Source of the DNA: Blepharisma stoltei ATCC 30299
Taxonomy: Eukaryota; Protista; Ciliophora
Reading direction: 5' to 3'
Assembly (NCBI GenBank): GCA_965603825.1
Contig: CBFDEM010000002.1
Coordinates: 124,001-188,000 of the forward strand
Length of the DNA stretch: 64,000 bases
Part shown: positions 1 through 64,000 of the stretch, piece by piece
Layout: every line of letters starts with the position of its first letter
Position numbering within the stretch: the first letter of the stretch is position 1
The notes under the pieces: generated by a model
What the model saw: the letters and a program-made list of their open reading frames with translations, nothing else
What the model was told of the DNA's origin: nothing
Database searches by the model: none
Translations under genes and position numbers: made by a program

Positions 1-1112
1 AAAATTCGTGAATGTGCTCTAGCAGCCATGTTAATTTTTTAGAAAAATGGTCGAGAATTATAAATTCTTGTACAATATCTTCATTAGTTCCTCCTTCTTT
101 TCCTATCACGATTTTAATTGGATTTGTCAGCACATCACTCGCAAACTTTTGCAATTTTTTTTTAAATGTAGCTGAAAATAATAAGGTTTGCCTGTCTGGC
201 CTTATTTGAGATAATATAGAGCGGCATTGATAGTCAAAGCCTAAATTGAACATAATATCAGCTTCGTCTATAACAATATAACTAATCTTTCTTAAACTGG
301 TAGCTTTGGATTTTATCAGATCAATTAGTCTGCCTGGGGTCGCTATAACAATTTCGCAGCCTGCTCTTAATTCTCTCCACTGCTCGTGCTTAGGAACGCC
401 ACCATAAGCATGAACACATCTCAGCTTGAAAACTCTGGCGTATTTTTTAGCTTCTTTGTAGACTTGGATACAGAGCTCTCTAGTTGGGACTAAAATTGCA
501 GCTATTGGACCTTCATTTTTGCTACTTTTAGATTGGTCGGCTACGTGATAGAGCATAGGCCATATATAGGCTGCAGTTTTGCCTGACCCTGTTTTTGCAA
601 TTCCCATTATATCTCTTCCATTAAGGGCGCATGGCAGCGCTATACATTGAATTGGCGTTGGCTGCTCAAACCCCATTTTGATGATTTTTTCAACCAATTC
701 ATCAGAAAACTGAAGATGCCCAAACGACGCTATTGGGGAAGGCACATTTTCTCCTTCAGTATGAATCTCTAAATCTTCTTTCAATTTCTGGATTTTTTCT
801 GGTGTCAAACTTGCAATATCTGGATGGATATGGTAAAAATCCTATATTAAGTAATACTTTTCTGAATGATTTATAGTTCTGTAAGCTATGATTAACAGGA
901 TTTAAAGTTGGGACTATTTTGCTTTGCTCTTTTGCCTGCTCAATTGTATCTTCAATGAAATTTTCCTCAAGAGGCTGAATGCTATTTGGGTTGAAATCTT
1001 CATTGGGATCTTCAGATTCAAGCTGCTCCCCTTTAGAAGCTGAAGATTCATCTAAAATTTTTTGGACTTCTTGCATGTACTTTTCAAGGGAATCGAGGTC
1101 ATTAGTCTTCAT
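1..1112 (-). CDS. DDX42: DEAD-box RNA helicase, DDX42-like (3' end runs off the window; 16-nt intron 842-857)
   Basis: Removing GTATTACTTAATATAG joins ...YKSFRK to DFYHIHPDI..., then [33 protein letters not shown] and LFSATF motifs. Confidence 0.85.
842..857 (-). other. 16-nt spliceosomal intron
   Basis: GT...AG with A at -6; removal restores the helicase frame. Confidence 0.9.
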
Positions 1113-1527
1113 TAGCTAACTATCAAAAAATACTCTACCTTTTTCTTTCTGTCCATATTATATACTAAATTTTGAATTGAGCAAAATTATTCCTAGAAGT
1201 AATTTTCTGATAATTCTGGGCTAATTAAAATAAATAAATAATTATTTTTAGCTAAAATGCATCAGTTTTTCTTCTTTGTAAGGCTATATAAATTTTTATT
1301 ATTGTCAACTATAGCTTGAGGCGAAAATAATAAATTGTTATCATATTTAATAAATAATTTTACATAAATTAATATAAATTTATCATTCTTTATAATTCCT
1401 ACAACAAAAGGGCTTACTAATACAGCCCTTATTATTAGAAATTATTGACACTACTTATAAAAGCCTTAATTCGCTTAATTTAATGCTGATCTTATCTCGT
1501 CTAATATTTTAGCAACTTCACAAATAA

Positions 1528-4320
1528 ATGTCAGAGCTGAGTTTAATTGGAGAAACAGTGAGATTTGCGAAGTTTCCAGCACGAATAGTAGAAGTCCTTG
1601 CGAGTACACAAACTGTTAAATTATATTTGGCTAAAGATCCAGAAAACCGCACCGTGCTTATTAAATATCTCTCCTTGCCACAAAATGAATTAAGCTTCAG
1701 ACGAGAATTAAATGCCTACAAGAAAATCGGAAGCCACCCCAAGATTGTCACACAATTTGACTACCTTGAAGAAAGCAATTTATGGGGAGCTTTTCTTCTT
1801 GAGTACTGTAGCGGAGGGGATTTGAAGACATTTATGAACGAGGACGAAATAACAGAGCAACAAGTGATAACTATTTTGCGTGATATTGCGATGGCACTCA
1901 ATCATATCCACCAGAAGAAAGTGACTCATCGGGCCTTGCGTCCTGAGTGTATTTTTATTACCACTGATTTTAAATTCAAACTTGGCGATTTCAGCTCAGC
2001 CATATCTGAAGAAGAAATGAGTGGGCTTTACGGAGCAGCGCTCTCAGATGATATTGAAGCCCACACAAAGGGGGAGTACAGGGCTCCAGAGCAGCTGGAC
2101 TTAACCCCAGGCTATCCTTTAGGAACTCAAGTTGACATGTGAGGCCTTGGCTGCTTAATTTATGAGCTTCTTTTTCATCAGTCCGCTTTTACCTCTGGAA
2201 ATCAGCTAGACCAGCTCAGAGGAAAATATAGAACTCCTAATAAGCAAATCGGGGGATGGTGGCGTGCATTACTTGCAAGGCTTTTTGAGGTAAATCCGAG
2301 AGAAAGAGCGACATCACAAGAAATTCTTCAGATGATCCAAGACAATACTGTGACTAAACCTTTATATGCAGAAGGGCAAGAAACTCCTAAAGGCAGTACA
2401 TCACTATCAAGTTTTTTTATGAAAAGCAGCAATTCATGGGTAAAAGCTATAACTTCTGATGGGGACGCTCCTCCTGATAGTCAATTTCTGAACAAACTTA
2501 TAGGAAAGGCATGGAATAAGCCTTTTAAAATTTCAAAATTTTTCAAAGCATTAATGCAGAGACCAGTAGAAAAAACGACAGTTGCATTAAAATGCTTGTT
2601 GGTATTACACAAATATATGTTTGGTGGCCCTAAGCAGATTTTCACCCAAGAAATAGGCCCAAATCAGTTTTTAGACACCCTTCAGCACACTTGGGCTTCC
2701 CCAACAAAAGCAAAAAAGGATAAATTTGCTAATGAATATTTTCGAGGACTAATAGGTCACTATTCAAACGTCCTCAAAGAGAAATCCAAGCTCCATCTCG
2801 AAACCCGTACCTGTGGGAATTGGACAGAAAACGACACATTAGACATCCCTGCAATAGAATCTTTGCTTACCTATTGGTACAAGCTTATCCAAGTCTCTAA
2901 TACCCTCTTTATGGGTGTCGACGAGCTTTCAAAGCTCAGATCTTCAGTTGCTGCTTTACTATTAGAAGAACAAGAAAGACTTGATTCTTTAATCTGGCAA
3001 GGAATAAGAACCCTTCAGCCAGGCAACCAAGTAAACGAAATTACCTCAAAATACTACCAGCACCAACAATGGACTGCATCTCTAATCACAAGTTTCCGCC
3101 AAAGGCATTCTATAGTCACTATAAACCAAATCCCAAACACCAATGAGCCTGATCCTGACAAAACTTTAATTTTTGACGCAAAAAAACAAAGACGGCAGAC
3201 CCAGCTACACCCTCTTCCAACTAAAGAAAGAAGCTTTGAAATTGAAATTTCCCACACAGCAGATACCAAAGTGACCAATGGTGACGATCCAAACACCCCT
3301 GCGTCTAAATCAGCTACTTTATCTAACGACACAAGCCCAATTTATATAGAAGAAAACCTAAATAAGATGTCAATTACCTCACCTGATATTCCGAGGACTA
3401 TTGCAGAAGAAGACTCGCCGCCTCACAAGCCAATCCAAAATAATATGTTAGAAAAAGCGCCTAAGAAAAGCTTGTGGGAAAATCTTCAAGATTCCCCATG
3501 GCTAATAAAACCAGACGAGCTAGTCCCAGAAGAAGAAATTGGGGTCGGCAGTTCTTGTATAGTATATAAAGGACTGTATAGGCATACCCCAGTAGCTATA
3601 AAGGTGATGAAAAAATCTAATATTGAAGGAGCAATGGAAAATGAATTTAATAGAGAATTGACGACTTTAATGAGAATGAGGCATCCTAATTTAGTATTAT
3701 TTATGGGAGCTTGCATAGAAAATCAGCTTTGCATTGTCACTGAATTTTGTGCAGGTGGAAGCTTATTTAGGCTTCTCTACGAAAATAGAGAAGTTAAGCT
3801 GTCCTGGAAACAGAGAATAAAAATAGCAAAAGATGTAGCACAAGGCATGGCATTTCTCCATTCGTCAAATCCTCCTATTATCTATAGAGACTTAAAGTCC
3901 TTAAATCTGTTACTATCAGAGCCTGTAACTACCCAAAATGACCATATTTCTGTAAAAATTGCAGACTTCGGCATCGCAAAGTTCGTAAGTGACGAACATA
4001 TGACTGGACAAATGGGGACTTGCCACTGAATGGCTCCAGAAGTATTAGGAAGCCAACCCTACACATTAGCAGCTGATGTATATTCGTTTGGAATTGTCCT
4101 ATGGGAAATCCTTGCTAGAGAAACCCCTTATAGAGGTATAAACCCAGTCGTTATCCCTTACAAAGTCCTACAGCTAGGCGAAAGGCCAGATATAAACAAA
4201 ATCCCTCCTACAACCCCAATAGAGCTTAGAGACCTTATCACCCAATGCTGGGCACAAGACCCTGAATCCCGGCCTACCTTTTCAAGCATCTTGCAAGCCC
4301 TCAATAGCATTTCAATTTAA
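1528..4320 (+). CDS. 930-aa protein: N-terminal NAK-like pseudokinase, ANTH/ENTH-like domain, C-terminal TKL (Raf-like) kinase
   Basis: ORFs 1528, 2332 and 4030 are one frame joined by TGA=Trp (DMWGLG; GTCHWMAPE). Kinase 1 has HRALRPE/DFSSA and YRAPEQLDL. The middle has KAITS...VALKCLLVLHKYMFGGP. Kinase 2 has GVGSS, VAIK, YRDLKSLN, DFG. Confidence 0.85.
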
Positions 4321-4354
4321 ATTATATATTCTAATAAGATAATTTAGCTTACTT

Positions 4355-4834
4355 TTAGCTTGATTTGTCTCCTCCCAAGGCAGAATCTATCAGTTGTTCA
4401 TGCTGCTTCAAGAATGGCCCGACGATGTGGTTATAGACCCAGATTGCGCCAAGAGTCTTAGGCCAGAAAAGGTACACAAGGACGATCAGCTTAATTGTGT
4501 GATAAAATGGGAACCAGAAGAACAAAATGTCAATGAAGTGGTCTAGGAAACTGTAAGCTGCAAAAATGACCCAATAAGTAAGCCATTGCTTGTCATCGTC
4601 AGTTTCTTTGGACTCTATTGCTTTGAAGCTGACGTAAGCAGGATATAAAATTCCTACTATGTTTACCATAAGGCCTGAGCAAATTCCAAAAAGCACAAGC
4701 ATGAAGGAAAGTCCTATAAAGCCAATTGCGACATAGGAAGCTGGAAGACCTGTTTTCTCACTGAGCTGCTTTACGATTGGGACTGTTTGGAAGTGGGAGG
4801 TTAAGGAGTCGAGATAATCTGATTGTTGGGCCAT
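4355..4834 (-). CDS. REEP/DP1/Yop1 (HVA22 family) ER-shaping protein
   Basis: GILYPAYVSFKAIES...DDKQWLTYWVI...FPFY signature. Confidence 0.9.
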   Translation of the reverse strand: MAQQSDYLDSLTSHFQTVPIVKQLSEKTGLPASYVAIGFIGLSFMLVLFGICSGLMVNIVGILYPAYVSFKAIESKETDDDKQWLTYWVIFAAYSFLDHFIDILFFWFPFYHTIKLIVLVYLFWPKTLGAIWVYNHIVGPFLKQHEQLIDSALGGDKSS

Positions 4835-4902
4835 TATTTATTGCTGAATATTGATTAAATTTATATTTTAAATAAAATTTGAATATATAAATTATGACTA
4901 AT

Positions 4903-6513
4903 TTATGCAGAAGTTTCGCTGCTCTCTTCTGCGCTCTGGTCAGCTGTTTCTTCATCTGATGCAGTTTCTTCTTCAGTTTCATCAGATGTTTCATCGCTGG
5001 CGTAGTCTTCTAGATCTTCTCCTTCTTCAGTTTCATCTTCAGAGCTTGTTTCAGTTTCAAGTGTTTCACCTTCATCTTCATCTTCCACTTCGCTTTCCTC
5101 ATCTTCATCACTTTCTTCTTCTTCTTCAGTCTCCTCTTCACTATCTTCTGTGCTTTCCGTGCTTTCTGTGCTCTCTGTGCCTTCTTCTTCTTCTTCATCC
5201 TCCTCATCTTCTGTATCCCCAGTAGCTCCCTCCGGTTCTACGTCTTCTTCTTCCTCACTTTCTTCTTCCTCTTCTGAAGTCACCAAATTTTCATCAATAA
5301 ATTCATTTACAGACTCTTCCAAAGTATCTACCTCTACATTTAGTTCATTTAGCTCCTCTGTCAGATGGTCTTCAGTGTCCGCTATTTCTTCTTCAGTGCT
5401 TTGGCTTGATTCTTCTACAGCTCCTACAACTTCAGTCGTGCTCTGGTCTACAACTTCATTCATTTCGTCAACTACCTCTTCAGCAGTCCCTTTAGACAAT
5501 TCTTGCTGATAATACATTTCGTCCTCAATTTCTTCTTCAGCTAATTCGTCAACTTGTTCGCCAAGGCCTTCTAGCTCATTTTCTACATATACAGAATCCA
5601 CGTCGACTGCTTGGGCTTCTATAGTTTGGTCTTGGATGCTTTCGATTTCAGCTTGCAGCCTTTCGATTTGGCTGATTATATTTTCTGCTTGTTTTTCGTA
5701 CTCGTCTAAGTTTTCTTCATAAATTTCAGTGGAATCTTGGCTGGGAGAAGGAGTTACTGTTTGGCTGCTTTGGACGACTGAGGCTTCTATTCCATAATCT
5801 TTTGTTTTAGGGCACTCATCTTTGCCATCAGCTGAAGAGTGATAAAAAAATGCGGAGTTGCAGAAGCCTGGGTCTGAAGGAGTCCCTTCTAGACAATAGT
5901 CTCCGTCACTGCACCAGCCACAGTTTTCATCATTTAGGCAGGTTGTGCAGGTCAGATATTGTGAGCAGCCTTCTTCAGGGCAGATACCGTATTCCCAGCT
6001 ACTGCAGGATTCATAAAACGGCCCATCTTCATCTCCACTTGTGCAGATGTCGTCTCTGTCACACCATACACACTCGTTATTGGCGGTACATGAGGAGCAG
6101 GTATTGAAGTCTTCACATATGATTTCTGTGTTTTCTATTTCGTCTTCGGTGTATTCGATCCTGTCAGCTACTTCTTTTAGCTCCAATTTTAAGTCACTTA
6201 TTTCTGCATATAGGACACTTATAGCAAGTTCAGCAGAAGACTCAATAGATGCATCAATTTTTTCGTCAAGGGTGCTTAATGAAGAATCAGCTTGTTTTGA
6301 AAATTCAGAGACATTTTCGCTTAAAACTTCAACTCCGCCTGCCAATGTTCCTTTACTAGTTGACGTGCTGCTTGAGCTACCTCCAGAATCCTCAGTATTT
6401 GAGGAGGATTCTGATGTGTCGTCTTGGGTTATTGATAGAAATGACTGGGGTTTAGAAGATAGCAAGCCTGAAGATAAGAAAAGTCCTAAAACTAGAAAAA
6501 TACATTTTTGCAT
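4903..6513 (-). CDS. Secreted protein with coiled coils, two PSI-like Cys repeats and a very acidic C-terminal tail
   Basis: Signal-peptide-like N-terminus; CxxxxTCxxCxxxxxCxWC twice; E/D/S/T-rich tail. Confidence 0.75.
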   Translation of the reverse strand: MQKCIFLVLGLFLSSGLLSSKPQSFLSITQDDTSESSSNTEDSGGSSSSTSTSKGTLAGGVEVLSENVSEFSKQADSSLSTLDEKIDASIESSAELAISVLYAEISDLKLELKEVADRIEYTEDEIENTEIICEDFNTCSSCTANNECVWCDRDDICTSGDEDGPFYESCSSWEYGICPEEGCSQYLTCTTCLNDENCGWCSDGDYCLEGTPSDPGFCNSAFFYHSSADGKDECPKTKDYGIEASVVQSSQTVTPSPSQDSTEIYEENLDEYEKQAENIISQIERLQAEIESIQDQTIEAQAVDVDSVYVENELEGLGEQVDELAEEEIEDEMYYQQELSKGTAEEVVDEMNEVVDQSTTEVVGAVEESSQSTEEEIADTEDHLTEELNELNVEVDTLEESVNEFIDENLVTSEEEEESEEEEDVEPEGATGDTEDEEDEEEEEGTESTESTESTEDSEEETEEEEESDEDEESEVEDEDEGETLETETSSEDETEEGEDLEDYASDETSDETEEETASDEETADQSAEESSETSA

Positions 6514-6672
6514 ATCCGTTTTATATGAACTTATACAACCTCAGCTTTGAATATGGATTATATGCTATGTCTTGCTATGATTTTTTGATTTTATAAACTA
6601 ATGAAATACTATTGGAAGACTGAAGTCAATTAAATTAATGTGATTTTGATAGATTTTAAAATAAAAGATAAT

Positions 6673-7953
6673 ATGGGAGCAGATTTAATTTTCTTAGTAT
6701 GACTTGGGATTTCAGGCCTAATTTATATACCTACAGGGATTTTACTATTATGATGGTCAAATAAAAAGCCAATAAGAAACCGCTCTCCATTTCTAGTATC
6801 AATTATTCACTGAAGCAATTTTTTAGAGACTTGTTTATTTTTAGTTACCCTTTATCTGTATTTTCATGGAGATCATCATAGTTTTAAGCTTGAAATTGCA
6901 TTTCAAATTTCTCAAACCTTCCTGCACTGCTCGTTCATAATTCCTTATATACTTAGGTGTTATCGAATATATTTTATTTTTCACTTAGATCAAGACTGAG
7001 ATGAAAAAGACAGCAATTGGAGGCAGCATTTATATAAAGCCTCACAAGCCTGGCTATTCAAAATCTACTGCATTTGTATGGCGCCTGTAATTGCTTTTTC
7101 AATGTCAATTTTTATTATTCCAGGCTTTCAAGGATATTTTCCAACTTCTTACTACGACCGAAGTGAATTTGCTGACTCTATTACAGAAATGGTATATTTA
7201 TTTGTACTTTTCATAGAAGAATTAGCATTTGTTTTATGTGTATATATGCTGAGAACGGTTAATGATGACTATAAAATGACTAAAGAAATTGCAGTTGTTT
7301 GCTTATTATGGACGATAAATGGCGTTATATCGACTTTTCCCAGTAATATTGTATGAATGATTGAAGGGACCATCAGGAATAATTTAATAATGCTTGTAAG
7401 CTCACTTTATCCAGTTTTAAGCTCTATAAGAGGAGACTCTTTTGATGACGCAATTACTTTAGAAGCTTTACAATCCCTTGACCTTGTCCTACAAAATCGA
7501 GTAACTCTTGATACTTTTGAAAAGGCGCTTATTAAAGAAATCCCAAAAATGACAAAAATCAAGGCTGCTTCAGAATATTTACAAATTTGGCTTAAATGTG
7601 AATATTATCAAAACTGCCCATCTTTTGAATTAGAATGTGAAATTATGGCATCAAGCAAAATGTTGGACCATTTCAAAGCGAATAATATTAATGTTATTCA
7701 GTTTGAAGCTTATAAAGTGCTTGCTTATCATCTTTTTCCATTATTCAAAAAAACAAAAGTGTATCAAAATTTATTGAAAAATGTGATTCATCAGCAAATT
7801 TATATAAATAGGATTTTACAGACATCATTTACATTAAAATCAGATTTGGAATACTCAATTACTAGCCAAAGCTTTGACTTGATTACGAACTCAAACTCCC
7901 TCTATTTCCAGTCTCCATCTCTTTTATCTCAAAATCAGTCAGGAGTGTTTTAA
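6673..7953 (+). CDS. Seven-transmembrane protein fused to a C-terminal RGS-like domain
   Basis: Single frame from ATG 6673 through several TGA codons; seven hydrophobic segments; IRNRSPFL, LRCYRIYFIF, DDYKMTKEI; RGS-like LDLVLQN..TFEKAL..SEYLQIW..EAYKVLAYHLFPLFKKTKVY. Confidence 0.65.
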
Positions 7954-8051
7954 AAATATACTTACACGATTTTTATTAAAATTAAATTATTTATAAAAAT
8001 TAAATTTTTAATTAATTAATATACCAAATACTTGCTATTTTAAGGAAGAAA

Positions 8052-8993
8052 ATGGGATGCTGCTCAGGCAGGGTATCTTTTACGTAGCTGCAAAAGCATA
8101 TGAATGAGCCTAGCTTAATGATGATTAAAGAAGGCCAAGAAATTGTTGATAAAACTTATTTTTCAAATGCTTCTAGTAATTATATGAGTATCAGAAGTAA
8201 TCATTACAGCAAACAATTCAATGTAGCTTCAATAGAGAGCAAACATTTGAACCAAGAATTAGAGTAAAATCTATCTAGAGAGCTCAGCTTAGCTTTATCA
8301 AATATGAATTTAGAAAAAATAGAAGAAGTTTTCGAATCCAGCACAAGAATAACGATAGATGCCATTTTTCATTCCTGAGCGGAAAACCCAAAAACGATAG
8401 GAGAGCTAGCTATACATCAATTCGGGATTTTTGTTACAGAAAAAGGTTTAGCTCATGAGCCATTATTTATTGAATCAATCAAAAAAACGGAAATCGTTGA
8501 TAAGCTACTTGAATATGCCAAAAGTCAAGAAAGGGATAAATATGAAGCAGCTGTTTTAGCTTTATGTTCCTTATTGGAAAATCAAGCTTTTTCTGAAATT
8601 TTAATAAAGAAAAATGCATTAGCAATATTCATCAAGCATTTGAATGACGAAAAAGAATGGCTTAGAGGGACTGCTGCTTTATGCTGTAGAAACTTATATG
8701 TAGCTAGGCCAAGAATGCAGCAGGAATTTATTGATGGAAAAGGAAGTGAGCAGCTGTTGAAGCTTCTTAGATCAGAAAATAGCATAACTGTTTTTGAAAC
8801 AATTTTGAATCTTTTAGACTTAATATTGGATGATAAAGACAGAATCCAAATAAATATAAAAGAAAAATTACAAGATTTATGTATTATAGATGAGCTGGAT
8901 AGGATAATAATGGTAAATTGTATGCAGGAGACAAGTATTTATGACCAAGATACAATAAATGAAGCTGCTAAGTTTAAAATTTTATTTAATTAA
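8052..8993 (+). CDS. Dually acylated armadillo-repeat protein resembling apicomplexan ARO (introns 8073-8087, 8264-8278, probably 8913-8927)
   Basis: MGCCSGR N-terminus; two stop-containing 15-nt introns; HSWAENPKTIGELA; AALCCRNLYV; ARM-like helices. Confidence 0.75.
8073..8087 (+). other. 15-nt intron
   Basis: GTATCTTTTACGTAG; in-frame TAG; A at position 10. Confidence 0.9.
8264..8278 (+). other. 15-nt intron
   Basis: GTAAAATCTATCTAG; removes an in-frame TAA; A at position 10. Confidence 0.9.
8913..8927 (+). other. Probable 15-nt intron (in frame, no stop)
   Basis: GTAAATTGTATGCAG fits the consensus. Confidence 0.65.
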
Positions 8994-9067
8994 TATTTTT
9001 ATAAAAAAATCTAAAATAGGCAAGCATCATAATGAATATAATTTTTAATTGATTTAAATTCGCCAAT

Positions 9068-10360
9068 CTATATTGCTCCTAAAGCTCGATAATCGACCAT
9101 AGGCTGCGCTCTTGATATAAGCTGATCCACATTAAACCCTGACTGATAACTAATATTTTTTACTGTCGGAGAAATATTTCTTAACGCTCTTGGTGGACTT
9201 TTTGCCTTTAATTGCTTAATTTTTGGGGTTATTTTTTTGACCTCTTTTGTAGCTCTACCCAGCGCTGAGCTTGGTCTCCAATTATTCGAAACAGACCTAT
9301 AATGCTTCTTATTGAGATAAATTTGGGTATAGCTCAAATTAAGCTGCGCAGGTGACGCCGATCTATTCAGCCCACTAAAAGAAGTCTCTGAATAATTCAC
9401 CCTTGGGCTGATCTGAGGAGTAAACGTGCACCCTTCAATTTCTCTATCATCCTGTCTCTTTTTTTCTAGCTCAATTTTTTCTTTTTTATATTTCATCCAA
9501 AATTTCCCTCTTTCTAATACATCCATATCAAGCAAATCTGGGGGTTCTTCGTGCTCAAAGACCTTTGGCCTTGCTTTTACAGCTTGTCTGAGCTCTTCTA
9601 AAGATAGCGCGCTCACTTCGTGAGGCTTTTTAAGTGGTTTTTGGGTGTCGATTGAGCCTCTTGAGGTGGGAACTGTGGTGGCTCTTGCTGGGGAGCTTAA
9701 ATTGTAAGAGTGCTGGGATTTTGCGAGAGATTTTGGGGAGGTGTTGCCTGTTGGGAATTGAAAAATTTTTGGGGAAAAAGCTTGCTTTGGGGAGGCTTCA
9801 TTAGAATTTATTGCTTTTTCGAGCTCTTTTAAAGAAATTTCAGTCTGCTTGGGGACACTTTTAGAAGTACTTGGGGCTTCTGGCAAAGAGTTTAAAGTTT
9901 TTGGTTCAGAGTCTATATTTAGATTCTTTTTAGAGAATCTTGAGCTAGACAAAACCTCTTGGATTCTTGCCAAACCATTTTCTCTAAAGGATTTTTGCTC
10001 TTCATCACTTGCAAGTTTTGCGCTAATTTCAACAATTTTTCTTGATACACTATTAATTTGTGGAACTGGCCTCAAATCTTTTAATTCCTCAGCTTGATAC
10101 TTCAATTTCAACGCTGTCAATCGGGCTTGAGATTCATGATGTTTCCTCATCAGAATTTCTTCAATTTTATACTCAAGTTTCTGAGGTTTTGCTTTCGGTC
10201 TGATTTGCTGTGTATACAAAAGGACATCACTATTAGTCTTCCTTACTGCTGAGTCTGACATAAGCCTATCAAAAACATTGCTCCTGGGATGATGCGCAGT
10301 TGGTGAATAGAGAAACTGTGACGAATGATTTAGCTTGTCATAAATGTGAAAATCATTCAT
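9068..10360 (-). CDS. Hypothetical basic, Ser/Pro-rich protein (VFDRL and CTFTPQI motifs seen in protist cytoskeletal proteins)
   Basis: 430-aa open frame with AT-rich flanks. Confidence 0.7.
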   Translation of the reverse strand: MNDFHIYDKLNHSSQFLYSPTAHHPRSNVFDRLMSDSAVRKTNSDVLLYTQQIRPKAKPQKLEYKIEEILMRKHHESQARLTALKLKYQAEELKDLRPVPQINSVSRKIVEISAKLASDEEQKSFRENGLARIQEVLSSSRFSKKNLNIDSEPKTLNSLPEAPSTSKSVPKQTEISLKELEKAINSNEASPKQAFSPKIFQFPTGNTSPKSLAKSQHSYNLSSPARATTVPTSRGSIDTQKPLKKPHEVSALSLEELRQAVKARPKVFEHEEPPDLLDMDVLERGKFWMKYKKEKIELEKKRQDDREIEGCTFTPQISPRVNYSETSFSGLNRSASPAQLNLSYTQIYLNKKHYRSVSNNWRPSSALGRATKEVKKITPKIKQLKAKSPPRALRNISPTVKNISYQSGFNVDQLISRAQPMVDYRALGAI

Positions 10361-10400
10361 TTTGATTTATTAGAAAAACAGAATATAAAAAATGTATTAA

Positions 10401-11399
10401 TTAAAACTCTACGTCCAGTCTAAACTCTTTTTCGCTTTTATCAGCCATAACTCCTGTCTTTTGGTAGTCACTGACTCTCTTCTCAAAGAAGTTGGTTTTT
10501 CCTTGCATGGAAATCATCTCCATCCACTCAAATGGATTGGCGGCTCTATATAGCTTTTCGTATCCTAAGCTGACTAATAGCCTGTCTGCTACAAACTCAA
10601 GGTATTGGCTCATAAGTCTTGAGTTCATCCCAATCAGTTCCACTGGTAGGGCATCAATGATGAACCCTTTTTCGATGTCAATGGCTTCACGAATGATATC
10701 ATGCACAGTCTCCTGTGAAAGCTTGTTAGCTATATAAGTATATAGCAAACAGCCAAAATCTGTATGAAGTCCTTCATCTCTGCTTATTAGCTCATTAGAA
10801 AATGTAAGTCCTGGCATCAATGATCTTTTCTTTAGCCAAAAGATAGCACAGAAGCTTCCTGAGAAAAAGATCCCTTCAACTGCTGCAAAAGCTAAAAGTC
10901 TCTGGGCAAACGGAGCGTCACTTGAGGCCCATTTCAAAGCCCAGTCAGCTTTTCTTTTAATTGAAGGGTAGTTTTCAATTGCGTTGAAGAGGATGTTCTT
11001 TTCAGTTTGATCTGTGATGTAAGCGTCAATCAGCATGGAGTAGGTCTCGCTGTGGATGTTTTCCATTGCCATTTGGAATCCATAAAAGGCACGGGCTTCT
11101 GGGATTTGGATATCATTGAAAAATCTGTTAGCGAGGTTTTCAAGGACAATGCCGTCAGAGGCTGCGAAGAAGGCCAGGACGTACTTTATGAAGTGTCTTT
11201 CGTTGTCATTTAGCCTTTCCCAGTCTCTGAGGTCTTGGGATATGTCGAGCTCCTCTGCTGTCCAAAAGCTAGCGACATGCTTTTTGTACATTGTCCAGAT
11301 GTCGTGGTAGTGGATAGGGAACATCACGAAACGCTGAGGGTTTTCAGTTAGGAGAGGCTCAGGCTTTGGCACAGAAATTTCTTGATCTATATCAGTCAT
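10401..11399 (-). CDS. RRM2: Ribonucleotide reductase small subunit (class Ia R2)
   Basis: [55 protein letters not shown]; start placed at MTDIDQ. Confidence 0.95.
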
Positions 11400-11896
11400 A
11401 TTATTATTTCGCGCCTTTTTGATTAAGATATCAATGTTTAATTGTGCGGGAAGATATGAAGCCATTATTAAATATAAAATTTCGTCCGAAAGTTGCGAGG
11501 TTTTGTAGGAGAGGGGTAGAATTAGAAGCTGAAACTTTATATGGATACTGGTTTGATGAATAAATAGTGCCTTTATTCTTATATTTAATTGTATAGGCTA
11601 ATAAGTATATTTATATATAAAAGTTAAGCTAATGAAGCTTCTAATGATTTTTAGCAAAGAATTTGAGCTTATTCCTTATTAATAAGCAAAGTTCTAAAAA
11701 AAATTCAAAATTTTGCTATTATGCTAAAATTTTTCAACAGATTTCAAAGGCATTGGAAGATATGATGATATCCTATGTGGTTGCCATAAATAAGTGAAAG
11801 CGCGAAAAAATCTTAAAAAGACATTTATTGATCTAAATTTTGTGTAAATTTATTTTTCAATAAATCTATCAAATTTAAAAAAAATTCTAAAGCTAT

Positions 11897-12151
11897 TTAT
11901 AAGAGGCTGCAACAGTTTGATTTACGTTTTCTCAACAACAATGTGTGCCCTTCTCTTATATTTTGCTGGTCAAGTGTTGCATTAAGAGGGAGAACCCTAC
12001 CATTGTAAACTAATTCCATTTCATTAACCTGCAGAGTAGTGATTTTCAACGATATTAAACAAATCACATTCTCAATTGTTTCGTTATAGTTTGGATCAAC
12101 ACTTAAAGGCTCTATCCCAATATCTCTCTGAGTCTCAATATTGATTCTCAT
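11897..12151 (-). CDS. Small ubiquitin-fold protein with polybasic CaaX tail
   Basis: LVYNGRVL..ATLDQQNIREGHTLLL; ends RKRKSNCCSLL. Confidence 0.75.
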   Translation of the reverse strand: MRINIETQRDIGIEPLSVDPNYNETIENVICLISLKITTLQVNEMELVYNGRVLPLNATLDQQNIREGHTLLLRKRKSNCCSLL

Positions 12152-12320
12152 ATTTATCCAACTATTTCGGATATTTATGTATAAAATAAATCCCAAAACA
12201 ATTTTCTCATAGTATCCAAATATTAATTTATAATTTTAATTATATTCCGCTGAATACCTCATCCAAACCTAAAAGACTCATAATTAGAACTTTAAAGAAA
12301 TCGCCATTTATAAACACGTC

Positions 12321-15089
12321 ATGCGCACAGTATTCCTCCTTTTACCACTGCTAATCTCCCTAGTCTCCAGCAGTGTCATTGGCATCGACCTAGGCTCAGA
12401 ATTTTTCAAAGTACTCCCTATATAGATTTCATTAATTCGGCCAGGCAAAAAGCTAGTAATTGTGGAAAATGAGCACTCCAAGCGAGCTACCAACACAATG
12501 CTTGCATTTACAGAGCAAGGAAGAGTCTTTGGTGAAAACGCTTACAAAGAGCAATCCAAAAAGCCTCAAAATTCTATTGCATACTCCCATCTCCTGCTAG
12601 GGATTTCTTTTAATGATGAAGAATCCAAGTCATATTTCCTCAAAAGTTTTCAGCCAATTGAGTTAATCCAAGACGAAAACAGGACAAGTATCAGTTTTAA
12701 GCTTGCAGACCAAGAATTATCAAATGAAGAAGCAATGACAATGATTTTAGAATTCGCAAGAAAAATGTCTGAAAAGTTCAGCGAAGGAAGCATTAAAGAT
12801 TGTGCTATAACAATCCCTAGCTATTGGACTCGAGCTCAAAGGCTTTATTTAATATACGCCGCACAAGCAGCAGGGTTAAATGTCTTAAGCTTAATCCACG
12901 AAAATACAGCAGCCGCTTTTTACTATGCAATTGATAGGCTTGACAACGAAACTCAACACCATGCTTTATTTTATAACCTCGGCTCCTCGTCTTTACAAGT
13001 TACCATTGCAAAATACTTCTACACAAACCAAACTGCCTCAAAAAAGCCGAAACAAATAGAAACAGTCGAAATCTTGTCCCATACCTCTGACAAATATCTT
13101 GGTGGGAGTCTTTTTGACTCAGTACTTGCTGACTATTTAGCTGGGGAATTTGAGAAACACTCAGTTTTAAAAGTAAAAGACTCCAAAAAAGCTATGATGA
13201 AGCTTTTCCAACAGTCCCAAAGTGTGAAAAAAGTATTAAGTGCTAGTAAATCCTCCCCTGTGATTATCAATAATTTAATTGCTGGGGTCGATTTTAAGAC
13301 AACTATTGCAAGAGAAACTTTTGAAAATCTCATTGAGCCTTATATGGAGAGACTTATCGCCCCTGTTGCTAAAGCTTTAGAAATTGCTGGGCTTTCTATA
13401 GAAGAAATTAACAGTTTTGAGCTTATTGGAGGGGTAACAAGAGTACCAAAAGTCCAAGAAATTCTGAAAGAAAAATTACAGGTAAACCTTGGGGCTCATT
13501 TAAATGGAGATGAAGCTATGGCGCATGGGGCTGCGATTTTTGCAGCTAATATTAGTGCTGTTATACAGGTAAAGCCACTGTGGCTGACTGATATTAATAT
13601 GTATAATGTCTGGGCGAAATTTTATTCGACTTATGATATGGATTTTTATAAAGAGTCAGTCATTTTTAAGGAAGGGGCTAAGCTGAATACTGTGAAAAAG
13701 GTGGGGTTTAACCATAGCCATGATGTCAGGGTTGAGATTTTTATTGATTATGGAAAAGGGTATAACCAGGTATTGACTTATTATGTATCTGGGGTTGATG
13801 AAGTAGCCAAAAAAACAAGCGAGGAACCTTATATTCTGTTTGTGTTTAATTTGGATTATAGCGGGTTACCTTATTTAAAGAGAGTTCAGGCACAGTACGA
13901 AGAAGAAGTTGTGGTGGAAGAAAAGCCAGTTAAGAAAGATAAGAAAAAAGAAGCTAAAGTTAAACAAGAGGAAAAAGAAGAAAAAGACGAAGAGACGAAT
14001 GAAAATAATAGTGAAGAGAAAACAAAAGAGGATGGAGAAGAGCAGAATGACTCAGAAGAAAACACTAGTGAAAATAATGAAGAAAACAAAGATCCTGAAG
14101 ATTCAAGCGAAAATAAAGAAAGCTTAGAAGACTCTAGTAAAGAAGAAGCTTCCCAAACAGAAGAATCTGCAGACTCTAAGCCTAAAAAAACCAAAATTGA
14201 AACCCGCAAAGTCAAACTCGATGCCAAAGAAGTCGAACACGAGCTTCCAACCCCTCTCACCCAAGCCCAAATCCGAGAACTCAAAAGCAAGCTGGACTCT
14301 TTCAAAACCAAAGAAGAAGAGGCCAAAAAGCTCGCAGAAGTCAAAAACGACCTTGAATCCTACATTTACTACCTCCAAGACAAAATTGAAGAAGAATATT
14401 TCACAAAAGTAACCACAGACGACGAACGAGAAGCCTATTCAAAGCTAATTTCAGAAACCAAAGAATACCTAGAAAGTGACTCCTACGCTGAAGCCAAAGT
14501 TACTGAAATAAAATCAAAAAAAAGAATTATTGAAAAAAATATTTCTGATGCCTTAGAAAGGGAAAAAGAAGCAGAAATCAGAGACCAAATGGTCGAGGAC
14601 GCTTTTGAGCAGCTTGGCAAATTTTATGAAAAAATAATAAGTATTAATACCACAAAGCCATGGATCCCACAAGAAGATATTGAAGCCGGGATTAAAAGGT
14701 ATACGGAGGCTAAAGAATGGCTAGAGGAGAAGGCTAAAGAACAAAATGCCTTGAAGCCTTGGGAGCCACTTGCGTTTAAGACGTCAGATATAGAAAGCAA
14801 GCTGAGTTTGGTAGTAAAACAGATTGAGAAGCTGAAAAGAATGCAAAAGCCGAAACCAAAGGATATGCCAGATTTCGCGAATTTTAAAGATTTTGATTGG
14901 AAGAAGTTTAAGGAGGAAAGGGATAAGGCAAATAAGACTGAAGAAGGAAACAAGACTGAAGAAGGAAGCAAGACGGAAGAAGAGAGCAAGGCTGAGGAAG
15001 AAACAAAAACACAAAAAGAAGAAAAGACAGAAGAGGTTAAGCTAGAGCTGGGAGATAACCAAGAAGAGCCAAGGAAGACTGATCTTTAA
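12321..15089 (+). CDS. HYOU1: ER Hsp70-family nucleotide exchange factor GRP170/HYOU1 (intron 12411-12425)
   Basis: Signal peptide, GIDLGSEFFK|ISLIRPGK, LIGGVTRVPKVQ, HLNGDEAMAHGA, KNDLESYIY, C-terminal KTDL. Confidence 0.9.
12411..12425 (+). other. 15-nt intron
   Basis: GTACTCCCTATATAG; in-frame TAG. Confidence 0.92.
14931..15035 (+). repeat. Degenerate 18-nt coding tandem repeat (NKTEEG/SKTEEE) in the HYOU1 tail
   Basis: About six units of a xKTEEx hexapeptide. Confidence 0.7.
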
Positions 15090-15308
15090 GATATATTAAC
15101 CTCTCATATTAGTTATAAATTCAGATAAAAATCATAAAAATAAAGAGAAAATCATTTGTGATGCTAAGGATCATTAATTAAGTTTTTGATATAATTAATT
15201 TAATTTTAATAAAGCTTTTAATTGAATAAATTTTTGATTTATGAGGCTATTTATGACTATATGAAAATGGCTGGCATTATAGCTTCTCATTTTATTTAAT
15301 TCATTAAT

Positions 15309-16877
15309 ATGGTATCAGAGAAGCGAAAAGGCAGCAAGAAGCAAGCAGTAACAAGGAAGAAACTAAAAGTCGAAAACCAAGAAAATAGCTTACCAGAAGT
15401 AGATAAAACAAGAAAAGAAGTTAACAAATATTATTCTAAGATAATATCCAAAGACACAACAAATAAACCAAAAGTCATTGAAAAAGCCCTAAAGCTAATT
15501 GGGAATGATCTTTATTCAGCCTCAAGAAAGCATGATTTATGCCGTGTTATCCAAGCTTGCCTCAAGCATGGCAACGACCAACAAAAAGCACACATTCTTG
15601 AATGCCTGACTGAGGATTATGGAAAACTTGCGGCAGGAAAGTATTCTTTTTTCCTCGCAAAAAAACTCTTAAAAATCGGCAACAAAGAAGAACTGATGGA
15701 AAAAGTTTTGCCTCAAGCCAAAGCCATGCTTGCCAGCCCAAATGGTATCAAATTCCTTGATTTGCTTTATAGTGATGGAAACTACAAAAATAAATTAATG
15801 AAATCAATTTATGCCCCAGAAATCGAAGAACAAACAGGCCATTTAGAAGAAATAATCAAAAATCACCCAGAAATTGAGAATGACCTAAAGTCATCATTAC
15901 ACAAAACAGTCCGCCATGCCTTAAACAAAGGACTAATTGAATACTCAATTGTCCAGCACGTGGTTTGTGAATATACACAAATAATTGAAAAAGACCAAAA
16001 ACTCGAAATCTTAGGGCAGCTTTGGGATCATTTGGCATCTTTAATGAACTCAAAGCCAGGGGTCAGACTTGCAATTGAAGCTTTAGCTGCTTCAGATATC
16101 AAGCAAAGGAAAAAAATAGTAAAACTTGCCCAGCCACTGATAAATTTAATATCAGATGATGAATCAAATGCGTACTTATTTTTTATCAAGCTTTTCGAAG
16201 TAATTGATGACACTAAAAGGATTAATAAAATCCTATCTTCTACTATAGTACAGAATATGAAAGAAATAATCAAATCAAAGAATGGAGTCAAAGTATTACT
16301 CTACATAATCCCAGCGAACCTAGATTTATTTATTTTAAGCCAAAGCGAAATTGATTTTCTTAAGGATGATTTGAATACGCTAAGCAAAAAAGATTTAAAT
16401 CAAAAGAAAAAAGAAATTTTCCTTAACATTTCACAGCCAATTATAGATGAAATTACAGAAAGCTTAGAAACTATGATTAAAAATCCAAGACTTTCAAATT
16501 TAGTAGTTGCTGTAGCCATTATTTTGTCACAAGGTTTGATAAAAGCTCCAAAACTAACAAGTGCGATATGCAAATTTGTAATAAATTGGGACATAATGGA
16601 CGATAACATTAGCCATAGAGCATTGAAAAAAATTATTGTCCTAGAAAATAAGAACGGAAATAAAAAATTTGCAGGAAGAATGTTGAAGAATTTGAAAGAA
16701 AGAGAAGATTATGTTGAAAAATTAATCAAAAGCAGAGGGGTTTGGGTATTTGAAAGTCTAGCTACTTCAAATATTAAAGAAGAAGCACAAGAATTTTTTA
16801 GAAAATATCAAGACAAGCTTGAAAAGTCTCATACAGGAGAAAAGGCGTTATTTGAAGCTTTAACACAATCTAATTAA
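15309..16877 (+). CDS. PUM3: Puf-A/Puf6 (PUM3) nucleolar RNA-binding protein
   Basis: KHDLCRVIQACLKHG, RKKIVK, EVIDDTK, LSKKD motifs. Confidence 0.75.
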   Translation: MVSEKRKGSKKQAVTRKKLKVENQENSLPEVDKTRKEVNKYYSKIISKDTTNKPKVIEKALKLIGNDLYSASRKHDLCRVIQACLKHGNDQQKAHILECLTEDYGKLAAGKYSFFLAKKLLKIGNKEELMEKVLPQAKAMLASPNGIKFLDLLYSDGNYKNKLMKSIYAPEIEEQTGHLEEIIKNHPEIENDLKSSLHKTVRHALNKGLIEYSIVQHVVCEYTQIIEKDQKLEILGQLWDHLASLMNSKPGVRLAIEALAASDIKQRKKIVKLAQPLINLISDDESNAYLFFIKLFEVIDDTKRINKILSSTIVQNMKEIIKSKNGVKVLLYIIPANLDLFILSQSEIDFLKDDLNTLSKKDLNQKKKEIFLNISQPIIDEITESLETMIKNPRLSNLVVAVAIILSQGLIKAPKLTSAICKFVINWDIMDDNISHRALKKIIVLENKNGNKKFAGRMLKNLKEREDYVEKLIKSRGVWVFESLATSNIKEEAQEFFRKYQDKLEKSHTGEKALFEALTQSN

Positions 16878-17278
16878 AAAATTATGATCGAAAAGGCTAA
16901 TTAAGGAAGGTAATTGCTTTATACTTTATAAAAATTTTGAGGAGAATTATCAGCCAAAAAGGCTTTATTTTTTTTTATGTTGTAAACCGATATAAAAGCC
17001 ATTTATAAAATTTAAAAATTAATTTCAAATAAGCAGAGTTATCAAGTTATCTCAAAACAGCGAAAATATAAAATAAAAATGCTTTCATAAAAACTCAAAA
17101 AATGGGTCGGAAAGAAAATTTCCATTCTTCCTCATATACCTCTAATAATTATCATCTTCTAATAATAAAACATAATTTTAAAAAGATCGGCACAATTTTG
17201 GTTCATGGCCCGTATTATATGTCAATATTTCAAAATGTCTTCAAATCGTAATGAGTTATTAATATTCAATAAAAAATT

Positions 17279-18229
17279 ATGAGGAATTCAGACAGTTTAT
17301 CAAGAGCCGATTTAGCTAGAAGATCCTGAAGACTTATGTCAAAAAACAACAAAGTACTCCCATTTTACTTAAGCTCAGACTCTTCTTTTCGAAGCTCGAA
17401 AAACAACGCCAATGCTGAGAAGCTGTGCAAGATCTGTTTCGACTCAGAGACCGAGACCCATGCTTTAATATCCCCTTGTCAATGCTCAGGGTCAATTAAA
17501 TATATCCACCAAGAATGCCTCAAGGCTTGACTTTTATCAAAAAATGAAGACTTGTCCAGTGTGACCTGTGAGCTTTGTAAAACTCCATATCTAATGACCT
17601 ATGATATCTGCAATAAATGCAAGCCTCAAAAAAAATGATGCGACCCATCCAGAACAGTCTACACAGTTATATTATTCGTTCTCTTTGTACTAGTGCTTCT
17701 CACTATGCTTCTTATAAGTCAAAACATCCTTATTTTTAGCGGAAAATGAGGCGATGTTTATAAAAATTGTTTATATGTAGTTTGTACATTTTTTGATACA
17801 ATTATTTTTCTCACATTATTAAAGGTCCAGAAGGAGTCATGCTTTGAAAGCACCCTTACAAACTGGAAAATCTTAGATTACCCATTAGAGCAGGTAGAAA
17901 ACAAATACTTAAAAGCAGAAAATACAAATATGGAATTAATTAGCAGCTCGATATACAAGATCCCAGAAGATATTATTATATCAGGGAAAAGAGTAAAAGC
18001 TCCTTCAATATTTCCAAGGTTAATTCCAATTATTCAAGGAGGAAAGTTAACAGGGTACAGCCATGCTTTAAGCAAGTCTGATTGCTTTCAACTGGAAAAA
18101 ATTAAAGAAATGGCGCTTCATTCGGAGCCTTCATCAGTAGTGAATTTAAAGTCATGTCCTGATGAAAAGCGAAATTCTTGCAATGAGTCAGTCATGCAGA
18201 ATTCTGGTGAGAAAACTTTTATTTCATAG
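17279..18229 (+). CDS. MARCH-type RING-CH (RINGv) membrane E3 ligase
   Basis: CKICF...LISPCQCSGSIKYIHQECLKAW(TGA)L...CELC, then two TM segments; one frame to TAG. Confidence 0.8.
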
Positions 18230-18450
18230 GTGTATAAGAATTATAAATTAAAAAAATTTATAGATACTTGATTTTTGTCTTAATTTCAATCATTATATCA
18301 ATGAAAACTTTAAATATGATAACAAGATAAAATCATTATTGGAGATATGAATTATTAAGTTATAATTTTAATGCTAAATAAAATACTTAAAATGTGTAAC
18401 AATACGTTAATAATTACACAAAATAATTAAAAGAAAAATAATAATCAATT

Positions 18451-19575
18451 ATGAGTCTTCCTATAACTGAAGGCAGCTACTCCGTGCTCTGGGATAGAGA
18501 ACATTCTTTCAAACTCCATAAAAAACGCCTCGAAGAAATAAAAAATAAAAACTCCCACCGTGCAAATCAAGCAAATTACAATCTGAAACAACATTCCCGT
18601 CTAAAAGAAAAAGCAAGAGCTTTTCTAGAGCAAGAAAAGAACGACGAAATCGCGAAGCAGAACTTAAGAATCCTTGAAAAACTTAACGCAATTAAACTCG
18701 GCAAAAGCAATGTAAAACCTATGCAGAAACTTTCATTAAGCTCCAAAGATCTCGCTGACTTTAAAAGCTTAAATTCAACCAGGAGAAAAAAAGAAGTCGA
18801 GCGAATTTCTTATGAAAATGAAATGCTGGTAAAAAGACTTTCTGAAAAACCTTCAAATGTTTCTTACCAAAGATTTGAAGATGATTACGAAAGATCAGTT
18901 AAATATAAAAACACGATTTCTAAAACAAAATTGCATGAAAAATTAAAAAAAATCGCAAAATTCGAAGGAAGATATAATCATTTGCCTCCTCTGGAAGAAG
19001 ACAAAAATGAGACTAAGAATCGAGAATCTAAGTCTGGGTCTCCATCAGCTCTTCCAAAAGATCGAGTAAAAAAGAAAAATTTATCAATGACTGAAAGAAT
19101 TCCAGGCAAAAGAATCGAAAAAGAAAATAAATCGGTAATAAGAAGCAATCTGCAGTCAATAAGCCACTCAGATAAAGAGGTTATAAAAGAAGAAAATAGA
19201 AAGGTAGCAGAAGAAAATAAAAATAGTGAAGCACGGAACTCTGCATCTATTGAAAATTTGAAGAAATCAAAAACACCTGAATCCGTTTCAAAAAGTCCTA
19301 ATATTGATAGTCAGAAGAGTTTAGAAAATAAAAGAAAAACTCCAACAGAGAGTGAAGCCTTAATTCTCAGCAAGGAAAGTTCTAAAGATAAAATTGACCA
19401 TTTAAGGAAAAAATTAGAAGAGAAAAAATCCAGCTTTAGCCAATTAAAAAAAGAAGAAAATGTTGTGAAGGAAAACGAAATAGGTAGTTTTAATGAAAGA
19501 GAAAAAGAACTAGAAAAACCGCATACTCCTGAGCAAGAAGAAGGAGAGGAAATAGACGAAGACATTGAAATTTAA
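18451..19575 (+). CDS. CFAP97/Hemingway-like ciliary protein
   Basis: LHKKRLEEIK, EIAKQNLRILEKL, SLNSTRRKKEVERISYENEMLVKRL. Confidence 0.7.
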   Translation: MSLPITEGSYSVLWDREHSFKLHKKRLEEIKNKNSHRANQANYNLKQHSRLKEKARAFLEQEKNDEIAKQNLRILEKLNAIKLGKSNVKPMQKLSLSSKDLADFKSLNSTRRKKEVERISYENEMLVKRLSEKPSNVSYQRFEDDYERSVKYKNTISKTKLHEKLKKIAKFEGRYNHLPPLEEDKNETKNRESKSGSPSALPKDRVKKKNLSMTERIPGKRIEKENKSVIRSNLQSISHSDKEVIKEENRKVAEENKNSEARNSASIENLKKSKTPESVSKSPNIDSQKSLENKRKTPTESEALILSKESSKDKIDHLRKKLEEKKSSFSQLKKEENVVKENEIGSFNEREKELEKPHTPEQEEGEEIDEDIEI

Positions 19576-19671
19576 TAATTTTTAATAATTCCATCTAATC
19601 TTATCATTTTCTTAAGAATTTATAATTATTTGCTTATAAAGAATGCCTTTATTTTTAAATAAAATTGTCTG

Positions 19672-20052
19672 TTAGATTAAGAGCTGTTCTACCGTATCCT
19701 TTGCCTCATCAATGCTTGGCTTCAACGGAGAACTTTTGTTAATGGTAATCGCGCAAGAAATGACAGGCCTAGAAACCCCACAGGCTCTGCCTAAAGCAGC
19801 TTTGCTTTTGATAAACACATAAGGGACGTTTTTATCCTCAGCCAGCAGTGGAAGGTGCAGAATGATTTCCAAAGGCTCAGTGTCAGCTGTAAGAATGATT
19901 AATTCAGCCTGTCCTCGGTTAAGAGACTTTGTGGTTTCATTCGCACCTTTCTTTAGCTGTGAGTAGTTTTGTGCTTGCTGTACAAGCTCTAATAAAGTAT
20001 TAGTAAGCTTTGCATCAGCGAGAGGATAAGCTCTGGATTTTGGATCAGCCAT
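19672..20052 (-). CDS. SNU13: Snu13/15.5K kink-turn binding protein
   Basis: [56 protein letters not shown]. Confidence 0.95.
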
Positions 20053-20334
20053 TTTATTAACATTTTGCTTTGGTATTAAAGTCCTTTTATCCCAAAATTT
20101 ATCCTATTTATAAAATTATAATAAAAATCGTTTCTATTTATATTTAAACAGTATAGTCATATTTTAGCTCATATTCAGTAGCTAATTATAAGTGCCTTCA
20201 CCTTTCATGATTTTTCCATTACGTTTTCAATTTAAAATGTCACCCTAACAACATTTATTTAAGAAGCCAATTCGCAATACAAAAATAGCATATAATAATA
20301 TTAAAACTATTTAAATGCACAATAATATAATCTT

Positions 20335-21309
20335 ATGTCCAAAAGTCTAAAGCCGAGCTCAGAGAAAGCGCAAGAAGAAAATATTCGAATATCCCCTATG
20401 ATAATTCCAAAGGTGATAAGAGTTGTTAATTGTTATTCATCTCTTATAGAAACAGATGTATTGCCTCCTCCGTTTAGTCTTGACTCAGATCATGAAACTT
20501 TGAAACCAAAGAAAAGCTATAAGAAGAAAATTCGTGTTGCCAAAGACTCAGTTGAAGATGCCTATTTAAATAGTGCGCTTGATTTTTTAACCAGCATAGA
20601 AACTGCCATTACTCCTGAAAATCAGTCATCAGATGGCAGCGCTTCAGATTATTCTGATCATGGAGAAAATTCAACTATTGTGAGGAACGCAAAGGAGAAA
20701 CAAAAATCGTTTAAGCATTGTCTAAGTCCTCTGGATATGTCTAGATGACCTCAGATTGACTTGAGTGATGCCCCCACCACAATAAAGAATTCTCCTTTAA
20801 AAGACAGTTTAAATCAAGAATTCAGAGAAAAATATCCCTTTTTAGACAGTAGATTAACTCTTTGTAAAATTGTAAGTGTGAGAGAAAACATCATTTTTTG
20901 ACTCTGCAAAAATTTTGATATTGAGGTCTGCACGATTTCAATAGCTTGAACACTTTTCCAAAGACTTCTCAGCATGAATGTGGTCTCATTTGACTATATA
21001 AAGCTCTACGGAGGGATTTGTGTATTATTAGCTTATAAATTTAATGAAGAAACCCATCTAGATATCGCAAAAGAGCAGCTGAGACTAATAATCAAAGCTG
21101 TTTGTAATATAGATAAAAACGAGAATTTACAGACAAGAGAGATCGCCAAATGGGAGTTTAAGGTATATTCACATTTAAGCTTCTCTCTTTTGCTTGATCC
21201 TGACGAATATGAAGGCAGTTTTAATTATATTCTTGGCAGATTGCATGTGACTGCTGAAGAATACTTAACTGAGTCTCCAAATCTCAACCCCAGAAGTCCT
21301 ATTATTTAG
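20335..21309 (+). CDS. CABLES-like cyclin-box protein
   Basis: Joined through TGA; LNQEFREKYPFL..LTLCKI...CVLLAYKFNEE...EFKVYSHLSFSL resembles the CABLES C-terminal cyclin fold. Confidence 0.7.
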
Positions 21310-21332
21310 ATAAATTCTAGTTAATTTAATTC

Positions 21333-22676
21333 TTACTGGGTATGCTTTTTATATTGCACCACTTCAACTAGAATTCTATGCAAAATGGCTTTGGCGTCAT
21401 TTTCATCCCCATACCCGAATTTAAGTCTTTCAATCTGCTGGGTAACTCCAAGTAAGTCTCCACATTCTCTGATATAATATTCAATATCCCTATCAGAGTA
21501 CTTATTGGTCAGCTGTGCCAGCTTCACAACTTCACTAGCAAATTCTTCATCAAGATCGAACATATCAAGTGCAGGCGGATTCGGCTCTTTTAGATTAGGA
21601 GGAAATACAGCTGGCATTAAGCTTGGCAATGGTGCTTCAAATTGTGGAGGAATCAAGGTAAGCTGTTCATGCTTAACCCCCATTGTCTCATAAAGTTTTC
21701 CAGCCTCTGGTACTAAATCAGTGTCAAATTTAAACAAAGACTCATCAAAAAGCTGCCGAAAATTAGCTGAAATATTTTCACTTGTCTGTAAGCATGATTT
21801 TAAAGACTCAGAAAGGGAAGCGACATCAGGGATGACGGCTAAGTCTTGTAAATCGTTATCCTCTTCGAGGCCTAGGTCTAGGTCTATGTCTCCTCCTAAT
21901 AGTCACTTTGTGAGGATTTCCATCAGTTTAAAATTTTCTTCTTTTTCTAGGTAACTGTCAGAAAACATACTGTATGACCCAATAACCATAAGACGGCCTT
22001 TTCTGGCCTTTGGTGTGTAAATACCTGCTATAGGCCTATTTAAAGGGTATGAGATAGGCCCACTCGATAAAATCGGGATAGCTGGCTTTTGGACATTTAA
22101 AGAAGCTCCATACGGGTACAAAAAAGTCAGTCCTCCATGGTCATCTGTCAGCTCCACCCCTTCATTTTTCAGCATATGCGCCACAAAATTCTGGGCAATG
22201 AGACTGCCAGCTTTTGCTTTTTGTTTCCCTTTTGCAAAATTAGAGATTTCTCGGTTAATAATCCCATTAGAAATTGAGTCTTCTTTAGGGTGGAAGTATT
22301 TTCTATTGAAGACAGTCCTGATAACTGAGTCATTGTTTACAGAAATCCCGTATTCTTCTAATAAATAGTTCAGATTAGTCCCAAGCTTGGATTCGCCGCC
22401 TTCATGGTAAAAAATAAGGACATTTCCCCCGCCTTGGATATAGGTTTTTATAGCTTCAACTTCTTGGTGGCTAAACATCTCACGGGGTGCTGAAAGAATA
22501 ACAAGGGATGCTTCTGCGAGCGTTTCGATTGAAATTTCTGATTGATTTGTGGAGACTCGGTATTTTTGGCGGAAGTAGGATGCGAGTTTTCTATAGGTGG
22601 AGTCAGGCAGGCCGAGCTCTTTTTTGCAGGTGTTGAAAAGGATGAGGCCACTTTGGGAGTTTTCTTTGTTAGCCAT
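21333..22676 (-). CDS. IFT52: Intraflagellar transport protein 52
   Basis: TNLNYLLEEYGISVNNDSVIRT, YFHPKE, FLYPYGASLNVQKPA, LIPPQFEAPLPSL, FDLDEEFASE; joined by TGA at 21903-21905. Confidence 0.95.
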
Positions 22677-22911
22677 GAAAAATATTTAAATTAAGTATGA
22701 ATGAAATTTTAAACTCAGGGAGAAGGGTAAAGGCTGGATTTTGGCTTGATAGAGAGAGAGATTTGATAGAGGATTTTATGTGATAATATATTTTTTTAAT
22801 TTATAACTTAACATATAAGACTCAATGTAAGATTCCCGCTTAATCATATAGAGTTATAAAAGTATCTATTCGATGATATAATACAAACAAATTCTGCACA
22901 TCAAAATCTTA

Positions 22912-23397
22912 TTAATATTGGCTGCTAAGCATACTCTCAGTAAAATCTAAAGTCGAGTTATCAATTTCTCTGCTTTCTCTATGAATAAACAAAGGCTTAA
23001 ATTCTTTTATTTTATACTTTCTATAAGATCCAGGAGTAATTGACGTCGACCTTTTCACATATCCAAGCCCAGTGTTTAATTTTGGCTTTATCGTTAAACT
23101 TGTCCCAATATCTGGTGTCAAAATCAAAATTTCTTTTTGGCCACGAGGCCGTGATGCCGTTCTGGCTCGATCTTTTTGCTTTAAGAAGCCCGGTGTTAAA
23201 TTCATTTTTAGCTTTGCATTAAATCGGTGTCGTGCATTAGATAAGTCTATGCCTAGATCTTGGTTTTGGAAGCTGTGTTTAAAATTAATGAGTTTTGGAG
23301 GTAGACGTTGATTTAATGTACTTGATATTGTAGGCATAAATGGTGTTGGGTTGAAAGAAGATTTTGTTTTTCTGTGAGAAAGTAGGTCATGTGCCAT
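22912..23397 (-). CDS. Hypothetical basic protein
   Basis: 161-aa ORF, no recognisable domain. Confidence 0.55.
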   Translation of the reverse strand: MAHDLLSHRKTKSSFNPTPFMPTISSTLNQRLPPKLINFKHSFQNQDLGIDLSNARHRFNAKLKMNLTPGFLKQKDRARTASRPRGQKEILILTPDIGTSLTIKPKLNTGLGYVKRSTSITPGSYRKYKIKEFKPLFIHRESREIDNSTLDFTESMLSSQY

Positions 23398-23408
23398 TCA
23401 GGAATATG

Positions 23409-23836
23409 AAATTAATTAATAGAAAAATTATATTATAATTTTCATTAGACCACCAGATTCGCCAAAAACAGTCTCTTTTTAGGACACGTCAAAGTCTTTT
23501 GTGCTACTTTTCTTGACTGAATACTATAGTTAGGAATTTCAACAAAATTCTCACTTCCTGACGGCAGCAGCTGAAATTTCGTAAAAGTCACCACAGCTCT
23601 GATGCTCATCGTGATCGGTATATCAAGTTTAATTAATTGCACTATATTAGTCAGATTTTCACTTGACAAAAATTTATAAAGCTTCATCATTGTTGAGCTT
23701 GAGGAGCTTAAAATTTTTAATATAGGCTATAATTTGTTTAACGAAAATGGGAACTCCTAACTAATCCACATATGGGCTTTTGAATTTTTCACAAGGTTTT
23801 TATTAATATCACATTTAGCTTCAGCTTGAGGCAGGT
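23409..23836 (-). pseudogene. Duplicated 3' end of the ANKRD13-like gene (copy of ~27463-27901)
   Basis: Near-identical to the intact gene, with two new TAG stops and 11-nt plus 1-nt deletions. Confidence 0.9.
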
Positions 23837-23913
23837 AGTCCAACCTGTAAAGCGATTTTCTTTGTTCCAGGTGAATTCTCCATAGCGAACAAGAACTAAC
23901 TGATAGGTGCCAT
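23837..23913 (-). pseudogene. 5' fragment of cofactor-dependent phosphoglycerate mutase
   Basis: ATG GCA CC (frameshift), then [23 protein letters not shown], compare dPGM LVLxRHGESxWNxENRFTGWxD. Confidence 0.85.
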
Positions 23914-24720
23914 TAAATATTTATTATTTAGATATTTTGATAGTTATATTAAGCTATAAAATTTGAGATAATTTTAATAATTATTATGCAGGCATTTTAA
24001 AAACAGCTTTGCTTTTATAAATAGGTGGATGTGGCAGACTGTGCTCATATATTTTAGTATGCAGCAAATTATTCAGTATTGAACTCAAATGTTTCAGCAT
24101 GGTACTTAATATGAAACTTATATCGCAGATATATAAAATAGTTAGTTAAAAATAGTAAGCTTGCGCAACAAAAATATCAAAATATTTTAAACAATAAACA
24201 TTTAAATGCCTTTTTATATTTTATTTTCTGAGCCAAGCCTTATAAATGCAATTAAATGGCAATTAAGTTAAATTTATTTTACCACTTAAACCTTTATGAG
24301 CATATTCAAAATGCTACAGGTTTTTTGCATTAGGCTAACTTGAAAACCTGAGTGATTAGCATATCCCTCTCAATTTTCACGAAATCAATGTTTTAGTGCC
24401 ATTTCTAATTTTTGCAAATAAAATATTTTCAAGAACTTAAAAGTCTCCTATATTAAGACATTGGGCACTTAAAAATTTATTTCGAAATTAATATGAATAA
24501 GTATTAATTATGATTCATTTTAAATTAAGGGCATGCAGTTAATCTGATCATTTCTGAATCAAAGAAAAATCACTCTTCGACAGCTAAAATAAATTTCAGA
24601 TACTTCAACTACCTAATGTCTCATGAATTTATTAGCTAGCTATTAAACTTGTATTTAATTAATTACACTGCATTTAATTGCATAAATTAAAAATCTCTGC
24701 TCACACATTTTAATAAGAAA

Positions 24721-26748
24721 ATGGTACTTAGGTCGCTGTGAAGACTTGGAAGAGCAGCTTCCAGGCTCAATTGTAGTGCTTCTCATCATACAAAATCTTT
24801 GTCCTTCCTGTCTTGTCAAGCGAGAATGCTCTCTTTTCGACCAATAAGATTTTTTGTTTCGCAATCCAATACTATTGAATCACTTCAAATAAGAGTAGCC
24901 CAGCTAGAGAAAGAGCAAGGAGATAATAGCTTAAGCCTAATAAGCCTCTATGATCAGCTTGGAAATGCCTTTATAGGCATGGGAGACTCAATAATAGCAG
25001 CCACATATTTTGAAAATGCTATAAAAATCATTGAAAAACAGCAACAAAGAGATCTCGATAGCCTTAAAACTAGATACATAGATCTAGGCTCTATGTATCT
25101 AGAGATAAAAGATGCAGGGAAAGCTCTCAAATTTTTTGAAAAATCGTTACAATTAGCCAAAGAAATGCAAGGAGATAATAGTAAAGAAATTGCTATAGCC
25201 CTAAATTATTTATCAGTGGCTCATAAGCTTAACACCGACGATGAAAAATATAATGAATGCTTAGATCTAGCTTTACCTTACATGCAAAAAAATATTAATA
25301 GTAATGATGCGCAGATAGGTCTTTATTTCATTGTGCGCAGCGAAGCACTCGCTTTAAAAAATAAAGTTAATGAGTCAATTGATTGCTTATATACATCTAG
25401 AAAAATAATTGAGCGATCATTGGGGCCAATATCAAATGAGCTTGCTTTAATAGACAGAAATATGGCATTTCTATACTTAAAATTTGGAATGGCGAAAGAG
25501 TCTATAGACGCCTTTGAGCGTGCTATCCATGCTTTGCAAACTTTAAAAATTTTTGATGAGAGCCTTATAGAGCTTTATAGGAATCTAGCCTACCTTTACA
25601 AACGAATAAATAATTTAAAAAAATCTAAAGAAACTATAGAAAAAGGAGCAGAAGCCGTTAAAAAGATGAAAGGAGATAAGAAAAAACTTCTCGCAATATA
25701 CTATAATTTTGTAGGATATGATTTTAAAGTTTTAGGAGATATAGAAACAAGCAAGGAATGCATTCATAAATCATTATAATTATTTGAAACCTTGGAAATA
25801 GAAAACACAAAACAGATGGGAATTTGCTACCAAAACTTTTCAATGTATGCTTAAGATTGCAATGATAATGATAAAGCCATAGAATATGCCCAAAAAGCCT
25901 TAGAAATCAAACGAGCTACAGGATTTAGCCCTGGCGAAATCGCCAATTCTATAATAGCAATTGGCCAATGGTACATTTTTAAAGGGGAGTTAAATACAGC
26001 TGAGTCTTATTTAATAGAAGCCAAACAGTTATTAGAAGATAAAAACGTTAAGGATGAAACTGCTTGAGACTTCTGCTTGACAGGATTTGCACTTTTATAC
26101 AAAGCGCAAGAGAAAGATGCAGAAGCTCTTGAAACTTTCCAAAAAGTGGTTGAAATCAAGCGCAGGGCTTATGGCGATGTTCATGGGACTTTTGGTGAGG
26201 TTTATTCTAGTATAGGGCAACTCTATGAAAAATCAAATCGCATGCAGGAAGCTATTGAAGAGTATAAAAAAGCTATCGATGCAAATATAAAAGCATATGG
26301 AAGAGACCATCCAAAAACTTATCAATATCTCAGTCAATTAGGATCTGCTTATAGAACTGTTGGAAAAATTCAAGAAGCTATGGAAGCTCATAATGACGCT
26401 CTTGAGATAGGACTTACTTTATTTGGAGAAAATGATTTTAATACTGGATTTATTTATAGCGGCCTTGCTAAAGATTACAGAGATTTGCAATTTTGGGACA
26501 AATCAATTCAACTCCACAATAAAGCAATAAATATTTATAAGCAATGCTATGATAGAAATCGAGATTTTGAGCAATATTATTGAAGCGAATTATATTGTCT
26601 TGGGGAAACATATGAAGCGAAAGGTGATATTATCAATGCATTGCAAAATTATCCAAAAGTGAAAGGCTTCTATAATGACACATACGGAGAAAATCATGAG
26701 TTTGTTGCAGAAATTCAGACAAAAATTGATAGTATTAAAGCAACTTAA
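24721..26748 (+). pseudogene. Kinesin-light-chain-type TPR repeat gene with two in-frame TAA codons
   Basis: One frame from ATG 24721 to TAA 26746-26748; TAA at 25777 and 25852 with no 15/16-nt GT-AG around them; Arg/Ser-rich presequence-like N-terminus. Confidence 0.7.
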
Positions 26749-27497
26749 AATATATTTATTTTTTTAAAAATAATAGTTCTTTGAGTGAAAGCTTTAAACA
26801 ATATAAAGCTTTTAGAAATAAGAAAATGCCATAAAATAATTCAGTTAACTTCAAAATAAATATCCTGCCTTGTGATTATCATTTTTTTAGTCCTATATAA
26901 TTTATAATTTTAGATTTCAACTACCAAAATAAATGACTCAATTTAAGTGAAAGTTTATGAATTAGTAACAGCTTGCAGCACTGCCTAAGTTTTAGATAAG
27001 CTGCTAGTGCTCTCGAGTGCCTCGCTCTCAAAATTCTTCAATTTGAAGAAGCTAGATACCAGCCTTTTAAGCATTGCCTTAGCCTATATTTTCTTCGTGT
27101 TTGGCTCAAGGCAGGAAATAGAGCGAATTTAAACTAATCCCAGTTGTTTCTACATTGCATTAATAAGTTATTTAAAGCTTAAACTGGTTTATCTTAAATC
27201 AACGCTAATGCTGTTTTACAGTAGACATTTTTTAAATTATCAATTTTTAACACTATTTTAAATTATAGATTTAATTTATAAATATTATTTCTCAAGAGCA
27301 AGTGGAATATTTTAAATGATCTATAAGCGTTCTCATTACTAAAATTAGGAGTAAAAGAAATTAGATAGTTTAGCAGCAAATTCGATTAATATTAAATAAC
27401 CATTCACAGCTATAATTCTAAAATGGTTTTCAGATCTTTGTGCAGATTAGGAAGAATATTGGAATTAATTAATAGAAAAATTATATTATAATTTTCA

Positions 27498-29090
27498 TTA
27501 GACCACCAGATTCGCCAAAAACAGTCTCTTTTTAGGACACGTCAAAGTCTTTTGTGCTACTTTTCTTGACTGGATACTATAGTTAGGAATTTCAGCAAAA
27601 TTCTCACTTCCTGACGGCAGCAGCTGAAATTTCGTAAAAGTCACCACAGCTCTGATACTCATCGTGATCGGTATATCAAGTTTAATAGGAAAAGAGTTAA
27701 TTGGCACTATATTAGTCAGATTTTCACTTGACAAAAATTTATAAAGCTTCATCATTGTTGAGCTTGAGGTACTTAAAAGTTTTAATATAGGCAAAAATTT
27801 GTTTAACGAAAATGGGAATTCCTCACTAATCCACATATGGGCTTTTGAATTTTTCACAAGGTTTTTATTAATATCACATTTAGCTTCAGCTTGAGGCAGG
27901 TGGTGCTCGAAATTGCTGGACTCAGAAAAATCTGTGCCTAATATTTCAAAGTATCGGTTTTCAGATAATGGGACTTGCTCTACCCCTTTTTTCTTATACT
28001 TAAATAATGCTTTAAAATCCACTTTGAATTTCTGGGAGTTTCATTGGCTTATTTTTGTTTTAACCGGTTTTCCTCTTCAAGATAAACAAGGCTCGACTGT
28101 ATACGAAATAAAAGATAAATCTCCTTGTATAGGCTCAGATTTCAAAATATCTCCAATCACCGCTAACTTTTCTTCAGGGTCGATATCTTCAAGAGGGTTA
28201 ACAAGAGTTTTTTTGGAATGATTTGCGACGATTAAATCGGTCACTGAATTTCTCTTATCACCTAGAGCGTTATTTTTAAAGAAAAATGACATGTTTCTTC
28301 GCTTAGATTTTAATTTTTTTCACCCTACAAGAGTTGTGTCGAGCCGAAAGGATTTTCCGACTTTTCAGAGCTTGCAGGTGTCGTTAGGAGTGAAATGGCC
28401 GATAAGTGGAATGACCTTGCTGTCGAATTCTCACTTGATTTCTAAATAAAAATCAGGGAGGCTTTCGAGTGCTTCTAGGGCTAAATGGCGATTGATTTCT
28501 CATTTTTTCATTTTTTCTTCGTGGAAGTATTCGAATAAAATTCCAACGATTTCGCTGTTTTTCTGAGCCACTGCTTCGTCCATAACACTTCAGCCATTAT
28601 GATCTTTTATATGTGGATCGGCACCGCTTCTAAGAAGTAGGCGGATGATATCAATAAAATCTCTCTTCGATTGAGCTAGCTTAATTGCTAGCATTAGAGG
28701 TGTATTTTCATGATGATCTTGGAAGTTAATTATTTCTGGCAGATTCAGAGGTTTGCAGTTAATCAACTCTCTAAGCATTTTCAGCTCGCACCGATATATC
28801 ATTGCATGAATATAATAGGGATGTGATGAAACAAGTGAATTGAGCTTAGAATTTAGCCGCTTATGGTGTTTTTTGAATATTTTATGATGCTTTAATTTTG
28901 GAAAAGACAGCACTGAGACATCTGTAATAGCATGGTCTACAACTTCTGAGTCAGGGACTTCCAGGTCACTATCTGATATAGAAGTAAGATTATTGCTTTC
29001 AATTTCATTGTGTAATAACTTTTCGCTGTTTGCAAGTGTTCGAGAACTTGGTACTATGCTCGAATCCCAATCTTCATAAATCAAGCTCAT
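27498..29090 (-). CDS. ANKRD13-family protein (ankyrin repeats plus GPCR-chaperone domain)
   Basis: NTPLMLAI..GADP, LPDFYLEIKWEF, FRLDTTLVGW, FPIKLDIP; joined through TGA. Confidence 0.85.
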
Positions 29091-29309
29091 TCTCTTTTTT
29101 CTTATATTTAAACTCAGTATATAATTATTTGAATTTTAGATTCAGATGAAATCAGTCAATAATTTAAAGCTAAATTCCCTGATTTCTATAAGAAGACATT
29201 TATTTTATACATCAGACACTAAACGTCTGGTTATAATTTTTTCTAATTTATATCAGCTATAAATAATTTAAATCTCTATAAATATTAGAAAATAATCTTA
29301 ATTAAATTC

Positions 29310-31282
29310 TTATTTCTGATCTTGAAAATGATGAGGCTCAGCTCCAGTCGGAGGATAATAAGTCGCTACCCCAAGTCCAAATTGCTGTGACTGCAAATTT
29401 TTCTGTCTCACAGGATTTGAGTTCTTCCATTCTTGAAAATTCGGGATTGGCCTGCCTTGATATTGAAAATCATGTATAAAATGGCAGTTATCTCCTCTTT
29501 CACAACCTTCACCAGAATGAAACTTTTTGCATGGCACCGTTCTGTAATTTTGTGGTTTTTTAGTGATAGGATTAAACAAAACTCTTTTTTGTGAAGAAAA
29601 CAAGTTATATGGATCTACAGGGCTCATTCCTGGCATTTGATTAAAAACTGGCTGAGGAGGAATCGGCTGCATTTGTGGCATTATTGGCTGCATAGGAATA
29701 ATTGTAGGCTGCCCAGACATAGGTGCCATCATAGGTCTTCCAGGCATCTGTGCCTGAGGCATCATCAGTTGTGACTGAGGAATTAAAGGTTGTGACTGAG
29801 GCATCATAGGCTGTGGTTGAGGCATCATAGGAGGATGCATCATATGTGTAGAAATATTTGGCATTGAGCTTGGAGGCGCTGGAGGCATCGGAGGTAGCAA
29901 AGGAATGTTAAACAGCGACGCTCCAGGATAAGAAGGAACTGGCTGTGCTGGAGGAGGCTGCACATATGGATTAAAATATTCATTCCCTCCTATTTGTGTA
30001 CCTAAATCAATTATCGCAGGAGGGTAAGAACCAGGCTATTTAGTTTTTACTTTGAATAAAGGTATAATTTGGATATCATTATTGTAAAAAGCATTATTGT
30101 TTTGCTGAGCAGGGTCTCTAGGAACCACTGGGATATCGTTATCTTTCTGGTAAATAACTCTTAGCATGGCTTTCTCACGGTTCATCTGCTCGCTGGCTTC
30201 TCCGCTTTCTGGCTTAGCATGTTGTGAATTATTAATTTTGATTCCTGCATATTTAATACTGAAAAGACTGGTATAATTTATTCTAGGCGCCATATTCGCT
30301 AGCGTTATTTTCAGCTGACTTGACCGTTCTTTTTCCTGAATTTCTTTTACTTTTCGGTTCAGCTCGCGTTCCATTTGGGTTTCTCGTCGTCTGAAGTCTT
30401 CGACGTTCAGAGTTCGCGTGTCTTCTAGCTCGCTTGGGCGGTCTTGAGGTCGAAATGATGCACATTTTGCAGAGGGTTCGTCGTTCTTATAGAAGTACTT
30501 GACACTCTCCAAACGTTCTTCATCGACCCATCTATTACAATTAGTCTTAGTCCATTTAAAGTATTAACATACCTCACTTTTTTCTTAATAGGAGTATTGT
30601 CGTCGATAATGTCCATTAAAGGTTGCGCCACATATTGTGGAGGAGATTCAATAGGTTTTTCTTGAGGAGGACTCGCTGGGATATAGACCTCCTCAATGTT
30701 TTCAGAAGTTTCTATTTTTTCTTCGATTTTTTGTCTGTGTTATACTTACTTCTTCGGCAATGGAATTTTAGTTTCTTTGCTTTTTGGCTTTGAAGGTCGC
30801 TTGGGCTCTTCAGGGGCTATCACATTTTTTTTCCATTTAGATACAATAGTTCCTGCCTTGGCCTGGATGCTTGCATCAGGGTGCTTGTGTAAGCTATTGA
30901 CAATTTTCCCGATTTCTGTTTTGTCAAGGATTTCTAAAGTGATATTGAGCTTGTTCAGGCACGATAATGAGCTATGAATCACTTGCTTGTCCTCCTGCTC
31001 CAAACTGTGTTTGTGTTCTTTTAGTCAGTTCCCTAATATTTCGATTCCACCCAGCTGAATAAACCTGGTCAGGGTGGCCTTGTCGTTCTGAGGTGTTTTA
31101 AGCAAAACTTGGAGAAGAAACTCTTTGCCTTCGGTGTTTACTGTTTCTTTCATCAAATCTACCAGTCTGCCGACCCATCTGGTTTCTCCTAGTCCTCCAC
31201 TTGGTGATAACATGTCTCTGAGCTGACTTTCAAGCTGAACAACTGCAGCAGATCGCTTCATATCCACTATTTTTATTACCAT
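29310..31282 (-). CDS. PNUTS/PPP1R10-like PP1 regulator: TFIIS-N domain, RVxF motif, Pro/Met-rich region, CCCH finger (introns 30735-30749, 30532-30572, 30036-30050)
   Basis: GGIEILGNWL..LDKTEIGKIVNSL..IVSKWK; KKKVR|WVDEERLESVKYFY; YRTVPCKKFHSGEGCERGDNCHFIH. Confidence 0.8.
30036..30050 (-). other. 15-nt intron
   Basis: GTAAAAACTAAATAG; in-frame TAG. Confidence 0.85.
30532..30572 (-). other. Unusually long 41-nt intron
   Basis: GTATGTTAAT...GACTAAGACTAATTGTAATAG; removal fixes the frameshift and creates KKVRW. Confidence 0.75.
30735..30749 (-). other. 15-nt intron
   Basis: GTAAGTATAACACAG; removes an in-frame TAA. Confidence 0.9.
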
Positions 31283-31499
31283 TTATCGCCCGCGATTTAT
31301 GTCAATTATAATTCTATCAGAAGTAAAATTCAATGTGATTAGTTATCTAAAATTTAAACACAAAAGCTTATTTTATGCTGCATCATTCTATCTTGCGCTA
31401 TAAAAAGAGTCACTAATTATATAAAAATTCATTAATCAGAGTCTTAAAGCATTAATAGCGATATGAAGTTATGTATTTGCAAGAATTGACAGAAAAAAA

Positions 31500-33215
31500 T
31501 TAGTAATTATTTTGAAAATAATTTATAAACATCTGTGTCTTTGTAATTAATTCTAAAAAATTCCAATCACCTTTAGGAAAAACTGCCTTTAGAGACTCTA
31601 GTTGCTCTTTTGGGTCTGATGAATCTAAAGAGTTGTTTATGATTTCGCTTCAAAATAGATTAAATGACTGATAAATTTCAAGTGATGCTTCTTTTTGTGC
31701 TTCTTTTGGATTGAATATGTATTTGTTATTTTCAAAACATTTGTATGTATCTTTAATAGTATTTCTCAATTCAAGAGCTTGAGGCTCAATTACGTCGTGA
31801 ACCACTGTTCGTCCTCCTTGGACTCTTTGGTTTATTTTTGGCTCATCAAGCATAACAAAAATAGTGTTTACAAGATCATGACGAATTCTTCAGCTTATAT
31901 TTTGTATCCCAGTTATTATAGGAACTGGCGAATCAAGAAGCTCTACTAAAGAGTCAGGAAGAATCGGAATAGTTACATTGGACCATTTCAATGGTCTCAG
32001 CATCGCTAAAGCTCCAAGCACACAAGATGTGACCAGCCCCAAATTTTCAGACACAAAAACAATCGATTTTTCCTGTGCTAATGCAAAAATCAGCCACAAA
32101 AAGTCTTGTAATGTAAGTGAAGAAAATAACGGAATGCACAGTCATGGGACATCAATCGTGCTAAGATCTCCACAGCAGTACCAAATTTCAATTAATCCTA
32201 CCTGGATTGAAATTTCTTTGCCTGGATGAATTTCGTCGCATTCCCAATAGTATCTTAACAATTCCACTTCATTTTCACATATTAAAGGCAAACTTTCTAT
32301 CGGATTTTCTGATCTACTCATTCCTTTTAATTTTAATAAAGAAAATAAAATTTCAAAATGAAGCTCAAAAATAGGAATATAACTAGCAATACAATAGCAT
32401 TTTGGCACCAGCCAGCCTAATTCGTTATTTTCTCCCATTTCAATATCATCTATCTGCACACAAAGTATATATAAAGCGTCTTTCGAATAATTCGGAATCC
32501 CTCTCCATACGTCAATATCTTCATATTCTTCAGACCGTAATGTAAAAATATAACAATTTGGCCTTCTATTTGAGGCTTGGCTGAATAAAATCGATGCATA
32601 TTCAGATGATTTTGCAAAGGTCAGCTGGGTCATTTCAATTTGTGAAGGAAAACAAAAATCAGGGATTACGTGCCTTATAGCGTCAGATATAGAAGAACTT
32701 TCTTCAGGGTACTCAAATAATATAGAAGGTTTTACATTAGGATTCCCTAGATCTGATTTTGTGACGCCAACGAGAAAGAAAGCTTCATAGATGCCGGGGT
32801 CTGAATAAGCGTCAGCTATTCCTTCATCTGCATTGGCAGGGGAAGGCTTGTCAGACATTTTGTGAATTGGAGTTAAGCCTGAAGGACTTGAGATGGGAGA
32901 ATTATGGTCTTCTCCTCTGAGAGTTGAAAAGAGAGAATTGATGTTTGGCCGCCGTGTGAAAATGGTTTTAGCGAAGTCATTTATTGCTTGGGATGATAGT
33001 TCTGGAGGGGAAAGTTCTTGAGAATTCCTTAGCATCTTCTTTAATTTTTTGGTTTCTCTACGCAGTGATTTGATTTGTTCAGCATCTTGCAGCCTTCCTT
33101 GTAGTGACAGTTCGTAGTTTTGTTTTAACAGATTGTGCTCATTTTCCAGTTGATGATATTCCCTTGAAAGCTGTCTATATTTATTTTTCCAATATTCTTT
33201 ACGATCTCCTTCCAT
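31500..33215 (-). CDS. DENN-domain Rab GEF
   Basis: FFLVG, IPDFCFP, KCYCIAS, EKSIVFVSENLGLVTSCV, IPILPDSLVELLDSPVPIITG, TQMF; 572 codons with TGA=Trp. Confidence 0.85.
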
Positions 33216-33409
33216 CTTGATAAAATTATAATTTTTTCTTGGAAGTCTTTAAAATCGTTTTGTTTAATTTAAAAGTCTGATCAAAAACAAGTCTTTTAAA
33301 TTAAAAAAAGGTTTTGAAATTAATTATTTGCAAATTCAAAATGAAGCTAATAGAAAAACATTGGTTAAAATGGTGATTTTGCATATTAGAATTAATTTTT
33401 GTATTGGCA

Positions 33410-34243
33410 ATGCTAGATTCTCGTCTTAAAAGGCTCAGGACAACTTTCCAATTAAAATGTGACACTTCAAAGATTACTTTAGATTCCACAATAAAAGGAA
33501 CCCCACGGACCGCATCTGAAATTTTCCCAGACCTCACACCAGCCACATCGTCATTTATACCAGAAACCCCTAAAACCGCAAAACTTGACGGCCACGAGTA
33601 CATGAAAAGGAAAATGTTCAAAAGAAAAACAATTGAGCCTGATTCCTTTGGTGATAGCCACATGCGAAGTTTAAAACGCAAACTGACTGTACTAGAAGAA
33701 TTCGGATTGCCTAATGATATAGTTGTCAAGCCAGGTCTAAAAAAATTTGACTCAGAGTCCTCAAATGGCCTATCACGAAGATCAATCACCATGGCCGATT
33801 TCTGGGGAAATAAAGTTGCACAAAGCCTTCTATCGTCTCCAAAACTCAGACAAGCAGCCAATACCCTTAAGCATAAATATTTAATACAAAACCGAGCTAC
33901 AGAGCATTCTTTACTTTACCCGAACCATCCCCGCAAAATGGACATCAGCACAGTCATCAGAGTCCAAAATCCAAACAGCTCTAATTCTCCAGTAAAACAG
34001 GAAATTCATAAGCCGCTTAAAACAGAAACTACCGAGCCTGTTTTCCATACTGCGAAAAGAATGAAAAAGCATAGAGAACTTTCTGCCATATACCAAATTA
34101 TGAAAAGCTGCGACGACCTGTATAAAGCAAGCCAAGAAAATTTCCAAAAATTGAATACTCAAAATTCAGAAGAGCCGAAAATCAAAAAATTACCAAGAAG
34201 GGATAAAGAGCAAATAGAGCGATTTAAAAAATATTTGGATTAA
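33410..34243 (+). CDS. Hypothetical basic protein
   Basis: 277-aa ORF with AT-rich flanks. Confidence 0.65.
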   Translation: MLDSRLKRLRTTFQLKCDTSKITLDSTIKGTPRTASEIFPDLTPATSSFIPETPKTAKLDGHEYMKRKMFKRKTIEPDSFGDSHMRSLKRKLTVLEEFGLPNDIVVKPGLKKFDSESSNGLSRRSITMADFWGNKVAQSLLSSPKLRQAANTLKHKYLIQNRATEHSLLYPNHPRKMDISTVIRVQNPNSSNSPVKQEIHKPLKTETTEPVFHTAKRMKKHRELSAIYQIMKSCDDLYKASQENFQKLNTQNSEEPKIKKLPRRDKEQIERFKKYLD

Positions 34244-34359
34244 TGTTTAATTAAACGATTAGAATTTTTTTAACACTAATTTTGGTATATTTGATATTTC
34301 TGGTTAAATTTTTGAAAACAAATTATAATAAAATTTTGATTAAATCTCAAAATACGAAT

Positions 34360-35085
34360 TTAATGCTGGTTTTCCTCTGCATCTTCTTCGCCTTTCAATT
34401 GGTTTATTTCATGTACTTCGTTCATGGGCTTACTGGCTTTGGTTCTCAAGGCGCCAGCAGCTCCTGCTGCGACCATCGTGCCTATGAGTGGAGCAAATGC
34501 ATAAACCCAGAGATGATCCAGGACTGAATCGTCTCCTGTATGAATATAGTGGATAATATTAAGTGTAATACACTGCGTTGGGTTAAAGCAGGCTCCTGAA
34601 ATCGGATGAGCCATGTTCGCCATAACCCATACAGTAATAATGACTGAAAAAATTGCAACCCAGTGAGGGTCTTTCCAAGTCTTCAAGTCTTTTATAATCA
34701 TCAAAGTCAAAATCAATTGACCAGTTCACACTACTTCAGTGAAAAATGCCTGGGCTTTGTCTTTATCAGGATTAATCAAAATTGCTAAGGTATCTCCTTC
34801 GACTGCCCAGCCGATCAGTCCACCTACCAAGTAGCCTAATATTTGAGTCATCATACAAAGGACAGTCTCAAGAGACTTAGTCCATGGATGATGAGTTTGG
34901 TTCAGCTCTCTGAAAAGACTGGCAAGACTGATGCACGGATTGAAGAAAGCAGCCCCAGCAGCTACGACACACATAAAGAGTCCCCATACAACCGCGATCC
35001 CGTTCCCTCCTGAGACATAAACAATGAAAGCCATCATCAAAGAGCCGTGAAATTCGACCATAGGCTTTAAATACAACTTCCCCAT
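34360..35085 (-). CDS. MIP/aquaporin-family channel with non-canonical NPC and NPT motifs
   Basis: VEFHGS, FFNPCISLA, TQILG, FFTEVVW(TGA), ISGACFNPTQ, LWVYAFAPLIG. Confidence 0.85.
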
Positions 35086-35481
35086 TTACTTATTATAAAA
35101 TCCATTCCTAATTTTAGCTGATTTGGTAAAATATCAAACAAATATTATTGATCATTGAAAAAGATAAGCAAATATCTACTTTGCCAGAATTGTAGTTTAA
35201 AAATATTGAAGGCTTTTTAAATGTGTCGGCTACTAAAAATAATTGTTATAAATAAAATTATAAAATTTCAAGATATTGGACAGTTATTCATCCTTTGCCA
35301 TTTTCTTAATCCTTTTAAGCAATTTTGTAGTCAAATATTGCCTCCATTTATTCGAATAATGCATCTGATAGGAATCAGTAAATGCGGCTGCTTACATGAT
35401 TTCAATAGACAGGCAATTAAAAATTAATTTTTATTGAAAATGCAAGAAGAATAAGAAATTTGTTTAGGGAAAATATAGAGT

Positions 35482-35534
35482 TCAGAAATTAAAATTTTAA
35501 TCAAAGATCATCGTGAACTATGGTAAGTCATCAT
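35482..35534 (-). ncRNA. Box C/D snoRNA 3 (candidate SSU guides)
   Basis: Box C ATGATGA, box D CTGA; TTACCATAGTT is complementary (one G-U) to recalled SSU AACUGUGGUAA. Confidence 0.6.
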
Positions 35535-35549
35535 AGAATTTTATTAAAA

Positions 35550-35604
35550 TCAGACAAATGCCTCATGAAATCAGATTTCATATTCGTCATCGTTTTGTCA
35601 TCAT
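35550..35604 (-). ncRNA. Box C/D snoRNA 2, U15/snR13/snR75-like LSU guide
   Basis: Boxes ATGATGA, D' ATGA, D CTGA; guides GATGACGA and GAGGCATTTG are complementary to LSU CAAAUGCCUCGUCAUC; the +5 rule gives the yeast Gm2288 and Am2281 equivalents. Confidence 0.85.
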
Positions 35605-35622
35605 ATGAAAATGTATAAAGTC

Positions 35623-35677
35623 TCAGATTGCAGTTAAAAAAGTCATCAATAGGCAGTCCGCCCGTTTTTATCTTCAT
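35623..35677 (-). ncRNA. Box C/D snoRNA 1, dual SSU guide (snR70/U43-like plus a second guide)
   Basis: Boxes ATGAAGA, D' CTGC, C' TTGATGA, D CTGA; ACGGGCGG is complementary to SSU CCGCCCGU and TTTTTAACTGCAA to SSU UUGCAGUUAAAAA. Confidence 0.8.
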
Positions 35678-36416
35678 TGCTAAGCGGATAAATCAAGGTT
35701 TTTGATTCTCGCTATTCTCAGTTCATTTTGTGGTAAATAATTATTATAAGCTAACTAATATGGAATCATAATTAGCTTTAAGAAATAATTTAGACTTAAT
35801 TAATTATACAGTCTAGATTTAATTTAAGCATTTCTGTCTCATTTAGAATTAAAATAATAATTTTTGGCTCGAAAATTAATTTATGACTGAAAATTTTATT
35901 AATTTTTTTATTGGTCTTTTAAGCGCCTTAGACTCATTTCATGTCTTATTTCTAAAGTAATTGATCTAAATAAAGTATTGGCCCTTGATTAATTTCTTTA
36001 TGACCTTTTAAACTCTAGATCAAAAAAACTTTTAAAATAGCTTTAATTATTTCTAGCTCTTAGCATAAAATTTTCTCACTTGGCACATAATCTAATAAGT
36101 TTGCATCAATTTATTTTATATTTTTAATTTAAAATAATTTATCACTTCTTTCCTCAAATTAGAAGAGCAAATTTCATATTTCCAAATATCTCAAAATCAA
36201 AAAATCCCTACAATTAGCATCTCCCTATAAATAAATAGTAGCGGCTCTGCCATTTAACTGAGTTTTAGAGCCCATTAGCGGTTTTCATTGTAGCCTGTGC
36301 TACAATTTAAATGCTAATATCATTTTTTGTCCATTAACCTCACATTGGCCCTTATAATTTAATTATCAAATTCCCTTTAAATACTTTCATCTTAAAATAA
36401 AAACAAAATCATTAAA

Positions 36417-38609
36417 ATGAAATCACCTGATCACTCGATGAGATCACAGAACCCTCTAATGCGTGACGGGCATTTGCCTATTCCTTCAAAAGATATAAAC
36501 CACTCAGGCGTTGAAAACAGCTCGTCATGCCACTCAGAAACTACTTGACAGCGGAAGCAGTTGAATGTGAAATTTTATTTGTGTTATTATTGCTTATTAT
36601 CAGTATGTCTCGGAAATTCCCTTGTTTATTATTCAGTTTACAACTCCTCTGCAAATTTTTTATTCCTTAGCATAATCCTCCTTATCGGAAGCATTTTATT
36701 TAGCTTGGCGATCATGATAATGGAGGTTCGAATTGGCTCAAGCCATATGAATAAATATATGTTAAATGAAATGGTTTACTTATTTGTAGGACTCTCCATA
36801 GTGTTTTCTGACCCGAATATAGTGGAGATTTTGATACAAACAGACAAACATCACGAATCCTTTGTGACGAGTTTTATGTTTTTAATGATTTTAGGGGTAA
36901 TCGCCCACAAGAATTTGGCAAGAAAAATCCGACAATTCATCGAAGTAAATGTGCTTCTTGGACTAATTACTTTCATATTGAATATGTTTGGAGAATTACA
37001 AAAAGGGCAAACAATTTTCCAATTCATTTTGTTTATTTTATTGACTTTTTATTTAGCAACTGAGCTGCAAAGTGTTGAATCCAATAGCATGAAGCTAGCC
37101 CCTGATAAGAGCGATGAATCCATAATGCTACATGAACATTTGGAGCAAAGATCTAAAAGCCTCAACGAAACAAAAGACCTAACAGTCCCTAGATCAGCTA
37201 ATACAACTATTGAAGAAATTGTATCATCTCTAGTTAAATCTTTTGATTTACTTTCTGAAGTTAATTCTCAAGATATATCAGTTCGCGAAAGTATCCAAAA
37301 ATCGTCTCAAATCATTCTTAGTGCCCTTGAAACCTTAAGGACTTCTTCTAATGTATATTCCACAAATTTAAAAAATATAACAAAAAATTTAGATGAGCAA
37401 GATAAAATGTTTATAGAACAGTCTTTTATTGACGCAAATAAAAGTGCAGGCTCAATGCATTCTTCTCCACCAGTGACTAAAAGAAGCCATAAAGACCCTC
37501 TTTATACGACAGAATATGGAGTTCCAGAATTAATGGGAATTTTAATACAGATTGGAAAAGATTGGAATTTTAATACATTTTTGATTGATGAGTGTACTAA
37601 AGGAGCCCCACTTTTATGCTGTGGTGTTTATGCATTAAGAAGATATGGACTTGATGAGATTTTTAGCATCACAGACCAAAGCTTGAAGACACTATTACAA
37701 ACATTAGAGTCAAAATATTATAAAAATCCTTACCACAACTCGTGCCATGCAGCTGATGTTATGAATTCCTACTTGTTTTTAATCCAAGCTTCTCAGCTGG
37801 TTGACGAGATGAGCAGCTTAGAGCTGATTTCAGGAATTTTAGCAGCATTGGCTCATGATGTAGGCCATCCTGCGAAAAATAATAGATTTTTGATAATGAG
37901 CAACGACGATTTAGCTATACAATTTAATGACATAAGTGTGCTAGAAATGCTTCATGCGTCTACATTTTTTAAAATTTTGAAAGCTCAAGAACCGTGCTTA
38001 TTTAAGAGTCTGCAGCTTGAAAAATGGCACCAAATGAGAAAGTTAATTATTGAGCTAATTTTAGCGACTGATATGGGAAAGCATTTTGAGCTTATGGGGT
38101 ATTTTAATTCAAAATATTTAAGTATGAGCGAACTCCCAGAGCTTTCGGACCCTGAGTTTAGACTAGACCAATATAAAATGGCTATTAAAGCAGCTGATAT
38201 TGGCCATGCAGCGAAATCAGTAGAGCTCCATCAAAAGTGGTGTGGGCTAGCAATAAAAGAATTTTTTGCACAAGGAGAATTAGAAAAGTCATTAGGAATT
38301 CCTGTTTCTATGTATTGTGATAAAGATACAACAGATATTTCTAAATCACAAGCTGGGTTTATCAAAAATATAGTTTCACCTTTGTTTATGGCTTTAAATA
38401 AAGTTATGAATTCTCAAAGTATTGAAGATAACTGTATAGCTCAGCTAAAAATAAATGAAGGGTTTTGGAATTCAAAAAGGTCTTATAAGCAGTATCAAAC
38501 TGTCCTCATGCGTAAAGACGAAGAAAATGAAAAATCCAGATTCGATGGCCTCGTGAGTCGCAGTCAAATATTTAGGCACTCAAACTTGGCTGAAAAATAT
38601 CTTTCATAA
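36417..38609 (+). CDS. Class I cyclic-nucleotide phosphodiesterase with N-terminal multi-TM region
   Basis: NPYHNSCHAADV, AALAHDVGHP, SVLEMLHAS, ILATDM, KAADIGH, EFFAQGELEK, SQAGFI; start extended through TGA. Confidence 0.9.
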
Positions 38610-38891
38610 AAATTTTCAAATAATTAAATAGCTTGTTTATAGTAAACAAAAATAAAAGAAATCATTTGTAGTTAATTATAAAAAATATGCGACAAGAAAT
38701 TCTTTATTTCTCCTATTAAATAATCTGGATGTGTTATTTTATTGATTGTATGTCTAAAATATGAATCGAGTTTTTTATATTTTTTGAAATTTGATTTATT
38801 TACAAATTTTATATTAGTTAGTGCACAATATGTGATAAAATTATTTATCATGTGTAGCTAGATTTACCCAATTTAGCAAGCCATTATAAAT

Positions 38892-39713
38892 TTAAATTTT
38901 ATCTGGTTTGCTTGGATTTTTCTCTTCTGTTGCACTTGTTTCTGTACTTTTGACTTTATTACACAGAGTGTAATAGATTCCCCAAGCAAAATAATAAAAA
39001 AATCCTGAAACCTCAAGAATTACTAAGGGTTTATTCAAATATAAATCAGAAATAGCAAAAATAAGAATAAAACAAGTCAATAGCACAATAAATCCAATTG
39101 CTAACTTAACAAATGCCTTGAAAATATTTTCTAACTTACTTAAATAAGGAGAGCTTCCTAAATGCGCTATTGTACAAAGAACTATTGTTCCTATTGTAAG
39201 CATCAAATACATTCCATGCAAAGAAAATGCCACAACAATTCCAGCCCTTACATCTAAAAAGGGATGATCCGCTTTACAATCATCTGTATCTACTAATAGC
39301 ACTGGCATCATATGGCTACAATAATACAGCGAAATAATTCCTTTTGTAAAGAAAAATCGTTTTTTATTAATAAATTTTTGTGCTCTAGAGCTCAGTCTAA
39401 TTAAAAAAATTCCGATTTTGTTCAATGTTGCTAATACAAAATTGACTGACATAAAGGCTTCAATATTATTGAGATCGTAAGTGTCGTCATCACAATTACT
39501 GATGTTAATTAATACAAATATTGCTAAAATAGCGCTTGCAACGATTAATCCAATGTCAATAAATCCTCGCAAAAAAGCTAATTTTGTGCATTTTAATTGA
39601 ATATGTTCTGGTTTTGAAGGGTTGAAAAACTCAAGGTTGAGAGAACGGAGAATGGATTCGTGCTTTGATATATTAGATGGCTTGGGACCGGCTGGGTTTT
39701 TATTTTCGTCCAT
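38892..39713 (-). CDS. Hypothetical multi-pass membrane protein
   Basis: About six hydrophobic segments; ATG at MDENKNP. Confidence 0.65.
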   Translation of the reverse strand: MDENKNPAGPKPSNISKHESILRSLNLEFFNPSKPEHIQLKCTKLAFLRGFIDIGLIVASAILAIFVLINISNCDDDTYDLNNIEAFMSVNFVLATLNKIGIFLIRLSSRAQKFINKKRFFFTKGIISLYYCSHMMPVLLVDTDDCKADHPFLDVRAGIVVAFSLHGMYLMLTIGTIVLCTIAHLGSSPYLSKLENIFKAFVKLAIGFIVLLTCFILIFAISDLYLNKPLVILEVSGFFYYFAWGIYYTLCNKVKSTETSATEEKNPSKPDKI

Positions 39714-40209
39714 ATTATAGTAGGTGACTTTATATGGCTTGGGATTACTGAGAATATCTAAGAGCTTAGGGAACTTGGAGTGCGATTCTGAAAGACAAAA
39801 TAACGCCTCATAGGAAGTATTCACGATAGGCTGAGTTTCAAATTAAATAAACTTGATCTAAACTGAAAGATATTATAATTATAGCCTGAATCTTCAGATG
39901 ACTTGGGCTATACCTCAATGATATATAGAACTCTTTGTGAATTTCATTAATTTTTTACTTTGAACTTTTTTGTGAGGAAGTCTTGCATGTTTCAATCAAT
40001 TTTGCTATTTTGAGTTATTTTAACTGAAAAATAAGCGGCATGTTATTAGAAAAGCCAGAAGAATTACTATTTTTATAGCAGAGCATCTAATAATTAAAGA
40101 ATGCATTTACATAGATTTTTTAGTGTTAATCTAAATTAATTAGCTTTTAAAAGTTATATTGATATTTAATATTGGGCTTGTTGATTAATTAAATATGATT
40201 TTTATTTAT

Positions 40210-41301
40210 TTATACAGATTCTTTTACTCTTGCAGTGGAATTCAGATCAGCTCTCTGAGTTGTTTCATCTTTCTTGAAATTAGCAATTTGTGGATCAAAA
40301 ATATACCCAACAAATAAGGGCTGTATTGAGTCATCCCTTATTGCTGGATCAACGTCCTTGCCCCAATCCTTAGCTTGAATTGGATGAAAATTGTGCATCA
40401 AACTTGGGATAAATGGCGACTCCAGTTTTTTTTCTAGGAGTTTTTTCCAAGGAAAATCTCTAAGCCAAGCATGATTTTTCAGTTCTTGAGGCCCATTAGC
40501 ACCAAGTCGTTGTTCTGGCTTCCTCTGGATTAATTTATTTATAAAATCTGCAGCTTCAATCGACCACCCTTTAGGGACATCAGTTTTTTTAAGCTGAACT
40601 TGGCTTGCAATAATTCTTTCCTTTATCTCGTTTCTATTTCTTCCTACATATGGTCTGGTTCCTGTCATAAATTCATAGGCAATCACTCCAAGGGCATAAT
40701 AATCTACCCCAATCCCATGATTTTGTCTATTCATTACCTCAGGAGCCATATACCCAGGAGTCCCTGAGGTATCTTTGCTGTTTTGAGGCTCCAAAATTTT
40801 TGCAATTCCGAAATCAGTGATTCTTAAATAGCCTTTATTGTCAAAAACAAGATTTTCAGGCTTGATGTCTCTGTGAAGGATTCCATTTACATGCAGGTAT
40901 TCTAATCCTGTAAGGATACAGGCTATAAAAAAGCGGGTTTGCTCTTCGGTAAATCGGCGATTTCTGCATAAGTGGAACCTCAGATCTCCTCCTGTCATAA
41001 GGTCCATGACTAAATATAAATTTTCACGATCCTGAAACGCATATTGCATATTTACAATGAAAGGATGCTTTAAAATTGATAGGAGTTTGCGCTCATTTAA
41101 TACTGAAGATACACTTTTCTTGTTGACTATTCGAACTTTGTTCATTTCTTTTATTGCAAAATATTTTTTGCTTTTCTTGTGTGTCACCTCTCATACTCTT
41201 CCAAAGCCTCCTTGACCTATTATTTGATGGAATATAAAATCAGTTTTGCAAAGACCTGATGGAATCGGCCTTATTTTTTGATTTTCTTGTGAATTTCCCA
41301 T
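40210..41301 (-). CDS. AGC-group Ser/Thr kinase with N-myristoylation motif
   Basis: MGNS, IGQGGFGRVW(TGA), FAIKEM, HRDIKPEN, DFG, GTPGYMAPE, AGC-like C-tail. Confidence 0.9.
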
Positions 41302-41572
41302 ATAATTTATCGGTAATTTTTATAATGAGGTTTTTTCTTAATGTCATAAATGGCAAAAATTTTAAATTTTGCCAGGTATGAATTACTGGAAATTTAGTCT
41401 TGAATTAATTTATTAGCAAAATAATGCTAAATATTCTTTAAATAATAAGAATTTTCGAATTTATTGCCTAGAAATTAATTCTAACAAAAATCATTTTTCC
41501 TTAATAATCATAATATTTTACCAATTAAAACCTATTATTGTCAAAAATTAAAAGCTCTTAAACTCTCACAAT

Positions 41573-42424
41573 TTAAACATTCTCATAATTAAATTCAGGA
41601 GTGCTAGCCCTAGCACGTGGCATTCTTTCACTAATTTCTTCTCTAATTTCAAAAGAGTTATTCTCCGTAATCACAATTTTATTCGAAAGAGTCCTCAATA
41701 AATCAGTCGTTGTATCTAAAGTCGTCGTTACCTCTCTTTTAGGCTCAATCTTCATTTTTCGTTTCTCCAGCACAAACTCATAGGTCGTTTGGCCTTTGCA
41801 TATCAAATATATGTGAAACATCATAAGGTAGCTTAATAAGAAAAATACAGCTGTTGTTATTAATGAGCATACTAATAAACCTGCTAATAAAAAGTTTTTG
41901 GATACCCAGTTCAGCTTAAGCCAGTCCTTTGCTTCATCTGTAGGACCATTGACAACTAAACTTATCCATATATAATTTCCTGTTACCATCCCGCACAATG
42001 TAAGCATTATGCACGAAAACAGCAATCACAAGAATTCATTATAATTTTCTTTTCCAATGCAGTTATTCACCCATTTGCAATGATGGTCAAACTTATAAAC
42101 GCACCTGCAGCATCTCGCGCAGTGCTTGCTACCTAGTGTTACAAAACATTTGCATAGTGTACATATAAACTCTGATGGTTCTACAGGAGTACCTTCAAGC
42201 TGAACTTTTACCAGCTTATCAGTTGGATCGCATTTTGTAGTTAAATAAGCTGAAACTACTGCAGAAATTAAAAAAACAGTATAAAATGCTGATGTTACTA
42301 TTACTCCTGCCCCAGAAAGCTGAGGGATCATTATAAAATAAAAAATTCCTGAAAAGCAAAACAGCAGTATTCAAGACAAAATTTGTAGCACATGATATGG
42401 TCTTTCAAATCCATTTCTTTTCAT
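41573..42424 (-). CDS. DHHC palmitoyl acyltransferase (ZDHHC1/11-like)
   Basis: MKRNGFERPYHVLQILSW, SKHCARCCRCVYKFDHHCKWVNNCIG, QTTYE. Confidence 0.9.
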
Positions 42425-42513
42425 TGAAGTTAATATAACTTTCCAAGTAATATATATAAATAGACATATTCATATGAACTCGACCGGAATGTAATTACTT
42501 ACACAGTGTTTTC

Positions 42514-43599
42514 ATGAAATCTTTGACATGGTCAAGGGATTCTCATGGCCTCTTTGACTATGAGTCACGAAATATCCTCAAAAGAAATTTAAAAGCTTAC
42601 GGGCCATGCGAAGTTTTAAGAAAAGGCAACGAAGTGACCCTTTGTACCTCAATGAACGGAGTCTCACAGCACACGGCTGAGTCCTTGCCTCTTGCATCAT
42701 TATTTCAGACTGAAACAGGTTTATTTTACATAAAACCAGTAGAAAATGAACAGCTTTGGCTTGTGGTGAGATCTTACAAACAACCGGGCTTAGAAAATGG
42801 TTACCAGCTTTCAGAAGGCGACGTGGTCAAATTTGGCCGAGTCAGATTTAGAGTAAGATCTGTCAAGACAAGCCCTTCTGCAGAGCCTGAGGGAATAGAT
42901 GAAGAAGCCTTGATAATAGACTCCAGCTTAGAAAGCGAAAATAAAACATGTAGAATTTGCCTTTCAGATGGAAGTGAGCATGACAACCCTATGATTTCTC
43001 CTTGTAAATGCTCAGGATCTGTCAAGTATATTCACTTACTGTGTCTTGTGAGGTGGATAACGTCCAGGCTGGCAATAAAAGCTGACGATAATTTGCATTC
43101 TTATTATTGGAAATCCGTGGACTGTGAAATATGTAAACATGCATTTCCAATGACGATAAATTATCAAGGGAGGATAAATGAGCTGTTTCCAATAGAAAAA
43201 CCGGCAGCGCCTTATTTAATTTTAGAAGAAATTAGTAAGGAAAGAAGCAGCAAGTCTATACATGTGATTCATTTAAGAAGCAAAGATACGGTAAGACTTG
43301 GGAGAGGACACGAGAGTGAAGTTAGAATTTCTGATATATCAGTATCAAGATGCCATGCAATTATTTCATATAGAAATGGATCTTTTTACTTAGAAGACAA
43401 TAAATCTAAATTTGGGACTCTTATAGAAGTATCCGAAGGGTACGCGTTGGACGCAAACTCACAAATTGCTATGCAGGTGGGGAGGACAGTTATTTCATTT
43501 TCCATCAAAGGTGAAGGGCAGAACCATACTAGCGAGTTGGAGTCTTTAAACATGTCTCTTGATGAAACTGTTGCCGATCCCGATTTTGAAGAAGATTAA
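42514..43599 (+). CDS. FHA plus RING-CH (RINGv) protein
   Basis: CRICL...SPCKCSGSVKYIHLLCL..W..CEIC; LGRGHESEVRISDISVSRCHA...DNKSKFGT. Confidence 0.9.
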   Translation: MKSLTWSRDSHGLFDYESRNILKRNLKAYGPCEVLRKGNEVTLCTSMNGVSQHTAESLPLASLFQTETGLFYIKPVENEQLWLVVRSYKQPGLENGYQLSEGDVVKFGRVRFRVRSVKTSPSAEPEGIDEEALIIDSSLESENKTCRICLSDGSEHDNPMISPCKCSGSVKYIHLLCLVRWITSRLAIKADDNLHSYYWKSVDCEICKHAFPMTINYQGRINELFPIEKPAAPYLILEEISKERSSKSIHVIHLRSKDTVRLGRGHESEVRISDISVSRCHAIISYRNGSFYLEDNKSKFGTLIEVSEGYALDANSQIAMQVGRTVISFSIKGEGQNHTSELESLNMSLDETVADPDFEED

Positions 43600-43678
43600 T
43601 TAACTTAGTTTTCTTTGGTTAAATAAAATTTTCTGGTGTTTTTCTTAATAAAGTGAAGTTAATTTTAAAGAATTCAAA

Positions 43679-44608
43679 ATGTCCGACCTTTTTGAATTAA
43701 ATCGGCCTCAGCTTCAAAAAATATTTGACGCTCATCAGAATGAAGGAACTTTATCTTTTACTGATATCCTTAAATTATGCAGCTCAGCAAGGATATTTCC
43801 AGATCTTTTGACATCACAAAATTTGAGAAAATTAGCAGCACATGCATCAAAAACTCCAGGGTCTGAGCCGTCATCGAAATTGACGTTTCCACAGTTTGAG
43901 AAACTATTGAAAATAATTGCCCAGCAATGCTTTCATACTTGTAAAGGGACGAGTGACCAATATAGACAGATCTTAAATCATATGAAAAATTCCTGCTTCA
44001 TTCGGTATAAAGTGGAGCTCGATGTAAATTCTCCAGAGAAAAAGACTTCAAAGTCAGTCAATGAAAGGAAAACTCCACAGTTAAATATCGATGCATTTTC
44101 AAAAGAAGGCGGTGTAAGAACTAACCATGGAATCCTTTTTAAGCCTTCTTCAACAAGAAGCTCTACAGCAGCTTCCTTTATATTTGGAGAGTCTCCATCA
44201 TCCAAAAAGCTTATAAGCAAAAAAATAGAAAAATTGTATTCCATTGTGTCTCCAAGAATGAAAGATATCCCTCAGCTAAAATTAAGTGAAAATTATAGCT
44301 TTACAAGCACTATGCCAAAACCCTCATCAAGGCCTCCTTTGACAGACCGTATGAAGACAAATGTCCAGAGCAATTCAAGCTCTATTAATACCTCTATCTG
44401 TCCTAGTCCAAGCTATATCAAACAAATTAAAGTCACACTTGAAAAGTTTAAAAGTGACAGCAAAAATGTATTTAATTCTATAAGACCGAGAAAACCAACG
44501 AGAAAAAATATTCAAGAATTAATGAATGTATGCGAAAAAAGGAGAGAAAAATGAATAAAACTAAAACTGAGTTTCCAAATTTGGAGGAATTTTGCCGATC
44601 TCAATTAA
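43679..44608 (+). CDS. Hypothetical protein with an EF-hand/p25alpha-like N-terminus
   Basis: LQKIFD..LSFTD..IFPDLL..LTFPQFEKLL; frame continues through TGA 44552 to TAA 44606-44608. Confidence 0.6.
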
Positions 44609-44713
44609 GCTAGGCTGATTTTTCGATAAATTTTTATGCGATCAAAATAAATTATAATCTATTGAAGATAATAAAGATAATTAGCAATAAAGCATTAAAT
44701 AAAGCCATTTTAT

Positions 44714-46414
44714 ATGCATCCTAAATCGCTTCAAGAGTCTTTTCAAGTTTTTCATCACACATCTCATATGAGACGTAAAGAAGATAGAGAATTTGTGCTG
44801 TTTTTGACAGAAATTGCGTCACTTGAAGAACTTTATGCTAGAGGCTTGGAAAAAATTGGAAATTATCCGTATGAATTTAAAGAAGAAGGTGGAATATCAG
44901 AAGCTATTGCTGAGCTTAAAGCAGAGCAATTGTATAAGGCTAAGCAAGTTAGAACTTATGCTGAAAAGATTATTACTGAGTTAGCTGATCCTTTTAAAGA
45001 TTTACTTAAAAATCAATCTCAAGCTATCAAGAAAGCGTATGCCAAGATGATGAATATCGACAAAAGCCAAGAATTAATTTTAGAAAAATACAAATCCGCA
45101 AGGAATAAATACTGAAAATCGTGCAGTGAATGCGAGCAATATGCAATATCATTAGAAGAGTCTAAATCCAAGATTAAAACAGAAAAAATCGTTCAAAAAT
45201 TACTGGCAAGCAAAAAAGAAATTGATATAAGCCTAAAAGGCTACTTAGAAACAGTAGAAGAGTTTGATAAGCACAGCAAAAAATACAAAACAATGGTCTC
45301 TAATGTAATAGAAACTTATGAAAAACAAGAAGAAAAAAGGCTTAACTCAATCAAAGACTCCTTAATCAAAATCACAGAATATGAAGCTGAGTCTCTTGTA
45401 AACAGCTTATACGAAATTCAAGCTCTCAAAAGTAAAATGCATTCCATAGAAATAAGCCAAGAAATCGACAAATTTAAATCAGAAAGCCCAGACAGTTCTT
45501 TATTTACTTTAGAAATTGCATTTGAGCCCTATGAAGGAGTTCATCCATCCTTCAGATCACTTATGGGTTCTCCTATAATATCAATCCCTACAAGTGAAGA
45601 CCAAAAGTGAGACAAGCTTTCGACTCAATCAGCAATAGAAGGTATGTATTTAAGTGGCCTTGAAACTATTATAGAAAAAGCTTGGAATGGTATAGAGCTG
45701 AATGTTGAAGATTATATTAACTTCAACCATCTCATTAAAGACCCTCAAGGCAGAAAATCGTGATCTCGATGTATGAATTTAAGAAGAAGCCATGGTATTT
45801 TTACCTTAAATGAGCTAGGTTTTAGACAAGTAGGAGAACTAATGATTTCAGTATTAAATGAATGTGAATTAGTTAATGACATACAAATTGGTAAAAGTGT
45901 TATTATTCTTTCGCAAACTTTCCACAAAATATTAGGCGACGGAGAAGACAAAAAGCAATTTCTTCAGAATTTTATCACTCATCATTCTTTATGGGCCCAT
46001 ATGGAGTTTTGAGATCAAGTAATACAGACATCAATAAATGAAGAAAATAAAAACCATGAAAACTTAGGAATGACGAATGCAGAAACTTCTCAAGAAACTT
46101 CACAAAGACTGAAAAGGGTTGTATTTTGCCAACTAATTTCGTATTCGCATATTATGATTACTTTTCAAGTAAATCAGCTTGCCGCAGCAGAATTGGTGTT
46201 AGGGTATGTAAATAAATATAAGATCATTCTTGAGGAAGCGAATCAGCTAATGGTGAGGTATATTTAGGCTATGATTGATAAGGATTTGTTGACCAAAATT
46301 AAGGATTTAGAGGGAGATCAGTATCCAAGGTTAGTTGAATGGGCAAAAGAGTATAGCAGCAGTGTAGTGGAGAGTGAAAATTCAGATGCAAGTGAAGATT
46401 CACTGATGGAATAA
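44714..46414 (+). CDS. F-BAR (FCH) protein with an SBF2-like C-terminal domain (intron 46253-46267)
   Basis: FLTEIASLEELYARGLEKI, coiled coil; IILSQTFH..HSLWAHMEFW; single frame through TGA. Confidence 0.7.
46253..46267 (+). other. 15-nt intron
   Basis: GTGAGGTATATTTAG; in-frame TAG. Confidence 0.85.
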
Positions 46415-46784
46415 TTTAATTTTTACTTAAAATACAGTTCTAAAAGCAGCTATCTATCAGCATAAATATTTTTAAAAATGAAAGTGACCATTTTTGATTT
46501 ATACGCCTTTTAGCCTTATTATTGATAAATTTTAACATAAATTAACATTTGTATAGCAATCAATAATTTAATCTAAAATTTTTACCTAATTTCATCTGAT
46601 TAATTGAATTCACATCTATACTTTTTAGCTTTAATTTAGATCTTTTCTATTTGATTTTTAAAGGTCTTTTCTCCTAGAGATTAATTTAAATCTTAAAATA
46701 TTCCTTTTAAAAATCATTTTTTTAATTAAGATTTTATCAAAAATAAATTTTCAATATCATTAAATTAAGACCATAAATTTATAA

Positions 46785-47231
46785 ATGGCTCCAAAAGAAA
46801 TCACTCATTTTACAAAATTCCGTACTGATACCCAAAAATTCAAGAAGCGCAAGCCAGCAATCACTAATGAATCGTCGATAAATATTCCCTGCAGAAAAAA
46901 ATATAAAGAAAATCAAAGCTTTGAAATCATTTTTTCTATATGATATGACACATGGCCTGGGGAGCGTATTTTTATCACAGGAGGCTATGATTTCTTAGGG
47001 GAATGAAATATATGCAAAGCAATAGAAATGGCATGGTTCGAAGGAAATGAATGAAGAGCAGGTCTGCATTTAATCGCAAATAAATTTCCAACATTTGAAT
47101 ATAAGTATGCAGTTGTCAGCAGTGATGGAGTTAGATGGGAGGAAGGACCATTTCACCATATAACCCACCCTGAAGGGAATGAAGACGATGGGAGAGTTCT
47201 AATAACCAGAAATGATTTTTGGCATCTTTAA
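46785..47231 (+). CDS. Small CBM20 starch/glycogen-binding protein (absent from the ORF track)
   Basis: DTWPGERIFITGGYDFLGEW(TGA)N..AIEMAWFEGNEW(TGA)..FEYKYAV..VRWEEGP. Confidence 0.85.
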
Positions 47232-47332
47232 ATGAGAATTATAAATTATAATTCTGAAAAAGAAAATATGACCTAGCGTTTTAAAATAAATAAATCTTTT
47301 ATGGGTTACATAAATTACCTTATTTGATAAAA

Positions 47333-48331
47333 ATGTCTCACACAGAGCGTAAAGTCTGGAGTCAAGAGGTACCTAATAAGTAGGAAGATGACGCAATTCA
47401 AGATCTAGTTGACGAATTCGGGGACAAAAATTGGATTTTAATTGCAGAAAAGCTCGTCGAAAAATTCCAAATTCAAGGAAGAACAGGAAAACAATGTAGA
47501 GAACGTTGGCATAATCACATTGATCCAGGATTAAAGAAAGCAGGCTGAACCAAGGAAGAAGAAAACATTCTTTTCCAAAAGCAGAAAATATTTGGCAACA
47601 GATGGTCAGAAATAGCAAGATACCTACCAGGAAGATCTGATAATTCCATAAAAAATCAATTCTACAGCACAGTAAGAAAAAATTTAAGAAAATACAATAG
47701 GAATAAGCCGACTGATAAGCGAATTGTAGGCTCTCTAAAGCAGCTTTTGCAGAACCCCGAAATAGCCAAGATTTTGATAACTTATAGTGGGCCTCATGAA
47801 GATCTGAAAGACCCAGATACCAAAAAATCAAAAAAAAATAAAAATCTGAGAAAAGCTTCTATTAATACTGAAGAAGTCAATAACGAAGCTTCCTCAATTT
47901 TGCAGTCACTATATGATGACTCCAAAGAAAAGACGGAAAATCCAGCCCCTCCGAAACTTGAAAAAATAAAAGAGCTGGAGCTAAAAATAGATTCGGCGAC
48001 CCCAATTGCGAGCTTGAATTCTACAACTCCACTGATAGGTCAAACATCGACTTTCCGAGGAGCACACGTTTTTAATTTCCCTGAAGATAGCACGATGTAT
48101 TATAATTGGGATGGTTATAACGCTGGAGAATTAGATGGAATTCATGGGCCAGACTCGCAGCAGGACTCAATGCCTTTTCAAAAATTTGACTCTTTGCAAG
48201 GGTCTAGTAGGTCAGAAACTCTGAATTTTTTGAGGCAAATGCAGTCTCCACATGCAAATACTTTTATTTTGCCTCCATTTTCACCAATGGATTCATTTCA
48301 GCACTATCTTAGTCCAAGAAATAATAAATAG
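47333..48331 (+). CDS. R2R3-type Myb transcription factor (intron 47369-47383)
   Basis: WSQE|EDDAI..NWILIA..GRTGKQCRERWHNHI..GW(TGA)TKEEE..GNRWSEIARYLPGRSDNSIKNQF. Confidence 0.9.
47369..47383 (+). other. 15-nt intron
   Basis: GTACCTAATAAGTAG; in-frame TAG. Confidence 0.9.
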
Positions 48332-48351
48332 TGTAAATATTGTTACTTAAG

Positions 48352-49054
48352 CTAAATTTTTCCCAAAAGCCTTTTAATCATATTTTTCTCAATTTCATAT
48401 AGCTGATGATTGCAATCACTCGCAGTACATTTTTTAAACCTTAAGATTATATTAAGCAAGCATGAATCTGCATTAAATTTGTGTGCACACCCAAGAACTA
48501 TAGATGAATTATTTTTTGCGCATAATTCCTTTATAATTTCTTTATCAATCTGAATGTTTTTTTCTGGATATAATATCCAGAAATATTTATTTAAACTTAA
48601 AATAGTTATGAAATTCTGATAATTTGTCACAATTTTAAGTTTTAATTCATATTCTACTAGATGTAATTCGATCATCCCTATTTGTAAAGCCCTAAGAAGA
48701 TTTCCTAAATCATCATCAATATTAAACTGTTTGTCCAAGAACTCATACAAGAACATAAGATCAGAAATAGGAGGAGTGTAATTAGCTTCATCTTGATGGT
48801 AAGTTCAAATTGAGATGAGCTTCATTAAAGCACCTTTGTCTTCGTAAAATAAATTTACAATATAATCTCTCATATCAGGGTAATTTCTGTTTATTGTTTC
48901 TAATGCAGCTAGCAGGACAGTTAAAACTCAACTTATTTTGTGGTTCTGGCTCTATTTGCCTTCTAAAATGACTATAGTAATACTCGGTATTTTCAAGAGT
49001 TGGCCACACTAAGCCAATATTGTTAATGTCCATTAGCTTTCCTATTCCTTGCAT
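48352..49054 (-). pseudogene. Frameshifted paralogue of gene X (50041-50745)
   Basis: 703 nt versus 705 nt; 2-nt deletion near 48922-48927. Confidence 0.8.
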
Positions 49055-49095
49055 TTTTTATAGATAATTTATTTTAATTCTTTATAAAGCTCCTA

Positions 49096-49133
49096 TAGCC
49101 CAGGAGCGATTTTTGATCGCCCTGGGCTATTTA
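49096..49133. mobile_element. 36-bp TA-bounded palindromic insertion (IES/MITE-like relic)
   Basis: Absent at the paralogous site (CTCCTATAAGGAG, ~50781-50793); ATAGCCCAGG-A-GCGAT-TTTTG-ATCGC-CCTGGGCTAT. Confidence 0.6.
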
Positions 49134-49440
49134 AGGAGACTTTGATTTAATACTTAATGTATTAATCAATTTCTGGTCTTGTTCTGTTTGGGCTTGCTTA
49201 AATCTAAAAACACACCTATTTAATAACTACTTTGAGTCTTCGATTATGTCGTAGTTTGGTGGCTTTTCAAGCTCTTTAAAATACTTCAAAATTGTCTTTG
49301 TAATGGCATTTTTTTCATCTTTTATTTTGGTATGCAGTCCTAGTAATTTTTATTTTAAAAGTCCAGGCGTTGAAATCCCTCCTGCTTTTAGCTCAATACT
49401 ATGCGTTTTGTTATCTTAAAATTCCTAATTTGAGTGCAAG

Positions 49441-50020
49441 TGTAGGCTCTTTGAAGCAGTTTTTGCAGAACCCCGAAATAGCCAAGGTTTTGATAACTTA
49501 TAGTGAGCCTTCTGAAGATCTGAAAGACCCAGATACCAAAAAAACGAAAAAAATTAAAAACTTGAGAAAAGCTTCTATTAATACTGAAGAAGTCAATAAC
49601 GAAGTTTCCTAATTTTGCAGTCACTCTATGATGACTCCAAAGAAAAGACTGAAGCCCTTCCGAAATTTTAAAAAATAATAGAGCTGGAGCTAAAAATAGA
49701 CTTGGCGACCTCAATTGCGAGCTTGAATTCTACAAACATCGACTTTCCGAGGAGCACACGCTTTTAATTTCCCTGAAGTCAGCACAATATATTATAATTG
49801 GGACAGTTATAACGCTGGGGAATTAGATGGAATTCATGGGCCAGACTCGCAGCATAGCTCAATGCCTATACAAAAATTTGACTCTTTGCAAGGGTCTAGG
49901 TCAGAAACTCTGAATTTTTTGAGGCAAATGCAGTCTCCACATGCAAATACTTTTATTTTGCCTCAATTTTCGCCGATGGATTCATTTCAGCACTATCTTA
50001 GTCCGAGAAATAATAAATAG
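49441..50020 (+). pseudogene. Truncated copy of the Myb gene 3' half
   Basis: No Myb repeats; TCA>TAA at 49610-49612; small deletions. Confidence 0.85.
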
Positions 50021-50040
50021 TGTAAATATTGTTACTTAAG

Positions 50041-50745
50041 CTAAAATCTTCCCAAAAGCCTTCTAATCATACTTTTCTCAATTTCATATAGCTGATGATT
50101 ACAATTATCTGCAAGGCATTTGCAAGACCTTAAGATCATATCAAGCGTTTGTGGATCCGCATTAAATTTGTGCCCACACCCAATAACTATAGACGAATTG
50201 TTTTGAGCACACAAGTTTCTTATGATTTCTCTACCAATCTGAGTGTTTCTTTCTGGATATAATATCCAAAAATATTTATTAAAACTTAAAATAGTGATGA
50301 AATTCTGATAATTTGTCACAATTTTAGGTTTTAATTCATATTCTACTAGACGGAATTCGATCATCCCTATTTGTAAAGCCATTAGGAGATTTCCTAAATC
50401 ATCATCAATGTTAAGCAGCTTGTCCAAGATCTCATACAAAAAAATAAGATCAGAAATAGGAGGAGCGTAATTAATTTCATCTTGATGGGGAGCCCAAATT
50501 GAATAGAGCTTTACTATAGCGGCTTGGTCTTGACTGAATAATTTTTGAATATCATTTTTCATGTCGGGGTAATTTCTGTTTATTGTTTCTAATGCAGCTA
50601 GCAGGACAGTTAACAAACTCAGCTTATTTTGTGGGAGTGGCTCTATTTGCCTTCTAAAATATCTATAATAACGCTTGGCATTTTCAATCGTTGGCGACTT
50701 TAAGCCAATCTCGCTAATGGGTATCAGATTTCCTATTGCTTGCAT
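50041..50745 (-). CDS. Hypothetical protein X with C-terminal CxH...CxxxxC (RING-fragment-like)
   Basis: Intact 234-aa ORF; GCGHKF...CLADNCNH. Confidence 0.7.
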   Translation of the reverse strand: MQAIGNLIPISEIGLKSPTIENAKRYYRYFRRQIEPLPQNKLSLLTVLLAALETINRNYPDMKNDIQKLFSQDQAAIVKLYSIWAPHQDEINYAPPISDLIFLYEILDKLLNIDDDLGNLLMALQIGMIEFRLVEYELKPKIVTNYQNFITILSFNKYFWILYPERNTQIGREIIRNLCAQNNSSIVIGCGHKFNADPQTLDMILRSCKCLADNCNHQLYEIEKSMIRRLLGRF

Positions 50746-50764
50746 TTTTTATAGAAATTAAATT

Positions 50765-51742
50765 TTAATTCTTTATAAAGCTCCTATAAGGAGACTTTGA
50801 TTTAATACTTAATGTATTAATCAATTTCTGGTCTTGTTCTGTTTGAGCTTGCTTAAATCTAAAAATACATCTATTTAATAGCTGCTTTGGGTCTTCAATT
50901 ATATCGTAGTTTGGTGGCTTTTCAAGCTCTGTAAAATACTTCAAGATTGTCTTTGTAATGGCATTTTTTTCAGCTTTTGCTTCATCTTTTATTCTGGTCT
51001 GCAGTCCTAGTAACTTTTGCTTTAAAAGTCCAGGCGTTGAAATCCCTCTTGCTTTTAGATCAGCACTGTGTGTTTCGTTATATTTTTTCAATAATGTTGT
51101 CCTTTCTTCAGGATTTTCAAATAATTTGCGAAGTAGAGGCTTGTCGTTAATTCAAGGGACGCCTGGGTTTGCTTCACAAAAAATTGTAAGGCCGCCTAGT
51201 TCTTTTTTGAATTCGTCTAAGCGGTTTTCGATTAATTCAATATGATCAAGAGTCCGTTTTTGCTTTATTGCTCATGATGACATGGTTTTGCCAAATTTCT
51301 TGTCAAAGCTTGAATCTTGGTTCTTTTGTGAAGGAGTCATTGATCTTACCCCACTTCTTTCAGTAAGTGGCTCATATTTTCCAATTTTTCTTAAATTCAT
51401 TCTTGATGTAGAAATTCTCAATGTGTCTTTTAATACATTTTTCCCCTTAAGTTTCCTTAAACTTTGAGTTATTATTTTCTCATTTCCTTCTACTGGTGCC
51501 TGCAAGATCTTTGGCACTTTTTTAATGCTTTCTTGGGTTTTAATTATTTTCTGCCTCTCCAAGATTTCTTTAAAATGTTCAACTTCTCTATAAATTTTGT
51601 TGATGTTTCTTCTTGACTCTCCATTCAGCTTCGATCTGAAAGCATTACTATGAAACTCTTCTAGTGAAATCGTTAAATTAAGTGTCTCATTTAACGTTTC
51701 TCTTAGCTGAAGCGCAAAATGAGTACTGTTATCTATATTCAT
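50765..51742 (-). CDS. Hypothetical protein Y
   Basis: ORFs 51272-51742 and 50765-51091 are one frame via two TGA codons. Confidence 0.7.
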
Positions 51743-51764
51743 TTTAATATAATTTATCTTAGCA

Positions 51765-54700
51765 TTATTTCCCTTTTCTTTCTTTGTGTGACCTTGACGC
51801 CAGCATGAAATTCCCTTTTCTTATATTATCTTTTTCACAAGCCTTACATATTTTTTCTTTTGCGCATCTTCCATGGTACGAGTGTCCACATATAAAAATG
51901 AACATTTTGTCGTCATGTCCTTTTAGCATGCTATCTGAATCAATAGTTAACTGACAAAACGAGCATTTAAACTCTTTTGAACTAACCCCTTTATTTCTCA
52001 ATACCAGCATCTCTTGTGTCGTATTTTTCAAATCTGCATGCAGTAAATCAATAGCTTTTCTTACAATGTTTTTCTGATACGAATATTGTGAAAGAATGCT
52101 GACTATGTTTTCTTTGAAATACCTGAATGGAATATCCCCGAAATTGTTGACTATATGTGAAATTATTTTATTAAAATCGACATTGTCCATCATACTTTCC
52201 AAAACTTGTTTAATACACCATTGGACCATTGGCTCTAGACTGAGATAATTAGTAAAATATGGGGAAAATTGCTTATAAGTTGTCAATACACCAGTTAAAA
52301 GCTGAAACCAATGTTCTTCGTTTTCACTTTGGTCATCTGCGCTCCTAATACAAAGTGATACTGCATTACTTATTTCTGGCTTTAGCTCATTAATAAGAGT
52401 ATTCGAAATCGGCGACCTGCTCAAAATTCTTCCAAATAGGTCAGATCTTTTTATTGTTATAATATCTAGCATTAAATCCAGTGCGTCTTTTATAGATCCA
52501 AGTCTTTCATAAATATAGGCAGTCGCGTTATTAATTTGGTATTTTTTGCAGATTTCTAAACATTCGTCTAAGCTATAGTCGTCTCGGCTTTTTAAAAAAT
52601 CTAAAACTTGCCCTGGAGAATTGATGCATAAAAGCCGAATATATCGTAAAATCAAGTTTTCGTCGATATCTGATGAGGAATTTTTTATTAATTCTCCAAG
52701 ATATTTCATTTGGAGTTGTGGAGCGTTGTCGAGTTTGTCGATAATGCTGCTATGCTCGTTATGGAACCAATCTCTGACGATTTTTGCAGTCCTATCACTG
52801 TCTATATCGACTAATAAATTTAGGTAATCCATTACCATAGCTTTTATGGTCTCAAATTCGGTCGAGCTTAATTTTTCGAAAATTTCATCAAGCCAAGCGA
52901 AAATTTTCTTTTTAATTTCAACGTTTTCAGCCCTTACAAAAGAGTTAACACAGCCTGTGTAATCTTTTTTAAGCTCTAATAAATATACAAGGACTTCTGT
53001 ATAAGGAGATTTTGAGGATATTTTGAAAAGCTCATTGATTTCTCCTTCAGATAGGTCTTTGCAATTTTTTAGCATTTTTAGTATCAATTGGCCTTTTTCT
53101 TCAATTGACAAGTCAAAAGTTGTAGAAAACTCTGTCCCATCAAATGGATTGTGAGCTAAAAATGACTCAATTGTTGACCCTCCAGCAAAGCTAAAATTAT
53201 TCAATCTCAGCTGTGTCGGCTCCATCAAATATTTAGCTGTTTTCAAACATATAGCTTTTGATATTATTTCTTGGTTCACAGATGAAGCTTTTGCAATAAA
53301 AACGGTAAACTGATGAAAAGCATATGTTTCTGGCTTACAATTTTGTTCTAATTTATCCAGTATTTTTTTATGTGTCGGCTTTGATTCCTCATCTTTATTA
53401 GCCTGCAAAATTTGATATGGCAGCCTCTCTTCAAAAAGTAGCCAAATTAGCTTTAAAATCGCTGAGGAATCAATATCAAGCAAAGTCGCTAAATGTTTTC
53501 TTTTAAGAAGCCATTCTACAATGCTATTTATTACCTTTTGCATAAGGTCTGGATGGATTCTTCCTGATGGAAACGTCTCTCCTTTAATACATAGTCGATA
53601 ATACCACATAAGTTTATAAGCAAAATATCTCCTGGATTTTGGGTCTTCTTGTTTTGTTAATGCTTTGTAAATTCTTTTAAGTGGGTTTACATAGGACTGT
53701 AAAACTGAGTTGGTATTTATAAAAATATAGCCAGTTAGTAGGTTATATTCTTCGCATACAGGAATAAGCTGCTTTGGGTCAAGACATGTAGGGTCTAAAT
53801 GAAGAATTAGCCTTTCTATGATGTCAGGTCTGTGTATGTTTAAATAATAAGCTACTATTTTACCTAAGATTGTGTTGGGGATTCCTTTTATTTCGCCATT
53901 CAAAATAAACGGCTCTAATGTGTCCATAAAATATCCAAGATTTTCGGTTCCAGACCCAACGTCGATAAAATAGTCATAAAGTTCATTAAAAAGAAGCTCA
54001 AGGGACTCTATTCCTATACAAAATTCGATTGCATGAGAAATTTTAGCATGCCAAGCCAATTTCCCAAACTTTACATAATCCAAAATGACTGCTTCAAGGA
54101 CTTCTCTAAGGTCATCTTTCCTTTCTGGCACACCATACAATTTTTGTCCTTTCTTCTGATACAGATTCATCCCTAGTGACAGCACCTCTAGCCATTCTCC
54201 TTTTTCAATCAGCGTATCTACACATTCTTTTCAATTTAACAGTCTTCCTTTATGAAACTGCTTAAACCCTAATAAATAAATAACCCTCTCATAAGCTTTA
54301 ACTGAGTTATAAAACGTCGTTTTTTCTTTTCCAGCCTCATCTTTAATTAAGGACTGTGTCGCAATATCTCGATTAGCCCAGGTAATGTCCAAAATTGCAT
54401 TATTTGCATCATCGTTTGGCTTTTTCATGAAGCCTTTTGAGGTAACTACTCGTAATTCTCTGCTTAAGTCCATAATAGACAAAATATCTGTGCTTAGCCA
54501 TAGTAAGCTTTTTATTTCATTTTCTATGTCTAAGTAGCCAGCTATGTGTACACCTTCTCTAGCTGCAAATTTGAACCTAAATAATGTGACTCTTTTGTCT
54601 CAGCCTAGGGCTAGTATTGGGTCTATAGGCTGGCTGTCATCAGGAGCTTGGGCTAGTTTTCAGGTAAGGCAAGGGAAAACTCCTAATTGGACATTATTAG

Positions 54701-55715
54701 GCTTGGAGTACTCAAAAAGGCATTTTAGCTCAGGCTCAAGGGAATAAATCTGCACACTTTCTGTGCTCCCGATTGCAGTCATTAATGCAGAGTCACAAGG
54801 ATGTGGCCATTTTTCATAAGGAAATAAAGGCTCAAGCGAAATACAAATACCGTTATTTCCAGAAATTAGGATTTTTGTATTGAGGGTGATAGACATAAAG
54901 GAAACCGCATACTCTGACAGCATAACTTTTCCATTTGCGTCAGAAGAGATCACACAGCATTTGTGTGGGTGCCAAAACTTGATGGAGAGGACTGCAGAGC
55001 TGTGGACTGTATTTGAAGCTTTAATGCAGTTACCAGTGATGGGGTCCCATAGAGCGACTTGTCCTAGCTGGTATCCTGAGATGACCCATTGTTCATTTGG
55101 GGAAATATCAATACAGGTAACACTCCCAAAGGCTTTGCTTTTGGTTTTCATTGGTTTCAGCTCAGTTCCTTCATGATTAAAAGACATCATATTCCCATAA
55201 GAAGTACCTATCACAATATAGCTCCTAGAAGCTGCCAACGAAGTTGGCAAGCCAGGATTATACCCTGCAGCAGATATCAATTTCCCTGAAATTTCATTAA
55301 TTTCATCAAACCTTATCACAGGGAGCTTGCTTTTGGTATATTGTCTTTTTAAATCCAAAGTCTTTGAAAACGTCTTATCTGTAGTAATTGCATCTTCCAG
55401 TTCTTTTTTGTGAATGAGGTCTAATGGATCTACAACTTCTATGTTTTGTTGAATAGGCTCAATTGGGTCATTTTGAAGCAAAGATTCAAGCTGAAGTTTT
55501 TCATCGTAAGAGTCTTCGATGGAGCCTGACATTGTACGCTGAGAAAAAGAGGATCGGGGTAGTTGAATAAATTTAAGAGGATCAACCTTAAGAACTTCAG
55601 GCATTTCTTCTTCTTCCTCATTGAGGATATCGTCAACCATGTCCGGATCATATGCATCTAAGTCTAATTCTTCTTCGCCCAGGTCTTGTAGAAGTTCGTC
55701 TGCTTTGGATGTCAT
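51765..55715 (-). CDS. VPS8: Vps8 (CORVET subunit)
   Basis: N-terminal WD40-like region (IVIGTSYG), FMDTLEPFIL, IERLILHLD, clathrin-like repeat, C-terminal RING (FICGHSYHGRC); 1317 codons via TGA. Confidence 0.85.
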
Positions 55716-55875
55716 ATTGATTTTCCGATTAAAATTAGCACGCAATAAAAGTGGAAAATAAAATTGGTGTGAATAGAGCTGGGGAGAAATTATTGGAAAA
55801 TCCAGTGGGTTTAGGCGATTTTATGGTAAATTAAAGAAAAATAAGACAGAAATTAATTGATATAAATAGTAAAAA

Positions 55876-56718
55876 ATGAAGGATACTAACAGCTTATATC
55901 TTTCTATAGATGAAGAGGACATAGAAACAGGCCTTTGCATTTTAGATTTACTAGGTTTTAATGATGAAAACAAGACTGAGCCACTTTGCATCAATTTTAA
56001 TCGCATTAAATCCCGCCTCACAGTATATCAAAACCCATCTGCTGATAAACAAACATACTGTTTACCTCTATACCACAGTGTGCGCTGTCCTGCGCGCCGC
56101 TATACCCAAGAGCTCGGCAACAACCTTACGATCCCCAAACTTATAAAAGTCTCAGCCTGCGTCGCAATAGAAAGCACAGACAATAAAATCCTCCTAGCCC
56201 GCAAAACTGAAATTCTTGACCTTTTCCCCAAATATTGAGGTTTTCCAGGAGGCAAAACAAATCATCGAGAAAACCCTAAAGACTGCGCCATAAGAGAAGC
56301 TATATCCCAAACCGGTATTCCCTTCAAAATTTCTCCTGACGGAGTATGATATAGCAATCAGCTTGTTGAGATCGAGCCTATTTTACTATATGAAAACTTG
56401 TACCCAAATGATTTAAACATAGGCCTAATGAGAGCTCAGCATGTTACAATGTTTTTCAGGGCCAAAATTCCGGTGGCTTCTCATGAAATTGCGTTAAATT
56501 TGCAGCAAAATGAAATAGATTTTGCAGTTTGGCTGGCGAAGGATGAGTATGATGATATTAAAATGGATTATAATGGGACTTTAGAAGGACTTCTAAGAAG
56601 TAGAAGAAGCATGCAGATAAATTACAGCCAGCTTGCAGGGGTAGCCCCAAATTCAATAGGAGAAGGAATTTCTGAAGGACACAAAATAGCGCTTGATATT
56701 ATTTTTTCAGCACAATAA
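55876..56718 (+). CDS. NUDT17-like Nudix hydrolase with a degenerate Nudix box
   Basis: AIESTDNKILLARK..LFPKYW(TGA)GFPGG..CAIREAISQTG; QQNEIDFAVW. Confidence 0.7.
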
Positions 56719-56732
56719 TTGTTAAAAATAAA

Positions 56733-57452
56733 TTACTTATCGATGTTTTTCAGGAAAGTGTCCAGATGTTTGCCTTGATATTCCAAGAAATCAAGCTCCA
56801 CCTTTCTTTTAGCTTCGTTTGCAGCTTTCTTTTCTTCGTATTTCCTCAGAAGTGCGTCTTTTTTATTAAGCAGTTCTGATTTCTTGTTTTCCAGCCTGAT
56901 TTTCTGTTTTTCCAGCTCGTCTTTTTTCTCCTGAAGCTCACTTTTCCCTTCTTCAGCCTGCAGTTGTTTTCTGGTCCCAAAAGTAACCGAGCTCTGATAC
57001 AAGGTCTGATAAGCTGCAATTGTCATTTTTATTTCGTCCCTGACCCTCATTAAAAGTAGCCCTCTCTCTGGACATTTAATAGTAACTTGTCTAATAATTT
57101 CATCAAAACATTGAGAATACAGTTCTTCTCTTACAGGGCAGATTCCTGAGTCTCTTGCTTGTCTTTCCATTAGTTTTTGGTCAAGTTTTTCTTTTAGAGT
57201 GATTACGTCTTGACGAGAGGCTGATTGATGGGATACATATTGGATAAATCGCTTGTCGTCTTGAATTCATTCTCTGGGGGGAAGAATTGAGTTTAAGTAT
57301 TCTTCAATTGTTGGCTTGCTTTCCATTGGAGGAAGAGTGCCACGTTTTCGGCCTGCTGGACCTAGAAGACGCTTTTTAGGGGAAATGAAGTCCGAGGAGA
57401 TTTCGACTGGAGGGTCATATTGGATTAAAGTTTCTCTGGGTGGGCCTTCCAT
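56733..57452 (-). CDS. DNALI1: Axonemal inner-arm dynein light intermediate chain p28
   Basis: ILPPREW(TGA), RQARDSGICPVREELYSQCFDEIIRQVTI.CPERGLLLMRVRDE. Confidence 0.95.
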
Positions 57453-57535
57453 AATAACTGCTTTATTATTCTAAAATAGAATTTTAAATAGAAATAGATA
57501 AAATTTTAAAAAAATTGAGAGAATCGTGGATAAAT

Positions 57536-58423
57536 TTACTTGCCATTATGTATTAATAGTATTTCTGCAGGATCAAGATGCGCATCATTTTTTAGTTTTT
57601 TCTTTTTATGCTTATCCCATGTGAATTTTCCAAAAAGCACTACAGTAGAAATAACAAATATAACAAGATATACAATCCCCACCAGTGGCCAATCAATCCC
57701 TTCAAGCGTGCTAGGATCAGCCGCATAATAGCTCGCTTGGCATTGGCTTAAGCAGCTATTACAAGAGCATGGCACAATTTCATATCCATATGCCGTTGTT
57801 ACATTAGTCTGGCAAGGCAAAAATTCAAGATCTAAAGCTTGTGGGCTATCATCAAAAATAAAGGTTGTCCATACGAATCCAATTGGGATACTCTCATAGC
57901 CTTGAAATTGCAAAAATCCTTGAGGACTTTGCATTGCAGAGACTTGAGTAACGTACGGACATTTTTGGCATGACTCATAGATTTGGCATGCCAAGCTATT
58001 GGTAACAGTAAAATTCATTAGCAGAACAAGCTGCATTTGGGATGGTTCCACAGGGTTTGGGACATATTTCTGCTCGCCTGTGCTGACAAATTGTGACTGC
58101 AGCTGATTACAAGAAAAATGGCATCATAAATATTTCATATTTGCCGCACAGATATCACAGCCTCCTATGGAGTGTCCAAAGGTTTCGTCAAGGAGGAAAT
58201 ATTTATAATTCATATTTGAGTTTTGATCATTATTACAGCAGACGGTTTGGCCTAAAAACATGGGGCAGGCATAGGGAGGTGTAAAGTTGGCATGCCATGG
58301 AGGGATTGGGGGATCAACTTTTATGGGGACGTCACAATCATAAGGAGGGTTGGGACAGTGCTGGGTCATTGAGCAAAGGGAGTAAACGTGAGCAATGAGG
58401 GATAAAATGATAAGATGCACCAT
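57536..58423 (-). CDS. Stand-alone NPC1 N-terminal-domain-like protein with one TM helix
   Basis: Signal peptide; ACP..VCC...Q, CDICAANMKYLW(TGA)CHFSC..QSQFV, IYESC, PCSCNSCLSQC; TM plus short basic tail. Confidence 0.75.
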
Positions 58424-58866
58424 TTATTATTATTATTATGATAATATAATATTGGAATTTCCAAATTTATGGGCGGATTTAGTTAAGAGTTTAAAATCTA
58501 GTTGTTTATCAATATAAAAAAAATTGCCAAAATTGAAGTTTTTAGGGATGCAAAATGAGACAATAAAAAAAATGCTGGTTTGGCATAATATCCAAAATTA
58601 ATATATTTTTAATAAAATGAATCTGAAATAGGTTTGCCACAAATCTTGATTAAAAAAGAACTATACTTACTGCATTTGACTTTTTCGTTAGCGGATGAAA
58701 TTAATTCGCCTCATGTTTATTATGATAAAATGGACTTTATTTACCAAAGTTTCACCAAAATGGCAAAATTATCTATTATGAAATACCTATATCTTGAGAT
58801 TAAGCAAATAAATATATTTTAAGCTTTTATAACTCTTTTTAGTTATTTTAGAGAACTCAAAAAAAT

Positions 58867-60189
58867 TTAATTTTCATCTTCAGCTAAACGCCCATCCTTG
58901 AACATGCCTTCAAATTTCTCGCCAGTCGACAAAATTAATTTGCCTTTGCCGTTTTGAAGGCCATCAATCCATTCTCCTTCATAGATATCTCCATTTGCGT
59001 GAATATATTTCCCATAGCCATTTCTACGATGTTGACTCATGTTCCCTTCATAAATATCTCCATTGCTATATTTCCAGGTTCCATATCCATGTGGCATATC
59101 TTCTTTTCATTCCCCTTCATACACATCTCCATTTTTATACTTAAGTACCCCATATCCTTCTTGGACCCCGAACTTAATTTCTCCTTCATATTCTTTTCCA
59201 GTCGCCCAAACAGCTTTTCCTTTCCCATTAAGCTGATTATCTTTTCATTCCCCTTCGTATGTATTTCCATTTACATAAATGCATTTCCCATCCCCTTCAC
59301 ATTTTCCATCCACAAAGCTTCCTTCATAAATGTCTCCATATGCCCATGTATATTTCCCGATTCCATTAGGTAAGTCATTGTTCCATTCTCCTTCATATAC
59401 ATCTTTTCCTTTGCTGATAAATTTTCCTTTGCCACACCTTTTACCATCTACAAAATCACCGTCATAAACTCCTCCATTTTTCAATGTCAAAAATCCTTTT
59501 CCATTTGGCTTGTTATTTTTAATTCCTCCATGGTAAATATCTCCTTCTAAAGAAATCCTGGACTTTTCACTATCATTCACAGGATTCCAATAAGCATTTT
59601 TTAAATTCCCAAAATTAGAGTCTATTTTAAGACTTCACGAATTATCATTTGGCTCCAGCAGATCTCTAATTTTTGATTCTAATTCAACAATAGGGACAAG
59701 ATTTGGCTCCCTTATCATTATTTTGATGCACCAATCATTAAAAGCGTCACGTAAAAGTTCATAATTATTGAACTCTTCAGCTAATTTTTCAGTATTCATA
59801 GTAAACATCCTATCAAAATCACATACGAAATTTTGGGTGTTTATTTTATTGATTTTTTTAGTGGCTTCTATTAAGTTATCGTAGCTCTCTGCAAGCTTTG
59901 ACAATTGAAAAAGGCCGATTTCTAGTGACCGTCTTATTATGTCAATAGCAAGACCAGCGTCATACGTAAGCTTGTCTCGGAAAAATTTTATTTTTTTCTT
60001 TTTTTCTTTGATTACTGAGATAAGGTTGTCTCTGTTTTCGTCGTTTACTATAACAAATAATTGGGTCAGCTCGTGAGGAGAATTTATATGTCTTTGGACG
60101 TGGGTGTTGCAGATTTTGGAATTAGGGGAGCATTTGCAAGAAAAGATTGCTTCCTCAGGACAGTTGGGGACAGAGCAATCAGAACTCAT
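58867..60189 (-). CDS. MORN-repeat protein with an N-terminal Cys/His (B-box-like) module
   Basis: About nine YEGEW..GxG repeats joined by TGA; CSVPNC..CKC..C..H...H. Confidence 0.85.
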
Positions 60190-60397
60190 TAGGCAAGATT
60201 ATTAAATAATATAGACATTTCTAGAGAATTGTGATGTGTTAACTTGGAAATGGATTATAGAAATAGGAATAAATAATTTTTTGTATTTTTAGTATCAAGA
60301 TAACTTAACTTCATAAAACAAATTAGCTGCACGATTACTTATACTTATCATCATTTCCTAATAGAGTTATGATTTGCAAAATATTCAATAATAAAAT

Positions 60398-60862
60398 ATG
60401 ATTACCACTTTAAGGTACTCTGAAGGTTTTTTCAGAAATTTATCAGGCTATATCGGCCAAAGTGCTCCAATAAGACCTCAGCCTACCCATCTACCTCCTC
60501 CCCAGGTATCCCAGCCTGCCCCTGTAGTCCAAGTACAAGAGCAACAACCAGAATTAAACCCAGAACCCAAACATTTCAAGAATGAAGACCTTTATCTTGA
60601 CTATGAAGACAAACCCGCAAGATCTCAAGCTCCTCTATCAAAATCAGCAACTGGCTTAAGCTACAATAAAAGAGAATGGATTTTACGTCAAAGGCAAGAT
60701 TTATCTGAAGAAATTAACAAGGCAAAATCTAGAGTTGATGAAGAAAACGCAAGAAGAGACCAAATTCTGAAGCAGGAGCAGGAGAAAATTAACGAAGTAT
60801 ATGCTGCCCAAAGAAAGCTTGAAGATCTAATGAGAGAACAGAGCTCAAGGCTATTTAAGTAA
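60398..60862 (+). CDS. Hypothetical protein with coiled-coil C-terminus
   Basis: 154-aa ORF. Confidence 0.65.
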   Translation: MITTLRYSEGFFRNLSGYIGQSAPIRPQPTHLPPPQVSQPAPVVQVQEQQPELNPEPKHFKNEDLYLDYEDKPARSQAPLSKSATGLSYNKREWILRQRQDLSEEINKAKSRVDEENARRDQILKQEQEKINEVYAAQRKLEDLMREQSSRLFK

Positions 60863-61006
60863 AATTGGATTTGAATTAAATTCATGTGATTTTATTTATA
60901 AAGTAAAAGTATTAATATAAATAATCTCGAAAGTAATTAGAAATCTAGCTTTAGATAGTTATTAATAAATACCTCCTCTGCATATCTGCAAAATCTCGCT
61001 ATTCAG

Positions 61007-61318
61007 CTATGGATTGGCAGATGTGCTTCCAGGTGGCCCTGCTGGAGTTATTGTTAAATCTTGTGAAAGGTCTGTAGCGTAATAAATGTAATTTAATGCT
61101 GAATCTTGTGTATAAGCTTCAGTGACGCAATCATAAATTCCTGCTGAACTAGGAGGAGTTACATGAGGGATGTTAATAATCATTAATCCAGGCAAAAATT
61201 CATAAAAATCAGTAATTCTCAGAGTATTTGACGAGATGGAGCAGGATATAGGATCAAAGCTGCTAATGCCAATTAGTCCAGAAACATATATTATTTCGTT
61301 TAAGAAAGTTTCTAGCAT
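61007..61318 (-). pseudogene. Possible orphan fragment of a larger surface or secreted protein gene
   Basis: Ser/Thr/Pro-rich, beta-like composition; frame extends upstream without a new ATG. Confidence 0.3.
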
Positions 61319-62394
61319 TCAAGATAAGATGATACATCTAGCTTCTTTGTAACATTTTCAAACTTTGATGGTATGCTTATAAACGGATAAACATTATTTT
61401 ATTTATATAAATACGACTTCTAGTTCATAATTGAAATGTGATGTCTAAACTTAGTTATATTGTATATAAATGTGCTATGGCATGGATTTAAATAGCAGCA
61501 ATTACAAATCAAAATCTTGGTTTAATGAAAAGAATATCTCAAGAAATAAAAGATGCAATATCCTTTATATTCTTTATAAAAAAGATATAAATCCAATAAA
61601 ATTATTTGAAAAATATATCGAAAATAAATAATCTAAAAACTTGAAAATACCTAGAAGCTTGGATAGAATAAAAAGCAAATAGATATTAAATTGTGTCGAT
61701 AAGTAAAATAAACGATAAAAAATAAAAGGATGTAGCAATCAGTGATATATTAGCACTAAACTCTGTTTAGGCTTATGAAATTTAAATATAATGCAAGACA
61801 TAACCCTTGCTAATTAAATAACAAAATTTTTTGAGTGTATTTTTGATATAAATCTTTACTTCAATAGGTCAATATAAAATTTTAGTATTCATTTAAATAA
61901 CCCTGATCGAATATTTTAAATTTTATTAGGTTTTATTTTAATTTTGAATCTCTATCGAATTTTCTGCAGTGAAAAATATTTTCTAAATTCTTAAGATAAT
62001 AAAGATTGAGAGATAGATAAAAGAATATATTTATTACTATTTCTTTTAGACATTTTTTTTAATATTATTGATTTAAAAGGGAATTAACTCCTCACATACG
62101 TTTTAAAAAATGATTTCTTTAGATTTTAGAGACTTTGAGGTAAAATTTATTGTTTTAAGAAAGGAAGAAATATTGCTTTCTATTATTTTGAATTCAAAGT
62201 CCTTCTCAAAATTTTTTAACGTATAACTTGGTGGCACATTATTATATACAATTCATGCTAAAAATGATTCGTTTTTATATTAAAATGTTTTATTTGACAG
62301 CATTCAATTGATGAAACCTCTCTAAAGTTATTTGAAATTTATTAAGCATAAAATGAATGCATTTGCTAGCTATAAAAATTATTAAATTGGAGCA

Positions 62395-62949
62395 ATGCAT
62401 ATAATGGAAAATTGCTTAGATGATTTTATGTATCAGTTTTATAATACAATTGAAGGATCTTTAATCAAATACCTACGAAGCTATGGCCAAGCCACCTTGG
62501 ATGAGTTAATTGATCACGTCTTGAACAATAAAAACCTTAGGACAAAATACTCAAAAAAGTACAGAAACAGGAACATTGAAAAGCTAACCCTATCCAAAAT
62601 CATATCTAAAGATCATATTTTCATTGAAAATCAGTATGGGATTTGGACGCTTGATGTAATTATTATTCAGGAAAGTTTTGCATCTGAATATGAAATTAAA
62701 AAAGTTACTGAAATCAAAGAAATAAAAGAAAAAGGACTTCAATCAAGAGTGGAGAAGTATAGAAAGGATAAAAGCAAGCTAAGAGACCAAGAAAATTTTA
62801 CAATATTTAATAGGATTATAGATGAAGGTATTTTTAACAAACTTGAGCAAGTTGAAGAAATTTTACAGTCATCAAATGAAAATGCTCAGAATCAAATTTA
62901 CGATATCTTTGAGTCTTTATTAGCTCATAATAAAAAATATAACACCTAA
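62395..62949 (+). CDS. Winged-helix (HARE-HTH-like) protein, paralogue 1 (probable intron 62656-62670)
   Basis: LIKYLRSYGQATLDELIDHV...IFIENQYGIWTL; GTAATTATTATTCAG. Confidence 0.6.
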   Translation: MHIMENCLDDFMYQFYNTIEGSLIKYLRSYGQATLDELIDHVLNNKNLRTKYSKKYRNRNIEKLTLSKIISKDHIFIENQYGIWTLDVIIIQESFASEYEIKKVTEIKEIKEKGLQSRVEKYRKDKSKLRDQENFTIFNRIIDEGIFNKLEQVEEILQSSNENAQNQIYDIFESLLAHNKKYNT

Positions 62950-62993
62950 AACATTGTCTTAAAGTCTTAATTGTATATATACAAATAATAAAA

Positions 62994-63704
62994 ATGGTCA
63001 AAAATAGCCTTAGTTTCCAAAACCAAAAATCTTCTCAGAGCATTGAAGAACTTCCTATAGAAAGAGAAAGAGAAGAACAAATTACTAATCTTGCTCCTAA
63101 AAAGCATCAAAAAATTCCTTTTAATCAAGGTTTGAAACAGATACCAAAAATAGGGCGGACTTGTAGTCTTAATGACTCATCTACGATTTTTGAAAATCTT
63201 GCAATTGGCTGTGTTATTAATTTTCTGAGAAAATTCAGCCCTTCTCCTATTGAAAATATAGTGGAACATGTAAAATCCAATGAGCATTCACTCATAAACT
63301 CAGTCAAAGGGAAATACAAAAAAAACGCTTTTCAAACTGTGGATTATGTTTTGACATGGTATCCAAAAATTTTCAAATTAAATGACAGTTTTCATTACTA
63401 CTTGAATGTAAATATTATTTAGGAAGAAGAAGCTCTTAAATATGAGAGAGGATTCAAATTAAAGACAATCTTATTATCCAAAAATAAGAGGCTGAAATAT
63501 AAAGAAAAAATAAAACAACAAAGAGAAAAATCAGAAAAAAAGAAGAGAATTAGTGAGAAAATTGAAGCAGAGTTGTCAAATGGTGCTGAGCCTTCAATTA
63601 TAACGAAAGCTTACTTAGTGCTGACTTCAAGCAATGAAAAAGAAGCTGAGAGTTTACGCCTCAAGATAAGAAATGCTTATCTTACGCTTAAAAATTTAGT
63701 CTAA
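62994..63704 (+). CDS. Winged-helix (HARE-HTH-like) protein, paralogue 2 (intron 63408-63422)
   Basis: VINFLRKFSPSPIENIVEHV...IFKLNDSFHYYLN|EEEALKYE; GTAAATATTATTTAG contains the TAG. Confidence 0.65.
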
Positions 63705-64000
63705 TAGGCAAGCAAGCTTAATTATTCTATAGATTCTTATTCTTAATGGTCTATGGCAGTATTAGAATGCTTGATCTTCGTGCTCGCAATAGTAATCAGC
63801 CTTGTATTTTTTTCAAAAAATTTAGCTGCACTTTCTTTACTACTAAGCTAAGCCTGCAATTTGTCTTTATTGCCCAATTGCTTGATATAACTTTGCCGCG
63901 GCAATAATATCAGGCTTCTTCTAAATTGGCTCCATTTTATTTTGTCCCTTTGTACAAATATAGTTGCCAAAAGGACGGCTGTTAAATTTCTTCCATTCTT

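What the first reader, a model, noticed from the sequence alone, without database searches (positions are those of the whole stretch)
8052..8993. Ciliate homologue of the apicomplexan rhoptry-anchoring protein ARO
Seen after splicing: MGCCSGR (myristoylation plus palmitoylation), HSWAENPKTIGELA, KYEAAVLAL, AALCCRNLYV, FETILNLLDLIL. From recall, Plasmodium/Toxoplasma ARO has MGNxCCAGR, HPWAADPKTIGAL, VHAAVVAL, AQTCRNIFV and LEAIYHLEDFIL in the same order. Known: ARO positions rhoptries apically. Inference: an ancestral alveolate module may dock ciliate extrusomes, paralleling the shared Nd exocytosis proteins. The gene is hidden in the ORF track by introns and a TGA.
Basis: partly seen in the sequence, partly recalled or inferred. 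Interest (0 to 1): 0.8.

Follow-up and report, generated by a model that had tools for sequence, protein, structure and literature searches.

The report
Ciliate relative of rhoptry protein ARO
This expressed Blepharisma gene encodes a lipid-anchored armadillo-repeat protein that is a true relative of ARO, which positions the invasion organelles of malaria and Toxoplasma parasites, so the ARO family is older than parasitism and is expanded in this ciliate, though its function there is untested.

Summary
Window 8052-8993 (+) is a four-exon gene with three 15-nt introns and one in-frame TGA read as Trp. It encodes 298 aa, identical to an unnamed Blepharisma stoltei database protein (P0001). Assembled RNA contigs lack introns 1 and 2.

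Homology to ARO is real:
- The best solved-structure sequence hit is PfARO (5EWP), E 4.9e-12, against 0.005 for the next ARM protein.
- The HSWAENPKTIG motif aligns with ARO's motif.
- An AlphaFold model superposes on 5EWP end to end (Z 26.4, next 20.2).
- An ARO proxy searched against this genome hits only this gene family.

It is not "the" orthologue. The genome holds about ten ARO-like genes in four subfamilies. The paralogue on contig 27 is closer to ARO than the window gene. Named relatives come from Chromera, gregarines, squirmids and Perkinsus, so the family spans Alveolata.

I found no paper reporting ARO in ciliates; a 2026 paper reaches only Chromera. No MyoF-type (WD40-tailed) myosin was found here. 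The extrusome-docking role therefore rests on homology alone.

Verdict: new members of a known family, moderately interesting and testable.

The parts
8052..8072 (+). Exon 1: start codon and MGCCSGR. Gly2 fits the N-myristoylation pattern; Cys3 and Cys4 are candidate palmitoylation sites.
   Evidence: Translation. The same N-terminus occurs in paralogues P0002, C29, P0081, P0209 and P0213. ARO-family proteins carry MGxxCCxGR.
8073..8087 (+). Intron 1, 15 nt, GT..AG, with an in-frame TAG.
   Evidence: The 15 nt are left out of an RNA contig of run X4. An intron sits at the same position in paralogues C27 and C29 and in metagenomic locus L018.
8088..8263 (+). Exon 2: a linker of roughly 60 residues with moderate model confidence.
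   Evidence: Translation; block pLDDT 59-81 over residues 11-60; no Pfam match.
8264..8278 (+). Intron 2, 15 nt, GT..AG, with an in-frame TAA.
   Evidence: The 15 nt are left out of RNA contigs of runs X2, X3 and X4. The position is shared with C27 and C29.
8279..8912 (+). Exon 3: the end of the linker, the family signature motif and most of the armadillo-repeat domain.
   Evidence: Translations; alignment to PfARO 5EWP; helical repeat model with pLDDT above 90.
8370..8411 (+). Signature motif HSWAENPKTIGELA. The Trp is encoded by TGA at 8376-8378.
   Evidence: W and P of this motif are invariant in 45 family members. The motif occurs in 80 of 95 hits of 225-420 aa. The TGA is kept in the RNA contigs. 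UGA means Trp in B. stoltei (PMC9942806).
8913..8927 (+). Intron 3, 15 nt, GT..AG, in frame and without a stop. If retained it adds 5 residues.
   Evidence: It is absent from database protein P0001, and no paralogue has residues there. RNA contigs of two runs end exactly at 8913, which would fit a mix of spliced and unspliced forms. Splicing itself was not directly seen.
8928..8993 (+). Exon 4: the last armadillo helix and the TAA stop at 8991-8993.
   Evidence: Translation. The exons sum to 894 nt, or 298 codons, matching P0001 at 100% over residues 1-298.

Best explanation
The gene encodes a 298-aa armadillo-repeats-only protein of the ARO family. Shown here: it is transcribed and spliced; it has the ARO layout (MGCC N-terminus, linker, HxWAxxPxT cap motif, then a helical armadillo-repeat domain running to the C-terminus); and ARO is its closest characterised relative by sequence and by predicted structure. 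Inferred from the motif and from what is established for PfARO and TgARO: Gly2 is N-myristoylated, and Cys3/Cys4 are palmitoylated by a membrane-resident DHHC enzyme. That would fix the protein on the cytosolic face of one membrane compartment, where the repeat superhelix serves as a docking surface for a motor or tether. Inferred from homology only: the compartment is a regulated secretory organelle, in Blepharisma the cortical extrusomes (pigment granules or mucocysts), and the protein helps bring or hold them at the cortex. My odds: ARO-family membership about 0.9; lipid-anchored membrane adaptor about 0.8; a role in extrusome positioning about 0.3.
For: - Sequence: an exon piece hits PfARO 5EWP at E 4.9e-12, next hit 0.005. 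The family profile gives one 92-bit stretch on 5EWP, against about 20 bits per stretch on designed ARM proteins.
- Structure: AlphaFold model pLDDT 89. Foldseek puts 5EWP first (E 2.7e-10, TM 0.85 by target). VIA-align gives Z 26.4, rmsd 2.4 A, 232 of 241 residues, next Z 20.2.
- Reverse search: an ARO proxy (P0028, 275 bits to 5EWP) and the Chromera protein P0022 hit only this gene family in the genome.
- Tree: Blepharisma-type rows form one side and myzozoan rows the other of a 99/96 branch.
- N-terminus: MGCC followed by x-G/S-R is shared across subfamilies and with ARO relatives.
- Subfamily B replaces the acylation motif with an HVA22/TB2-like membrane hairpin. This suggests membrane anchoring is the conserved requirement.
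- Expression: RNA contigs lack introns 1 and 2.
Against: - There is no localisation, acylation or phenotype data for any ciliate member.
- The genome has about ten paralogues, whereas apicomplexans have one ARO (PMC13432881), so functions have probably diverged. The window gene is not the paralogue closest to ARO.
- No WD40-tailed MyoF-type myosin was found. AIP and ACbeta could not be searched.
- An MGCC motif alone does not specify the target membrane.
- The AlphaFold model used an alignment that contained ARO relatives, so the structural match is not fully independent of the sequence match.
Confidence: 0.6

Rival explanations
1. It is an ARO-family, lipid-anchored adaptor, but on a membrane unrelated to extrusomes (plasma membrane, alveolar sacs, contractile vacuole, ciliary base or endosomes). 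On this view the rhoptry role of apicomplexan ARO is a later specialisation of a general organelle-tagging scaffold.
For: About ten paralogues in four subfamilies, with two kinds of membrane anchor, suggest several destinations. No MyoF-type myosin was found. The 2026 CpARO paper argues that ancestral AROs had broader functions.
Against: The only characterised members all sit on rhoptries. Other rhoptry-discharge factors (Nd proteins, CRMPs) are reported to be conserved in ciliates, which have organelles evolutionarily related to rhoptries (PMC11343613).
Confidence: 0.33
2. It is a generic armadillo protein (Vac8-like or importin-alpha-like) whose resemblance to ARO is convergent or due only to the repeat fold.
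For: Many ARM proteins reach Z 18-20 against the model. Profile searches pick up importin-alpha, SPAG6/PF16 and designed ARM proteins. Vac8 is also N-terminally acylated (background knowledge).
Against: ARO stands well clear of all other ARM proteins by sequence and by structure. The non-repeat cap motif HxWAxxPxT is shared with ARO relatives, although 8 of 33 longer hits also carry it. Protein size and end-to-end alignment match ARO (model residues 57-298 to chain 33-274). Vac8 does not appear among the hits of the window protein.
Confidence: 0.04
3. It is a SIL1/Fes1-type Hsp70 nucleotide-exchange factor, as the automatic UniRef name of P0001 says.
For: UniRef names P0001 'Nucleotide exchange factor SIL1' and the Chromera relative 'Fes1 domain-containing'.
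Against: No Fes1 or SIL1 Pfam match appears for P0001, P0002, P0028 or P0022 even at E 0.1. The N-terminus is an acylation motif, not the signal peptide expected of ER-lumenal SIL1 (background knowledge). The best solved relative is ARO.
Confidence: 0.01

Closest known systems
PfARO / TgARO / CpARO (armadillo repeats only protein of Apicomplexa; PDB 5EWP)
   Same: Length of about 270-300 aa. N-terminal MG..CC dual-acylation motif followed by x-G-R. The HxWAxxPKT[IV]G motif before the first repeat. An armadillo-only domain that superposes end to end (Z 26.4). 22-23% identity to 5EWP, and 29% to a close ARO relative.
   Different: Apicomplexans have a single copy; Blepharisma has about ten. Cys residues follow Gly2 directly (MGCC) instead of MGxxCC. 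The linker is about 20 residues longer. No MyoF-type myosin was found in this genome. Localisation and function are unknown.
Chromera velia ARO paralogues (two reported, PMC13432881)
   Same: ARO relatives in a free-living alveolate, showing that the family predates parasitism. P0022 hits the window gene at 75 bits and 32% identity.
   Different: Chromera proteins group inside the myzozoan clade with apicomplexan ARO. The Blepharisma proteins lie on the other side of a 99/96 branch.
Blepharisma stoltei paralogues: contig 27 (P0002), contig 29, and subfamilies B, C and D
   Same: P0002 is 65% identical, with the same MGCCSGR start. Contigs 27 and 29 share both 5' intron positions with the window gene.
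   Different: P0002 and C29 are less diverged from ARO (91 and 78 bits, against 51 for the window gene). Subfamily B carries an HVA22/TB2-like hairpin instead of MGCC. Subfamily D protein P0213 has a 400-aa N-terminal extension.
Vac8 (fungal vacuolar armadillo protein)
   Same: An N-terminally myristoylated and palmitoylated armadillo protein that tethers an organelle (background knowledge). It is a functional analogy.
   Different: Vac8 is about 500-580 aa with roughly twice as many repeats. It gives no significant sequence hit from the window protein. True ARO relatives score E 1e-6 to 1e-8 against Vac8, compared with 1e-71 to 1e-84 against ARO.
Nd9 (Paramecium / Toxoplasma exocytosis protein with armadillo repeats)
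   Same: An armadillo-containing factor of the shared alveolate extrusome/rhoptry system (PMC13739732).
   Different: Nd9 is a large protein with PH and MOG1-like domains that acts at the exocytosis site in a GTPase complex. It has no acylated N-terminus. Its relationship to this gene was not tested and is not suggested by any search here.

Membership tests
ARO (armadillo repeats only) family | The closest characterised relative by sequence is ARO rather than another ARM protein. | tested here: met
   5EWP at E 4.9e-12, next hit 0.005. A single 92-bit stretch with the family profile.
ARO (armadillo repeats only) family | N-terminal Gly2 with nearby Cys-Cys for myristoylation and palmitoylation. 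| tested here: met
   The MGCCSGR sequence is present. ARO relatives have MGNNCCGGR or MGNACCFGR. Actual acylation is not testable with these tools.
ARO (armadillo repeats only) family | A small protein (about 270-300 aa) made only of a linker plus an armadillo superhelix that superposes on the ARO crystal structure. | tested here: met
   Model pLDDT 89. 5EWP at Z 26.4, rmsd 2.4 A, 232 of 241 residues. Foldseek rank 1.
ARO (armadillo repeats only) family | The conserved HPWAxxPKT[IV]G motif ahead of repeat 1. | tested here: met
   HSWAENPKTIG aligns with ARO's motif. W and P are invariant in 45 members.
ARO (armadillo repeats only) family | Reciprocal best hit, meaning one-to-one orthology. 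| tested here: not met
   The ARO proxy P0028 ranks C27 (91 bits), C29 (78) and C2:343441 (57) above the window gene (51). All nine hits are members of this family, so the relation is co-orthology at family level.
ARO (armadillo repeats only) family | A single-copy gene, as in apicomplexans. | tested here: not met
   Ten loci at E 3e-6 or better in the genome.
ARO (armadillo repeats only) family | Location on the cytosolic face of rhoptry-type secretory organelles and a requirement for their positioning. | not testable with these tools
   This needs tagging and knock-down in a ciliate.
ARO (armadillo repeats only) family | Partner MyoF, a myosin with a WD40 tail. | tested here: not met
   Four myosin loci were found. 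Their tails carry IQ motifs, an RCC1-like domain or no Pfam domain, and none has WD40. The genome search gives lower bounds only.
ARO (armadillo repeats only) family | Partners AIP and adenylate cyclase beta. | not tested
Vac8 | About 500-580 aa with about 12 armadillo repeats and best similarity to Vac8. | tested here: not met
   The protein is 298 aa, and no Vac8 hit appears at E 10 or better.
SIL1 / Fes1 nucleotide-exchange factors | A Fes1/SIL1 domain match, and a signal peptide for SIL1. | tested here: not met
   No such Pfam hit at E 0.1 or better. The N-terminus is MGCCSGR.

The most novel reading that the evidence does not exclude
The ARO scaffold was already present in the last common ancestor of ciliates and myzozoans as a membrane-anchored adaptor for cortical secretory organelles. 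In ciliates it diversified into at least four subfamilies with interchangeable anchors (dual acylation or an HVA22-like hairpin), each tagging a different organelle class. Subfamily A, which includes this gene, keeps the ancestral extrusome-positioning role. That would add a positioning step to the shared Nd/CRMP exocytosis machinery of rhoptries and extrusomes.
Probability: 0.25. Interest if true: 0.75.

Novelty: new member of a known kind. Interest (0 to 1): 0.55.

Why it matters
ARO is essential for rhoptry positioning and host-cell invasion in Toxoplasma and Plasmodium. It has been treated as apicomplexan; the furthest relatives I found reported, in 2026, are from Chromera.

A clear ARO family in a ciliate, with named members also in Perkinsus and squirmids, moves its origin back to the base of Alveolata. 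It also gives free-living, non-pathogenic cells in which the family's basic cell biology can be studied: which membrane it marks, which motor or tether it recruits, and how the acyl anchor selects an organelle.

It adds a candidate for the positioning step of extrusome biology. The proteins already known to be shared between rhoptries and extrusomes act at docking and fusion.

The expansion to about ten genes, and the swap of the anchor in one subfamily, are new facts about the family. Practically, the UniRef name 'SIL1' for this protein looks wrong.

Tried and rejected
- Word-index searches with family alignments A2 and A3 saturated on unnamed, mostly transcriptome-derived sequences. They returned no named ciliate or apicomplexan proteins. 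I therefore could not establish whether Tetrahymena, Paramecium, Stentor or Oxytricha have members.
- Three cluster look-ups gave only a few taxon names.
- Contigs of metagenomic relatives were inspected. Only L018 could be placed, and only as heterotrich-like: it has an MGCC exon followed by a 15-nt intron at the same position. An open-frame comparison under different stop-codon sets was uninformative.
- The protein atlas gave an apicomplexan ARM cluster as first hit for both P0001 and P0122. I treat this as a lead only.
- MyoF: no WD40 tail in any of the four myosin loci. One Pfam call failed because a stretch I submitted contained stops.
- The J Cell Sci 2016 ARO structure paper is not held, so published functional residues could not be checked.
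- Earlier notes of this scan had nothing on this gene.
- Rejected readings: Vac8- or importin-like generic ARM protein; SIL1/Fes1 exchange factor; unexpressed pseudogene (spliced RNA contigs).
Exon pieces were searched by reference. All full-length steps used database record P0001, which one search shows matches the window's exons at 100% over residues 1-298. In scripts, TGA codons in paralogue pieces were written as X.

Full report
**What is in the sequence**

Window 8052-8993 (+) reads ATG GGA TGC TGC TCA GGC AGG (MGCCSGR), followed by a 15-nt GT..AG stretch with an in-frame TAG (8073-8087). Next come a 176-nt exon, a second 15-nt GT..AG stretch with an in-frame TAA (8264-8278), and an open frame to the TAA at 8991-8993. 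That frame is interrupted only by TGA at 8376-8378. The standard-code ORF list shows only fragments, so the gene is indeed hidden from it.

**Source genome**

A search with the 204-aa piece 8379-8990 returned a 298-aa 'unnamed protein product' of Blepharisma stoltei (P0001). The own-genome search matches P0001 to the window's exons at 100% over residues 1-298.

The genome has 41.46 Mb in 64 contigs, which fits the published B. stoltei MAC assembly. That paper reports predominantly 15- and 16-bp introns and UGA reassigned to tryptophan (PMC9942806).

No paralogue has residues there.

**Expression**

Contigs assembled from four public runs of one study lie on the gene and lack exactly the 15 nt at 8073-8087 (one run) and at 8264-8278 (three runs). 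They keep the TGA, so the gene is transcribed and spliced as modelled.

Two contigs end exactly at 8913. This is what an assembler would do if spliced and unspliced forms of intron 3 coexist, but intron 3 splicing was not seen directly.

The TGA falls on the Trp of the HxW motif, a column invariant in 45 family members. This supports reading it as Trp.

**A note on method**

Exon pieces were searched by reference. Every full-length step used database record P0001.

**Homology to ARO**

- The 204-aa piece hits PDB 5EWP at E 4.9e-12 over chain residues 53-213. The entry title calls it ARO from Plasmodium falciparum.
- The next hits are designed ARM proteins at 0.005 and importin-alpha at 0.1. 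Vac8 does not appear.
The recalled motifs were therefore essentially right.
- A profile of the closest relatives gives one continuous 92-bit stretch on 5EWP. Designed and natural ARM proteins score about 15-22 bits per repeat stretch.
- Pfam has no ARO family and gives only sub-threshold ARM or HEAT hits.
- An AlphaFold2 model of P0001 (no templates, pLDDT 89, pTM 0.87) has 5EWP as its best Foldseek match (E 2.7e-10, TM 0.85 by target).
- VIA-align gives Z 26.4, rmsd 2.4 A, with 232 of 241 residues aligned and model 57-298 on chain 33-274. The next chain scores Z 20.2.
- Caveat: the model's alignment contained ARO relatives, so this is not fully independent of the sequence evidence.

**Family and distribution**

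An exhaustive profile search of 1.84 billion representatives found 343 proteins at E 0.001 or better. Of the 95 listed hits of 225-420 aa, 80 carry H.WA..P..[IVLM] and 55 have Cys-Cys within the first 26 residues. Eight of the 33 hits longer than 450 aa also carry the motif, so it is not confined to small proteins.

Names could be recovered for:
- Platyproteum vivax and Digyalum oweni;
- Chromera velia;
- Lankesteria abbotti;
- Perkinsus olseni;
- further B. stoltei proteins.

P0028, P0032 and P0040 score 244-285 bits against 5EWP and served as referenced stand-ins for bona fide ARO. The window protein is 29% identical to P0028 over 198 residues, and its paralogue P0002 is 35% identical.

**Reverse search and paralogues**

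P0028 searched against the Blepharisma genome gives nine hits, all at loci of this one family. The ranking is contig 27 (91 bits), contig 29 (78), C2:343441 (57), the window gene (51), and then weaker ones. Chromera P0022 ranks contig 27, then the window gene, then contig 29. ARO's relatives in this genome are therefore this family and no generic ARM protein, but the window gene is not the closest member.

The genome holds ten loci at E 3e-6 or better. A careful maximum-likelihood tree of 54 rows separates a myzozoan clade from all Blepharisma-type rows with 99/96 support. It resolves four subfamilies (a quick 97-row tree agrees):

| Subfamily | Members | N-terminus |
|---|---|---|
| A | window gene, C27, C29, two metagenomic relatives (95/94 support) | MGCCSGR / MGCCQGR |
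| B | P0206 and relatives | sub-threshold HVA22/TB2-like membrane hairpin instead of the acylation motif |
| C | C18 = P0081 and C51 in the tree; C58 = P0209 assigned from its sequence; C56 tentative, not examined | MGCCEGR / MGCCESR (C18, C58) |
| D | C5, C37 = P0213 (640 aa) | MGCCEGR (P0213) |

The order among the subfamilies is unresolved, and the tree is unrooted. Two histories remain open: a single ancestral gene that expanded in ciliates, or several ancient paralogues of which myzozoans kept one.

The three subfamily A genes share both 5' intron positions. So does metagenomic locus L018, which points to a heterotrich origin for that relative. I could not determine whether model ciliates have members.

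**How it most likely works**

- Shown: expression, gene architecture, and homology.
- Inferred with good support: G-C-C-S-G-R fits the N-myristoylation pattern (small residue at position 5 after Gly, no Pro at position 6). The adjacent cysteines are typical palmitoylation sites. In PfARO and TgARO, N-terminal acylation anchors the protein to the rhoptry envelope (PMC13432881; PMC5746546).
- Supporting this, one subfamily has exchanged the acyl motif for a membrane hairpin, which suggests membrane attachment is the conserved requirement. The repeat domain would then be a cytosol-facing docking surface.
- Inferred from homology only: the target membrane is that of the cortical extrusomes, and the protein helps position them.
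- Against a fully conserved module: the four myosin loci have IQ, RCC1-like or domain-free tails and none has WD40, so no MyoF-type motor was found. AIP and ACbeta could not be searched.
- With about ten paralogues, different members probably mark different membranes.

**What is known**

I searched the held literature eight times and read the relevant passages. No paper I found reports an ARO homologue in a ciliate.

The most recent treatment (Virulence 2026, PMC13432881) states that apicomplexans have a single ARO, that Chromera has two, and that ARO therefore predates parasitism.

The B. stoltei protein is unnamed at NCBI. UniRef carries the automatic name 'Nucleotide exchange factor SIL1', which no domain search supports. 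Orthology databases could not be consulted, so prior listing there cannot be excluded.

**Verdict**

The gene is a new, expressed member of the ARO family, one of an expanded ciliate set. The extrusome-docking function is a reasonable but untested hypothesis, at about 0.3. I rate the interest as moderate. The finding extends a well-studied invasion factor to the base of the alveolates and is directly testable in harmless organisms, but it is a family extension rather than a new kind of system.

Noticed in passing
window 8913-8927: A third 15-nt GT..AG intron lies in frame and has no stop codon. Retaining it would add five residues (VNCMQ). RNA contigs of two runs stop exactly at its first base, which may reflect a mix of spliced and retained forms.
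   Followed up: partly
G000:C2:343414-343989 (locus L005/L011; protein P0206), outside the window: An ARO-like armadillo domain with the HPWA motif is fused to an N-terminal hydrophobic hairpin resembling TB2/DP1/HVA22 (REEP-like; sub-threshold Pfam hits of 19.6-26.5 bits) instead of the MGCC acylation motif. Metagenomic relatives P0094, P0103 and P0211 have the same layout.
   Followed up: partly
G000:C37:165180-165746 (protein P0213, 640 aa): A subfamily D ARO-like protein starts with MGCCEGR and has a roughly 400-residue acidic, lysine-rich extension with no Pfam domain ahead of the TWAEAPTTVG motif and the repeats.
   Followed up: no
G000:C9:38550-43000 (locus L024): A myosin with IQ motifs and a C-terminal RCC1-like beta-propeller tail (Pfam WD40_RLD at 244 bits). 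It is one of only four myosin loci detected in this genome.
   Followed up: partly
database record P0001 (UniRef name): The automatic name 'Nucleotide exchange factor SIL1', and 'Fes1 domain-containing' for the Chromera relative P0022, are not supported by any Pfam match. They look like mis-annotations spread from the armadillo-type fold.
   Followed up: yes
L027:5241-5963 and L028:1526-2248: In an unidentified gene-dense eukaryotic metagenome contig, the ARO-like gene P0153 is followed about 170 bp downstream by a second small (240 aa) gene with a faint Arm hit. This may be a tandem pair.
   Followed up: no
window 7953-8052 and 8993-9068: The intergenic spacers on either side of the gene are only about 98 and 75 bp. 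RNA contigs of the neighbouring genes end or start within them, which illustrates the very short untranslated regions of this genome.
   Followed up: no

Follow-up and report, generated by a model that had tools for sequence, protein, structure and literature searches.

In yeast, polycistronic snoRNA precursors are opened by Rnt1, which cleaves hairpins in the spacers between the snoRNAs. Clusters such as yeast snR72-78 and those of plants and trypanosomatids contain snoRNAs encoded on the same strand and carried on one precursor, from which the individual RNAs are released by endonucleases and exonucleases (PMC7277114, PMC3273799). The TtnuCD set of the ciliate Tetrahymena thermophila consists of box C/D snoRNAs that typically measure 55-77 nt and possess C' and D' boxes but mostly no terminal stem, and their genes are mostly intergenic; some are clustered at distances of 169-421 nt, with many members carrying their own upstream element, AAACCCATAA (PMC3273799). 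Archaeal C/D sRNAs are about 50-60 nt long and combine two guides, a very short D'-C' linker and a fixed spacing of 12 nt, also without a long terminal stem. Comparative work traces three guide types, U43/snR70, U15/snR13/snR75 and U80/snR60, back to the last eukaryotic common ancestor (PMC3511168). In Blepharisma stoltei ATCC 30299, the macronuclear genome comprises 41 Mbp in 64 telomere-to-telomere contigs, uses UGA as a tryptophan codon and contains introns of 15-16 nt (PMC9942806). Its published non-coding RNA annotation lists only tRNA, rRNA, SRP and spliceosomal RNAs (bioRxiv 10.1101/2021.12.14.471607).

The window analysed here, a whole stretch of 64,000 nt from this genome, contains a locus that is very probably an independent intergenic tricistronic gene that encodes three box C/D snoRNAs of minimal size in this heterotrich ciliate's macronuclear genome. 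This reading is based on the order of the boxes, five guides complementary to rRNA, three guides shared with known families and RNA that spans the spacers. On the minus strand, from 35677 to 35482, three C/D units of 55, 55 and 53 nt are separated by spacers of 18 and 15 nt, exactly as described in the initial annotation (Table 1). All three units show the order C-D'-C'-D, and an alignment with homologues confirms where the boxes of unit 2 lie. Units 2 and 3 contain a canonical AUGAUGA C box and a CUGA D box; unit 1 deviates in its C box, which differs from RUGAUGA at one position, and in its D' box. The D'-C' linker measures 4 nt in each unit and the guide slots span 12-16 nt, with box-to-box guide spacings of 14/16, 16/14 and 16/12 nt in units 1, 2 and 3, respectively. 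Reading and folding of the units and the precursor revealed no terminal or external stem, and the 231-nt precursor (35470-35700) folds no better than its shuffled versions (z = 0.14). The archaeal-like size and missing terminal stems reported earlier are thus both borne out. Since terminal stems are mostly absent from Tetrahymena C/D snoRNAs as well (PMC3273799), such a stem is not a defining feature of the class among ciliates.

The cluster is located in a 1.3-kb AT-rich intergenic gap between a MIP/aquaporin-family gene and a divergent cyclic-nucleotide phosphodiesterase gene. These neighbouring genes can be read through only if UGA encodes tryptophan, and no coding potential was identified in the cluster region under the same code. 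A search of the assembly (41.46 Mb, 64 contigs) showed the cluster sequence to be single copy genome-wide. Downstream of unit 3, a SNORD11-like match at 35361-35443 (E 0.11) was considered as a fourth unit and rejected, as it has no C box.

Table 1. Features of the snoRNA cluster and its surroundings. Positions refer to the window; guide targets were derived by the +5 rule and are predictions.
Feature	Position	Strand	Description
Unit 1	35623..35677	-	55-nt box C/D snoRNA
Unit 1 boxes	C 35677-35671; D' 35656-35653; C' 35648-35643; D 35626-35623	-	C AUGAAGA; D' CUGC; C' UGAUGA; D CUGA
Unit 1 guide 1 (ACGGGCGG)	35658..35665	-	8 G/C-rich Watson-Crick pairs with SSU 1584-1591; +5 from D' = SSU C1587
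Unit 1 guide 2	35627..35641	-	13 Watson-Crick and 2 G-U pairs with SSU 576-590; +5 from D = SSU C580
Spacer 1	35605..35622	-	18 nt, AU-rich, no hairpin; bridged by RNA contigs
Unit 2	35550..35604	-	55-nt U15-type double-guide box C/D snoRNA
Unit 2 boxes	C 35604-35598; D' 35581-35578; C' 35573-35568; D 35553-35550	-	C AUGAUGA; D' AUGA; C' UGAUUU
Unit 2 guide 1 (GAUGACGA)	35584..35591	-	8 pairs with LSU 2102-2109; +5 from D' = LSU G2104
Unit 2 guide 2	35555..35566	-	11 Watson-Crick pairs and 1 G-U pair with LSU 2094-2105; +5 from D = LSU A2097
Spacer 2	35535..35549	-	15 nt, AU-rich, no hairpin; bridged by RNA contigs
Unit 3	35482..35534	-	53-nt box C/D snoRNA
Unit 3 boxes	C 35534-35528; D' 35511-35508; C' 35503-35498; D 35485-35482	-	C AUGAUGA; D' AUGA; C' UGAUUA
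Unit 3 guide 1 (CAUAGUUCAC)	35513..35522	-	10 pairs with LSU 705-714; +5 from D' = LSU A708
Unit 3 guide slot 2	35486..35497	-	12 nt, A/U only, orphan
Shortest RNA contig over all units	35476..35697	- (deduced from box orientation; contigs do not show strand)	About 20-nt leader and 6-nt trailer
Possible promoter	35741..35766	-	UUCCAUAUU (35766-35758), then TATA-like UAUAAUAA (35748-35741)
MIP/aquaporin-family gene	ATG 35085	Same as cluster	397 nt downstream of last D box
Cyclic-nucleotide phosphodiesterase gene	Start about 36417	Divergent	Other side of the gap
Further cluster loci			L009, L011, L012, L016-L018 (at least 4 units), L026, L028

Each guide slot was compared with the SSU and LSU rRNA genes of the same genome, with targets assigned by the +5 rule and chance assessed by shuffling each guide and scoring the longest stretch of Watson-Crick pairs with its anchor 1-3 nt away from the box. 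Five of the six slots pair with the organism's own rRNA. The four complementarities that the initial annotation had named are all present at the sites it gave, as CCGCCCGU (SSU 1584), the 13-nt UUGCAGUUAAAAA (SSU 577), CAAAUGCCUC (LSU 2094) and UCGUCAUC (LSU 2102). Three guides form 10-13 Watson-Crick pairs and exceed the shuffled controls (unit 1 guide 2, P = 0.0004; unit 2 guide 2, P = 0.0105; unit 3 guide 1, P = 0.016), and two form 8 pairs. For these two (guide 1 of unit 1 and guide 1 of unit 2), length alone is not significant (P about 0.15-0.17); they are supported because they land on conserved methylation sites and, in unit 2, also by 71 homologues. The predicted 2'-O-methylation sites, deduced from the pairing register, are SSU C1587 and C580 and LSU A2097, G2104 and A708. 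The dual-guide character proposed initially thus holds for units 1 and 2, and in unit 3 the second slot (35497-35486) lacks a convincing target, its best matches to rRNA being low-complexity duplexes of 8-9 pairs at several places, none of which stands out.

The first guide of unit 1 is directed at the universal decoding-site sequence ACACCGC[C]CGUC, and the +5 rule selects the bracketed C that directly follows G in CCG[C]CCGU. From this conserved context, we take SSU C1587 to be the equivalent of yeast Cm1639. The decoding-site C is a site type guided by U43/snR70 (PMC3511168, PMC5199042), and its archaeal counterpart guide is sR12 (PMC3511168). Unit 1 shares with the U43/snR70 clan (CL00059) a 5' guide to the decoding-site C; no match to the models of this clan was listed for unit 1 in the relaxed Rfam searches of the region. 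Rfam models were run against the whole window at gathering thresholds, where no match was obtained, and in relaxed searches against 451 nt of the region and against unit 1 (79 nt). In the 79-nt search, unit 1 gave a weak full-length match to Tetrahymena TtnuCD9 (RF02286; 21 bits, E 0.33). The TtnuCD9 consensus of 55 positions has the same 3' guide, at the same spacing to box D, as guide 2 of unit 1, whereas the 5' guides of the two RNAs differ.

Unit 2 resembles the U15/snR13/snR75 clan (CL00045) in carrying two guides, with the D guide, which is of the U15/snR13 type (PMC3511168), directed at the Am2281 equivalent and the D' guide at the Gm2288 equivalent. Arabidopsis AtU15 is likewise listed as the guide of both equivalents (PMC3511168). 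In yeast, the series at this site consists of m5C2278, Am2281 (snR13) and Gm2288 (snR75) (PMC5199042). In Blepharisma, LSU A2097 and G2104 are 7 nt apart and C2094 lies three nt before A2097; because both this spacing and the preceding C match the yeast series, the two target nucleotides are assigned as the Am2281 and Gm2288 equivalents. Guide order and box spacing in AtU15 and in Plasmodium snoR21 are identical to those of unit 2. The relaxed 451-nt search aligned unit 2 with plasmodium_snoR21 over both guides (35.5 bits, E 0.0064). All scores remain far below the gathering thresholds, with 35.5 against 90 bits for plasmodium_snoR21, 19.9 against 50 for SNOR75 and 15.6 against 75 for SNORD15. 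Judged from sequence, unit 2 is a putative same-target relative and not a family member by Rfam score. Its length contrasts with that of the Plasmodium model, which spans 145 positions compared with 54 nt in unit 2, and with that of the Tetrahymena equivalent TtnuCD10 (117 nt versus 55 nt). The D' guide of unit 2 has also become one pair shorter.

Metagenome contigs were searched for a signature composed of a C box, guides 1 and 2 of unit 2 and a D box, and a record labelled human gut metagenome (L112) was excluded from all comparisons as a precaution. The signature was identified in 107 stretches, 71 of them distinct, with lengths of 58-78 nt on contigs of 13-61% G+C. Antisense rDNA does not account for these matches, because the guide targets overlap in the rRNA and 10-40 nt separate the two guides in each match. 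The metagenomic relatives share the D'/C' placement of unit 2, possess terminal stems in the more G+C-rich cases and form one more pair with their D' guide than guide 1 of unit 2 does. Neither the unit 1 nor the unit 3 guides were found within 400 nt of these U15-type loci. Measured from UGAUGA to CUGA, unit 2 comprises 54 nt, fewer than any other U15-type version seen. It can be classed as a member-like relative, reduced in length, of an old double-guide snoRNA.

For unit 3, to which no target had been assigned initially, guide 1 is of the snR60/U80 type and guide 2 is an orphan. The 451-nt search returned snR60/Z15 (RF00309) with 26.8 bits (E 0.026; gathering threshold 41 bits). The guide core equals the snR60/Z15 consensus core but is followed by one extra nucleotide before D', so that the +5 rule selects the first A of GUGAAC (A708). 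In the yeast 25S sequence, Am817 is presumably the second A of this motif (A709 here). The predicted target of guide 1 is therefore the snR60/U80 site or its 5' neighbour. Unit 3 differs from the snR60/Z15/U80 group in that a guide to the Gm908 equivalent is absent and its score falls below the threshold.

Expression of the cluster was assessed in Logan contigs of four public runs (X1 to X4) from one 2022 study. The run type is not on record; the runs were taken as RNA because about 680 nt adjacent to the cluster are nearly uncovered and because the depth of two neighbouring genes on the same chromosome piece differs about 10-fold. Genes are covered in all four runs, and positions 35740-36420 are bare except for one 169-nt contig with a depth of 2.7. 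Run X4 (record 24) contains a discrete contig of 222 nt at 35476-35697 (depth 78), X3 a contig of 289 nt at 35450-35738 (depth 44) and X1 a contig at 35156-35697 (depth 22), while in X2 a contig extends from 35641 on through the aquaporin-like gene. Single contigs thus span all three units in X1, X3 and X4. As contigs built from 31-letter words cross spacers of 15 and 18 nt only where spanning reads are present, a precursor RNA containing all units exists. RNA across the spacers, the mark of a polycistronic unit, is accordingly found in three runs, given the RNA nature inferred for them. The shortest of these contigs indicates the extent of a minimal tricistronic precursor. In two runs the contigs stop at 35697, pointing to a 5' end some 20 nt ahead of the first C box.

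The same contigs bear on the origin of the precursor. The snoRNAs might be excised from an extended 5' leader, carried by aquaporin-like mRNA that initiates upstream of them, which would make this an intron-free host gene. The cluster lies on the same strand as the MIP-family gene and 397 nt upstream of it; one contig in X2 runs from 35641 through the gene, and the cluster contig of X1 overlaps the gene contig by k-1 letters. Contigs joining two genes are no proof of a single transcript, however, and in X3 and X4 the cluster forms a separate contig with about 35085-35450 uncovered. Depth in X1 also differs between the cluster (22) and the gene (275), and the gene's own contig begins at about 35185. 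We consider an mRNA leader unlikely as the source of the snoRNAs.

Transcription of an independent cluster gene by RNA polymerase III, with termination at the T4 run at 35473-35470, would agree with the position of that run 9 nt past the last D box and with the end of the shortest contig at 35476, and polymerase III is cited for Paramecium snoRNA clusters in the Tetrahymena study (PMC3273799). Against this, the contigs read through an internal T6 run (35641) and T4 runs (35611, 35549 and 35494), and other contigs extend hundreds of nt beyond 35470. Transcription by polymerase III is thus quite improbable, and RNA polymerase II is favored over III because runs of 4-6 T occur inside the transcribed part.

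Compact clusters are common in this genome but are not the sole arrangement. A strict tandem pattern, in which 38-56 nt lie between a C box and a D box and a further 8-30 nt precede the following C box, matched 28 times genome-wide and not once in the reversed control; several of the 28 matches represent acidic coding repeats. In at least six further loci, units of 49-59 nt follow one another in tandem, separated by 14-22 nt, and their guides form 9-14 pairs with the organism's own rRNA (Table 1). A single-unit pattern yielded 88 matches, of which the 57 solitary ones of up to 62 nt were examined as a sample and not as a full census. Forty-four of these 57 are located in open reading frames and 50 have no snoRNA-like guide. 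Three (L156, L176 and L147) look like solitary mini snoRNAs, with a guide in L176 that forms 12 pairs to SSU A28. The proposal that this lineage uses compact polycistrons is therefore supported by the additional clusters, and it has to be qualified by these solitary mini C/D genes.

The frequency of guideless pattern matches also raises the question of chance. Boxes and complementarities might arise fortuitously in AT-rich intergenic DNA or be left over in decayed pseudogenes that no longer guide, and two guides with just 8 pairs and one slot without a target would fit such an origin. The scan of the window likewise produced chance-like snoRNA matches (5975-6032, 46038-46112, 47796-48035 and 34766-35013), all in coding sequence. 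Nevertheless, three guides of the cluster are individually significant and stand in the correct register with the boxes, three match guides of known families, and the cluster is transcribed at a depth like that of neighbouring genes next to 680 silent nt. Chance or decay is a highly improbable explanation of the locus.

Upstream of the cluster, a CCAT-plus-TATA pair (Table 1) resembles the Tetrahymena upstream element. Such pairs are present upstream of four of the seven clusters compared with 6% of AT-rich tiles, and also upstream of the solitary L147 and L156. The motif was picked post hoc and lies anywhere from 14 to 87 nt from the C box; we regard it as a weak lead to a possible promoter. 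Contrary to the widely spaced Tetrahymena genes, the Blepharisma units leave no room for internal promoters because their spacers measure only 15-18 nt.

Under the reading as an independent tricistronic gene, the precursor would start some 20-60 nt ahead of the first C box (about 35697-35738), perhaps driven by the CCAT-plus-TATA element, and RNA polymerase II would likely transcribe it. Snu13, Nop56, Nop58 and fibrillarin, for the last of which two genes were identified in the genome, are expected to assemble on every C/D and C'/D' pair. An endonuclease may then cut the single-stranded AU-rich spacers of 18 and 15 nt, and 5'-3' and 3'-5' exonucleases could trim the products to the protein-protected boxes, resulting in RNAs of about 55-62 nt. 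The mature snoRNPs would direct 2'-O-methylation of SSU C1587 in the decoding site (U43/snR70-type) and SSU C580 (in common with TtnuCD9), as well as of LSU A2097 and G2104 (U15/snR13- and snR75-type) and A708 (the snR60/U80 site itself or its direct neighbour). Termination appears to be leaky, as cover in two of the four samples runs into the aquaporin-like gene.

Compared with described systems, the three units are new members of known snoRNA families in a known arrangement that is more tightly packed here. Clusters of this kind have been described before in yeast, plants and other ciliates, and intergenic location and clustering are shared with Tetrahymena. In contrast to yeast, the Blepharisma spacers are too short for Rnt1-type hairpins, and folding gave no significant structure for the precursor. 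With archaeal C/D sRNAs the units share their size, the paired slots and the short D'-C' linker, but their spacing varies between 12 and 16 nt and they belong to a eukaryotic genome with eukaryotic rRNA targets and relatives. The archaeal resemblance is one of convergent compaction and not of membership. As the published annotation contains no snoRNAs, the three units and their predicted methylation sites were unannotated. The new points are the very short unstructured spacers and the snoRNAs that the published annotation lacks. The uncharacterised processing route suggested in the initial annotation stands only in the sense that processing is unstudied in heterotrichs; polycistronic processing is well known elsewhere (PMC7277114), small stemless snoRNAs have already been described in Tetrahymena (PMC3273799), and no new route is demonstrated here.

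Otherwise, the locus is ordinary in its gene class and as expected in its arrangement; only in the short unstructured spacers could something new be concealed. We hypothesize, as a rather unlikely possibility, that heterotrichs, with their introns of 15-16 nt, have compacted C/D snoRNAs to the archaeal minimum, many of them in polycistrons with hairpinless spacers of about 15-20 nt, and that release is carried out by an endonuclease for which short single-stranded AU-rich spacers or the snoRNP boundaries themselves serve as the recognition feature, independently of Rnt1-type RNase III hairpins. To our knowledge, such a hairpin-independent route via spacers or snoRNP boundaries has been described for no eukaryote. 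Three guide types of the last eukaryotic common ancestor (U43/snR70, U15/snR13/snR75 and U80/snR60) persist in this early-branching ciliate. With units of about 53-55 nt and spacers of 15-18 nt, the cluster shows how far a eukaryotic C/D snoRNA cluster can shrink, and it offers a compact natural system for the minimal needs of snoRNA release without hairpins or terminal stems.

The genome of B. stoltei contains both tandem and solitary miniature box C/D units, several of which share an upstream arrangement with the three-unit snoRNA cluster. Its two parts are a (U/C)CCAU(A/G)UU element and, after it, a TATA-like box; the element lies at a variable distance of 14 to 87 nt from the C box and is reminiscent of the Tetrahymena upstream element AAACCCATAA. 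Positions are collected in the table below.

Features associated with the snoRNA cluster, other snoRNA-like loci (L) and rRNA genes of the same genome assembly (G000; C, contigs)
Feature	Location	Strand	Details
MIP/aquaporin-family gene	window 34300-35085	minus	read with UGA as Trp
SNORD11-like weak Rfam match	window 35361-35443	minus	22 bits, E 0.11
(U/C)CCAU(A/G)UU element and TATA-like box	window 35741-35766; also upstream of L009, L016, L026, L147, L156
L176, solitary intergenic mini box C/D unit	G000:C37:507540-507592	plus
L156, solitary intergenic mini box C/D unit	G000:C14:599658-599711	minus
L147, solitary intergenic mini box C/D unit	G000:C9:292259-292310	plus
L016, tandem C/D cluster, at least four units	G000:C24, about 141560-141850	plus
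L011 unit, 54 nt	L011 1569-1622 (G000:C5)	plus	12-pair guide
SSU rRNA genes	G000 C1, C4, C12, C23, C34, C41, C51 (twice), C52, C53, C54, C56

The cluster is followed 397 nt downstream by a MIP/aquaporin-family gene, in which the two NPA motifs are replaced by NPC and NPT and which is highly expressed (contig depth 157-275). In two of the four public runs, which are presumed to represent RNA, unbroken contig cover extends from the cluster to this gene (window 35085-35697, minus strand); it is interrupted in the other two. The joining cover points to either leaky termination or an aquaporin-like mRNA with an alternative upstream start. A SNORD11-like stretch, also located downstream of the cluster, is covered by a contig of a single run (X1) and its ends can pair (GCAU/AUGC). 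As it lacks a C box, this stretch is probably not a snoRNA.

The three solitary units are 52-54 nt long. L176 is predicted to target SSU A28, the conserved U27/snR74 site, through a guide of 12 pairs, and L156 is predicted to target LSU U2524 and U2514 through guides of 10 and 11 pairs. The tandem cluster L016 comprises units of 51, 52, 53 and 59 nt separated by spacers of 15, 22 and 14 nt; one of these units carries a 12-pair guide with a predicted target in the 5.8S region. Furthermore, 71 distinct U15-type double-guide snoRNAs from many eukaryotic sources were identified on metagenome contigs, where two or three copies frequently lie in tandem on one contig; terminal stems are kept on G+C-richer contigs, whereas AT-rich versions lack them.

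The genome also carries SSU rRNA genes on 11 contigs; there are at least 12 of them, near-identical to one another and each scoring 1692 bits, and at least four LSU genes adjoin them. The rDNA is dispersed and does not form one single array or minichromosome. Within the SSU rRNA, the L011 guide is predicted to target A585, 5 nt from C580, the target of cluster unit 1. Going by these predicted guides, this stretch of the 18S rRNA would be densely methylated.
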